Shown: in pieces, positions 1 to 64,000 of the stretch | How the letters are laid out: the number at the start of each line of letters is the position of its first letter | How positions within the stretch are numbered: position 1 is the stretch's first letter | DNA from: Entomortierella parvispora E1425 | Lineage: Eukaryota; Fungi; Mortierellomycota | NCBI GenBank assembly: GCA_020891255.1 | Contig: BQFW01000001.1 | Location: forward strand, 2,232,001-2,296,000 | DNA length: 64,000 nucleotides | Direction of reading: 5' to 3' | Program-made: the position numbers and the translations under genes | Notes under the pieces: model-generated | Database searches by the model: none | Seen by the model: only the letters and a program-made list of their open reading frames with translations | What the model was told of the DNA's origin: nothing

Positions 1-70
1 TCAATTGAAACGAACAGTCACTTTGTTGTTGTTAGATCATGTGACGTGACTGCCCCCTCGCCTGCCGCAA

Positions 71-108
71 TGCAGTTTGCAGTTTGCAGTTTGCAGTTTG
101 CAGTTTGC
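71..108. repeat. 7-bp tandem repeat (TGCAGTT)x5 upstream of BRF1
   Basis: tgcagtt repeated five times plus tgc, read directly. Confidence 0.9.
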
Positions 109-423
109 GCCCCCAGCGCAGGCTGCGTTGGTTCGACCCTGTGTGCATCCACGGCCCTTTTTTTTCTTTTTTTTCTTGTTTTCTTGACTTTCCTCCCCTC
201 TCAACCTTGCACACCCTTTGTCTGCGACCTTTCCTTCTCTCTCTTCTCTTTCTTCCTTCCCCCCTTTCCTCTCAATACCCGCTCTTTTCTGACCCTCTGT
301 TCCCCCTGCTCCCTGTCAGCCGACATCTGCTCATTTGGCTCCCTTCCACTTCAAATCAGAAGTGAACCCCTCTCTCCCCATTCATTGACCCTCCTCGAGT
401 ACAACCACTCCTAATATCACATA

Positions 424-3397
424 ATGGCCTGCAGATACTGTGGCGGAAACAGTATCGAGTATGATGCTGGTCAGGGAAACGCAACCTGCACAAACTGTGG
501 AGCCGTAAGTATAACCTTCCCCTCCCCTCTCACTCCTCTCCTACCTTCACTATTGAGATTGAAAAAAAAAAATGCAAAATCCACAATGTCAGACCTCTCA
601 CAATACACTTTTTGATACTGCACCCTTTAGGTTTTGGAAGAAAATACCATTATTGCCGAGATCTCCTTTAACGAGAGCGGAGGAGGGGCTGCATCTGTTG
701 TAGGAACATTTGTGGGCGAAGGCAAAGGTAATCCTCGATCCTCCAGAATCCAACGGTCGTTGTCACGGAGAAATGAAATGGGACCTGCAGGGCTGGATCG
801 TGAGGTTCACTCTTTTTTAACTCGATTTTTTATTTTTTTTTATTTTTATTTTAGCTGGAGCTCGAAGCACAGGTCCAGGACGGAGACAGACAAGTCAGGA
901 ATCCAGAGAAAAGACACTTGAGGCCGCTCGGAGACGTATCCAAGCTATGGCCGTTGCGCTCAAGTTGAACGAGCATCATGCTGATGTTGCTCAGCGCTAT
1001 TTCAATCTTGCCATCACCAACAATTTTATTCAAGGACGAAGAAGCGAGCATGTCGTGGCCTGCTGTCTTTATATTGTTTGTCGTGTGGAGAGGACGACCC
1101 ACATGCTGATCGACTTTTCAGAGCTTCTTCAGGTGAGTCTCAATTTTCAACAAAGCTCTTTGTCGACCCAAAATGTAGAAAATGTTGACAGAAAACTAAG
1201 AAAAAAAGCCTTGCTTCATGATCCACTTTTCAACCCTATTAGCTGAATGTATTCAAATTGGGTGTCACTTTCCTACACCTTTCAAGACAACTCAACCTCC
1301 AACTGCCCCTTGTGGATCCTTCCCTCTATATCTCTCGATTTGCCACCATGCTGGATTTTGGAGAGGATACTCAAAGAGTCGCCAACGATGCACTGCGACT
1401 GGTTTCGCGTATGGATCGTGATTGGATCAGGACAGGTCGTCGGCCAGCTGGAATCTGTGGCGCTTGTCTGCTCATTGCCGCCAGAATGCATCATTACAGA
1501 CGATCGCAACGTGAAATCATTCAGGTCGTGAAGATTGGAGAATCCACGCTCAGGAAACGGTATGTGTGGAAGGCGCGTGGTATCTGTCTCGGACCGTATA
1601 CATGAATGCCGTCATCAACGGAAAAAAACTAATATTTTGTCTCTGTGATGAATATCCCATGAATAGACTGGACGAATTTGCAGCAACACCTTCAGGACAG
1701 CTCACAGTGTCTGATTTCCGGGAACTTTGGCTCGAAGACGCAGCGGATCCACCTGCGTTTGCAAAGACTAGAAAGAGATCGCATTGGGAATTGGGCGAAG
1801 ACGAAGAGGAGGAAGATTTAGTTAACGAGGAGATTATTCGTCGCGGAGAAATGGGCACCTCTAAGATCTCTTTGGCAGGCGTTAAAGAAGGCGCTGAAGA
1901 AGAAGAGCCTGGGCACTTGGTAACGGAAACTACCACTGGCTCGCTCCTTGCCCCTGGGATGAATGTTTCAGCAAATCACTCAAATGGAACTAGCGATGCG
2001 ACTGAAGAACAGGATAGGGAGTCTTCAGAGGAAGGAGCCAAGGAAGAAGGAGAGGAAGAAGAAATGGAAGGAGAAGAAGAAGAAGAAGTAGATGGCGAGG
2101 AAGGCGAAGAAGGCGAAGACGATGCCATGGAAGAAGAAATGGAGGAAGAGATGGACGCCGCCATGGAGAACCCTCTAATCCAGGAAGAACAAGCCCGGTT
2201 AGATGGTAATTTCAACGTCTAAAGTCTTTCAGCAGTACTGTTGTGACGCAAACTATTACACTATTACACTGGAAACTAACTCTTATTGTTGCTCTCTTTC
2301 TGCTTTTGCATGGTCAATAGCTGAGGAAGAGGCTCGAAGACTTATCCCCTATGAGCCTTTGGACGACGTCGATGATGATGAAATTGAAAGTGTGATTTTG
2401 AATGAGGAAGAAGTAAAAATCAAGACTCAGATTTGGATGGAGCTCAACAAGGAGTTTCTTATCGAGCAAGAAGGTAATATTCTCGAATGGAAGGACTTTT
2501 TTTCTTCTATTGGCGATATGATCTAGTTTCCAGGGCAAGACTGACAAATTTCCGCTGCTTTGTTGCTAATAGAGAAGAGAGCTCGTATCGAAATGGAGCA
2601 AAAGATGGGCATCTACCATACCAAGAAAGGAGTACGTTACAATACCTGGAGTTTCAATGACCGCAGTGGTTGCTGTCTTTCTCGTCCTAGTTTTACTGAC
2701 CACTTTTTTTGTCCTTCGTCTTCTCTAGCGTAAGAAAATCAAGCGTCAGGCCCCTGGACCCTCGGCAACAGCTGCCGAGGCAGGAAAGAACATTCTTCAG
2801 CCAAAACTGCCACGACAAAAGTCCAAGAAGATCAACTACTCTGCGCTGGAGACTATGGATGACCTGTTCGATACCAAACCAGTCACTTATGATCACGCGA
2901 CCCCCATCAAATCTGTATTTGAAGAACATACTGTCAAGACACCGGCGGGATCCCGGCAGTCTTCGATGCCGCCAGGTCGGGAAGGGTCGGCCAAACCAGG
3001 ACGTTTGTCCTCTGTTAGCAGACTGATCAAGAAGAGTGGAGGATCCGTCAAGTTTACAAAGTCACCCATCAACAGCAGGACTGTTTCTCGTGAGCAATCG
3101 ATGGTGCGGAGCACTGGTCCTCGGGATAGCCCCATGGCGGCCTATGAGGATGAGGATGATGAAATCATCTCGCCCCCCAAGTCCAGAGCACGTGTGGATC
3201 GCGAAGCTGAGGTGGTCACATCTGCCAGTACTACTCACACAGGCGCAGAAGAAGAAGTGGATGAGGACGAGGAGGTGGCGGAGGATGAAAACGTTGCAGC
3301 ACAGTCTTGGCGGGCACAGCTTGGCTACAATGATGAGCCAGAGGAGGCCAACTACGCTGACGAGTACGATGACTACAACGAGTACACTGAAGATTAA
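424..3397 (+). CDS. BRF1: TFIIIB subunit Brf1 (TFIIB-related factor), about 8 exons
   Basis: N-terminal Zn ribbon CRYCGG...CTNCG. Cyclin-fold repeats ([22 protein letters not shown]; [10 protein letters not shown]; [23 protein letters not shown]). Brf1 C-terminal block ([32 protein letters not shown]; [10 protein letters not shown]). Exons join in frame through GT-AG introns. Confidence 0.95.
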
Positions 3398-3443
3398 AAA
3401 ACAATCGTATCTCTTTGATAATTTATTGCTATTGGGTGTTTTA

Positions 3444-6400
3444 CTATTCCGAATCATCTTCATCTGATCCATTACGAGCCTTGCCCTTCTTGGCCGAACC
3501 TATAACCATAACACGCAAAAAGAAATGATTAGTACATCATGAACGGGATGATAGAATGTATTGGAGGGCAAAGCAGGGCGCCATGATCATATCAATCAAA
3601 GAAACTGCTTCATACCCTTGCCAGCAGGCGCCTTGCGCTTTGCGGAAGTCTTGGTTGGGACCTCGGCCGATGCTGAAGGTGAGGCACTCTCACCGACAGG
3701 TTTCGTTCTGTTCTTTTCCCTGGCACGGGTACAGCTCTGACAGAACCAGTCCACATCAGGGACAACCTTTAAAGAAAAAAAGCAGAGCATGAGATTAGCG
3801 GCAATGTGGGCGGGGCCAAAACTCTTTTGCCAATTGAGAAGACATTGTCTGGTTGTTATTACCTGGAGTCTAGGGACTGTGCAGTGCAAATGGGTTCCAG
3901 AGTCGCATTTGTCACAGAGGAGCATGCTCTCTTCATCCTCGGCGCTAAGACACTCGATACAGTGCTCCTCCACATCCAAGACTGGCCACTTGGGCAAGTC
4001 CTGGATCTTGTCTTGACCAGGCTTGCACAGCATCAATGTCTGGCCCAATCCGCAAGAGACACTGAGCATGGTCAATCCCTCCATAGGACGGACTTTGTCA
4101 GGCTTGGTTGACGATTTCGCTTCACCTTCACCATAGCCAAGTTCACAATGGAGAGCGCCTTGACCCCAGGCGATCGTGCTAGGCTCAAGGGTTGGGAGAG
4201 CGAACAGGGTCACATTGCCGGCAGAGATGTCCTTGAAAGACCAGCCGTTGAGGTCATACAAAGTGCGAGGGTACATCCAAGGAGTTCCTCCGCCACCATC
4301 TCCAGTGGTCTTCCACTTGCCCCAGAGCCACAACTGAGATTGACCTAGAGACAATCCGTTTGGGCAAAAAAAGTTAGGACCGTGCTCTCATATCTGGGTA
4401 AGTTCGCCCTCCTGACGACAGCTAATGACCTACCATCCAAAGCCATGCTGAAGGAGCTTCCAGCAGCGATCTTGGTAGCCTTGGAAATCTTGTTGGATCC
4501 TGCAAATTGGTCAATTGGCATAGGTGTCCACAAATCCTCTTGTTTGGAATGACCCAAGCGACCATATCCGCCAAAGCCCCAAGAGTACACCAAACCTTCC
4601 TTATCACGGACAAGGGTATGGTTGGCGCCACAGGCCACCTCCACAACGAAAGCGTCCTTCAATGCTCCTCCAACGAGCACTATGGTCATAAAATTGAAGT
4701 TTAGTATGCAAAAAAAAAAAAAAATCATTCTAGTCAAGCGTCTCCAGTCACCCTAGAGCAAAGAAATTCATACCAGGGCTGGTTTGAGGAACATGAACAA
4801 GGCGAGTAGAGGTCTGAAAGTACTGTCCATTGGTCTTGTTACCAAGCTAAAAAGTGACAGAGATAAAGTCAGTTCTTGCCCAACATCAATATCAGAGGTA
4901 ATATGTCATGACCAGCCCTGGAGGCCATCATGAAAACACACCTGGCCGAATTCGGGAGAGCCAAACGCGAAGAGCTGTCCCTTGTCAGTCACAACCATGG
5001 TAAAGTCGGAGCCGCAGGCAGCAGAGGTGACCTTTTCCTTGCCCATACTGTTGATGTGCACAAATGAAGGATGATCTTTGTGGTTTGCATTTCCGAGCTG
5101 AAGGTAAATAAAAGCTGGTTGATCAGTTACCTATGCCTACACTGCTGACAAAATACTGCAGGCATGACCAATACACAACCGTACCTGTCCGGCCTTGTTG
5201 TCACCGGCACCGTAGATGGCACCATTCTCTGCCACCAGAATTGTGTGGTGTCTACCGACCTGCCCATTCACCAGTACCAAAGTTAACAAGAGTTTAGTTA
5301 TTTCATGCTCGCAGAATGGTGTACGATCATTTAACAAATTCGCCAACTTACAGCAGCGTCAACAAACTTGAGGTTTGTAGTCTTCTTTCCGACGGTAGTA
5401 TAGATGGTGGGAACCTTCATGGGATATGGATGGGGATCCGTGTCTCCAACGCCCAACTGTCCCTTCTCGTTTCTACAGGGAACGAAGAGTAGATTGTGTG
5501 TGTCAAAAAAAAAAAAAAAAAAAAGGATTCGATCACATTAAACCGATCAACTCTTGAGTATAATACCTTCCGAGAACCCAGACATCACCATCATCTGTGA
5601 AGACAGGGTATTAGTGGTTAATACATAGTAGTAGCAACTAAAGAGACATTGAGCAACTGCGCCCTACCAGTGATGAAGACACAGTGCCCAGCTGTTGGGC
5701 CAGTAATGGCCTTGACGACCCTGAAGTTGGAAGAGGAGTAAGGAAAATGATGTGAGCGATATGTAGGAGATAGGACATTGTTAGGATCTATTTGTTATCC
5801 TCGCAATTACTTCAGGTCGGCAAGTTCACGGATAACGTGGAATGTTTCAAGATGAGGCCTATGTTGCATGAGAAAGGAAAAGGGTAAAATACGGGTAAGG
5901 GTCAGCAGCACAATGAGGGTATATCGGCCAGATATCGATAGAGTCAACGTACAGAATCTCGCGGGTGTCGCCAGGTTTGGGCTTGCGGCCGATCATGTCC
6001 CAGTCTGTAGAAGGGTTGGAAGAGTAGAGTCATTTAGAAAAACTCTCTCGCCCGTAGGGTAATAAAGCAAAATGTCATTTGAAGATGGAGTCATGAAACC
6101 CTACCGACTGCTCCAGCGAGAAGAACCTTGCCTATTGATGCACAAAAGAGAGCGAAAAAAGACCGAGTTAGCGATATGAAGCTGCAATGGTGAAGAGGAA
6201 AAAGGACGGGAAAGAGAGTCGTATTCAGGGAGAGGCGCCGATATTAGTCTTGTGCCTGGAAATCACTTTTGCCGAATCCAGGCACAATGGCTGATCGAGA
6301 ATGGTTGGCTCCACAGTGGTAGAAACGCCACCGACGATGGCCAGAAGGAAAGGGCCCTGGGTGCCTCGAGGTCAAGCGAAACAAAACGAAACAGGCAGCG

Positions 6401-6737
6401 ACGAGCAAAAGAAAGAAAAGCGAGAGCGTTCCTCGATACACAGAATCAGGCCGCAGAGTCCACAGGTAGGACGCGAGGGAGACGCGCAGAGTGCCACCAA
6501 AAAGTTGGCGGCGTCTGCCTAGACTTTTTTTTTTTTTTTTTTTGGATGCATGGGTCAAGGGATGTACAGTGATGGCAAGGGGTGGGGCTGTTTCTGACAG
6601 CATTTTGGCGTCAGGGGACCATGCCAGCAGAGGAGAGCGAGAGACCCGAATGGGACAGGAAGAAGAGTCGGAGAAGGGTGCGGAGAGAGAAGAGCAAACT
6701 TACCCCATGTGGGCGAGTCAGTGGTGGTCGCGGCCAT
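3444..6737 (-). CDS. RCC1-repeat beta-propeller protein (RCC2/TD-60-like) with C-terminal PHD finger
   Basis: Spliced start MAATTTDSPTW-GKVLLAGAV-DWDMIGRK. RCC1 repeats (ACGANHTLVRDKEGLVYSWGFGGYGRLGH; WGQGALHCELGYGE). PHD CIEC...MLLCDKCDSGTHLHC...WFCQSC. Last exon GSAKKGKARNGSDEDDSE*. Many introns; boundaries approximate. Confidence 0.85.
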
Positions 6738-7642
6738 GGTGAGTTGGTGGAGAGAGTTGGGTTGCGTCGTAGCTTGTTCTGGTGACAAGGAGGGAGACGA
6801 GAGAGAGAGAGACAACAGACCAGACGGACCAGTGAAGTTTCGTTTCGAGGGGAGGAGGAGGGAGAAAGCAGGACAATCCGCGCCATAATTGAGTCACGTG
6901 ACTAAATTATGGCTTGGATGTCGCCACAATCTTCGGGGGGAGTGTATTTGCGACTACACAAAGCTATGGATGGGACTATGATCGCCTACAGTTTGTGCTG
7001 CTGGCTAGACAAGACACGGTTCGTTCAAGTTTGATACGTCAAGACCACTGCATAGTCCTACAGATAGAGGAAGTATGAAAAAATCCTCGTAGGGTGGTGC
7101 TTGGGTGATCTTGCCAATAAGGCTTGCCGAAGAGTTCTGAGAGTCCAGGGGTCGGCTTTTGTTTCTAGCGATACCCAAGAGAATGGAGAGCATATGCGAA
7201 TAAGTCAAGAGAAATGTACTATGGTTCATAAGCAGAAGAAGAGATGTGCGGCAAGGTCTGCTATTGGGATGAGATGTTAGTTCCTGTGCTAACATACCCG
7301 TGGGAGAAGGGTGCCATCCTTTTTCTTATCTGGTTCTTGCTTGCGGGCAGGTGAAGGAAGGAGAGAAGGAAAGGATTGAAGGTCGAGAGGAACGCGGGAG
7401 GCCTGCCTTTTTGTACTGTCGACTGCGTTGTTGCTCGTGTTCCCACAGTGATGGGATGCGACCAAGGACACTGATACGTACCACACTGATGCCGCACTGA
7501 TCAAGGCACAAGCTCCGCCAATGAGAGAATTAGGGCGTGGATTGTCCTGGAGCCAGGAGGGGATGAGATACAGTAGGAAGCATTTGCGATGAAATTGTTT
7601 TCCGGGTATCACGTGGCGTCTTTCTTTTCTCTCTCTCTCTGT

Positions 7643-7700
7643 TGTCTGTCGGTCTATCTGTCTGTCGGTCGGTCTGTCTGTCAGTCTGTCTGTCTGTCTG
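7643..7700. repeat. imperfect (TGTC/GGTC)n tetranucleotide microsatellite
   Basis: Run of tgtc/ggtc units read directly. Confidence 0.85.
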
Positions 7701-8871
7701 CCTCGATCGACCAAGGGCTGCAGCAGAGGGCTGTGGTGCTATAATAAAGCTGTCTGCGTGAACTGGCTCAGGCATAGCACATCCTCAGCCAGACACGTCT
7801 CCTACGAGTGAAAGCATGGATCTGCATGGAATGTGAGTGGATACCTGCTGCACTGTCCTAGAGCTTTGTCTCTCATTTCCAGCCAAGAGTGCCCTCGTTC
7901 CGGAATCTTCCTTCCTTCTCAAGGTGGAGTGAGCACCCTATTTCTCCAGAGGGGTCCTCCCCTTGCTTGTCCACGGATCCGATCCCCTTTGCTCAAGTTT
8001 AAATCGATGGCGACGTTTGCCGACATATTGTATCGTACACATACAGGGCTATAGAGTGTGCGAAAAACATTCGATTCCTTCCCACGAGGGCCTTCTCCAG
8101 GATCATTGCCGAGACAACAAAGCATCACCCTTATTGAGTCAGGGTGAGTGTTGTTGTTGTTGAGCCATTGAAAGTCGCCGCCTTTTGCTGCTGCGCTGAA
8201 TATCTGGATAAAATCTTTGAAGTTGAACAAAGTATCCCTGATCCAGGGACATGCAGAAGGTCGTCTCTAGATTCATTGGCGAGGAGGACTGAGACAACAA
8301 TGAGTATCAAGGACCAAGAAACAAAGGATGACAACATGGTGATGCCCTGCACCATTACAAAGAGATCAGCCAGATCAGAACCCAGTACTCCTCCCCCCTG
8401 CCGAAGGAAGAGAAGGTCGTCCACAAGAATAGATCCACCGAGTCCAAGCTACAAAAAAAAAAAAAAATCAAACCAAAAAGTCCGTAAAGGAAACTTCCGG
8501 GTTGGGCAAGGCTGCTGGTAGGCAGACAGACTTTGATTTTTGACAAGCAATTGAGCCGTGTCCTGGTCGACTGAGTCAACAGCCCCTCGCCGTGCAGAGA
8601 GACCAAAGACTCATCGTCCTTCCCCTCATTTTTTTCTCGCGAGTCTGCAGCTGGGGGAGGATGGTTTGAACGTCCGCTCGTGTGCCTTGATTCGACCCAG
8701 ACCTCCTCTCCCAGTGCGATTCTACGCCTGATTCGCATGGAAATTAGGGTTTACTTCCATCGTCTTAAAAAGTGTTTGTTCGTTTTGTTCCTTGCCATTC
8801 TTTTCCCTCTTTCTTTTCTTCTTCTTCACTCTTCCTCACCCCTTTCACCCGCCAACCAAGAAACTATCAAG

Positions 8872-10316
8872 ATGACCTTCGCCACCCCCACCAACTTGGT
8901 CCCTGCCCAGCAGCCCGCTCTTTCCAATGCCTCCGAGGTCCCCGAGGTTGCCTCCTTTAACGTCAAGGCTGGTCTCGCCCAGATGCTCAAGGTAAATCAG
9001 ACCTGGTTTTGTGCTCTCTTTTTTTCCGGAGCGGCTCTTTCTCCCTTTTATGGGGTGAAATGACCAGGCCGTTGAAGAGGCTTCATTTTACGACGCACGC
9101 GCGCGACCCTGGACCCTTTGCCCTCATTGAGAAAACAGGAATCTAAACCTTGCTCATTGCGATTTCATTAGGGAGGTGTCATCATGGATGTCATCAACGT
9201 CGAGCAGGCCCTCATTGCTGAGGAGGCTGGTGCTTGCGCCGTCATGGCTTTGGAGCGCGTCCCCGCTGATATCCGCAAGAACGGTAAGAATTTTTTCTTT
9301 TTCATTGATCGTTTTCGTTGATCGTTCTTACGTTCTTGATCCCTCAAGTGCTGCAGGGGAATGAGTGCTGCTATCGATCTGACTGGACTCATCGATGGCT
9401 TCTTTTTATTCTTTTTCCTTTTGTTTAGGCGGTGTTGCCCGTATGTCCGACCCCCGTATGATCCGCGAGATCATCAACGCCGTCTCCATCCCCGTCATGG
9501 CCAAGGTCCGCATTGGACATATGGTCGAGGCTCAGGTAAAGCACGCAATTGAATCTCAATTTCAATCTTTGATCTGCTTTGGTGGTTGGGAGAAAGCAAA
9601 ATAGACAATGAACATGCCGATGCCAGGAAACCACAACAGTATGAAGAAGTACAAAGGAAAAATCCTTACAATTTGTGTCGTCTCTCTATTTTCAATTCTG
9701 CCAGATCATCGAGTCCCTCGGAGTTGATTACATTGACGAGTCCGAGGTCTTGACCCCCGCTGACGATACCAACCACATCAACAAGCACGACTACAAGGTC
9801 CCCTTCGTCTGCGGCTGCAAGAACCTCGGTGAGGCTCTCCGCCGCATCAACGAGGGTGCTGCCATGATCCGCACCAAGGGTGAGGCCGGTACCGGTAACG
9901 TTGTCGAGGCTGTCCGTCACATGCGCACCGTCAAGTCTGAGATCCGCAAGGCTCAGTTGATGGATGACAACGAGCTCTTCACCTACGCCAAGGAGATCCA
10001 GGCTCCTTACCACTTGCTCAAGGAGACTGCCAAGTTGGGCCGTCTTCCCGTTGTCAACTTTGCTGCCGGTGGTGTTGCCACCCCCGCTGATGCTGCCTTG
10101 ATGATGCAGCTCGGATGCGATGGTGTCTTTGTCGGCTCTGGCATCTTCAAGTCTGGCGACCCAGCCAAGCGTGCCCGTGCCATCGTCCAGGCCGTCACCC
10201 ACTACAAGGACCCCAAGGTCCTTGCTGAGGTCTCTGAGGATCTCGGAGAGGCCATGGTCGGTATCAACATCTCGGACATCCCCAAGGAGCAGCTTTACGC
10301 CTCCCGCGGTTGGTAA
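8872..10316 (+). CDS. SNZ1: Pyridoxal 5'-phosphate synthase subunit PDX1/SNZ
   Basis: [101 protein letters not shown]. Strong C-ending codon bias. Confidence 0.97.
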
Positions 10317-10776
10317 ATTATCTTTCTTTCGAGAAAGAGAATTCAAAGATCACCATCGCAAACACAACAACACCCACATCATCCTTGTATATCAACACGC
10401 AAAAAAAAAAACCTCGCCTTCTCATAGAAATCGACAATGTTAGTACTTCCCACCGCCTCCATTTCACTTTCACCTCGCTGTCTTTCTGTAATAATATAAC
10501 CTCTTTTCAACAAGAAAAAAAAACCAGATCAAGGTGTTGAAGTTTACCCTGCGCCTGCAAGTGTCTTTCCACATGTCAAAGATCCTTCAAACAGGATAAA
10601 AGTGCAGCACCCGTGGGAAATATGAGATGTTAAGGGGCAACCATGGGCTGTGGCACGTGATATCCCGCTTTTCCCCTTTTTTTTTGGCGCTCACACGCGA
10701 CTCCCCTTTCAAAGAGGTTCGCGTCTTCTGTCCCATTCAATTGCATCGCTCTTTCATCTTTAGCTTGTTTATTTAC

Positions 10777-11464
10777 ATGATGTCTTCTTCATTCTTCCTT
10801 CGTGCAGCCGCTCTTGTTGGTACCGAATCCTACCACTGTTTACCTTTCTAGCAGGACCTTCTTAGCAGCAGCTTGATATCCTGAACTTACACCTGTTTTA
10901 TCATTTTTTCTTTCGTACCACACCTTTCATTTTTGTCTAGGTGGTATGGGCGTCATGAGTGCCGCCTACGGTGCCCATGGTCTTTCAAAGCGTGTCAATG
11001 GTGATGAGGGGAAGGTCAAGGTAACCTCAACTGTTAAAATCTTGAGAAGCGATGTAGAGAGAAAGCATGTTTACCAGGAACTCGACAAAAAAAAAAAAAA
11101 AAAAAAAAAAAAACAATACGGCGACCGTTCGACTGCGCAGCCCAGGCAAAACAAACGACTTAACTCGGCCATGTCCCAACGCTCCTTTTTCTCTGTTGTT
11201 TAGTCCTGGAACACTGCTGCGAACATCCAGATGATCCAAGCTGTCGCTTTGTTGGCCATCTCTCAATCGCCAGCCTTGATGGCCAAGGCTAGCGGGCGCT
11301 ATGGCGCTTCCTTGATTCTTCTCGGCACCACCTTGTTCTCTGGCTCGATCTATGGTTTGATCTTGGATCAAGAAAAGACCATTGCCCGTGCCTTGAAGCT
11401 GGGACCCATGACCCCCCTTGGTGGATTGACTTTGATCTGCGGATGGTTTGCCTTGGCCCTCTAA
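10777..11464 (+). CDS. TMEM256: DUF423/TMEM256-family small membrane protein (3 exons)
   Basis: Spliced AAALVGGMGVMSAAYGAHGL...SWNTAANIQMIQAVALL...GTTLFSGSIYGL...GPMTPLGGLTLICGW matches the DUF423 pattern. Confidence 0.85.
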
Positions 11465-11555
11465 GACTACTTCAACTGACGTAGACCATACATACAACTT
11501 CAAAAAAAAAAAAAAAAAAAGGCAATCTTTATCATCATTTTTATTGTCCGCCCTT

Positions 11556-14500
11556 TCACAGTGATATGGGCGAGGCCCCTTTGATTGGGTTTCCAACTCC
11601 ACTTGGGCTCCCCCCACTATAAGAAATGGCGGGAGATCGCTCTGGTATCCGAATTGGACCCATCATAGACGAAGAAGAGGAAGGGTTGGATGTAGAAAGA
11701 CCTTGGGGTCCCCCTCCTCCATAGAAGGACTGGTGTTGCGCTCGTGGTTGCTCAATCAAAACCGGCACGGAGTGCTCTCTTGCAACGCCATTAGCATGGA
11801 GGCTTGGCGTATGACTTTCAGTGTATGCGGCATGAATGGCACCTCCTCTGTCCTCAGAAGCTAGCTCTTGCCCCAGTGCAGAGAACGAGGTCGGAACGGG
11901 TTCACCTCCTGATTCTCCTCCCTCAATCAATTGGTGGACTTTGGAGGGGCTGGCGGGATCCGCCTCAGAGTCTTCTTGGTAGAGATCTCCGAAAGAGTGA
12001 GATTTCTTGACCTTGGTCTTGACCAAGTTTTCACAACGCTTGAGAATGTCCTTTGAGGAAAGATCTGTTGACGACTCGACCAAGTCCTGATCGTTCAAAA
12101 TCGTGGATAAATCAGCAGGGACCTATTGAGCGTAACAGGATATCATAGATAAAATAAATGTCAGGGACTAAGGTATAAAAAGAAGAGCACTGCCCATCAA
12201 ATGAGAGTGTGGACAAAATTCTCTTACCACACAGAAGTCATCCTGATACTCCAAAAGACCCATGACAGCCTCGATGGCCAAAAAGCTTTCGTCCTTGATA
12301 GGATCCTTGGATTTGGAATAGAGCACGTTTGGAGTGATTACAGTTGCAAGGTTATGAAGGTCCATCTTGCTGCCCGTTTCCTCATCCACATGAGAAAAGG
12401 AAGCCACCCAACGGAGAAAGAGACAGACAGCCTCCATGCTGTCGCGGTTGGCTTTGGGCAAGAGACAGCACGTCAAGTGCAGGATCATTTTCCTAATTGC
12501 TTCATCTTCCACCTCTGAATAGACATTGTGGTTAGAATTTTACAAGACATGCAATAGTACAGGTCCACATATTCATCCGATTGTTCTTCAAATACTCACT
12601 TTGAGAAACCACAAACAGCCGATGCAATTTGAACGTCAAAAGAGGATCGGGCAGGTCACGTAAAAACTTCTTCAGCAAGGCTGCCACCTGAACAGGATTA
12701 TCTTCTGTCAAGTTCACGGAGGACGGATCCTTGTCAATGGCTTCACTCAGCTCCTTGAGACGACGAATGTTGCCGTTCTTCCTGAACACGCCCTCGATCG
12801 ACATGTCTAAAAATATGTCAAAATAAATAATAATTAGTGATTGATACCCTGCTCAGACGTCTCATTCAAATAACATCGCCTTGATTGTCTCTAAAAGGCG
12901 AAAGAACTTACCCATATTTCGCATAGCTGAAATGCTGTCGTCAACGAAACTTGGGATGCGAATCCTGCCTGGTCCAGCACCTAAAGCCGAGTCCACGCCA
13001 TTCCTCTCGACCAACACCTCCAGTGGAACACCGAAGGTTCCTTCGACTAATAGATATCATTCATGGTGTGAGTAAAAGCTGGACACGACTCGTTTGAAAT
13101 GGCTGGATTGTCTTCACTACAAAAGGCAACTTACCTTTTGTCTTTTTCTTGTCTGTCTTCAAGCCTTTCACAAATCGTCCCCAGAGCGTTTGCTTGCGCT
13201 GTCCAATCAAATCCAAAAGCTCTTCCAGTGTAAAGTACTCTGAGACAACAGGTGCCAGCGTCAACACAGCCAGATGCTTCACAATAAAGAGTTCAAGCGC
13301 TGACAGCTCACTCAGATACTGTCTCTTTGGATGACGTGCTGCATTGGTACCGTCGGCGGCAGTTAGGTGTTGCGAGCCCTGCAATGATGTATGTCCAGAA
13401 CGATTCCGAAGAGACGAGGTGGACGACCGGCCACTGACTGCGCCATTGATCCGAAGTCGATCGGTCAAATCGGATAGTGTCGGCGGTGCAGGTGTCCGGC
13501 TCCGTCCTCCTTCAGCGCGAAGATTGTCATCATCCTCACCCAAAGCCTCTGATTCGTCAATGATCTCAAACTCCATCGAGAGTTCGGCGTCTGCTAAATC
13601 TTCATTGTCCAGCTCGCTGTTGGCGTTCTCTTGAAAACTCCGATCCAAGGGTGGGGGACGCCTTCGCTGGTGTTCGATTACAGTTTGTCGTCTTGGGAAT
13701 CGTGCAGAATTAGATAGCTTTCTATCCAAATGTGTCGACTTGACACGTTTGATATCGCCTAGATGGATTGCTTCATACTGTCTATGGTCGTCAGACGAAT
13801 ATGACTTTGAGCGCGAGTCTTTGCGGATGAGTCCCTGCGGTGCAAGTGGATCTGCAGTTCCTGATGAATTGAGGTGGCGCCCTCGCAAGCCGTCTGATTC
13901 ATGCATCGAGTCATCACCTAGGCGGATCAAGAAATCATTCGTCAATAAATGAATAGCACGTTGCATATGGCGTACAGTGGCCTCTATCTCCACTCTATCA
14001 GACCATACCTTTGAGATGAAGCAGGTTCTCTAGGCGAATCAAGGCGACTCGAAGGAGAAAGGTATATTGCTCCAGCTTGGTGACGTGAGAGAATCCTGCC
14101 CGAGCTTCCGGCGTCTTGCACTGTTGACACAACACAGCTCCACGGGTTGAATCAAAAAGGGCATCGTAATATAGGGCCGCAAGTGGTTTTGCACAGGATG
14201 AGCACATTAAGCACTTTGGATGCCATCGATGATGATGATCGAACGTGAAACACTCGTCCTCAATGGTCACACGGCAAGACAGACACAGGTCGGAAGTCAC
14301 CTCAGCATCCATAGCCCCCTTGCCGTGAAGATCCTGAAGACACTTGTCCTTGTTGGCGAGTTCCATGAGCTTGTTCAAGAATCGAGCAATGACGGTTTTG
14401 GAATGATAGACGCGCTCCAGCTTGAGCGCGCAGGTGAGAGCAATACGAATCAGAATCTTGAGATAATGGGCGAGTCCAGTAACGAGTGAAAGCAATTCCT

Positions 14501-16464
14501 GAGTCATTCCAAGTCTTCGGACGCCACTCTCCTGAGTATGTGAAAGTAATGAAAAGAAGTTGACGATCTTTTTACAAAGCATCTTGGCTTCTCGACCATG
14601 TGCAAGATCTATTATGCCAAGGATAGAGTATAGCCCATCAGTATCAGTCTTTGAATCAACAAATGCCAGAAATAGCCCTTTCGATCAAGCTCCTTCTAAA
14701 ATAACATTACCATTCTGGTCGCCTACTTCCCGCATCTGGGCCTCAAGATCGTCAATGGCCGTGAACAGAATCTCGACGTGCAGAATGAACTTTTCGGCCA
14801 TCTGTACACCGTCATAGTAGGCTCCATTGGACACATGCAGGAGCATTTCCGAGATGCACCCTGCCGACGACTCTTCGAAAGCCGACAGAACGGTCCAGAT
14901 TTGGTATACTTTTTCCTCCATTTGCTGTTGGGCCGCCTTTAATTCTTCTGGTGTTCTTTGCTCCATGCTGGTGCGCGTGGCGATTTCTTCCTGTGTGAGA
15001 GCCTCGTCTTTGTTGGCGCTGTTGGTGTTGTTGTTGCTGTTGTTGTTGTTGTTGTTGTTGTTGTTGCCATCCTGCTCTAGGCGTGACAGGCTCTCTTCTT
15101 CCGGCGGTGCAAACGACAGCTTGACGTTCCAAAACTAGTGGTGGTTGATGACGACAGTTATTGTTAGAGGTAAGTTATATTTGAACAACGATGTCATTCT
15201 GCACCTCGGCGTCCTTGGACAGAAACTTTCTGGAGCAAAAATAATCAGGGCAAAGTTCGAAGCGGCTGTGCAACATACAATATCGCACATTTGCCATGTC
15301 GCACATAAACATTCAAACAGTCCCCCCTCTCCTTCACAAGAAGAATCTTCTAGGGCCGCATTTGTTCCTGGGCTGAAGCAATAACCCCGCCGAAGCTTCG
15401 ACCAGAGAAAAGGAAAAATAGAACAAACGAGACTGCAAAGCCGGCCGCTGGGCTGATGTACGTACCTTGTGGATCATATAGCACTCTGGATGCCAGTGCT
15501 CGTCCTGGCTATTCCGATTAATCTCTACAAACTGCTTCAGAATCGCAGTCCTGCAGCCTGCACACTTGACAGCGTAGCAAAGGGAGTAATGGTAATGACA
15601 AAACACTTGACCATCATGTTCATAGTACGAGTCCTGGGGTCCAAAAACGGTTGGGCAGACGGAGCAAGAAAAGTGCTCGATATGGTACTTGTTTTCCAGC
15701 GCCGTAATGTAACTTCCCCTCAAGGCCTCGCCACAAGAGTGGCAGACCAGGTTCAGGCGCCTAAAGTAATCGCGCTCACAGAGAGGGTGCTGCTTGCCGT
15801 CGGCCTCCTTGATGGGAAAGAACTTCGAAGCGACGATTTGACCACAATCCTAAAAGAGGCAAGGCATGGAATTCGGGGTCAGAATGGTCCGTTCGCATCC
15901 ACGCTTGGCTTGGCGTGCAGCTGCAAGATGAATGCTGTCCAGAGACTCGGATCCATCAGCGCCGACGACCACATGGTCTTCATCGCTGAATGCGCACGCA
16001 TTGGTGTATTCAGTTCAATGTGGTTCATCAATTACCAAGCACTTGAAACAATCGAGATGGTAGGTGGCGCCTAATGCGCGGACAAAGGACCCTTGCATCT
16101 GCAGCTCACATTTGCCGCACTTTTGGACTGCAGGGGCCAGTTCGGGCGGTGGTGGCGAGGACGAGGTCTGGATAGGATGGCTTTGCAACCTAGGCTGGTT
16201 TGTCTGCTGGGGGAAGGACTCCATGGTGAGATCCCGTGATGACCTCTTCCTTTGTTGCAACTGCTGGTGTTGACTGTGATGTTGTTGCTGTTCGTGGTTT
16301 GGGTATGTTTGGCTGTGAGCGTGTGGTTGAGTTGGTGTAGGTTGCTGAAGCGGTGGGGATGGTAGTGATGAAGAAAGGGATGGGTTATCGGCCATGGCGG
16401 CGGCAGTCGAGGTGGAAGTGGTTAGCGTAAGGTCAGGATGGGCTTGTGGCAGGGGATGTGGCAT
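11556..16464 (-). CDS. LRG1: LIM-domain Rho GTPase-activating protein (Lrg1/Rga1-like)
   Basis: LIM domains (CGKCE...YHLDCFKC; HFSCSVC...CHYHY; CLSC...HHRWHPKCLMCSSC). RhoGAP motifs (EGVFRKNGNIRRLKEL, ALLKKFLRDLPDPLLTF, NRDSMEAV, KMDLHNLATVITPNVL). Start Met uncertain (16464 or 16395). Confidence 0.9.
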
Positions 16465-17297
16465 GCTCTGTTGACAATATGCAAAGGATGAGATGAACGA
16501 GGGTCGAACAAAAGGGGGGAGGACCAACGTGCGCACGCGAGTGAGAGAGGGAAGAGAGATGGAGGGCTGAGGAGGAGAGAGAAAACAGAAAGGGGTTAGA
16601 GAGAGGAATAGGGTGAGAGAACGAAAGCAAAGAAGACGATGGGATGGATGGAGGAATGGACAAGGATGGAGGTCTGCGGCGCCTTTCTTTTTTTTTTTTT
16701 TTTCATTCCTTCACGCTGGCTGTGCCTTGTTCGCAGAGTTTTCCAGTGTAAATACTAAAGTATTCAAGAAAAATACTCCGTCTAAAAAAAAGGTTAATGC
16801 GCCTGGTGCACCACAGCTAATTGACCGACGCTCAGAGACACTGGCCCACAAACAGAACAACATAACATGGACTTCTTCTTACCGTTGTCTTGTCTCGTCT
16901 TTCATCGCTCTGTACGTTCAAAGAGAAACGATTTTTTTATTTTTAGGAAGCCATCAGTGGTTTTTTTTTGCCTGTTGTCTCAACCCGCAAACGCGTTTCG
17001 TGTCACTTTCTCCACTTTTTTTTTGCCTTTCGAACTTATCTCCACAATTCCTTGCAGGGTCCACTCTTCCTCCCTTCTCCACTTTGCATGTCCTTCCCCA
17101 GAGTGAATGATTTTTTTTCTCTCTACTTCCCATTCCATTTTGCATCCCCGGTTTTAATTGAGTAGAGCATGCTGCGTACTCTTGTTCTTTGGTAGGTGTC
17201 CATTCTTCTTCTGCTGCGATCAGTCAAAACTGTTGCTAACGCGGTCATTCTTGCAATCTTCATTCAGAAAACATTTGATTTAGTCGCAATTCGACAA

Positions 17298-19906
17298 ATG
17301 CCAGGAAGCCATCCCTCCAATTCACCCATCGCTGACGCGAATGGTGGTGGTGGTTCCACGGTCAACGAAAACGACACTGGCCACCGTCACCATCGCCATA
17401 CTTATGATCAACGGCAACAGTCTGAATATGTCCAAATCTACGACACCGAGGACCACACTTGGTCGCACGAACATCACCATAATAATCAACTGGATGAACG
17501 TTGGTCTCTTGATTTGGCACGAGACGGAGCCATGGTGAATGATCGTCGATTTGCTGCAGGTGGTTGGGGCGCTGGTGAGGACAATATCGAGGCCGACCCG
17601 TTTCATCAACAACGAGTCAACAATGCTCGAATCGCAGAGTTTGTGAGACCCACCAACACAGCATCCACCTCGATTGACCAGCCGCACACGATCGAGTCTT
17701 ACATTGACTATGAAGACTACCGCTTCATGTTAGCCAGAGTTTCCAGCATCCACCTGAACTCACCAGGATCCGGAAGAGATAGCTCTGTGTCTGATCTGGC
17801 CGATGGCCATACGCACAGTCCATATTCTGTGCAGGTGGAGGAGCTTACTGACAACGGCTCGGACCAGCGTAGTGTTGAGGGAGACGACGTAGCCTTGATC
17901 TTTGACGCCATCATGACCGAGACTGACCGCGGCCAAGACAATCTAGAAGAAACTGCGTCTGAGAACATTTACGACTCACAGCACATTATGGTACACAATC
18001 AGCGTGTGCTTGAGCACCAGATGCTCCGGGCTCGCGCTGACTACAATGAGTCCCCAACCCGCCGCCCTCTCTCCTTCAGTTACATTGACAACAGGGAGAC
18101 CATGGGCGTGCCTCAGTCGTTTGAATCGTTCCACTCAAATACTGCGCCTCTGAATCAAGATGAAGAGCATCCTGCAGCAGCACTGGATCAATACTCGCCA
18201 ACATACGGTTTAGGTGGCTTTCACCAGCAACAGAGCATGTCTATCTCTTCCTCATACTTCTCGCCCAGTACAGAGTCAACGATTGTCCTCTCATCACCAC
18301 CCCCCGGTCGGGTGTCAGGCTCCTTTCCCTATAGTTCTCAATCCACCATACATCCGTACTCGGCAAGGCCTGCCTATACGAACGGTCAATCCGAAGCAAC
18401 TGATTACAGTGTATCTTCGCCAAACCATAACGGTGGTTCATACAGACCCTTTGTAACAGGCAGGGAATTGACAGCCCAGCAACAGCAGTTGCCACTTGAT
18501 CCCCGCATGGCGTGGCCCAGATCAACCAGTCCGTGGGAGGAAGAGTCGTCTGAACACTCATCAGACAATGAGCTTGACATGGATGGGGGTCGAATTATCT
18601 CTGGAACTTCTGAAGGGGGAAGCTGGTCTATATATGGATCAGTAACAAGAAGCAGCTCATTTGAGGAACATCGATACAGACACCACCATCGACAGCAACA
18701 CCATGGGGCCCAGCAAGACGGTACACCTGGTGGTGTGTCTGGAAGTCCCCCAGCGGCATCTGTTTCGGGACTCGGTACAAACCCATTTCTGTCGCGTAGA
18801 CAGCGCCAAGAACCTCTCCGTCGGGGCCCAGTGGCATCCTCATTTCCAGGCAGCGGCATCACGAACATTCCAATTCCCTCTAGATATATCAACCCTCAGC
18901 CATTTAACCACATGCAGTACACTGCGTCGACTGGCTCTCATATTTTTCGCCCCCGCGATATCTCCACTGGATACAGTCATCACAACGGCTATCATCGACG
19001 CGATCCCACGCTTGATTCAAATTTGAACTCTCGAGGTCGATCTGTTCATAGTCAACCACGACCGTATTCTGAAACAATCGAACGAGCTGAAACCGGAGGT
19101 TGGACAGTACCCAACCTTTCCTCGACTGCAGGACCAACATCTAGTCAACAGCGCGACCCTGGACTGGAGTACAGATTGCGGGCAGATATTGGCATGAAAG
19201 AAGTCATCCGCATGGCTTGCCGGTTTTGTGAGACTGTTATTTGCGAGCGTGGAATGAAGGTAAGTGGCTCGATATGGTGTATCACAAAGTGCTACAGTTG
19301 CTACAAGACTCTCATCTTCAATATGACTAGGCACAACTGCTAGCCGACCACACCATTGGCCTCATGTCGACGGACGATGAACCTCATTCGTAAGCATTGA
19401 GCATTTATATGTTGTCCAGGAAGGTGTTTTTGAGCTAACTGAAATCTTCTTCCACCACAGTGTCCAGTTTGTCGGAGAAGAGTACCGACCTACCAATTGC
19501 TACTGCAAGATTATGGACACAGCATGTCTCGTCTGGTGAGTTTCAGGATTTCTCTCCCCTCCGTAGATACGCGTCTAAGCAGTCGCGCAAAATACTCACC
19601 TAGTGCTCTCTATTGGCCATGCCATGAAATAGCGGCAACATCATTGGCTATCATATCACTCAACCGTGCACGAGATGCCTGAATGCCGATAATAATGGAC
19701 ATCACTGGCTCTTTCATCCAGAGTACATTGTCAGCTGCTCTCGTTGGGATCCTCTAACTGAGAAGCCGCTTCGATGGGCCGACCTCCCTTCTCCAGAACA
19801 TGACTTTGATGCTCTAAGTCTTACCAAGGTGCATGTCGGATCGCGCGGCGGACAAGTAATTCTTGGAGGCATGGTTCGCAGAGAATACCATGTCATTTGC
19901 CGCTAA
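17298..19906 (+). CDS. FAM72: FAM72-domain protein with long disordered N-terminus
   Basis: Spliced C-terminus: MACRFCETVICERGMKAQLLADHTIGLMSTD...[43 protein letters not shown]. This matches the FAM72 pattern as recalled (C..C...RGMKA.LLAD...STD...C.C...D.ACL.CGN..GYH...PC..CL...NNGH.W.FH). Confidence 0.85.
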
Positions 19907-20137
19907 ACAGCTTTTACAGACCACCTATATAATAACTATGGCCCTTACCTTTTAAGTTTTACCGCTGGTGTTTCTCGTTGGTGCCGTTGAGAGACTCGTT
20001 TCAGATTTTTTTTTTTTTTTTTTTTTTCCATTCTCGTTCGCCACCAAATTTTTTAGTGTGGCTTTTGAGCTCATTTTTATTTTTCCCAGTAGCGCGCGAT
20101 TCTCCATCTCTTTGTTCCTGTCCCTGACTTCAACACC

Positions 20138-22763
20138 ATGCAATGCGGGAACCCACAGTACCTCGGCTGGATCGAGGAATGGATGGAACATGCCCGAGAA
20201 AACAACAACAAGTCGTACTATATATACCGCAAGGTAAACAGGAATGCCGAGATGCATCATGCTCGCTTTGAGTCTGTTTACTCTTCGCCTTCTCACTCTT
20301 ATTCAATTGCAGGCACACGAATCAATGGCCAAATACCCAACCCGTTTCCAACATCCTAGTGAGGCTCTATGCCTAGCAGGAGTCGGCCCCAAGATTGTGG
20401 GAATGTTGGAATCCAAATTGGCAGCGTATTGCGTGGAGAATGACATTCCTATGCCCAGTATGTGTTCGGTGCCTCATTTTGATGTGACTATTGCATCCCC
20501 ACTATGAAGGTCGTGTCCCCGGTCTAACCACCCCTCCCTCAAAAATCCAATAGCTCCCAGGAAAGGAAAGGCGAAAGCGAAAGCCAAAGCAGATGCACTT
20601 GCCTTTCAAGAGGAGGAAGAGTTAGCAGAAGCGCGAAAGCCAGCAAAGAAGGCCAGAGTCCAAAAGCAATACGTACCAACTTTCAGGTCAGGATCGTACG
20701 CCATTTTGTTGGCGCTACTGGATGTGACAACAGGGTATGGCGAAGGATGCTTGACAAAACACGAGATAACAACCAAAGGACAGGTTTATTGCGACGCCTC
20801 ATTGACCAACCCGGAGCGTGGAAAGTTCTACACCGCCTGGAGCTCCATGAAGACCTTGCTGGGTAAAAATCTCGTGTATCAAAACGGCACAAAGTACTTT
20901 CTCACCAGGGAGGGGATTGAGATTGCAAAGGGCATGAAGGCAGTTGCAGGCGATACTGATCGTGCTATCCGTCGATCGCCAAGCTATGATGAGGATGATA
21001 TGGAGGACCTTCGAGATGCCCCGGCAACAATCTCGCGTCAACTGAGTAAAACGGCAGGAACGTCGGAACCAAAGTGGGGCGCGCAGGATCACAATAGTGC
21101 GGCTTCCTCGTCAGGATCACGGTTAGGCTCCCATTCATCAAATACAATAACCGGCGACCATCAGATATTCGATGCTTGGGACAACGACTACTACGATTAC
21201 AACGACAACGACAACGGCTTCTCTTACGACAATGATGATAATTTTGGGGCATCGTCCAGTATACAGTCTACATCTTGGAAATCGAATGACTCACGGCCAT
21301 CAGTGGGTGATCTGCACCAGCATGTTAACCTCATAAGCGACTCTGAGGACAGCGATAAATACAAGCCTGGAGCGGCGGCCAGCTTTAGCCTTGACAACTC
21401 CTATAGAACGCACGCAGCATCAATGACTAAAAGGAGCAATGGGCTAGAAAGAGCACCGACCGTGGTGCTCCCGAAAAGAGACCTCTTACCGCACCACTCG
21501 GCAGACCGTCCCCGTGCCTCTTCATTAACCAGCCAGCCTTTAGCAAGGATGGCGCTCTCGAAGCACAACCCATTCACCCATCTAAGGACGACATCGTTTT
21601 CGCCATCTGATGGTCCAACCTCTTTTGCTGTGGACATTGCGAAACTGGCCAAATTTCAACCTGTTATCTTTCGGCCTGGAACGTTTGAAGTATGTCTTGT
21701 ACTCGATATCAGAGAAGTTCGCGCACAAAATGATCGTGATTATCTCACCGAGAAGCTCAATGATCGCGGAGTCAATGTCGTTAAGAGAGCCTTGGATATC
21801 GGCGACATGACCTGGATTGCACGACTCCATAACCCGTCCTTGGAAGGAACAGATGAGGTCGTGCTTGATTATATTGTAGAGAGAAAACGCATGGATGATC
21901 TGGTTGCTAGTATCAAGGATGGCAGATACACCGAGCAAAAGGTATTTTACATGACATTACCGTTCTTGAAGGTTGCAATCTGAACTCGAGACTGACTCAA
22001 ACATTTATTTTGGATATGGGGTTGATAAGTTCCGCCTGCGCAGATCTGGCGTGGACCATGTTATTTATCTAGTGGAGACATACAAGGCCGGTGAAACTTA
22101 CGATGTAGGAATGGAGGCTCTCAGGACCGCCATGACCTCTAGTCAAGTCCAGGATGGTTTTTTCTTGAAGCGAACCAACAACACGGATCAAACAATTGAC
22201 TACCTAGTCAGTGTCACAAAGGCCTTGAAGCGGATGCATCTGGTAAGGAAGGAAACACGACCGCCGTCGTAGCTTCATTTTTTTTTTTTTTTTTTTTTTT
22301 TTTTTGGTCCGCACTCTTTTGTCGCATCCACTGACTCTAAATGACCTTCGGTCAATAGGATCAGACACTCTACGCCATACCAGATGAGGCTGTAGATCGA
22401 AGCAATTACCTGGAGTTGCAGAAGCATCTACGTGAACAATACCCTGACCGCGTTTATTTAACCAGCTATCGTGCTTTTGGAACTCTCAATGGAAAGTCTG
22501 ACTCCCTTGTGGTACGCGATGTCTTTGTAAAGATGCTTATGACTATTCGGGGTATCAGTGAAGAAAAGGCAGCCGAGATCGCGAAGACGTTTGGCACCCC
22601 TCGAGCACTATTCTCGCAGCTCGATGACAACTCCGGATTAAAAACACAGGCGGAGAGAAGGAAAGTGCTGACGCTATCTGGATCAAGTATTGGCAGGAAG
22701 AAGATTGGCCCCGCACTCAGTGCCAAGGTGGCAGACATCTGGTTCTCCGACGAGTACTCGTAG
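20138..22763 (+). CDS. MUS81: Crossover junction endonuclease Mus81
   Basis: N-terminal HhH (SMAKYPTRFQHPSEALCLAGVGPKIV). Winged helix (YVPTFRSGSYAILLAL; YTAWSSMKTL). ERCC4 nuclease ([45 protein letters not shown]). C-terminal HhH (MLMTIRGISEEKA; KKIGPALS). Confidence 0.96.
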
Positions 22764-22852
22764 GAACCAAGACAAAAATAAGAATAAAAAATAAAAAAAT
22801 AAAACGATAAAAAATAAATGGCACGTGAGGAAGTGAAGTGTCGCGCTGAGTC

Positions 22853-23155
22853 TGTTGATGGCCAAGACGGTACGATACACCCTTAAGTAGAACCACTATA
22901 TGTAGTTGCTCGCACGGCGTGGCCCTCTGCTCTTTATCCGTCTTATTCCACATTGATCGATACTGACAGAGGCCAGCACGGCGACCCTTAGGTAGCCCTC
23001 TCGTTATTTATTATTACCAATACATGATCCGTCTTATTCCACATTGATCGATACTGACAGAGGCCAGCACGGCGACCCTTAGTCTGATTCTCACTCGTCA
23101 CCTAGGATTGCCATATCCCGCACAGCGCCCCTCAAGCCTGCCCCCGTACGCAACA
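22853..23155 (+). repeat. 5' LTR (303 bp)
   Basis: TGTTGATGGCC...CGTACGCAACA, matching 26527-26829. Confidence 0.95.
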
Positions 23156-23191
23156 GTCTTTTGGTGATCTACGCAGGGGAGGGAAGGGACG

Positions 23192-25918
23192 ATGGTGAAA
23201 ACAGATTTGTTAAAGGCGTTGACCGATGAGATCCCGAAGTGGCCCATAGCCAATAAGAAGGGAACCGAAGCTTCCGCTCGAGCATGGATCCGCGAGCTAG
23301 GAGACTTTTGGGCCGACGAAGGATTTTCGTTCCAGCTGTATGTGGTTCGGAGCAAGTTAGACGACCCCACGAAGAGTTGGTTGGCATGGTGGAGACACGC
23401 TGTCCCCGAGAATGAACAGAACTGGACCAAGTTAGTAAAGGATTTCGCGCAAGAACATGTCCAGGAACGTACCCCCGCCACGACCAAAGCAGAGATTATG
23501 AGAATGACCCAAGGAGACAAAGAGCCTTCGGACGACTACGTTAAACGGTTGGAGCTGAAGTTAGCAATGCTGCCGAAGGACGAGGATGGGAAATACAAAC
23601 TGAGTCCAGATGAAGAGGAGATGATCGCCCTTCAGTTTTGTACCGGTCTCCATCGCGATCACAAGTTCAAGACGAGGAACACAGAGCCATCCAAGACTAT
23701 TGCCGAAACGATCAAGAATGTATCCAAGCTGGGAGAGGTCAACCGCTGGGAGGACGTTCCCGACAGGCAGCGTGAGCTGAGAGATAGGAACTGGTCGGAA
23801 GAGACTCCAAGCCAAGGAGACAATATTTTGTTGGGTACCACGTCGGTATCGCGACCGCAGTTCGCTCGCTTCAAGAACGATTTCGGGAAAGAAGTTATCA
23901 ACAATGCATCAGATATTGACGACTTGGTCAAGTTGTTTGGGGCCTGGACAATCACCGACTTCACCGAAACCAAGCCAGAGAACCGAGTTACTGAAGCGAT
24001 CAAGCGGCTCGATGTCAACGTTGCCCGAAGAGTACTTCACAACACTTCGTTATCGAGGCATGTGTCGTTGGCGAACATCCCGCCGCCGCCCGCGCCTCCC
24101 ATACAAGGTAATCCGAACAGTGGAGCGGCTGTAGTCCTGGGGGGGTCTTATCCACCTTGCCCCGAATGCAACCAGATGGGACATGGGCGAACCCGTTGCC
24201 CCCGAGTGGAATGTCGCAATTGTGGCCAGCTGGGTCATATTTCGTATAACTGTCCAAACAACAGAGCGAACACAACGGTTGCACAAACAGAGCTGAATTC
24301 GAGAGCAGAGCAAGATTCGTCGAGGCGGGTTCGATTTGTTAATGGAGACGAAACCACTAGTACTCTTGTGACCACGAGAGCCACGGGACGAACAGCACCA
24401 GTTTCAGGGACTCTGCAAAGAAATAGTGCAGATCGGAGCAGTGTGCCAACGGGGATAGGATCCCAGAGGAGAGCCGAGACCGCAGGGGTAGCGCCACCTA
24501 TTCGAAGAATGGATGTGGACCCAGAGGTCGAACAGGAACAACCACAGGAGGGACCCCAGATGCCGAGAAAGCTAAAGATCAAGGAGATTGCCGCAATGAA
24601 GTTGAGGAAAGTTCGCATTCCAGTTGTGCCAGACCCCGAGATCATACGACAAGTCGAAGAGTTAGAATTCGACCCTGAGATCGTGGACAAGCACCGAGGA
24701 AGGATGGCCCCACAATTGAAGGCTGCCATAGGAGCGATTTGGACGGAGCGTCGAAACAAACGCAAGGTTGCCAAGGAGAAGCGAGGAGTAACGTTCGCGA
24801 ATCGCGCCAGTGTTCAAGCGGGAGACCAGGTTACGGCATGGATAGGCCACCACCGATTGGACAACTGCATTGTCGACCCAGGCAACGAGAAGACAATGAT
24901 TTCAGAGCATGCTGCCAGGCAAGTTGGTCTGGAGGTGCGTGCCACCGTAAACCAGATCAGACAGGCCGACGGGAAACCTATTTCCTTGGTGGGCACTACC
25001 GGACAATTTACATTCTCGGTAGCTGGCACCGAGGTAGAGATGAGTAGAGGTATGAACGTCATCGACTGCAAGCGATCGTATGATATGTTGCTTGGTGACG
25101 ACTGGCTGAAAGCTGTCCGTGCGAAAGGGAAGTGGACCAGCAACGCTGTGGCATACTACGTCACTCGGAATGGCAAGAAGGTCAAGCTAGGAATCGACCC
25201 CACTTTCGAGAGTAGCGATGACTCGAGCAGTGACGACTCAGGTAGCGAGGACGACGACAATATCTACCCGGTTTTTGACGAAGACGACGAAGTCGAGCAA
25301 GGCCACTCGTTGCGAGTGCAAGAGGTCCAGGTCGAGAGCAATGGAGTGATAGACGTCGTGAAGGAGTTGTCCCCCGAACAGCACAGTGAGGTCGACGTAC
25401 TATTAGAGTGCAACAAAGACCGATTCACCATGGATCTGAGCGAGTTGGAGGTCACCGACGTGTTTGAGCGTGAGATGAATGTCAGACCAGGGGCAAAACC
25501 GATCTATCCCACCGGATGCAGACAGTACGCGCCGAAGGAAAAAGAATACACGAAAAAGAATCTCGACGAGGAATTAGAGACTAGCAGGATCATTCCTACG
25601 GAATCTGAATGGTGCGCACCCTTGTCCTTTGCACCAAAGGAAGATGGCAACATTCGGAAGTGTGTCGCGTATATCGGATTGAGCAAAGTAACCGAGCGAG
25701 GAAGCTGGCTCATCAGAGACAAGACGGCCGGGAGCGTTACCACAGTATTGTTCCAGCGCGTCCTTTGCAGATTTGATATGCCTGACACCATTCGAACAGA
25801 TGGTGGATCAGCGTTCAGGACCGAGTTCAAAACAATATGTGAGCTGTCCGACACCCAACACTTTGTGGGGTCCACAAAAGAAGCACACAGTCAGGGGGTC
25901 AGTGGAAGCGATGAATAA
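23192..25918 (+). CDS. Gag-protease-truncated RT/integrase fusion ORF of the retrotransposon (908 aa)
   Basis: Two CCHC knuckles (CPECNQMGHGRTRC, CRNCGQLGHISYNC). Retropepsin-like IVDPGNEKTMIS...YDMLLGDDWL. RT N-terminal motif SEWCAPLSFAPKEDGNIRKCVAY, followed directly by integrase-core RDKTA...CRFDMPDTIRTDGGSAF. Confidence 0.9.
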   Translation: MVKTDLLKALTDEIPKWPIANKKGTEASARAWIRELGDFWADEGFSFQLYVVRSKLDDPTKSWLAWWRHAVPENEQNWTKLVKDFAQEHVQERTPATTKAEIMRMTQGDKEPSDDYVKRLELKLAMLPKDEDGKYKLSPDEEEMIALQFCTGLHRDHKFKTRNTEPSKTIAETIKNVSKLGEVNRWEDVPDRQRELRDRNWSEETPSQGDNILLGTTSVSRPQFARFKNDFGKEVINNASDIDDLVKLFGAWTITDFTETKPENRVTEAIKRLDVNVARRVLHNTSLSRHVSLANIPPPPAPPIQGNPNSGAAVVLGGSYPPCPECNQMGHGRTRCPRVECRNCGQLGHISYNCPNNRANTTVAQTELNSRAEQDSSRRVRFVNGDETTSTLVTTRATGRTAPVSGTLQRNSADRSSVPTGIGSQRRAETAGVAPPIRRMDVDPEVEQEQPQEGPQMPRKLKIKEIAAMKLRKVRIPVVPDPEIIRQVEELEFDPEIVDKHRGRMAPQLKAAIGAIWTERRNKRKVAKEKRGVTFANRASVQAGDQVTAWIGHHRLDNCIVDPGNEKTMISEHAARQVGLEVRATVNQIRQADGKPISLVGTTGQFTFSVAGTEVEMSRGMNVIDCKRSYDMLLGDDWLKAVRAKGKWTSNAVAYYVTRNGKKVKLGIDPTFESSDDSSSDDSGSEDDDNIYPVFDEDDEVEQGHSLRVQEVQVESNGVIDVVKELSPEQHSEVDVLLECNKDRFTMDLSELEVTDVFEREMNVRPGAKPIYPTGCRQYAPKEKEYTKKNLDEELETSRIIPTESEWCAPLSFAPKEDGNIRKCVAYIGLSKVTERGSWLIRDKTAGSVTTVLFQRVLCRFDMPDTIRTDGGSAFRTEFKTICELSDTQHFVGSTKEAHSQGVSGSDE

Positions 25919-26564
25919 GCAGCTAGAAGAGAGATTGAGACTGACCTCCAGAGTGCCGCAGAACCAGCTGGACCAGTATTTGCCGCAGGCTGTGCCCGAC
26001 ATCGACAACCACGTTGAGGCAGCAACAGGAATGTCCCCGATGCAAGCGCTGATGGGATACATCGGGCAGTCGGCGTTGAGCCGACACCTGGCGCAACAAT
26101 GGCAAGAGGCAGCCCCTATTGCTGAGCAGTTGACTGAAGACCGAGAAGTGATGGCCAGATTTGCCTGTCAACGAGAAGGCATCCAGGAACAAGCGTATCT
26201 GAACCGTCTCAAGGCTAATGAGTGGACGAAGAGGTACTGCGACCTGAACGTTCGACCTGCCTCCTTCGAGGTTGGAGAACAAGTATGGGTGTATAACCTA
26301 TCTATCACGTCTGGATTTGGCCGCCAGTGGACACCGCGTTGGTTAGGACCATTCAAGGTAGCATGGGTAGGAAAGGCAGGGTCCTACGGCGTGCGCACGG
26401 GAGGACCAAATTATGATATTATTAATGGTGTGGAAAAGTTGAATAGAGATATGTTAAAGAGGTGGTGGGAAGAAGAGCGCATTGAAGATGTGAACTGCCA
26501 GAGGCCGGGTTCACATCTTGGGGGGGTGTTGATGGCCAAGACGGTACGATACACCCTTAAGTAG
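25890..26564 (+). pseudogene. Frameshifted integrase C-terminal part
   Basis: VEAMNKQLEERLR...ATGMSPMQALMG...FEVGEQVWV...PRWLGPFKV (GPY/F motif) lies in another frame after a G5 run at 25894-25898. The stop falls inside the 3' LTR. Confidence 0.8.
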
Positions 26565-26829
26565 AACCACTATATGTAGTTGCTCGCACGGCGTGGCCCT
26601 CTGCTCTTTATCCGTCTTATTCCACATTGATCGATACTGACAGAGGCCAGCACGGCGACCCTTAGGTAGCCCTCTCGTTATTTATTATTACCAATACATG
26701 ATCCGTCTTATTCCACATTGATCGATACTGACAGAGGCCAGCACGGCGACCCTTAGTCTGATTCTCACTCGTCACCTAGGATTGCCATATCCCGCACAGC
26801 GCCCCTCAAGCCTGCCCCCGTACGCAACA
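26527..26829 (+). repeat. 3' LTR (303 bp)
   Basis: Same sequence as 22853-23155, preceded by a G-rich PPT. Confidence 0.95.
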
Positions 26830-27052
26830 AGTCCAGCTGGCCCATGCTCGCGGGGTTGGTTCCTCCCCCCCCCCCTTGCCTGGCTGTGGTCACCGCCTTT
26901 TCTTTCTTTGTATTCGTCCCTGACTCCGTACCTGCCTGCCTGCTTGTTGCCCTTCTGCCTGCATAGCCTATGCATGTGCATTCTTTCTCTTCTACGCCAT
27001 CAATCCTCTCGTTCATCAAGACCCGTCTCCATCCTTTGATCCCCGTGTGCCC

Positions 27053-29231
27053 ATGCCAGACCAGGTCCTCACCGAGGAAAACCTCGCTCTGCACACAGAG
27101 CACCACAAGAAGCTGGTTCAGAAACGAGACTTTGTGGCCGAGTTTATTCAACAACTTGTCCCCACGTCCCTTCCTAGGGTAAACCCCATCCGAGAGGCGC
27201 GTCTGTCCGATGAGGGCGTCGCTATCCTTCGCCACGTCCAGCCCAAGACAAAAGAGCAGCAACCAACCGCGTCTCCACTCCAAGAGCAGTCTGCAATTCC
27301 CACAGCAAACGCCAAGCTTGTTGTCAAGAAGAAGAGACGTGTTCGTAAAGAGACGCCAACCACTCTGGAGAAGCAGCGGCAAGTTGGCGCATCCGCTTTG
27401 GAATCGGATGACCATCCCGCAATCGTTTACAAGGGAAAGGGAAAGCGGAGGTCACCTTCAGATGCAATAGAACTTGATGTGGGAAACTTGGCTATTGATG
27501 ATGTCGCCGATGCAAAGGCGTATTCTACTCAAGCGAGACAAGGCCCATCAGGTACGCTCTTTTTGGTCCTTTTATTGATGGTGAAGGTTGCATGGGTGGG
27601 TAAAAGCGCATGTTATTCATTTTTGACTTTACTCACCTGTCCAAAGTCATTAATGACCACAGTCGAAACCTGGCCCGACCACGACGATCAAGGAGACTTC
27701 TTGCAGCAAGCCGTCGAGGAAAGTCTTGATGGACACGGTCACCTGAGAGAGCCCCTGGAGGAACATGTCAACGAAAGTTCATCAAACCCACATCACAGAC
27801 ATCGTCAGCGTCACCATCGTCACGATCGCCACATCCAACGTAATCTTGATCGCTATGAATCCTCCAAGGTTCAAGCCTTGCAAGAAACCAGGATCGCAAA
27901 GCCTAATAGAAATAAACCACGCAAGATCTTAACCCAAGGCTCTCTGGTCATGAACGTAAGAATGTTCACCGATGAACAAAGGTGGAAAAGTGTGCTTGGA
28001 GCTAAATCTAGCCTCTCGATCTCGTGTCTTGTTGCTCCCGCACTTAGCAATTTGAATCCTCGAAAGTCGCAAAAGACAGGATTACTGCAAGTTCAACGTC
28101 AGATATCATTTGTATTCGAGACAATAGTGCCATGGTCTGCAGGCTAACAGCGCCAGTGGCACTGGTGCCGGATTTAGATTACAAACACAACAAGTCGACT
28201 TGGCATTTTCAAGAAAGGAAAAGCTTCTACAAGAGTCGCCGTCAGCAAAGGTGATTTGCCCTACTATGAGATATGACAACGAGAGAAATGACCGTTAACT
28301 ATCCAGGTTTTGTAGACCGGGGGTTTTCTGAGAGCTCATTTCTCAACCGTCGTGATGATTCGCGGCACGATGACAGCCGCCCAGAGCCAATCGAAATCAT
28401 TACTTCCAGTTATTTTGATCCGAAGGAGTCTCGTACTGGTACTGAAGATGTGATGACTTTCAATCGCAGTGGCTCAAAGGAGAGCTCCAGCTCCATCCGC
28501 AACGGCGAGAGAGATTCAAACTGCAGTCTGGGAAAGGGAAGGAAGCGACAGGCGAGCTGCGACTCAGATCTCGACCACCATATAGCCAAGAAGAGAGGGG
28601 GGCATCAGAAATGCAATGACTCTATGTCTCGAGCATCGTGGGATGACCAGGCATCTTGGTCTTCTCCAGAAAGCACTAGGGAAACTGCGTTTGTTGCCCA
28701 CGAGCAGCAGGAATCCGTTGACGGAGTTGTAGGCTACGAAAGGTGAGACAGTTAGAGTTATCTCTTCGAAGGAGTTCCTTCTGAAAATTAACCATTTTGT
28801 CGTTACACCACTGCATTAGCATGGACTCGAATCACGGCCTACAACTACCTCTACAAGTCGACGAGACTCATGCCCGTGGCAACCATGGAGCGTCAGCCGT
28901 TCCTTTGACCTTCGAATCGACAGAACCAGCGATATACTATTATGAAACACCTCAGGATTATATCCAGTATGGCGCTGTAGACCGCCCTTACCCTACCCCG
29001 ATGGACTGTCCTCCAGACTCAATGCTCGTCCCTGCCTTTTGGGCGGATATCTGGCCATCACAGGTTGCCGAACAACAATATGCACCTATCTCGGACAAGG
29101 ATTCCCGTCCGCCTGCCGAGAGGATTAATGAGAAGGACTACTTTCCAGAGGACCCAGAAGACGTCGCGATCCGTGCCTGCTCCCAGCCGCCTCGAGTGCA
29201 GTTCAATTGGAGACCGCGACGCCTGTACTGA
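27053..29231 (+). CDS. Hypothetical low-complexity protein (about 5 exons), no recognisable domain
   Basis: Long ORFs 27047-28147, 28273-28746 and 28797-29231 can be linked by plausible GT-AG introns. No family recognised. Confidence 0.55.
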
Positions 29232-29449
29232 AACGCGAGGTCCAGCGAAATTAAAAAAAAAAAAAAAAAAAAAATCACGTGCTTGAAATGTATGTGTGGC
29301 TTTGAGACTGTCCAGCGCAGCCAGGTGTGTTTTGATTTTTTTCTTTTGAGAGAGGCGAAGCAGCATTGCGTGCATGCAACGTCTTTCCATCGTGCCTCCT
29401 TGCCTCATTCATTGACCGAACCGCTGCAGACCGTCGCCCTCTAGACATC

Positions 29450-32400
29450 ATGAAGGAACAAGTTCTGGAGCAGGCGCCAAAAAAGATGTAATTCACCCGC
29501 TTTTGCTCCCTCCCTCTACTCAATGTCTGCCTCTGCCCCTCTCGCTGTTTCTTTTCACTTGACCTTGAATATTCCCCCACTCTCTGTTGCCTTGCCCCCC
29601 TTTTCGCTGTGTCCAACCAGACGCTGTGCCCCCGAGAAATATGGGAAAATATACATGGATCTAACTGAGCGTACTTCTTCTGCAACCCTTTAGCAAGCAG
29701 ATCCAGTTTGGCGTGCTGTCGCCTCAGGAGATCGTCAATGTCTCCGAGTTCGAGGTCACTCAGCGTGATCTTTACACAGTGCAGGACCGCCAGCCTGTCA
29801 AATATGGAATGCTCGATTTGAGACTGGTAAAGAACAGGAATTTCCCGTCATCATGTTTTCTGAAAACCAAAAGTGGGCCGTGCCATGGATGCATAATCAG
29901 GAACCGATAATTTACAGCTGCAAGATAGTTTGGCTGCGGCAGCAGACAATGCAAATATGAATCATATTAACCTGTACCTTTTTTCTTTTCTTGCTATGAT
30001 CTGTAGGGAACATCGGATAAACAAGCTACATGCGAAACTTGTGGATTGAAGCAACAGGATTGTATTGGACATTTCGCCCATATTAAGCTGTGTCTGCCCG
30101 TTTTCCACATTGGATACTTTAGAGCCGCTATCGTCATTCTCCAGAACATTTGCAAGGTACGCTACAAGACGTTCTATACAATAGTCGTGCTCTCTTGGCT
30201 TATGACTGTCAGCATGGAAGTCAACTCTGGTACTAATCTGGTCCGTACCATTCATAATTTCTGTGATAGACTTGCAGCAGAGTGTTGCTCTTGGAGAACG
30301 ATCGTCGTGCATACCTCAAAAAGTTGCGCGCACCCAACCTGGAGAATTTGACCCGAAAGAACGTTGTGAAAGCTGTCAACGAAAAGTGCAAGAAAATAGT
30401 TCATTGCCCTTACTGCGAAGCGATTAACGGTATGATCACATTATCCATGCATGTTGAAAACAACTGAAGCTTGTTCACTCACGACATTTTGAATGTCCGT
30501 ATCATGTAGGAACTGTCAAGAAGGTTGGAGCTCTCAGGATTGTGCACGAGAAATACAGAGCCAAGAAGGTCGCAGAAGACTATGAAAAGTTCAAGGATTC
30601 CTTCAACAATGCGATCAGCAGCACCCCTGAAATTAAGGCCCACGTTAATAAGGCTCAAGAGGATATGAACCCGTTGAGAGTCCTGAATCTGTTCAAGGCC
30701 ATTACGGACGAGGTTAGTGAAGAAAAAAAATGGAATTTTCTTATTCGCAGCGTGGCTCATGTGCTTATGAGTTTTCTCTATTTTCTCTAGGATTGCGAGC
30801 TCTTGGGAATGAACCCAGATATCGGTAGACCGGAAATGTACCTGTGGCAGAATATCTCTGTCCCTCCCGTGTGCATTCGTCCCTCAGTTCAGCAGGATGG
30901 AGCCAGTAACGAAGATGACATCACGGTCAAACTCACTGAAGTTATCTTCACGAACGCCCATATGAAAGCTGGACTTGATGGGGGTATTGCAGTTCATAAC
31001 TTGATGGTACGGACGAAAATATTCGAAAGTTGTTTAGAAGCATCTGCAGGATCTCAAAAAAATCTAACGTTTCTGCTTTTATCTTGATATAGGAACAATG
31101 GGATTTCTTGCAACTCTCTGTCGCCATGTATATCAACAGTGAACTTCCAGGAATCTCCAACCTGCAGCCTGGAAAGCCAGTCAGAGGATTCTGTCAGAGA
31201 TTGAAGGGAAAACAGGGACGATTCCGTGGAAATTTGTCAGGAAAGCGTGTGGATTTCTCTGGACGTACAGTCATTTCGCCCGATCCCAACTTGCGTATTG
31301 ACCAAGTCGCGGTGCCCGAACTGGTGGCAAAGAACCTGACCTACCCTGAGCGTGTCACCTCCCACAACATTAACCGACTTCGCAAAGCCATCACTAATGG
31401 AACCGAGATTCATCCAGGCGCCAACTATGTTACCCTGGGCAACAGCAACATGAAGAAGTCGCTCAAGTTTGGTAATCGCGCCCAAATTGCTTCCGAGATT
31501 CAGATTGGAGACTTGGTCGAGCGTCACTTGAACGACGGAGATGTTGTGCTTTTCAACCGTCAACCCTCACTTCACAAGCTCTCCATCATGGCTCATTACG
31601 CCAAGATTCGACCCTGGCGTACATTCCGTTTCAACGAGTGTGTCTGCAATCCTTATAACGCCGATTTCGACGGAGATGAGATGAACTTGCACGTTCCTCA
31701 AACTGAGGAGGCTAGGACAGAGGCTATCGAATTGATGGGTGTTAAAAACAACTTGGTTACCCCCAGAAACGGAACCCCTCTGATTGCAGCCATTCAGGAT
31801 TTCATCACAGCATCGTATCTGATTACCCAGAAGGATCTCTTTTACGACCGCGCCCAGTTTGTCCAGATTTGTTCTTATCTGGGCGACGCCGAGATGAAGA
31901 TCGATATCCCTCCCCCTGCCATTATCAAGCCCGCTATGCGCTGGACTGGCAAGCAGATCATTGGTTGTTTGCTCAAGCCCACAAGGGACTCCAAGGTGAA
32001 CGTGAACTTGGAAGCCAAAACAAGATCCTATGACAAGGCCAAGAGACCGGTCATGGACATGTGCAACAACGATGGATACCTGGTCATTTACAACAGTGAG
32101 ATCATGTGTGGTGTCTTGGACAAGTCGATTGTCGGAGATGGCAACAAGAGTTCGCTCTTCTACATTGTCATGCGTGACTATGGTTCGATTGAGGCCGCCA
32201 AGTGTATGAACCGCCTTGCAAAGCTTTGTGCTCGCTGGTTGGGTACAGTCGGATTTTCGATTGGTATCAACGACGTGCAGCCTGGCGAGATTTTGGCTGC
32301 CAAGAAGAATGATCTTGTCCAGAACGCTTACGCTCACTGCGACGATCTCATTTCGCGCTCTTTGAACGGTCAACTGGAGAATCAGCCTGGGTGCGATATT

Positions 32401-34466
32401 GAACAGACACTGGAGTCCTTGATTTCCGGAGAACTGTCCCAAGTTCGTGACAAGGTCGGAGATATCTGTTTGACAGAGCTCAACAAGTACAACTCTCCTT
32501 TGATCATGGCAACCTGCGGTTCCAAGGGTATGATACTGATAATATGAATGGCCTGACTTTTTTTGACAGACATTATATCTCCAGTGATCTAACCCCCCTT
32601 GCTTTCTTTCCATTAGGTTCCAAGATTAACGTCTCTCAGATGGTTGCTTGTGTCGGTCAGCAGATTATTAGTGGAAAGCGTATTCCAAACGGTTTCCAGG
32701 ACAGATCTCTGCCTCACTTCTTGAAGAACTCAAAGATCCCCCCAGCCAAGGGTTTCGTCCGCAACAGTTTCTACAGTGGCTTGACCCCTACAGAGTTCTT
32801 TTTCCACGCTGTCTCTGGTCGTGAAGGTCTGGTCGATACCGCTGTCAAGACAGCCGAGACAGGTTATATGCAGCGTCGTTTGATGAAGGCATTGGAGGAT
32901 TTGACAACCCACTACGATCTTTCGGTCCGCAACTCTGTCGGTAACATTATCCAGTTCACCTACGGAAGTGACGGTTTGGATCCTGCAGTCCTGGAGGGCA
33001 ATGGTACCCCTGTTCTTTTTGAGCGCAACTTTGTCAGCACCCTTCATATCCTCCCCGTTACCCCATCCGATGTCAGATTGCTTCCTTGGCAGATCACGGA
33101 ATACGTAGACAAGGTTGTGGCGACACCAAAATGGTCCAAGAACTGCTCAAAGGAGTTTATCGATTCGGTCTTGATGTTTGTCAAGAACCATGTTGCCGGA
33201 AAGCTCCAGAGGATCCGTGAAGCGTATGACTTGATGTCAGGGGAACACAACCCTGGTGAGGAGTACGAGGATATGGATATGGACGAGGATGTAGATGAGG
33301 ATGTGAAGAAGGTTGTCAACAACAAGATGTCGGTTACGGAACGTCAGATGGAGCGATTCTTGTATATCTGCTGGGACAAGTTCATGAAGGCCAAGATTGA
33401 GCCAGCCTCGGCTGTTGGTGCTGTCGGTGCTCAGTCGATCGGAGAACCCGGTACTCAGATGACGTTGAAGACTTTCCATTTTGCTGGTGTCGCCTCTATG
33501 AATATTACACTGGGAGTACCCCGCATCAAGGAAATTATCAACGCCGCCAAGGTCATTACGACGCCCATTATCACGACGCGTCTGGTCAACAACACTGATG
33601 TCAAGGCTGCTCGTATTGTGAAGGGAAGAATCGAAAAGACGATGTTGGGCGATATCGCCGAGTTTATCGAGGAGGTTTACAAGCCGGACGAGTGCTACAT
33701 TGGAGTGCGTCTGGACATGGAAGCGATCCGCCGTTTGCAGCTCGAGACAGATTTGGATGAGGTGGCCAAGGCTATTGGATTGGCTCCTAAGCTCAAGATT
33801 GGTACAAGCAACGTGCAGTCGCACAAGCCAGACCGTCTTCGTATCTACGTGAACTCCAAGGATCCTGCTGGACCTTACTACGCCATCAAGCAATTGAAGC
33901 GTGCTCTTCCTGACATCATCATCAAGGGCTTGCCTCAGGTCAACCGTGCTGTTATTAACGAGATCCAAGGAAGCGGTGGCAAGAAGGAGTTGCTTGTGGA
34001 AGGTTATGGTCTTCGTGACCTGATGAACACAGAAGGTGTTGTGGGTACCCAGACCCGATCCAACCACGTCATGGAGGTGTGGAAGGTCCTTGGTATCGAA
34101 GCTGCTCGTCGTACGATTCTGGATGAGATCAAGAGTGTCATGGATTCTCACGGACTGACGATTGATCCACGCCACGTTATGTTGTTGGGTGATATCATGA
34201 CTTCCAAGGGTGAGGTTTTGGGTATTACCCGCTTCGGTATCGCCAAGATGAAGGACAGTGTGATGATGTTGGCATCGTTCGAGAAGACGACGGATCACTT
34301 GTTTGAAGCCTCGCTCTACTCGAAGAAGGATGCCATCGAGGGAGTCTCTGAGTGCATCATCATGGGTATCCCCATGTCGATTGGTACTGGATTGTTCAAG
34401 CTGATCAAGAGGGATGATGCTCAGGACCGGATCCCCATTCGCCGCAAGCTGCTCTTTGATCCGTAG
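29450..34466 (+). CDS. RPC1: RNA polymerase III largest subunit Rpc1 (POLR3A)
   Basis: MKEQV...[39 protein letters not shown], catalytic [62 protein letters not shown]. No Pol II CTD heptads; [13 protein letters not shown] is typical of Pol III. Confidence 0.96.
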
Positions 34467-34778
34467 GGGAGTCGATGACAGCCTCATCAAAGCTGATTGT
34501 ACAAAACAAACAAAAAACATTAAAAAAATCGTTTGCATTGAACTGTTCAAGGGTTTGGGATCTGCATCCTGCTCCGAGGGCGTTGCAGCCAGTGTTGCAC
34601 CAAAGGAATCCAACTTTGACAATTTTATCCGTCATGTCTACTCTCGCCTTTGTGCCTTTTTTTTCTTCCTTTTCTCTTTCCTTCTCTTCCTTCCTCTTCT
34701 CCCCTTCCTCGCTCTCCCTCTTTTTTCTTCTTCGCTTTCGTTCTCACCGAACCTCACACCCCCCCCTTTTCAATATGA

Positions 34779-35443
34779 ATGACTATCCTTCTTGCAATAT
34801 CCCTTGGCTGGGCAAGGTCCTCAGCGACTATTCCATCGGTACTCAAGTATATCCAAACCAGTATTTCCCTTCATATCAAAATAAATTTACCTGGCTTGCC
34901 TGGTATCAATTTTGCTGCCAAGATTCTTCTGGCAATTGTACAACGGGCATCTCAGAGAACCGTCCGTACGCTGCTGCGACATGTGGTGCTGGCAGCATCG
35001 GTACGCCTGTTCCATCAGACTCCAAACCACCTCGACCTCGTCCTGTTTTTGTTACCAAGACGGCATCCTTACCAACACCCGAACGCTGCCCTGTTGTCCG
35101 GTTCTGTTAAACCAATGAGCCATCAATTCCGCAGTGAACATGATTTATGGTGTCGATGTGCTGCCGGGCTTCAGGCAAGTACTCTGAAGACGTTGATAAG
35201 TGGTTCGTGTGGATATATCTCGTGCCGCATGGGGAATTACCGCAATGTTTGTATCCTCCTGGACCTGGGCGGACATATCCTAATGACCAGCGTTACCAAG
35301 AAGGCACGCTTGCGAACACACGAAACATCCCATGCTGCAACCCAGCTCTATCCTCGTTTCTTACAGGGACTGGAGGATGCATCTCCTCTCGTGGATCATC
35401 TAGCAATAGTCAAATGTACTGTCTTGATTCTTGCAATGTGTAA
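34779..35443 (+). other. Possible small secreted Cys-rich protein gene or relic with a duplicated module
   Basis: Signal-like MTILLAISLGWARSSA at 34779. Duplicated segment YQDGILTNTRTLPCC (35053) / YQEGTLANTRNIPCC (35294) with synonymous third-position differences. No clean gene model obtained. Confidence 0.3.
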
Positions 35444-36255
35444 TTCCTGCCAAAGGGGGGCTGATCTGCCTGGGGTACGAGTTAGTTGGGTGAATAGGAG
35501 GTGACAAAGCTCGCCGTTTGCACTGGATATGAGAACGGATATTGCGCCAGAGAGTTTATGTTGGATGGCAGCGGCGATTGTACCGTGGCCATGGCGCCTG
35601 CTTTTGGTTGTACTTTGGAATGAAGGGGTCTATTCATGTTCCAAAACTAACACTGCAGCCCTGCCCTCCCCAAGCTTGCCCACTCTGACCACTTTTAGTC
35701 AACCAGGACCCACAGCCATTCCCTCCGTGACAGGCCCTGGAAATGCAAGCACCAAGAGCGCAAGGGGGCAAGAGGAGGGATTTGATCAACAGAATCCTTC
35801 GTTTTTGTGGTTTGCAGATCAGTTATCTGATTGAACTTCATGTTTCTTACGTGCTTCTTCGATTGGGTCGTGTTCGGGTAGGGAAAAAAAAAAAAAAAAA
35901 AAAAACTGAGAGCAAAGCAGTAACTGCACTGTGGGGTTGCGCGATGATCTTGAGGATCTCCAAGGAGTTTCTCTCCTCAGAATGATCGGGACAGGGAAGG
36001 AGAGGGGCCGTGGATATCAACTCTATTCTCGTTCCTCACTGTGCAACACACACACATACTCAGCAGGCTGGAGCTCAGACCAAGTCCGGCCCTCCAAGAC
36101 GGCTGCGGCACCATTTGACGCCATAAATTCTCCGCGTGTACGTGAATCGTGTGAATCCGCAGTTCTGTCCCAGGGGTGTCCCTGGTTGAAAAGTGTGTTT
36201 CGTTCTCTCTTCATCAATCTCTCCTCATTCCCCCTCATCACCAACATCATCTACC

Positions 36256-37104
36256 ATGGCCACCTCATCCAAGCCCATGGAGCCCTTGAGCTTCTATGAC
36301 ATTCTCATGCGCCCACCCGTCGCTTCCACATGCTGCTCACCCAACCCATGGAAGGCCCGATTCGCGCTCAACTTTAAGAACATGGACTACACCACCACAT
36401 GGGTCGCTCTTCCCGACGTTGCCAAAGTTCGCTCCAGTCTCGGTGTGGATGCCTGCCGCAAGTTTGCCGATGGCGAGGACTTTTATACCCTCCCCGTTCT
36501 GATCGATTCCAACACAGGCGCCAAAGTCGGGGATTCGTTTGATATCGCTGTCTATTTGCAATCCCAGTATCCGACCGCGGGATCTGGCCATTTGTTCCCC
36601 CCACAAACACTCGACTTTGTCTATCAACTAGAGACTCCCCTCCTGGTCCCTCTCTCTACTGAGAGAGAGGGTAAATACGAAGAGTACGCTCGATTCAACA
36701 CCAATGTCGATGCCGCCTTCACCGCTCATGTCTCTATCTGTGCCTTTAAGCTCCCCTTTGATCCTGCCACTGAGGAAGCCAGCAAGGCCCAATTCGTTCA
36801 ACGTGCCAGCGCCTATGGCCTCACATCTTTTGATCAATTCGAGGTCAAGGGGGAAGCGCGCGAAAAGGTCAAGGAATCGCTCCGTCTCATGCTGGGTGAC
36901 CTTGGCAAGCTCTATTTGAGGGACCCTAGTGGGCCCTTCTTGTTGGGTCAGCAGGCCAGTTACGCCGATCTCATCGTCGGTGGATGGCTTCGAATGATGA
37001 AGGTCACTCTTCCAGAGAATGAGTGGGAGGAAGTCAGCAGCTGGCATGGAGGACTCTTTGGACGTTTGTACGATGGTCTGGAGAAGTTTATGGAGGTCAA
37101 GTAG
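36256..37104 (+). CDS. Fungal glutathione S-transferase (GST_N_3; etherase-like/UstS-like), single exon
   Basis: CCSPNPWKARFALNFK, FYTLPVL, VGDSFDIAVYLQSQYP, GPFLLGQQASYADLIVGGWLRM, WHGGLFGRL. No introns. Confidence 0.9.
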   Translation: MATSSKPMEPLSFYDILMRPPVASTCCSPNPWKARFALNFKNMDYTTTWVALPDVAKVRSSLGVDACRKFADGEDFYTLPVLIDSNTGAKVGDSFDIAVYLQSQYPTAGSGHLFPPQTLDFVYQLETPLLVPLSTEREGKYEEYARFNTNVDAAFTAHVSICAFKLPFDPATEEASKAQFVQRASAYGLTSFDQFEVKGEAREKVKESLRLMLGDLGKLYLRDPSGPFLLGQQASYADLIVGGWLRMMKVTLPENEWEEVSSWHGGLFGRLYDGLEKFMEVK

Positions 37105-38836
37105 GAGGATAGGTCGAACTGCTGCAATGATCCATGCATCGCCCAAACCAAAATAAAATGATGAGAGCCGTTGCTTCGCCCGTTTTTGTTCAACGACTTC
37201 CCCTGCTGAAGGCCATTTTAAAATAAACGAGATCGTGCCGCAATGTTGCATTAAAAACACGGGCTGTGCTCTCGTGTCATTGCACGCGAGTGCTGATTCG
37301 CTTGAAGGAGGCTCCGTCTGGTCAATTCATAGACCTTTGTTCCCTTGTTCTTTGATAGCTGTTGAATGGGTGCGTGCACTCCCTTGATCGCCGTTGAGGA
37401 GTGCATCCAGCCAGCTAAACTCGTTGAGCGGCGGATTCGACTGAGGGTATGATCGTCGATTCTTAAGGGGTCCATATGTAATTCATTTATATACATCGCT
37501 CGGGCTTGGCTTTTTTCGTCACTCTTTCGCCTTTTCTCTCCTTCATGGTAGACCTGACTGGTAAGTGCCTCTCCTTGAACAACATACACTCCCACCTTTG
37601 CTCCTCTCTGTCGTTTCGTTCTTGTATGCCCTTGCCTTGCTTCATAACCACCATTCCTTCCAGCCTGTCTCTCTTTTTTTCGCTGTTCTCATGCTTCAAT
37701 GACCACCTTTCATTTCAACATAGTCTCTCACGCGTCATTTCGACTGCGCCCGCCAGCTCAATGTTGACATTGACTCATTTCTCTCTATTCCTTGTATGTA
37801 CTTTTCCTCAAAAATAGTGATTGCCTCGGTCCTGGCCTCAGTCCATCAGTCTTTGACATGCATGGCGCACATTGCCGCGGGTTCATATGGTAAGTTGTAG
37901 CTTTTCTTGCGTTCGTGTTTGTTGCCTTGTGAGTGTGTTGACTGGTCTTCTTTCGTGTGTTCTCACAAGTCTCTTCTCTTCTTCTTCTTCTTGAGTACTC
38001 TGCAGACCCTCCCTCATCCCGCCTGCCTCTGTTAGTCTGCGCCGCTTCCTCGTCGTTTCCAGTTTACAAGTTAAGTGTGTGTGTGGGTGTGTCTCTCTCT
38101 TGCTCTTCCATCCCAATCTTTCTTTCATCTCTCCATCGGATGCAGGTCTGGTGGGAGCTTGAAGAGGTTTTTCGTATTTCTGGCCCTGGCAACAAGAGAG
38201 GAAACGTGACTTACGGCTTGAAACCCAAGTGCCGCCTTCTGAATACAGAACCCAGCTGGTGGACATGGTTTTGTATCCCATTATGGTCATGCAAATGGCT
38301 ATCGACCCCGTGTGCTCGTCAACACCTTTGCCTTTGGGTAAACGGCACCGTGTCGAGCACACTGCCCTGAGTATCGCCTGCGTTGCTCTTGGTAACACCT
38401 CCTTGTGGCTGTCATGTGAATAGGTATGTCGTTTGGGGGCCTTGCCGTTTTGGTGTTAATAACAAGGAGTTGAGGAGGCCTGAGGCGACTTCTTTGGAAC
38501 CACCCTCAGTGTATTCGACCCGTGCTGTCTCTTTGTCCCGTATTTAGCTTGCTACTTGATGGTTGATCGGCTTCAGCACAAGGACCATTGATGATCATTT
38601 TCCAGCTCAGCTCCATTTGACTCTCCTTGGTCGAGCCAGGCCGCAAGGCTAGGCAATTCCATTTTAGCCCACGTTTGCACTCTCAAACCTGAACGTGGGC
38701 TAACCTCCGTACTCTGTCAGCCCTTTTCTGGCACTGGATTACCGTGCTGGGAACCGTTGCGCAGATATGGTTTCGCGATTTTCGCGGCTTGACACTCCTG
38801 CTGGTTCACTCCAGTCCCTTCAACAGGGTTCTTTTT

Positions 38837-39751
38837 TCAAATCCTGGGTGGTTCAGATGGCTGAGCTCTGGCAACAGAAATCGGTGGTTTGTTCTGTCTA
38901 GGTGGACCGTCGTCTTTCCGCTGGGAGTTTGGGAAGTGAAACGTGGTCTTTTTAACCCTAGATCGTGAAAGCGCCTTCCCCCTGGGATAGGAAGTGTGTG
39001 ATCTAGAAACCCAGCAATTCCGTGTCATCCCTTTTGGTGCTTTCTGCAGATTTCGAAATGCGGGCTTTTGAGTTGTAGATGTGAATCTGTCTTTTGTTTT
39101 TCCGGGACCAGAAGTAGTGAAGTAGTGAGATTCCTCTGGCATTGATTTTACGTCCATCCTGTTGCCGGGAGGTGCAACGTGGTCTTTGTCTTTGATTGAG
39201 TTGGGAAAGTGTGGAGCAAGAGCAACAACTGTCTGAATGCTTGCTTCTTGACTGATGATTGACTTTGTACTATGGACTACTCACCTCTTCACACATTTTG
39301 GACAGGGACTCTCTGGGCGGTTGCTGGGTCTTCTTGATCTGGTGGCCATGACAATGCACACAGTTGGCTGAGGCGGAGGAGGTTAGGGATGGCGGGTGGG
39401 TCTTCCTTCCGCTCTCAGCGGGATCTTTTGGCACAAGCAAGAATATCGCAACGAGAAAATCATGTACTGAAGCAGGATCTCCAGCAGACCTCGCACCAAA
39501 TTATCGCCGGGGCAGATCGAGCACGAAAGCCGCAACAGAACAGATTGCGCACTGAGCAGGCTCCCAGTAGACCGCCAAAAGCCGAGTCCAACAAGCCGAT
39601 ACTCCAGGTACTGTTCCCGATCCTGAAACGTTTCTTGTCTTTGGTCGTCAGCTTGCACCTGGGCCCAAGATGATGGCCATAGAAACTCAGACGTAGCCGT
39701 TGTTCGCAATATTATCCCTTCTGGCGTCCGTCTTGCCCTCTGGTGGTCCAT
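38837..39751 (-). other. Possible lineage-specific or decayed gene divergent from TYW2
   Basis: ATG at 39751, 127 bp from the TYW2 ATG. A GTGAGT donor near 39284 and a CAG acceptor near 39233 lead into the open frame ending at 38837. No homology recognised. Confidence 0.2.
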
Positions 39752-39878
39752 GGCTTTCGGCCTTGAATAATGAAATCAATTATCTTGAATAAATATTATT
39801 TTTTATCCTGCATCTCAATACTATTTTAACTTTCTTCTCAAACGGACATGTGCTCTCTCTTTTGCAACAAACGATTCA

Positions 39879-41846
39879 ATGTCGGAATCAGGATCAGGAT
39901 CATTACCTGTGCTGTTGGTGCCTGCCAACCTCACCAAACAGCTCAAGGTCTCTCTTGACCTTGCAGGATGGCGTGACAAAGCAAAGCTCATTGCTCGTCC
40001 CTCCCAGTCTATTGAGACAAGTAGCCTCCAACAACAGCAAGGCCAGGATAGAAACCTTGATCTGTCTAGATACTTGACCATGGCGTTGCTTCCCGTTGAG
40101 CCATTCCTTCACCTGCCCTGCCGTCGCTCGTCAGATTCAAACTCTGAGTCTCTCCTCTCTTTGCAGGACTTCATAGTCTCTCTGGAGCGGATGCAGGAGA
40201 ACCACCTGGTGGACCAGCTGCGAGCGATGGTCCCTGATCAGACCATCCAATCCACAGTCTTCCTGAAATGGCTCGATGCCTCCGCCTTTGCTACGCCACG
40301 CCACCTTCTGGCTCTCACCCCACTTGAAAAACTCCGAGAGGGCCTGACCCAGTTCCTGACTCCTTATCTTTCCTCGTTCCTGGACCATTCACAACAAAAG
40401 CAACAAGCGCAACCGTCTTTGGCCAGTGACATTGGGGCCACATCGGCTTCAGATCTGCTTCAGACCCTCATCAGCTCCATTCCTCAAAAGTGGGAGCATT
40501 ATTCCGACTTTACGCTTCTACCCCCTGGTGCCTTCCAGGCTTCACCTTGGCCACAGATCCTCCAATATTTAATCACTCTGGATCAAAAGGACGACAACCA
40601 CAACCCAGACAAGAAGCAAGGTGGCATTTTGGATCGATTGGAGACTTTGGTGCAGGAGGCACTTCAGTCAAAGCATATTGCTCGCAAGGCAATTATCCCT
40701 GTGCAGGATGTCTTGCGAAGACCTCAGATCCGACCCCTGACAGGCGATTGGGGACTTCATAACCGGTATAAATCATGGGTCGAAGAGCCAGATCTGGTTT
40801 TGCTAGAGCATCAACAGATTGGGCAGGAAAGTTTACATCCACCAACCCCGGAGCAGCAAAGGTCACTATCTTCCACCTCTACAACGTCATCGACGGAAGG
40901 ATCTTCTAGTCTGATCAACATGGATCAGGATCTAGTAGCTCCAACTGCAGAGAACTTCAAGGGAGCCTATTGGGCCGAAACTTGTCAAAATCAGGTCTGG
41001 TATCGATGGGCACCCATGTTTACCATGTTTTCGGCCGGCAACATTACAGAAAAGGAGCGGGTGGCCAACTCGAGACCGATCTTTGATGCCAAGGATAAAG
41101 TGGTCGTGGATCTCTATGCTGGCATTGGGTACTTTACCTTGGTCTATCTAGTTCATGCGGGCGCCAGAACTGTCCATGCTTGCGAATGGAACCCTTGGAG
41201 TGTTGAGGGACTGAAGCAGGGCGCAGATCGGAATGGAATCTCTTGGTCTAGTTATCACAAGAGTCCTGTGGTCGCTGGCGATGCTGCTGCTGAAGGCGGA
41301 GTAGGACAATCCATGACGATGACGACTATTTTTCAACAGAGCATAGCGACAAGAACTGTTCAAAAGAAGAAAAAGAAGGCCGTTGTTCCCGCTCATGATA
41401 CTACCTCAACGACGACGACGGCACCGACAGAGGGTTTGCTTGGCAACTTGGTGATATACTCGGGCGACAATGCACAGTGGATTGACTCTTTTGAAAACCA
41501 GGCCCACCATGTCAACCTGGGATTGATCCCTTCAGCAGAACCTGGATGGGTCCTAGGTGTCCGAGCTCTTTGTCCCGATCAAGGTGGCTATCTGCATGTG
41601 CATCATAATATCCGAGTCGGAGAAGAGGAGGCCTTCAAGACCTATCTTGTTAAGTCCTTGCAGGATCTGTTCAAGACATGGAAAAGTCCAGTGTTGTCAG
41701 AGTCAGGAGAAGGATCTTTGGCACAAGAAAACGGCTGGACTGTTGAGATTCGACATTTGGAAAATGTCAAGAGTTTTGCGCCCTTGGTCTTCCACTATGT
41801 GGTCGATGTGGAATGCCGCCCTCCCAATTGGTCTCCATCCGCTTGA
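39879..41846 (+). CDS. TYW2: tRNA wybutosine-synthesizing protein 2 (Met10+-like SAM transferase)
   Basis: PQKWEHYSDFTLLP, TMFSAGNITEKERVA, VVVDLYAGIGYFTLVYLVHAGARTVHACEWNPWSVEGL, HHVNLGLIPSAEPGW...LHVHHN. Single 655-aa ORF. Confidence 0.9.
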   Translation: MSESGSGSLPVLLVPANLTKQLKVSLDLAGWRDKAKLIARPSQSIETSSLQQQQGQDRNLDLSRYLTMALLPVEPFLHLPCRRSSDSNSESLLSLQDFIVSLERMQENHLVDQLRAMVPDQTIQSTVFLKWLDASAFATPRHLLALTPLEKLREGLTQFLTPYLSSFLDHSQQKQQAQPSLASDIGATSASDLLQTLISSIPQKWEHYSDFTLLPPGAFQASPWPQILQYLITLDQKDDNHNPDKKQGGILDRLETLVQEALQSKHIARKAIIPVQDVLRRPQIRPLTGDWGLHNRYKSWVEEPDLVLLEHQQIGQESLHPPTPEQQRSLSSTSTTSSTEGSSSLINMDQDLVAPTAENFKGAYWAETCQNQVWYRWAPMFTMFSAGNITEKERVANSRPIFDAKDKVVVDLYAGIGYFTLVYLVHAGARTVHACEWNPWSVEGLKQGADRNGISWSSYHKSPVVAGDAAAEGGVGQSMTMTTIFQQSIATRTVQKKKKKAVVPAHDTTSTTTTAPTEGLLGNLVIYSGDNAQWIDSFENQAHHVNLGLIPSAEPGWVLGVRALCPDQGGYLHVHHNIRVGEEEAFKTYLVKSLQDLFKTWKSPVLSESGEGSLAQENGWTVEIRHLENVKSFAPLVFHYVVDVECRPPNWSPSA

Positions 41847-42294
41847 AGATACTCAAGGTAGAACCCCATTAAAGACATTACCCACCTTTTTTTTCTGTTT
41901 GTTCCATTATTCACCTAAATTATGGGGGCAGCATTGGAACCATGACGACAGGATCAAAATGGCATTCTGACACTGGAAACAAACCATTGGAAGGACAAGT
42001 ACAAAGTAATGTCGCTTTATTGATATGAATCTATTGTACAATATGTGATATGTAAAGTGAATGAAAGGTGAACAAGTGGGATAATGAGTGATATCAAAGG
42101 AGGGTCAAAAAAAAAAAAGTAAAGGCCCAACAACAAAAAGACGAGGAAGAGCGCCTCAAAAAGAGTCAAACTGGGCTTTGGGAAGTGGACATGAAATGAA
42201 AAGGGTTGTGTGAGGGAAAGGGGAGAAAGAATCTGGACTATGCAAAAAAAGAAAAGAAAGAGAAATGTAGAAGCGGAAGAGAGAAAAGGAAGAC

Positions 42295-45200
42295 TTAGGC
42301 CTTCTTGGACCTCTTTGCACTTGGGCCACCTAACGCATCATCCTCATCGTCTTCAGATGTGGATCTTGGACGAGCATTGGATTCTGCTATACATGGATAA
42401 AACAAAACAAGTTAATAATCTGACCATGGCATGGAGAGAAGCTGAAGGTCAAGAAAAAAAAAGTAAGAGGAAGGCCACATACCAGCAACAGTTGAGACGG
42501 TGGACAAACTAGACGATGTCGCAGGGGCGTTTGTGACATTTTGACCCTTTGCCAGTGGGCTGGGCTGATGTACTCTGGACAACTCGCGCTCTCTTGGAAT
42601 AGGCCAGGCAAAGGCCGAGCTTGGCTGAGCGCTCGTGGGCGTCTGGAAGACAATTGGACTGAGCTCTGCTTGAGAAGCATAGAATTCAGGGTAAAAAGTC
42701 GAAGGTGATGGGAGGTTCTTGGCAAACTGCGATGGCAACGTCGATGACATGGGTGCGGACTCGAGAGGTCGCTTTTGGATCTAATTATTTGTCAATATGA
42801 AGGCAGAGAAATGTTAGGATATTCTGGATTCAGTGAATTGGGGCCGGACCAAATTGTATATTGGGGCCTTGATCTCTTACCGGTGGCAATTCACTCGACT
42901 CTGTCTTGATCATAGCGTCAGCCAAGGTCGCGCTGCTTCCCTCTTTGGCTTCTGTTGGGATCTGGACGCGCAAGTTCAATGGCTTCTTGACTCCTCCAGC
43001 TGCAGCAGTTGGGCTGAGAATAGGCGATGAGGGTGCCGCAACAGTTGTGGTCGTGATCTCGGACAAGGAAGGAGCTGCTGTAGAAGAGGCTATCGTTGCT
43101 GAACCATCCGACATGGGCGAATGATCTCCATTCATGGTAGCACTATTAACCTTCATGGCTATTGAAGTATTGTTCATCAAAGGGGAAGCTGCTTGTGAAA
43201 GAGCATGTTGAATTTGTTGCTGTTGTTGCTGTTGCTGTTGTTGTTGCTGCTGCTGCTGTTGTTGTTGTTGTTCCTGTTGTTGCCGTTGCTGCTGCTCCTG
43301 CTGTTGCTGCTGTAATTGCTGCTGCTGCATGGGCATTGACATGGGAATCTGCAACGTTTGTCCATTCTGAGGCTGGGACATGGGTCTGCTCATATAAGTG
43401 GGGACAACTCCGGGATGCTGTTGGGTCTGGAAGGTCCGTCCTTGATTGGGGTCCTATGATGACGAAAAAGTCGAGTGATTAGTTTCCGTCGCTTTGTATA
43501 ATATCAACAACGCCCCAACCATGTCTTCTCCTTTACCTGTCCAAATGTTTGCATGGGGAGCATAGCGACCTGAGGCTGAGGAGAGTGTGAAGGCAAGTGT
43601 TGGAAATGTTGCAATTGCTGCTGTTGCTGCTGTTGCTGTTGTTGCTGTTGCTGTTGCTGCAACTGCAACTGTTGGTGTTGAAATTGCTGTTGCTGGTGGT
43701 GTTGCTGTTGCTGAAGATGATGTTGCTGCTGGTTGTGCTGTTGGAGCATCATGTGTTGTTGCTGTTGTTGTTGCTGCTGCTGGTGATAAGGCTGGGCGTA
43801 TTGAGGATGCTGTTGCTGTTGCTGGAGTCGGTATTGCTGATCCAGAGGAACCTGCTGGTATGGGAATGGATGCACGACCACGCTGGGGGGGATCTGGTAA
43901 GGGCTACGAGCAATGTGGGTCGACAGCGGGGGTGGCGTATGGGCCAGACTATGGGGCTGTGAAGGCGGAGTCTGCAGACTACTTTGACCGGGTGTGTGGT
44001 GAGCAGAGGAGTTGGGGATAGACTGAGGCTGGGGTGTCACGGACATGATACTCCTGTCATCTCCTCCTGCTGAGAGTCCGTCATCCTCGTCCTCCTCTTT
44101 GACATCGGGCGCGGTCAAAAACTCTTTGTTCGAGTAGGTCTCGCAGCTGTCATTGTACTATGAGAAGGCGATCGGGAAAGAAGACGTCTGTGTGAGTGGC
44201 TAAAAAGAACAACATATGACAGCATTGTCTTTGATCGGGTCATCGTTGCTATGCAACTGAATTTGGCACCTCAAGGTGGTCGTCACAGTGTTGCAAACAA
44301 TAAAACTCCCTCATCCCCTTTCTCTCCCCCCTCGCTCTGGGTGCATAGAAGCAGCAGGCAGATCATCCACTGAGGTAGGAGAACCCCCGAGCCGATCGAG
44401 ACCCTTGATCCGTAAGCAAAAGAAAGGGTTCCCCTTCCTCGATGCAGCTCATCTACGGCCACTCAGCAGTTCTCAGCTGGTCGGGCATTCCATAAGCAAG
44501 AAGAAGAAGGACGCAATGGCCAATTGGGCAAGCTCCACCTCCAACTCAGCTTGGTGACGGGGCCGATAACAGCAGAAAAAAGAAGAAAGCGCGACGTCTT
44601 CTCAGAGAGGAAGAGACTCTGGATCATTTACCTCGGTGTATCGGAGTAGGATCTGGTCGATATCGTGTGAAGAGTACTGGACCAGCTTGTTGTTGGAGTT
44701 GAAGATGATGAGGCCGATCTGGCAGTCGCAAAGGACGCTCAGCTCCATGGCCTTCTTCATGAGTCCGAAGCGTCTCTTCTGGAACGTAACCTAGATGGAA
44801 AGTGGAACAGGGTGAGGTTAGCATCGTCTGCCATTTCCTGTGCTCTGAGCACGAGCAACCCGTCGTCATCGGTCGCTGAAAACGAAATGAAGACAGGCAG
44901 AAGAAGCCTGTTGTGGGCCATCGGCCAAAGAGGGGCCGAGCGAGCGCTGGCTGGGCCTGGTCCATCCAAGCTTGCCTGGCTCGCCCCAACCTCCCTTCCC
45001 TTTCCTTTCTCTGCATGCCATGGCTCCCCTCCTCTCACTCTCCATCGAGGTTGTGCATCATCCCAAGGGCATGCTGTAAACACACCCATGCGCACACACA
45101 CACCCGCTATAAATAAAAACAAGCGTGGAAATAGAAACTGAACGAGCGTGTGGAGACGAGACGACGGAAAAGATATAAAAAGAACCGAGGAGAGGGCCAC

Positions 45201-45552
45201 GATTGATGCATCCATGAACAATGCCCTTCTTTTTTTGCGCCAGTCTTCATTCTCTCTTTCTTTCCTTCTTCATCCTTCCACCCTCCATTCACTCCCCTGG
45301 ACCCGACTCTTTTTTTTTTTTTTTTTGTATTCTTTCGCTCCTGTTCCAGCCTTATCTCCGACAAAGAGTCTTCCCTTCCCCCTCGCTGTATCCTTGTTCC
45401 TTGTTGTGGATGACTCTCTTCCCCTTGTCGATGGCACCTCGGTCAGGTAACAATGAGTAGCTTTGCATTCCTTTCTTTCATGCTGTTCGTGTCCTTACCT
45501 GACGGTTACGTTCGTCCATGATGGTCTTGATTTGAATCTTTTTACGTCCCAT
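42295..45552 (-). CDS. RLM1: MEF2-type MADS-box transcription factor (Rlm1/Smp1-like)
   Basis: Exon 45552-45499 [18 protein letters not shown] joins exon 44790-44632 [53 protein letters not shown]. Then polyQ tracts, [11 protein letters not shown] and the [19 protein letters not shown] motif. Confidence 0.92.
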
Positions 45553-45899
45553 GACTGATTCTTAGAGTCGAGTGATGTTTGCAGTGGGCGTTGGATGTGT
45601 AATGAAAGAAGGAAAGGACAGGCGTCGGGAGATGGAAGGGCAAAGGCGAGAATGCAATTCGGGGCAAGTCGAAGCAAGGTGGAATGCACAATCGAGAAGG
45701 GGTCGGACGGGACGGGAGGCGGGTGAATCAGACGCAACAAAGAACTCAGAGATAAAGGCTGCCACACAAGAACGACTAGAGAGGACCGATTGATTGAAAG
45801 AGAAGAAGGGAGCAGAAGAGGAGGGGAAAAGAGAAAAAAAGAAAAAAGAGAGAGAGAGCGCGGATTGAAAAACAATAGGAAATGGGAGAAGGGGAGAAA

Positions 45900-46330
45900 A
45901 GGAAAAAGGGAAAACGGACCTGGACAGAAACGAGCGACAGAGAGAGAGAAAGAGAAAGAAAGAGACTGAGAGTCATGGATAAAGTAAAGTACTCTTCACT
46001 CACTCCTTCACCAATGCTTGCTCACCTTGTGCACTCCCCCATTCGCTCTCTCTGTGGATGTGGATGGATGCAGGTGAGGTGGGGGACACTTGACCCGGAA
46101 ACAATGGCTACCTGTATCTCTCTGGGCGTGCTCTCATTTCTCCAAAAGGGCCAACATCCTCTTTGCCACCCTCTCTCTCTTGCGCGCGCTCTCTTTCTCT
46201 CGCTTCCTCTTTCTCTCTTTCTCTCTCTCTCTCTCTTTCTCTTTCTCTCGCGCACCCTCGTGCTGCTCCGCCTTGGTACACCGTAGAGGGAGAGGCCGAT
46301 AGACAGGCAGGCAGGAGAGAAAGGACAAGC
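45900..46330. repeat. GA/CT-rich low-complexity and (CT)n tracts upstream of the MADS gene
   Basis: Runs of gagaga and ctctct read directly. Confidence 0.8.
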
Positions 46331-47718
46331 GCGGAGGAAGACGAGGAGGGGGAGAGAGAACCAAGGGAAAGCAGCAGGATCGAAAGAGGAGAGTACAAGA
46401 TGATCCATTGGGCATGACATTCACTCAAACTTTCACAAACACGACTCTTGCCTTGGGCTGATGCTGCGATCAGACAAGGAAAGGGCTAGCGCCCTTGATG
46501 TCAGGCCGAGTGGACGTGACAGGCGCGTTTCCCCCTCCGGGACGAAGAGACGAGCGAGGAATGGACGGATGTTCTGCTGAGGGAACTCAAAAAAAAAAGT
46601 GGGCGTAGACCGGTGCCACACAAACACACGCACGCACGCAGACAGAGAGACAACACTGTGCCAAAGACCGAAGCAAGGCCTGCAAATGCGGTGTGTCCCT
46701 TGCCTTCCTTCGGGTCGAAGACATGACAGCTCGAGGTGATCTGTGCCTGTCGGCTATTTTTAGCACAACGGACGGGAGGTCCCTTTTTTTTTATTATTAT
46801 TTTTTTTTTATTTCTTTTTTTTTTCATTCGGTCTCTTCTTTCGGTGCCTATCCTGCTTTCGGCCTGGCTGCGCTTGAATTGCGAAAAGACTTTTCTCGAC
46901 TCTTTTTTTTTTCTCTCTGGTATGTATCCGGTACGTCGTGTTGAAATGTCTCTCCAGGCACGGGGCCCCTTCTTCAGCCATTGAACAGGTTTCCCGGTTC
47001 CAAGGTCACCATGGGTGGGGGGATGAACGCCCAAGCTCTCAACCTACAAATATAGCCCAAGACGAAAAAGAAAAAAATAAAAAAGGCTGCGGCTCTATTT
47101 CTGGCCCAAGTTATTTTCGGGTTGTCCCCATTCTATTTTCAACAGGCTCAAAAGACCCTTTTTTTTTCTCGCCATGTTTTTGTGTTCACTTCTTTGTCAG
47201 ACACACAGATACACCCTCGTTCAAAAACCTGCGGGATGGAGATAAACTCTCCTCTTGAACGCCCAGTGATGTGATAGAAAACAGAGAGATACTGTCAAGG
47301 AAAGAGAGACCTTGACCCAGTTACTGTGCCGACTTTGTTTTTTTTCGCCCTTTTTTTTTTTTTTTTTTTTTTTTCTTCTTCGGGAGGATTGACTGATTCC
47401 CATTCATTCGGGTGCTCAGAAACAAACTCGTTCACCGGCCGGGAATCGGGGTCAATGTCATTTCCGAGGAAAAAGAGGAAAATGAATATAATCTCCAAGG
47501 ATATGTCAAAAAAGATAAGAGAAAAGGGAGGCAAGGGAGAGGGGGAGGGATAAACGAAATGCAATGCATGAAAACAAACAGGACATGAACAATAATTGTT
47601 GCAATTGGGACAATGTAAAATAAAATAAAGAGAACTCACAGCGTTTCATCGTGGCCATGGGTCCCCGTCTCTATTGTGTTCATTTTCATTCTCCTCTTTC
47701 TACGTATCTAGTTCATGT

Positions 47719-50700
47719 TCATTGCCCAGCTCTTCCGGTGTCTGAATTGTTCTCGAGCGTGGGTGGCATGGGTTCCGCAATGGCTTGGTCTTCGCCTGGG
47801 AGGTGATCCAGGAGCTGAGGAATCCGAGAATCTTCAAACAATCCATTCGTCCTCTCCTCTTCAGAGATAGCCACCCCGCCTTCTCCAGGAGGCGAGAATT
47901 TTGGGAATGTTGGAGGTAGATGCATCACCATTGGGGACATGGAGACGAACCGTTCCATGGGCGGTGCCATTGGAGGTACCGCTTCTCGGGACTCTTGCGA
48001 AGGGGAGGATGGAATGGACCATGGCGATGTCAGAGTCTCAGGCGGAGCAGTGACGGATACCATCGGCACAGGATCTGTAAGAGCCTGACCCATGACTGGT
48101 TGCTGTTGCGCTAAACCATCCACGGGCAGTCGTGTAGAGTCGTTGGACGGCAGATCATGATCGCCACCCGCTAACGTTCGCTTAGATTCCATTTGAGCAA
48201 GCTCAAGACTGGTCAAATGCCACTCTGGACTTCGAGGGACCTCTTCATCTTGAAGTCGTCTTCTGTTATAATCATACTGGAGATTGTTGAAGATGCGGTG
48301 AGTCCGATGCGCCACGGTAGGATCATCATCCTCATATACGGCATGCTGTCCTTGTTGGTAGGCGATATTGGTTTCCGCCAAGATTTCACGCAAGTCTGCC
48401 TCTTCTGTCCTTCGTCGGGTGATCAAGAGTGAATCAAGATCATTGCCATTCAACTGGTGCGAACCACCTGGCACTGCCGTTGAAGGTTCACTGAGAGCGA
48501 CTGTCGCCTCCGCATCAGCACCATCAAGATCGTTGGAAGGGGTGGGTAGAGTCACAATACGACTGAGGGAACTTTGCGCTGGCGGCTTTTTTGGACGCTT
48601 GGACACAGTCGAGTCCGATACTGAAGTGCCTTGCGACAACTCCAAAGTGGGGGCACTGCTTCCGCTCCGCACGCTTTCTGGCCGGAGTACTCGAAGACTA
48701 ATAGCTGGGAACTTGCTGTTGGCCCTCAGTTGTTGATTCATCCGAGCGGCGCGTTCGCGAATGATCTGCCGCTCTGTCTCGTTCGAAGTCACGCTCGAGT
48801 CTGTCAAGTCGCTCAACCACCGTTCATCCGTCTGAATCCCGGGGCCGCTTCCTGGTTCATTGTCACCATCGTGATGCTGTAGCGGGTGGAATGTGCGATT
48901 GTGATTTCGGCCTTGTAGCATGTGGCTTCGATCAAAGGCAGATCCGCCATCCTCTTCGGTTCCTCCGCTGGAAGGGCCATCGCTGGGATCACGTCTTGTG
49001 CTGATCGAACCTCGGCCCCCATTTATAGGTCGAGCAATCCAGTTGTCGTCTTTGATCTGTTGACCAATCTCAACCCAACGGTCCATAGTTTCTTGATCTG
49101 GCAGCTGGATTCTCCAGCACTCATTATGGATGGATATGACTCGAATGATGTAGTCCGTTTGGATGCCTTCCTCGATGCCCGCAAGACTGTCCTCAAAAGT
49201 TCGAGTGGCACCATCCATTTGACGCATGTCCAGTCCAAAGCTAAAAGCCATGTTTTTCACGTTGTTTATCACCTGTTGACTGGCCCGTCTACGAAGGGAG
49301 GGCCGGGCTTCTAGTGGCTCTGTGCCTGATGCCGTAGCTGCCAAAGACGATAGATGCACAGCGGTCGAATTCGAAGGTGTCTTTAAAGAATCCTGGATTG
49401 CTTGCGGTTCAGCTGCACCTTCTGTTGCTGTTGTCAAACGCCGTTCGGTCAACATTGACGAGGAATGAACAGCAGGGACAATTTGATGAGAGAACTGAAT
49501 TGTTCTAGCAGACTGATCTGATGAATTTCGAGCAAGCACTGCCGGAAGATGGCTGCGTGTAGGCTCCAAGTCGGCGGGTCTGATAGACTGTCCACGACTT
49601 GGAATTTCAGAAATCAGATCTTCAGTAGAAAAATATCCAGGTTCGATCGAATGCAGAATAAGACTGGACGATTTCTCTGTCTCAAGCTATAAACATATAA
49701 ACAGACATATTAGCAACGACAAGGTGAATGAACGGATAAGACTTTAGAAAGCTCCAATACTCACATCCACAATCACCAGGACCTTGGAGTACGGAACAAA
49801 GATTATTTTGGACATGCGCCACTGTGCCAAGACCTTCATGATATACCATCGCTGACGTTGAACTGGGACAACGACCGTGTACGAATCCATCTATGGAGGC
49901 AAGGGAAATAACCGGTTAGTATGGTTCTACAGCTTCAGCAAACTAACGTATGGCTCATTACTCTAGTTTCCCGTATTCCAGACTTCATCGAGCTGTGCCC
50001 TGTATTGGGATGGAGGGGGTATAATTTTGGGCTCCTGCTCATGGACCCAGCTACTGGTACTCCTGTGAGTGTTGCACTCCTTGTCCTTCCCGGCCCTAAA
50101 TGATCAAAGTCTCCAAAACTGCTTTTGCGAGAAAACATGTCCCTGTCTGGATCAGCCAGGAAATCCATGGCGCCGCCACTACCGGAATTCACGGTAAGCA
50201 TTCCACTGGTTCGACGGCCGTCAGTACGTTCACCTGCTGTGCGGTTGTTTGAGGAGGCCAGTAGGATCTCGTGTAGGTCAAGGGACTGGGCATCTCGGTT
50301 GCTACGCGCAGTGTTGAGTCGGTTTCCTCCGAATATACCATACCCTCCGTTTTTTGCCTGAGAGTTCTCTCCTTGATTGCCATCCACAATTGAAGTGCTA
50401 CCGCCAGCAGAAAGGGAGGGTCGCTTGGACAATGGATGTGTCGGATCTGACAAGTCCAAAGAATCAATGTTGCTTTCCTGAGCCCCCATCGTCTTTCGAC
50501 ATCGATTGGATAAATTGGAATGCCCGTAGATCGTAGGTCGGTGAACAGGTGAAGTGAGTGAACTCGATCCAACGTCATTGTTGATCTGACCGAAGGGATA
50601 AGATGACACCAGATCAGAGATGTTCATGTTGGGCTGAGCGTCGGAAATGTCGCTTGAACGTCGTTCGGAGACCACGCCTGCCGTGGATCCATGACGCTTC

Positions 50701-52887
50701 TCCCTCTCGCCAGCCATATAATCCTGTACAGCCTCATCCGCATGCGAGGCATTGCTCACTCTGCCACGTCGCCCAGCATTGGCATTGATTCCTCCATGGA
50801 CACTATCCATCATGTCGCCATCGCGCCCGGCACGCACATGAAGACCACGTTTCTGGAGCCAAAGATTCCGGAGCTTAGGAACAAAGAGGATACAGTACTC
50901 CAGGAAACTGGCCGCAAAGATACAGACCACTGTGACGTGATATGAAACTTGGTATAAACTCTGCGGGAATGTCTGCACGATGACGATGATGATAATGAAG
51001 AATGTCACGACGCTAATATACACAGCAAGGTTAAAAAGTTAGCTATAATAGTTGCGACTCGACTCTTGGGCTGTGGATGCAGGGTTGAAGGGGTTGAGCT
51101 TACTAGATAGTTGTTGCAATGGCTCGGGCCTCATTCCACAGGCGGGTCACATTTCGAGTCTTGAAGGCGAGATAAACGCCAAAGAAGGTCAATATAACGG
51201 GTGTAGCGCCAATGACGACATCCCAGACATATTGGGGGTCGTCTGAAGAACATTGAACCCAAAATTGATCGTTGTTGGTCCGAATCAGATCTGGCTCAAG
51301 ATAATGGACGAAGCAATGAACGATGCAGGGAATCTAGTTGCCGAGGTTGAAAAAACATAAGTAAATGATGCAGACTGTCATACCGCGCTTCATTTCGAGT
51401 CTAGGTCAGGGCATCAACAACGTCGAATACATACCAAAGTGATTACGACTGGAACCGCCACCACGCGCAAGAGATACTTGTTGGAGACCGCGTGGTTAAT
51501 GATACTAACGCTGTTGAAGATGCGATAGATTCGGTAGTTCTTGACAACTAGCGCCGACAGATTGATTGTCAGCCCGATCATCACCACCATCAGACCAATC
51601 CTGCAAATGCCAGGGGGTGGGACGTCTGCTCTCAGATATATCCATGACAGCGTCAGTGACAATCCAATCAACTCCAGCACACAGAACAGGGGACTAGATA
51701 TAAAGCAGAATTGGTGTCAGCTTAGATCGTGCCATCCATCCACACATTGCTCTTTTGAACCGGAGAGTCTTTTTATGAAACGAAGTACACGGGTACGGTT
51801 TCTGTTACCTGGCAGACTTGATGATAATATTGTCACGATTCACGATCACAATGACGGCGGTTGAAATGATGGCCAAAAAGAGAATGGACGTCAATACGAT
51901 CATTGTCACCCCAAACGGAGAACTGCTCTGAGGGTACAATTCTGGAGTAAGGAATCAAATTTGCTGAATTAATATCAGAGTGCAAGTAACCCCTGTCCAT
52001 CCCACATCCAGGCGAGTGGCTACTCTTAGAATCCTTACCATCCGCAGAAGGGGAATCTCTAGGTATATGAGTGCTGCCACCTTTGAACTGAACAGGGTTG
52101 AATATACTGACAGTTTCGTTATCAACCTTGCCGTTGGGGACGCTGCTGTGATTTTGGAAACTAAAGATGCCCACTTGACTGATACACAGAAGGACGGTGT
52201 AAGCCTCGTTGCCTGTCAGTGACAAAAAAAAAAGAGTTGATATCGCACTTACACTTTTGCCGGATTGCCATCTTTATCGAGAGTAAAGTTGCCAGTCGGC
52301 GAGTTGTACGTTCTTGCTCCCAAAAATGGGATGGTCAAATTCTGGCTTCGTCTCCCATGCCGAATTTCTCTCAGCCGCATCAGCCTTTCAGTCTCGTTCG
52401 TAATTTTGTTTGCGTTTTGAACAAGCTATCACAGAGTCTCTGTTAATATCCATTACAATACCAATGGTCCTTCCTCATCATCCATAGAGATTCAAAGGAC
52501 ATACCACTGCGTATCCCTCTACCATGACCTGCAAGCATGTGTATGCAAATGTCTCGTGCCATGTTAGTTGAGTTGAGCCCGATGAAGGATATCTATTAAT
52601 CGGGTAGGTGTTAGGAGCTGTAACCTTCCTCGTAACTGGAGACGCCAAGACAAAATTCTCTTAAGACTTACTGTTCTGGATTCAAGCTAATCCATTCTGT
52701 GATAAAATTGTCATAGGCTGGGTTGCCAGGTATCTCCCACATAACATCAGCCATGATAAGGCCGTTGAAGTCAGATGGGTTGTTCAAAAGAGCAATTGAG
52801 TCCGACAGGTCGATAGGGGTAAGCCAAACGTGGTTCTTTTGGAAAAGCCCGGCATTTCTGCATGGTTGCAACAGCAACAACAACAAC

Positions 52888-52930
<43 letters not shown>

Positions 52931-54332
52931 ACAAAAAAAAGAGGAAGAAGGAGATTAATTACACATACGGTTCTAACTCATACCCAAGAGATTTGAATCC
53001 TCATACCTAATTGTATTCAGGATTGCGACTTGTTCGGGTCTGCTAGAAACCAGGATATGGATGCGAGTGTCCGAGTACTGGATCGTTCTTAGGGCTGACT
53101 GTGTACTTTGAATCATCATATCGAGCGTATCATGGCCATGGTCATCTGGCAATTGGATTTCAACCTTGAGGAGGTCGATGTTCTTGTCTTCGCATATTTT
53201 GGCAATCAATTTTTCACCTAGAGTTGATACGCAGAGCACTCCTACACGTTAAACTGCTGCGAAATAGACAAGAGGCATGGAACAACATAGCGGCTCTGTG
53301 TACCTAAAATCCCTGTTACATCCGACGTGTGGAGCACAGATATCCTCTTCCAACCATAGTGGTCGACAACGTAGGCCAGCGATTGCACAAAAGACAGTAC
53401 TGTAGGAGCCGTTCGAAACAAGTATGGGAAATCACCCAAGTATTCCATATGTAAGTTGTCTATCACCCGACAATTGGACAGTTAGTATCATGCCTAGGAC
53501 TTCCTCAGTAACGGGTTCAACCCACAAAAACACACTAGCAACTTACATGAAGAGAATGCGCACTGCGGCACACCGACACTCGATGTCATGAGTGCTTCGG
53601 CCGCGGTGAGATCTGAAGACACATCTCCTATAACGCCAGCAACATCCATGCTCAGCAAACGAGTCGTTGCAGTGATCGCGGACGCGCCCCCAGAGACATT
53701 GGTATGGGGTATGGGGCGCTGGCTGTCTCGAAGAACCAGAGAAACATTCATGCCTATTAACCGATTCAAGTCGTTAGAAAGGAGGTATTAAATGGTGCGC
53801 CATCGCTTTACACTGGCAGACTTACCTGGTATAACTTGTTGGTTGTTCATATCTCTGACAGCCATACGAAGAACCTAACGGATTCCTCAACACAACAAAG
53901 TTAGCAGGGCCAACCTACACACAAAGAGCGGGCGTCTTCTCCTTGACTTACCGACAAGTTGATCCTAGACATCGTCGTTGTGTAGGCCTTGCCTTTCACT
54001 GGTGTGAATGGCATCAGAACGCCGATTTTGAGTGTGCCGGGTTCACCTCGCCAAGTCTCGTTGAACTCCTGGTCAGTCAGCCCAGGGGCCCTCCATGGAG
54101 GATCATAAATAATCGCTCTATATGGGTCTGAGTCATCAAGGTCGTTTCGAAATCCCAGAGCCAGAACGGAGGGCGGGCTCTTTCGGACCGTTGAGGAAAT
54201 GTCGGTCACATTGCTGGTGCTGTGTGGATCTACTACCACTCCATGGCAGACAACTTGACTGAGAAGAACGGCAAAGGCCAAGAGAAATGTTGTCGTGGCT
54301 GAAAAGCGAGACAGCTTAGAGCGACCAGACAT
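47719..54332 (-). CDS. Class C (GABA-B/glutamate-like) GPCR: signal peptide, Venus-flytrap (ANF receptor) ectodomain, 7TM, long cytoplasmic tail
   Basis: Signal MSGRSKLSRFSATTTFLLAFAVLLSQVVCHG. VFT motifs LKIGVLMPF, VAGVIGDVSSDLT, FPYLFRTAP, HYGWKRISVL, YNSPTGNFTLDKDGNP. 7TM motifs NRDNIIIKSAS, LVVKNYRIYRIF, YLAFKTRNVTRLWNEARAI, LFVPKL. More than a dozen exons. Confidence 0.88.
52872..52932. repeat. (AAC)n-(AC)n microsatellite in a GPCR intron
   Basis: caacaacaac followed by a long acacac run. Confidence 0.9.
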
Positions 54333-56433
54333 GAAGCGAGCACCTGGCTTTGCTGTGGAGGAATGATCAGTGTAAGAGGTTGCCTCTACCCATATCCGGG
54401 CTGCAGGCACGCCCGACAGCTGCATAAAATTCTAGCTGGGCTGGCGACGTGATGAATCTGAAGAAGGGGAAGGAGGTGGAAGAGGATAAAAGAAAAAAAA
54501 TGAGCCCTTTCTTTCCTTGTTTGTTTGTTACGATAGTTGCAGCCCAGCCTGTTCTCCTTTGGACGCGTTGTTTGAGCCAGAAATAGCGTGGCGCAATGAA
54601 CGTCCCTAGGGAGATGTATGTGTATACTTACACACAGCACTCTACGAGGCAGGGGGGAGGGCGAAGATGGCAGGGCAGAGTTGCAAAATGATGCAACTAC
54701 AGACCAACCAAGAACCAAGACTGACAGATCAGGTCAGAACGACAGGCTGGCGGTGGCGGGAGGGCTCGTTTGACGGTGTAGGTCTGGGTCTGGGGAAAGA
54801 GAATGCTCTCGCAGGGGAAGGAGAGTCGAGGCAGCCCGGGAACAGGGACGGAAACAAGAGCGGAGAGATGCAAGAGGAAGCAAGGAGAATGAGGGATGAA
54901 TGGAGGTGAATGAGGGGATGAGGCGAATGGTCAAAAGGGAATGCGCCTTCTTTCTTGTCTGCCATCCATCCATCGTCGCTTTGCGGCACTGAAACCGCCC
55001 GCTTCCACTGACTGGACGGGTCGAGATACTGGGCTTTTTCTGTTCTCGCCCTTCCCTTCCGCCCCACACCCCCTCCTCCCCTTCTTGCTCTTTTCCTTGG
55101 AGCCATTCTCATGACCTGGCTGCACGGATGTAAAGCCGACCGGGCTGCCGATGGTCATCCGCAGGGGTCCTCTGGTCTCTGGCTGTGGGGGACAGCAGAC
55201 GTGCCTAACTGGTCCGTGGATGACATTCCCAAAGCGAGTCTCTTCTTAAATCTGGTTGATCTTTGGATTCCAGCTTTATTGGATGACAACGGACGTCCAC
55301 CTTCTGTTGCTCCTGACCTGGTTGGTCAGTTTGTAGATCCTGAATGTGCCATATCCATCTAACCTGTCCATCTGTAGTCATTTATTTAAAATAAAAAAAA
55401 AGTTCTCTGCCTTCAGTGTTATCAGTGTTATCCCGTCAAGGTATTTGTAGGGTGGTCATTGAGCATCTGGATGGTCGATTCCTGGACGAATCAACCCGAA
55501 GGAGGAAATCTTTTGTCTGTTTCCCCACAGCGCTTTTCTTCAATTGTCAATTGGGGCGATTACAATGAGATCATTGTCAAATACGTGTTATTGGTCAAAT
55601 ACCATCTTCTGTCAAATACGAGTACCCCCCATCAGTAAAATAATCAACAGCGGCATCTTTTCTCTTGTTACCAGGTTTACCAGGTAAAGTCGACAACCAT
55701 GCTCCATGTTGGAATCCGTTGGAGAGGAATGTAATGTGATGCAGCCGTTGAACAGACATGCAATGCTTGCTTTGGAATGGAGGTGACAATGAAACATGGT
55801 CCAAGAATACGCACCCCGACATCAAAGAGACTGGCTGATGTGAAAGGTGACTACGAATGGAATGAACTACGAGAGAGGCGATGAGTAATGCAGAGAGAGG
55901 GAAGGGGACTGAAAGAACCAAACATGCAGCATGCACAGCGAATGAACAAAACAAACCGCCCCCCTCGCCCGGGGTCCAAGCGCGTCTAGAAAAGGCTTTG
56001 ACAGACCCCCACAGAGTCTGCATTCCATAAAAGGGGCTCAAAGCGGAGGACCACTCGCTTCTGCCCGTCAGCAAGACCACTGAGAAAATAAACGCGACAA
56101 CTCCAGGTAGGGAATGGATGGTACTGTACTTACGAGTGTCAACTCGGAGCACCATCAAAGAAGAGATGCCGTCAGGAAAGCCAGATGCACTTGTCTGGAC
56201 TGTCTGACGGGATAAAAAAAGAAAGGGGTGAGGGCCTCTCTCTTGATCTTTACTGCAGGCATGCTCACAGCGCAACAGCGAACGCCCGCGCCATCCCCCC
56301 TGGATGATCCCCCTTGATCTGCTCTTCCTTCTGCTGTTGACGGAAGGTTCTGTTTGATTTGCACTCTTTCCCATCTTATACTCTTGTCCACTTTACCCAC
56401 CACCACCACCACTCTTAGTTCCCGTACTCCACA

Positions 56434-58173
56434 ATGAAACTTCAATACTTTCTTGTCCTGGTTGTCCTTTTGGGCTTCTCAGCCGCAGCCCCAACGTAAG
56501 GCGATGATAATCCAACAGCACCAGCTGTCTGCGGCGGCTGGTACCATATAGAAACACACCTTTGCCACGTGGATCCCATCACAGCTTGAGTAGCTTACGA
56601 TTCCCCTCTCTCTCTATCATTAGGAGGTAAACTGATGGCCGCTGCTTGTTCTTGGGACAAAGGCCAGAGGCTTGGTGAAATCATGGCTAATCTAGCAACC
56701 TGTCTCCCTCCTTTGGTCTTTTCTTCTTGTCCTCAGCGAGTAAGTCACATCTACAACCTGTCCTCCACATCACATAACGGCGGCCGTGAGATTGGAACTA
56801 ACGTAATGTGCCCCTCTGGTGTTTCCTCCAATAGGGACGTGGAGTATGTATTATCCAGGTCTTCTTCTACGGCAATGACACGGCACTTGGGAGACTGTAA
56901 CTAATACGGTTGTTTACCTTTCACTGTTGATGTTTCCTTTCCACAGTGCCAACGAGTAAGTTTAGTCGAGTGTCGTATTTTCAACTCTCAGGAATGAAGA
57001 CAAAGCACTCGAGACACGGTGATGAATGCAGTCTGACTGACTTGTTTTTCTCTTGGTATTTCTATTTCTCTACATCAGCTAGTAAGTCGAGTCGTCTTGC
57101 TCCTAAGGACATGGACGTTGGCTGCCATGTGATCATGATTAACTCAGTTGCCTGTCCTTCTTTTTCACTTTCTTTCTATTGTAGCGAGTAAGATGAATCG
57201 AGCTCTCCAATTGAAAGGAAACATAGGGTTCTCCAGATGTTATCTAACAGGACAAATGATCTATTCTTCTTGGCAATTGTCATTGACGGTTGCAGTATGT
57301 AAGTTGGATCTGCCTCTCAAGGTCGTAGGCACACTTGTAAACATGAAACTAATTCTGATTACTCTGGGGGTTTCTCTTGATATTTCTCGTTCGCTCAACC
57401 AGGACGTAAGCGGATTCTATCTCACATCTCCCGAACAAAGATGTGTCATTGTAGGGTCGCAATTAACATGGATTCTATGATTTTTCTCTATCTCTCGGCG
57501 TTTCATTTCCGTTTTCCAGTGGGTAAGTTGAAAGTAGTATGGGCTTTCAAAGATAAAGACACAATTGCGCGACCATACCTGATCTGATTGAACCTTTTCA
57601 TTTCCTTGACATCTCCATTCCATGGTATCAGCATGTAAGTTGGATAGATCGGCCTTTCCAGCATGACACGACAGTCGCGAAGCAGTAGCTAACACGGTCT
57701 CTTCGTCCTTCTTGATATTGTTCTTCCATGTCAACAGGTAGTAAGTTGGATTTGAGTAGAACTCTCAAGGACAAAGGCAGACAATCGCTAAATCGTAACT
57801 AATGGGGCTGCATGACTTTTTTTTTCACTTTTGTTCCCATTCTACGGCAACAGCTAGTAAGTGCTATGATCTGATTGTTGCAAGACAAAGACCCCGCTAG
57901 CCGTGATGTCGTAACTAACGTTGCCGGGTAACCTTCCTCTTGGTCACTTAAACAGCGGGTAGGATGAAATGACCTCTTTTTTTCAGGGACAGGGTAACCG
58001 TGGAACCGAAGCTAACACACTTGAATCATGTTTTTTCTTGGAATTTCAACTCTAACTGAACAGCATGTATGTTGAATCGTACTCCGGACCCGAAAAGGAT
58101 TGTATTGTTGTAAAATCTCTACTGACGATGGCATTCTTTTCACTTTTTTTTTTCTTGCCGTGCAACTAGCTAA
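56434..58173 (+). CDS. Micro-exon gene encoding a 39-aa secreted peptide precursor MKLQYFLVLVVLLGFSAAAPTSEDVDANDYDMTGMYYGI
   Basis: Exons: 56434-56495 (signal peptide, ends AC), 56624-6 GAG, 56737-9 CGA, 56835-43 GGACGTGGA, 56947-55 TGCCAACGA, 57079-81 CTA, 57185-7 CGA, 57296-8 TAT, 57403-5 GAC, 57520-2 TGG, 57632-4 CAT, 57738-40 GTA, 57854-6 CTA, 57956-8 CGG, 58064-6 CAT, 58170- CTAATAG. Each internal exon is flanked by YAG and GTAAGT/GTATGT-like sites. The spliced CDS is 120 nt and ends in TAA TAG. Confidence 0.88.
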
Positions 58174-58615
58174 TAGGGTAAGAGTCTGCCCCCACGTATG
58201 GGGTCAGTCTGCTGCGGACATAGAGCACTGTCGAATATGTCGTACTCATCTTACTATCACATTGTATGGGCCTTTCAAGTCGGATAGCCACACCAAGCCC
58301 GCTAGCGCCCAAATCCATTGTCAGACGTCTTTCGTGATCAATGGATTGTTTCAAGAACCAAGCACTCCCTAAAAATCGACGCCGTATAGTTTTGGAATAT
58401 TTTGGAAAAATCTACAAGCAGATAAACCCTTCATGTTCGCAGACAGCAAGTGCTCTGAAATAGTTTTGACTGATATATGAAATGGTGGATTCCAGGTTTA
58501 TTGTGCACCAAAGTTCTATGTACACTTGCGGACAACATGTCTGCATGTCTGGTGCCTGATATGGGAGAGAACGATACTGCTCAATTGCGCGAGAAAGGAT
58601 CTTTCAAATGTCTAT

Positions 58616-59956
58616 TTACTTGGCTCGCGTACGGACATGTGTGTTGGTGCGAGCCTTGAATTCATCCACCTTCTCCAAAAGAGCTTCAGCACGGTTCACC
58701 AAATCCTTGCGTTGCTTTCGGATCGAATCATCTCCTCCACTGTCGACCGAGTCAATCTTGAGCATAGCCTTGGTCAAGTTCTCCTCCGTCATCAAGATCT
58801 GCTTCTTGTTGGGGATGACGCCTCCAATAACATGATCGAGCTCCTGTGCAAGGCCATCGAGGCTAAATCGGATCTCAGCCAGTTCCTTGTTGCTCCTTGC
58901 TTGAACTTCTGGGTCTGGTTTCATTTCCTCTTCTTCAGAGTACTCTGGATACTCGTCTTCGTTATCGAGGCTCTGCTGCTTCTTCTGATCCTCCTCTTCC
59001 TCTTCATCTTCCTCTTCGTCTTTCTCTTCGTCCTCCTCCTCCTCCTGCTCTTCTTCTTCTGAGGTTTCAACCGGCTTATGATTGTGATGACTCTGATGAT
59101 TCTGGTGCTTTGGTTTCTGGCTTTGAGCCTGAGCCAGACTGTAGCTGGGATGATGCTGACCGTGCTGTCTTTGTGTTCGATTCTGAGTGTACCCAGGATG
59201 GCGCTGGTTCTGCTGACTTTGCAGACTGTGGCCAGGATGCTTCTGGCCATGCTGTACGTTCTTTTTTAACTGAGGCTGCGAGTGCACCTTCCAAGTAGCT
59301 GCGGGAACAGTAGCAGGGGACTTCGTCGTTGGCGAGGACATGGCGCCCTCACCAAAGGCAGCCTGAACAAGAGAGTCCATGTCGTCCGTCGCCTCTGGAG
59401 CTTCCACAGGCTTGATTGTCAATCCCTGTTGAGCACGTTGGCGCTGGCGTCGACCTTGCCTCTTGCGTTGGGGCACTTGCTGTCCAGCCAGGTTGTTCGC
59501 CATGGGAGGCGGATGGTGGTGATCCGAGTGATCTGGCCCGTTGGAAGGCTGCTGACGTTCCTGTTGCTGCTTCAATGCTTGGAACTGCTGCTGTAAGTGG
59601 CTTTGGCGGGGAGGACGGTGGATCTGATGACGATGTTGTTGGTGGTGCAGCTCTTCTTGATTCTGATGTTGTTGGTGCTGGCGAGGAGCCTGGCGTCTTT
59701 GCTGTTGATGCGGTTGCTGGGAATTGGCCCCAAGATGGTCTGCCATGGCAAGGGGATTCTGGTGATATTGAGCACGGGAGTGTTGCTTCAACGGCTGTGG
59801 CTCCTCCTCTTCGCTGTACGTTGGACGTTCATCTACTCCAGAGGAAAACGGGTCTCCAAAGAAAGAGTCTGCAAAGGACGGGAAAAAGTCTCTTCGCTCT
59901 TGAGGCCGACGGGAGCCGCGGGCGGCAGTCCTTGGATCCGAGAAGATGGAGTACAT
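58616..59956 (-). CDS. BAG-domain co-chaperone with Q/H-rich and acidic disordered N-terminus, single exon
   Basis: C-terminal KQILMTEENLTKAMLKIDSVDSGGDDSIRKQRKDLVNRAEALLEKVDEFK matches the BAG domain pattern. Confidence 0.85.
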   Translation of the reverse strand: MYSIFSDPRTAARGSRRPQERRDFFPSFADSFFGDPFSSGVDERPTYSEEEEPQPLKQHSRAQYHQNPLAMADHLGANSQQPHQQQRRQAPRQHQQHQNQEELHHQQHRHQIHRPPRQSHLQQQFQALKQQQERQQPSNGPDHSDHHHPPPMANNLAGQQVPQRKRQGRRQRQRAQQGLTIKPVEAPEATDDMDSLVQAAFGEGAMSSPTTKSPATVPAATWKVHSQPQLKKNVQHGQKHPGHSLQSQQNQRHPGYTQNRTQRQHGQHHPSYSLAQAQSQKPKHQNHQSHHNHKPVETSEEEEQEEEEDEEKDEEEDEEEEEDQKKQQSLDNEDEYPEYSEEEEMKPDPEVQARSNKELAEIRFSLDGLAQELDHVIGGVIPNKKQILMTEENLTKAMLKIDSVDSGGDDSIRKQRKDLVNRAEALLEKVDEFKARTNTHVRTRAK

Positions 59957-60279
59957 TCGAAGGAGAGCGAAGGTGTGTGGATGGAGTAGAGGGAGTGGGG
60001 GCGGGTGAGGTATCTGGGTGAATGAAAGGGTGAAGAAAAAGAAAAGAAGAGACGTGTGTGGTGGGGATGATTTTTTTTCTGTCTGTTGGACTTCCTTTTA
60101 TGGCCTCCACTGACCCACACGCGTCGAACCCTCTCGCAAGATCGAGAATTCGAGATTCGACCAGTGGCAGCGAGAGCGAGGAAAAAATCTGGTCATGTGA
60201 CTGAGATCAAACTCCACTTCGTTTTTTCTTTTGCATGCACTCCATTTCCCAATCCAACCCCACAACATCGCCTGTCAGC

Positions 60280-61857
60280 ATGTCGCACAACGCATCAGAG
60301 GCAGGATCGGACCTAGTCTCGTCAGAGCTCACTCACAGCAATGTCTCACAGGAGCTCCATGAGAAGAAACGTTCGTCTGAATTGGCCTTGGAGGAGGAGC
60401 AACTCCCGAACAAGCGACGCGAGACTCAGGCAGCTGTTGCGGAGGCAAAAGCAGACAACTCGGAGAGCAAGGCAGAACAGGTGGCACCAGTAGTAGCAGA
60501 GTCATCGATGAGCAATGACGTGACCACAGATACCAACAAAAAGAAAGAGTCCAGCTCCAGGGACGTGAACGACACTGACGCAAAGCCATTTGGAGGCCGG
60601 ATCCTTACAGATGAGTCGGCAGTGTTTGAGCAGAACGCATGGGACCATGCACCCTGGGGCGAGGAGCAAGAACAGCATGCATTGAAAGAGATTGCAAGAC
60701 AGAAATTGGATCCTGTGCCGGATGAATTGGTCGAAACATACCATGCAGAGGCGGCAGAGAACTGGAACAAATTTTATGCAAAGAACGAGAATCGCTTCTA
60801 CAAGGATCGCCACTACCTGCGAGTCGAGTTCCCAGAGCTATTTAACATGGTGGAAGCAGACGTAAGCACTAGGATCCGTTACCATCCCATGAGAAAACTT
60901 ACTGATCCAAAGTCATGATTTAACAGCTTTTTTTTTCCTGTATTCTGATTCTCGTCACAGGCAGGGGAGAAGGCGGTCATGGAAATTGGATGTGGCGCAG
61001 GAAACACAATGTTCCCCCTGTTGCGCGAGAGCAAGAATCCAAAGCTCTTTGTCTATGCATGTGACTTTTCATCTACGGCTGTTGAGGTCGTCAAGAGCAA
61101 TCCTGCGTACGATGAGAAGAGGGGAAAGGCATTTGTCTGGGATCTGGCTGGCGATGACATTCCTCCCGAGGTGGAGCCAGAGTCCATGGATGTTCTCGTG
61201 CTGATCTTTGTTCTTTCTGCACTTCATCCTGACAAGTGGGAACAGGCCATGAATAATCTTTACAAGGTAAGAGATGATTGTTCCAGGAAAGCACAGGCTA
61301 GTCATCGATTCGGTCGTCATTTGCGCTTACACGATTTGTTGTCCTCTTCCACATAGCTCTTGAAGCCGGGCGGATTGATTGTATTCCGTGACTATGGACG
61401 ATACGATATGGCTCAGCTCCGATTCAAAAAGAACAGACTTCTCTCTGACAATTTTTACGTCCGCGGAGAGGGCACACGGGTGTACTTTTTCGACTCTGAC
61501 GAGATTGTAAAACTGTTTGGCTCCAAGTTTACGATTGAACAGAATGCCGTAGACCGGCGGCTGATTGTCAATAGGCTGAGAAAGATCAAAATGTATCGCG
61601 TCTGGTTGCAGGGCAAATTCCGGAAACCCCTGACTGGACAAGCGCCGGGCGTACCATCTGCCATGACGGTGACAACGGACGACACTTCAAGCGACTCCCC
61701 AGCCGACTCTGTAGAGATCAGAGCTGCAGAGGAAGCGGTAGAGGGCGCATCCACACCCTCCGAGGCAGCAACCCCATCAGAGGCAGCAACCCCATCAGAG
61801 GCAGCAACCCCTTCGGTGGCGCAAACACCTTCAGAGGCCAATCCTGCAGAGGTGTAA
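60280..61857 (+). CDS. TRM140: tRNA m3C32 methyltransferase Trm140/METTL2-like (3 exons)
   Basis: [119 protein letters not shown]...[10 protein letters not shown]. Confidence 0.93.
61753..61842 (+). repeat. 18-bp coding minisatellite (TPSEAA)x5, imperfect
   Basis: Five 18-bp units encoding [30 protein letters not shown] at the TRM140 C-terminus. Confidence 0.9.
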
Positions 61858-62078
61858 TAAAGTCATTAAGGGGACCCGGCAGTGGCGTTTAATTTATCAT
61901 GTATGTGTGAAGACGCGTTTTTTTGTTTATTTTTGAGTGTCGCTGGGCCGCGCAGGGGGGGGACGTGTTTTTGTTGACAGGACAAAGAAGCATCAGATTG
62001 GCTTTCTCTTCTTTCTTTCTTTCATCCATCCACATTCTCACCTTCTTCCTCCCTCCTGTACATATACATACTCGCAAG

Positions 62079-63123
<1,045 letters not shown>

Positions 63124-63575
63124 GCAATGTCGGGAACCATCAAGGAAGGAAAATACAAAACATAATATCAACAAAAACACACGTTTCGTTGCTTTCAGGA
63201 CGGGACGATTTCATTCGCCGTAAATAAACCATGTCATATTAGCAAAACAAAACCCTACATCATGCCTTTGAAGGAGGGGACAGGGGAAGTGCGAGATTCG
63301 TATTGTTGACAGAACTGCACAAGCCTCTAAAACAGTTGAGTTATTTTTTACTCCAAGGGACCGGCGAGTCTCCGATTTGCTCTTTCATTCAGTCCAAAGG
63401 TGGATATGATGAAGGACTCGGAAAATGATATCTTCCACGGCCAAGAATGATAGAAACTGCAAGTTGGACTTTGAGCAAAAAGATCTTTAATAATATACAG
63501 GCGGAAAAAATGCAACAAGGGGGGACGGAATTAATGAAAAAAGGAAAGAATAAACAGAAAGAAACTGGAGTTGTT

Positions 63576-64000
63576 CTAAACAGCACCTTCGACTTCATCA
63601 GCTGCTGTTGGTGGAGCAGATGAAGGAGGTTCAACCTCGACATGGTTCATCTCTGGCACGGCTTTGAAAGCCTCTGGCTCAGAAGATGCAAAAGAGGCCC
63701 TTGTAAAAGAAGAAGAGGACAGAGGAGAAGCACGGATGGCGGTGGCTCTTGTGGTTAAGACCCCATTCCGGAAAGGATCATGATGATGCTGTTGGTTTCG
63801 ATGGTTCAGAGGGGAGGTTGGAAGGGCAGGGCCTCCTCCGACCAAGACGAGGATTTTTTCCAGAGGCAAAAGCAAGCCCAAGAGTAAACAAATGACCGAG
63901 ACTGTAAAGACTTGCATCTTTGTGTACTGTCGAACGGCCAAGAGACGAGAGACCATCCGCACAGTCTGCCTTGAGTTGCTCAACTTTGTGGTCAAATAGT
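63576..64000 (-). CDS. Partial exon of an unidentified gene with one hydrophobic segment, running off the window edge
   Basis: Frame open from the window edge, containing VFTVSVICLLLGLLLPL. No family recognised. Confidence 0.3.
   Translation of the reverse strand, partial: YLTTKLSNSRQTVRMVSRLLAVRQYTKMQVFTVSVICLLLGLLLPLEKILVLVGGGPALPTSPLNHRNQQHHHDPFRNGVLTTRATAIRASPLSSSSFTRASFASSEPEAFKAVPEMNHVEVEPPSSAPPTAADEVEGAV

Follow-up and report, generated by a model that had tools for sequence, protein, structure and literature searches.

The micro-exon genes (MEGs) of Schistosoma mansoni have exons of 3-81 bp, introns of up to 5 kb and secreted products (PMC10526429). Spliceosomes can join exons of only 1-3 nt, examples being the 1-nt exon of Fusarium CYP621A and the 3-nt exon of human MAP4K5 (PMC12940212, PMC8632122). 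In snoRNA host genes such as SNHG14, which carries SNORD115/116, long runs of homologous introns alternate with short exons. Fungal introner-like elements form families of spliceosomal introns with recognisable similarity within a genome, and are scattered singly in unrelated genes. For fungal Kex2-type precursors, we know of none with a gene structure comparable to the one described here. Neither the splicing of consecutive 3-nt exons nor micro-exon genes of Mortierellaceae were found described in the literature searched, most subscription journals lying outside the search.

Here, we analyse a locus of Entomortierella parvispora E1425 that is probably an unannotated protein-coding gene for a spliced micro-exon peptide precursor. 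It lies in the window, by which we mean the whole stretch of 64,000 nucleotides that was analysed. The coordinates and counts of the earlier note were all borne out: an ATG at 56434 is followed by 15 GT...AG units, separated by spacers of 3 nt (n = 12) or 9 nt (n = 2; 56835-56843 and 56947-56955). All internal exons of the model (14/14) are therefore symmetric. Its features are as follows.

56434..56495, + strand: exon 1, 62 nt; start codon context CACAATG; codes for MKLQYFLVLVVLLGFSAAAP and 2 further nt; phase 2 end
56496..56623, + strand: intron 1, 128 nt; GTAAGG...TTAG; no match to the family HMM
56624..56626, + strand: micro-exon GAG; least certain, with downstream donor GTAAAC; frame kept if skipped
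56627..56736, + strand: intron 2, 110 nt; GTAAAC...GCTAAT...TCAG; family member, HMM match partial
56737..56739, + strand: micro-exon CGA
56740..56834, + strand: intron 3, 95 nt; GTAAGT...ACTAAC...ATAG
56835..56843, + strand: 9-nt exon GGACGTGGA
56844..56946, + strand: intron 4, 103 nt; GTATGT...ACTAAT...ACAG
56947..56955, + strand: 9-nt exon TGCCAACGA
56956..57078, + strand: intron 5, 123 nt; GTAAGT...ACTGAC...TCAG
57079..57081, + strand: micro-exon CTA
57082..57184, + strand: intron 6, 103 nt; GTAAGT...(ATTAAC)...GTAG
57185..57187, + strand: micro-exon CGA
57188..57295, + strand: intron 7, 108 nt; GTAAGA...TCTAAC...GCAG
57296..57298, + strand: micro-exon TAT
57299..57402, + strand: intron 8, 104 nt; GTAAGT...CCAG
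57403..57405, + strand: micro-exon GAC
57406..57519, + strand: intron 9, 114 nt; GTAAGC...(ATTAAC)...CCAG
57520..57522, + strand: micro-exon TGG
57523..57631, + strand: intron 10, 109 nt; GTAAGT...TCAG
57632..57634, + strand: micro-exon CAT
57635..57737, + strand: intron 11, 103 nt; GTAAGT...GCTAAC...ACAG
57738..57740, + strand: micro-exon GTA
57741..57853, + strand: intron 12, 113 nt; GTAAGT...ACTAAT...ACAG; top family match within the window
57854..57856, + strand: micro-exon CTA
57857..57955, + strand: intron 13, 99 nt; GTAAGT...ACTAAC...ACAG
57956..57958, + strand: micro-exon CGG
57959..58063, + strand: intron 14, 105 nt; GTAGGA...GCTAAC...ACAG
58064..58066, + strand: micro-exon CAT
58067..58169, + strand: intron 15, 103 nt; GTATGT...ACTGAC...CTAG
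58170..58176, + strand: terminal exon begins, reading C TAA TAG, the final codon letter and then a tandem stop

The spliced model has 123 nt and reads MKLQYFLVLVVLLGFSAAAPTSEDVDANDYDMTGMYYGI (39 aa) followed by two stops. Coding sequence makes up only 7.1% of the 1743 nt spanned, matching the share of about 7% noted before. Downstream of the terminal exon, a convergent BAG gene ends at 58616. The YAG-NNN-GT(R/A) motif occurs 12 times in the 1.75 kb of the array, compared with 29 times in the remaining ~126 kb of the window (both strands), and a three-unit version of the pattern gave 2 matches as opposed to none in 100 shuffles. Exons of 3 nt are missed by short-read aligners, and published abstracts are in line with this. 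The genome annotation of E. parvispora E1425 contains no gene model at the array locus, which this blind spot explains, the annotation having been made by AUGUSTUS with HISAT2 hints (PMC8759367). A stranded 2x150 RNA-seq library, DRA013164, exists for this strain (PMC8759367). Pfam gave no match for six unspliced ORFs in or beside the array on either strand.

Every unit begins with GT and ends with AG (15/15), A is invariant at position +3 (15/15) and G is found at +5 in all units except one (14/15). A branch-like CTRAY lies 33-51 nt upstream of the 3′ site in 12/15 units, and the other three show, by eye, the branch-like variants TTAAC or CTTAC. Pyrimidine tracts are present (pyrimidine content 57-80%). 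Unit lengths of 95-128 nt compare with mostly 85-162 nt for the introns in neighbouring gene models, whose donors are, if anything, weaker than those of the array. By donor, acceptor, branch-like motif, pyrimidine tract and length, the window units thus have the sequence features of the U2-type introns of this genome. We agree with the earlier note that the GTAAAC donor after the GAG exon is weaker and that the frame is indifferent to skipping of this exon, which makes GAG the least certain of the micro-exons; the nearby PCNA gene model also has weak donors (GTAATC and GTAAAG). The units are tandem repeats that have diverged from one another within a single intron family, with a pairwise identity of ~41%, and Tandem Repeats Finder detected no array at the locus because they are too diverged. 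The retention of GT/AG, branch-like motif and pyrimidine tract despite this low identity argues for selection on splicing.

The likeness to Schistosoma MEGs that had been pointed out holds for the architecture alone: in both, the signal peptide sits on the first exon, a series of tiny exons with lengths divisible by three comes after it, the products (predicted ones here) are small, secreted and variable, and the frame survives the loss of any one exon. It does not extend to the introns, which here are ~105 nt long and tandem copies within one family, whereas those of MEGs are long and unrelated and have not been described as mutual copies. Moreover, almost every exon here has a length of exactly 3 nt and the host is a fungus; we claim no relationship at the sequence level. 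In Schistosoma MEGs, alternative splicing plays a central part. The ultra-short exons of CYP621A and MAP4K5, in contrast, stand singly in ordinary genes, while 12-14 of them follow in series at the present locus, where they account for most of the coding sequence.

Using a profile of the window units and those of a metagenome contig (L039), we were able to find a second array of the same intron family in the same genome, 13 kb beyond the window (L125, about 4700-6690); the profile had no match in 29 prokaryote control loci. This array also opens with a 62-nt exon ending in phase 2, which reads MKIQFLLVLVAFLGFTVAAP and is homologous to exon 1 of the window. The two exons are identical at 43/62 nt (69%), as against 44/100 (44%) in the upstream sequence. 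Their differences number 5/3/9 at codon positions 1/2/3, i.e., they fall mostly at the third, with a pS of 0.64, a pN of 0.16 and a pN/pS of 0.25, and this pattern indicates that the signal-peptide exon is under purifying selection between the paralogues. When L125 is read through its predicted splices, VPEKR, with a Kex2 site, is followed by a 19-aa peptide with two cysteines, CGFDILGIIKAGCFDPPIK, and a stop. Like fungal Kex2-processed precursors, the paralogue therefore has a signal peptide, a short pro-region ending in KR and a peptide of 19 aa; the window product differs from such precursors in having no dibasic KR site and no repeated peptide unit. Among the L125 units, intron columns are 78% identical, while identity drops to 24% at letters 2 and 3 of the micro-exons, which fill codon positions 1 and 2; letter 1, at the wobble position, is 68% identical and mostly C. 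L125 also contains higher-order repeats, which indicates tandem duplication.

An HMM built from the window units alone found full-length copies in two metagenome contigs, L039 and L098 (lowest E, 3e-13), and none in 118 other metagenome loci. The intron family is hence seen in four arrays. In L039 and L098, unit pairs are 81% identical in their introns and 39% in their micro-exons, and the flanks show no similarity to the window. In the younger arrays, with introns 78-81% identical, the micro-exon letters that determine the amino acid are at chance similarity, and the wobble letter is mostly C. In 4/4 arrays a stop comes as soon as the terminal exon reaches a codon boundary, and this exon starts with YTAA elsewhere too (T TAA ATAG in L125, C TAA AC in L039 and L098).

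Exon 1 of the window encodes MK, an 11-residue core and then SAAAP, a putative signal peptide with a mean hydropathy of 2.9 over residues 5-15. The frame set by the ATG has a codon log-odds of +9.7 bits, compared with -13.3 and -2.5 for the other two frames. The earlier count of 16/19 codons ending in C or G is correct; in a crude ORF set, however, the average GC3 of window genes is only 0.54. C as the first letter of a micro-exon might stem from a preference of the 3′ splice site and not from codon bias. After the signal peptide the product contains no K or R, so no Kex2 site, and no cysteine either. The predicted secreted peptide is short and acidic, about APTSEDVDANDYDMTGMYYGI. Our guess, from the analogy of other secreted peptides that are small and variable, is that it might have a signalling or antagonistic role. 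A role as ligand of the neighbouring class C GPCR was considered and is unsupported, the gene pairing not being kept in a relative.

That a signal-peptide exon and symmetric 3-nt exons make a secreted peptide, as proposed from the first inspection, is backed by the paralogous exon 1, the four-array family, the immediate stops, the variation by codon position and the frame signal, which together stop short of proof. The lack in the product of the Kex2 site and cysteines that the paralogue has, the weak second donor, GTAAAC, and the array-free syntenic site of the nearest available relative are points against it. In the gene so read, exon 1 would encode the signal peptide and fourteen exons of 3 or 9 nt the rest of the 39-aa precursor; the short U2-type introns that separate them would all descend from a single ancestral intron by tandem copying and divergence. 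Splicing of the pre-mRNA would rely on intron definition and would probably proceed stepwise, because only 3 nt separate a 3′ site from the next 5′ site. Signal-peptide exon, intron sequence and immediate stop would be the constants of the family, while the micro-exon letters that determine the amino acid would be free to vary. Unequal recombination between homologous introns may add, drop or swap single residues, and the frame would survive since these introns share a single phase. The analysis shows directly the anatomy, the intron homology, the paralogue and how the sequences vary. Transcription, splicing, translation and secretion, like this recombination mechanism, we infer from the DNA.

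Alternatively, the spliced RNA could be the functional or incidental product, for instance as a host transcript that codes for nothing or as one that gives rise to intron-derived RNAs, the 39-aa frame having no role. This is unlikely, although an open frame by itself is weak evidence for a protein: the micro-exon letters were also stop-free in 42% of shuffles, so that 19 open codons are expected this often by chance. Intron interiors are conserved between arrays, which is rare among ordinary introns, and introns repeated in tandem have a precedent in snoRNA host genes. Unlike the latter, the array introns hold no snoRNA: Rfam 15, searched with permissive filters, gave no family and a single sub-threshold chance match, and there is no box C/D-like or structured element, the folding of six units revealing no excess RNA structure (z-scores of -0.43 to +2.44). 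The exons, for their part, encode a conserved signal peptide and keep a frame. The protein-type constraint on exon 1 between paralogues, the concentration of micro-exon variation at codon positions 1 and 2 with the wobble position spared, and the immediate stop in all four arrays likewise speak for a protein product.

A somewhat smaller chance is given to the family being real and its window copy decaying or silent, either as a pseudogene or as a young lineage-specific duplicate without function. Conservation in relatives, which the earlier note had set as a refutation test, fails at the syntenic locus, where the GPCR and BAG genes have no array between them. The closest relative with the locus (Logan ERR12035940; ~72% coding-DNA identity) has a GPCR-BAG gap of ~1 kb containing neither an array nor a signal-peptide exon; in Dissophora globulifera, no array was found near the Frizzled orthologue, where the adjoining genes differ. 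Since the syntenic site of the nearest available relative is without an array, the window gene is, on the genomes compared, lineage-specific, and what is conserved is the family and not the locus. This, the far greater divergence of the window units (41% identity) than of those of L125 (78%), the one weak donor and the absence from the product of the paralogue's Kex2 site and cysteines would all fit decay. Neutral decay would, however, hardly combine such heavy divergence elsewhere with an intact ATG, signal peptide, frame and stop, and with 15 GT/AG pairs and their branch motifs preserved.

It is very improbable that the array is a satellite grown from an intron and three flanking bases, not spliced as modelled and keeping splice-like motifs by descent. 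The tandem layout with a period of ~105-110 bp would suit a satellite, and the same search pattern, applied to metagenomes and bacteria, had many matches that are plain repeats with identical triplets. Here, the units have diverged too far for their invariant GT and AG to be put down to descent, a conserved signal-peptide exon always lies upstream of the array on the same strand, and the triplets vary more than any other part, contrary to what a homogenised satellite shows. Least probable of all is the repeated insertion of mobile introner-like elements into a short gene: a recognisable intron family does occur at several loci from at least two sources, but in the 64-kb window and ~20 kb of adjoining sequence the matches to the family profile are confined to the two arrays, units lie only in tandem behind a signal-peptide exon, they are no longer than ordinary introns and fold no better than shuffles, with no stable predicted structure, insertion in the same phase at every codon is implausible, and the higher-order repeats of L125 favour tandem duplication.

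Metagenome contigs also carry arrays of the same design with unrelated intron families, including one of 59 units with 53-nt introns beside fungal-looking genes. As these families are unrelated, the one-codon-per-exon design is suggested to have arisen more than once. Tentatively, and with considerable doubt, fungi may harbour a hidden class of such genes, unseen by current annotation, in which tandem intron arrays serve as an evolvability device. Secreted peptides would gain, lose and reshuffle single residues through recombination between homologous same-phase introns, possibly together with regulated exon skipping, and a single locus could thereby explore, or even express, a peptide library. 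If the splicing is true, a dozen consecutive 3-nt exons, with each 3′ site three bases from the next 5′ site, would be a new extreme for the spliceosome, and a class of secreted-peptide genes would come to light that escapes ORF finders, gene predictors and short-read aligners alike. The locus would then also offer a testable case of a gene in which intron sequence is conserved over exon sequence, and its homologous introns of one phase would be a concrete mechanism by which a peptide can change one residue at a time.

The earlier note had claimed a hidden micro-exon gene for a secreted peptide of 39 amino acids, and its anatomy was re-found exactly, from exon 1 through the units and spacers to the terminal exon. 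Window positions convert to record positions on the Entomortierella parvispora E1425 contig by adding 2,232,000 (BQFW01000001.1, assembly GCA_020891255.1).

Features of the window array, 56434-58176, + strand
Start codon, +: ATG within CACAATG
Exon 1, +: 62 nt, encoding MKLQYFLVLVVLLGFSAAAP plus two letters
Predicted introns, +: fifteen GT...AG units of 95-128 nt each
Predicted micro-exons, +: twelve 3-nt spacers and two 9-nt spacers
Terminal exon, +: starts C TAA TAG

Concatenation of the exons gives a spliced model of 123 nt and a 39-aa product. The GAG exon had been considered doubtful, and leaving it out keeps the frame intact at the cost of one serine. The pattern YAG-NNN-GT(R/A) occurs 12 times in the 1.75 kb of the array versus 29 times in the remainder of the window (both strands), and its three-unit version was not found in 100 shuffles. 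Immediately behind the tandem stop, at 58178-58279 (+), a donor-like GTAAGA is followed about 100 nt further by CTTAC...TTTCAAG; this may represent either a 3' UTR intron or a sixteenth, degenerate unit. GTAATA or GTAGGA similarly lies just 3' of the stop in the metagenome arrays L039 and L098.

The annotation leaves the interval where the array lies, flanked by the BAG and class C GPCR genes, without a gene. Exons of 3 nt are not expected to be threaded by AUGUSTUS with HISAT2 hints. The E1425 genome was annotated by AUGUSTUS with hints from HISAT2-mapped RNA-seq (PMC8759367). In plants and animals, pipelines are likewise reported to miss 3-nt exons. Conserved blocks shared with the contig of a relative (L002) extend past the annotated GPCR start at 52754 to 54426 (52754-54426, -) and include an ATG ORF at 53901-54425; the GPCR gene model probably lacks some 5' exons. 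Elsewhere in the window, the 908-aa ORF at 23192-25918 (+), whose matches are to retrotransposon gag, zinc knuckle and aspartyl protease, is an LTR-type element.

When the window units are aligned, their consensus (GTAAGTTGAAT, CTCTCAAGGACAAAGACA, GTAACTAAC, TTCTCTTGRTATTTC) extends far beyond the splice signals. Pairwise identity is only about 41%, and the array is not detected by Tandem Repeats Finder. GT and AG are present in all fifteen units, with A at donor position +3 in 15/15 and G at +5 in 14/15. Twelve units have a branch-like CTRAY at a distance of 33-51 nt from the 3' site, and the other three carry, by eye, TTAAC or CTTAC variants; the 40 nt preceding each 3' site are 57-80% pyrimidine. 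Descent alone cannot explain 60 invariant positions when identity elsewhere has dropped to about 40%, from which we infer that the units are under selection for splicing and would hence be transcribed. Gene models of neighbouring genes, solved from annotated product lengths or sequences, contain introns of 162 and 106 nt (PCNA), 99 and 90 nt (a 462-aa product), and 96 and 85 nt (the MSP-domain gene, which has two more that are long and doubtful), with donors GTAATC, GTAAAG, GTAAGC, GTAAGA, GTATGA and GTAAGT. The array introns are thus normal in length and above average in donor strength, which fits the free variation of the exon triplet preceding each donor. The product of the MSP-domain gene (L123:10001-12298) requires a 455-nt and a 390-nt intron whose donors, GTACAG and GTTGGG, are weak; both introns may be gene-model artefacts.

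A second array was found in the same genome, 13.3 kb beyond the window (L125:4192-6700, +), within 10 kb without a called gene (L125:1-10000, record 2306037-2316036). Gene-free stretches of this annotation may be a quick route to further arrays. The introns of the second array are matched by a profile of the window and L039 units. Its exon 1 is also 62 nt long, ends in phase 2 and reads MKIQFLLVLVAFLGFTVAAP plus two letters; 43 of the 62 letters are identical to the window exon, versus 44/100 upstream. The differences fall 5, 3 and 9 times at codon positions 1, 2 and 3 (pS 0.64, pN 0.16, pN/pS 0.25), which, for 20 codons only, is the signature expected of a translated sequence. As read, the array continues with VPEKR, then CGFDILGIIKAGCFDPPIK and a stop; this would make a Kex2-type site and, behind it, a 19-aa peptide carrying two cysteines. 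A 5-nt exon of five C (L125:6503-6507) shifts the frame; it is possibly a homopolymer length error, since the assembly is Nanopore-based and Illumina-polished. The terminal exon, TTAAATAG, has stops in both frames.

Several other signals are specific to the exon-1 frame. The terminal exon starts with YTAA in all four arrays (C TAA TAG in the window, T TAA ATAG in L125, C TAA AC in L039 and L098), so that this frame stops at once, the phase of L039 and L098 being an assumption, as these contigs end inside the arrays. In the window, the ATG frame scores +9.7 bits of codon log-odds (table from eight long ORFs) and the other frames -13.3 and -2.5. The L125 units agree with one another at 78% in their intron columns. 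Within the micro-exons, identity is 24%, the level of chance, for letters 2 and 3, which in phase 2 fill codon positions 1 and 2; letter 1, the wobble position, is 68% identical and mainly C. This wobble C is suggestive of a codon signal, the alternative being a 3' splice-site preference. Unit pairs of L039 and L098 are 81% identical in introns versus only 39% in micro-exons; the introns are thus conserved, while the letters that determine amino acids vary.

The conservation in relatives that the earlier note proposed to test holds for the intron family but not for the locus. In the nearest relative that could be fetched (Logan contig, ~72% coding-DNA identity), GPCR and BAG are spaced by about 1 kb and no array is present at this syntenic site; the locus therefore shows no conservation of the window gene. 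Scanning metagenomes for three units in a row gave >120 loci. A profile built solely from the 14 family units of the window matched 19 units in L039 and L098 (best E 3e-13), both from sample Ga0302182, and none in the other 118 loci. The same pattern gave 29 loci in 596 Gb of prokaryote genomes, nearly all plain repeats with identical triplets, and the window and L039 profile matched none of the 29.

Among the 120 metagenome loci listed, 11 arrays have at least five units and mostly distinct triplets. L053:2778-6363 (+) carries another intron family, of ~53 nt, between 59 consecutive 3-nt exons that read whole codons (phase 0) without a stop; the product reads amphipathic, rich in K/E/L/D/F/W, and the array seems to lie inside a larger gene. 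This family also occurs in L033, L028, L074 and L115 (samples Ga0193742 and Ga0193743); a gene beside the array on L074 is Prp31/Nop-like, its nearest Atlas clusters being fungal, most frequently Basidiomycota. Unrelated intron families with variable 3-nt spacers were seen in L046:62-1780 (+), L006, L057, L037 and L070 (period 107-230 bp, GC 0.31-0.49). L150 and L149 (CBDCKB010000001.1, labelled as a Rhodobacterales MAG) hold an array of 79 or more ~102-bp units; all of these end in YAG-NNN-GTAAGT, and four triplets alternate among them (ATG, GAG, CGG, CCG). This array looks eukaryotic or satellite, misplaced in a bacterial bin.

Read from sequence, the window array is probably a secreted micro-exon peptide gene, a claim now well supported by comparative evidence from the intron family, the paralogous exon 1 and the frame signals. 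Most of the remaining probability goes to two rivals: an array that is spliced but non-coding, and a real family of which the window member is a dead copy. Other identities were not borne out: over the array, Rfam gave a single sub-threshold chance match, six window units folded no better than shuffles, and six unspliced ORFs in or beside it, on either strand, had no Pfam match. Introner-like elements, as PMC3609843 defines them, were rejected as an explanation: the family shows no dispersal in the searched sequence, no stable structure and no extra length. A role of the peptide as ligand of the neighbouring GPCR is unsupported, since the relative retains the GPCR without the array.

The likeness to Schistosoma micro-exon genes proposed earlier extends to the signal exon, the symmetric micro-exons and the variable secreted products (PMC10526429). 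It stops at the introns, which in Schistosoma are long and unrelated, and nothing points to a shared origin. Exons of 1-3 nt have been documented singly (PMC12940212, PMC8632122). Literature searches, mostly outside subscription journals, found no runs of such exons and no such fungal gene, which is not proof of novelty.

As a secreted micro-exon peptide gene, the array would be spliced by intron definition. With three letters separating each 3' site from the 5' site that follows, adjacent introns are probably not recognised simultaneously and would be removed in sequence. The mRNA would encode a precursor from which signal peptide removal releases an acidic peptide of 19-22 aa (five D/E and no K/R in the window product). 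Each of the two adjacent 9-nt exons may stem from the precise loss of two introns, which would imply a spliced RNA intermediate, or possibly from a 6-nt insertion. Finally, the arrays may grow and change through unequal recombination between homologous introns of the same phase, which the higher-order repeats of L125 (CGG TTT CGA ... twice) fit.
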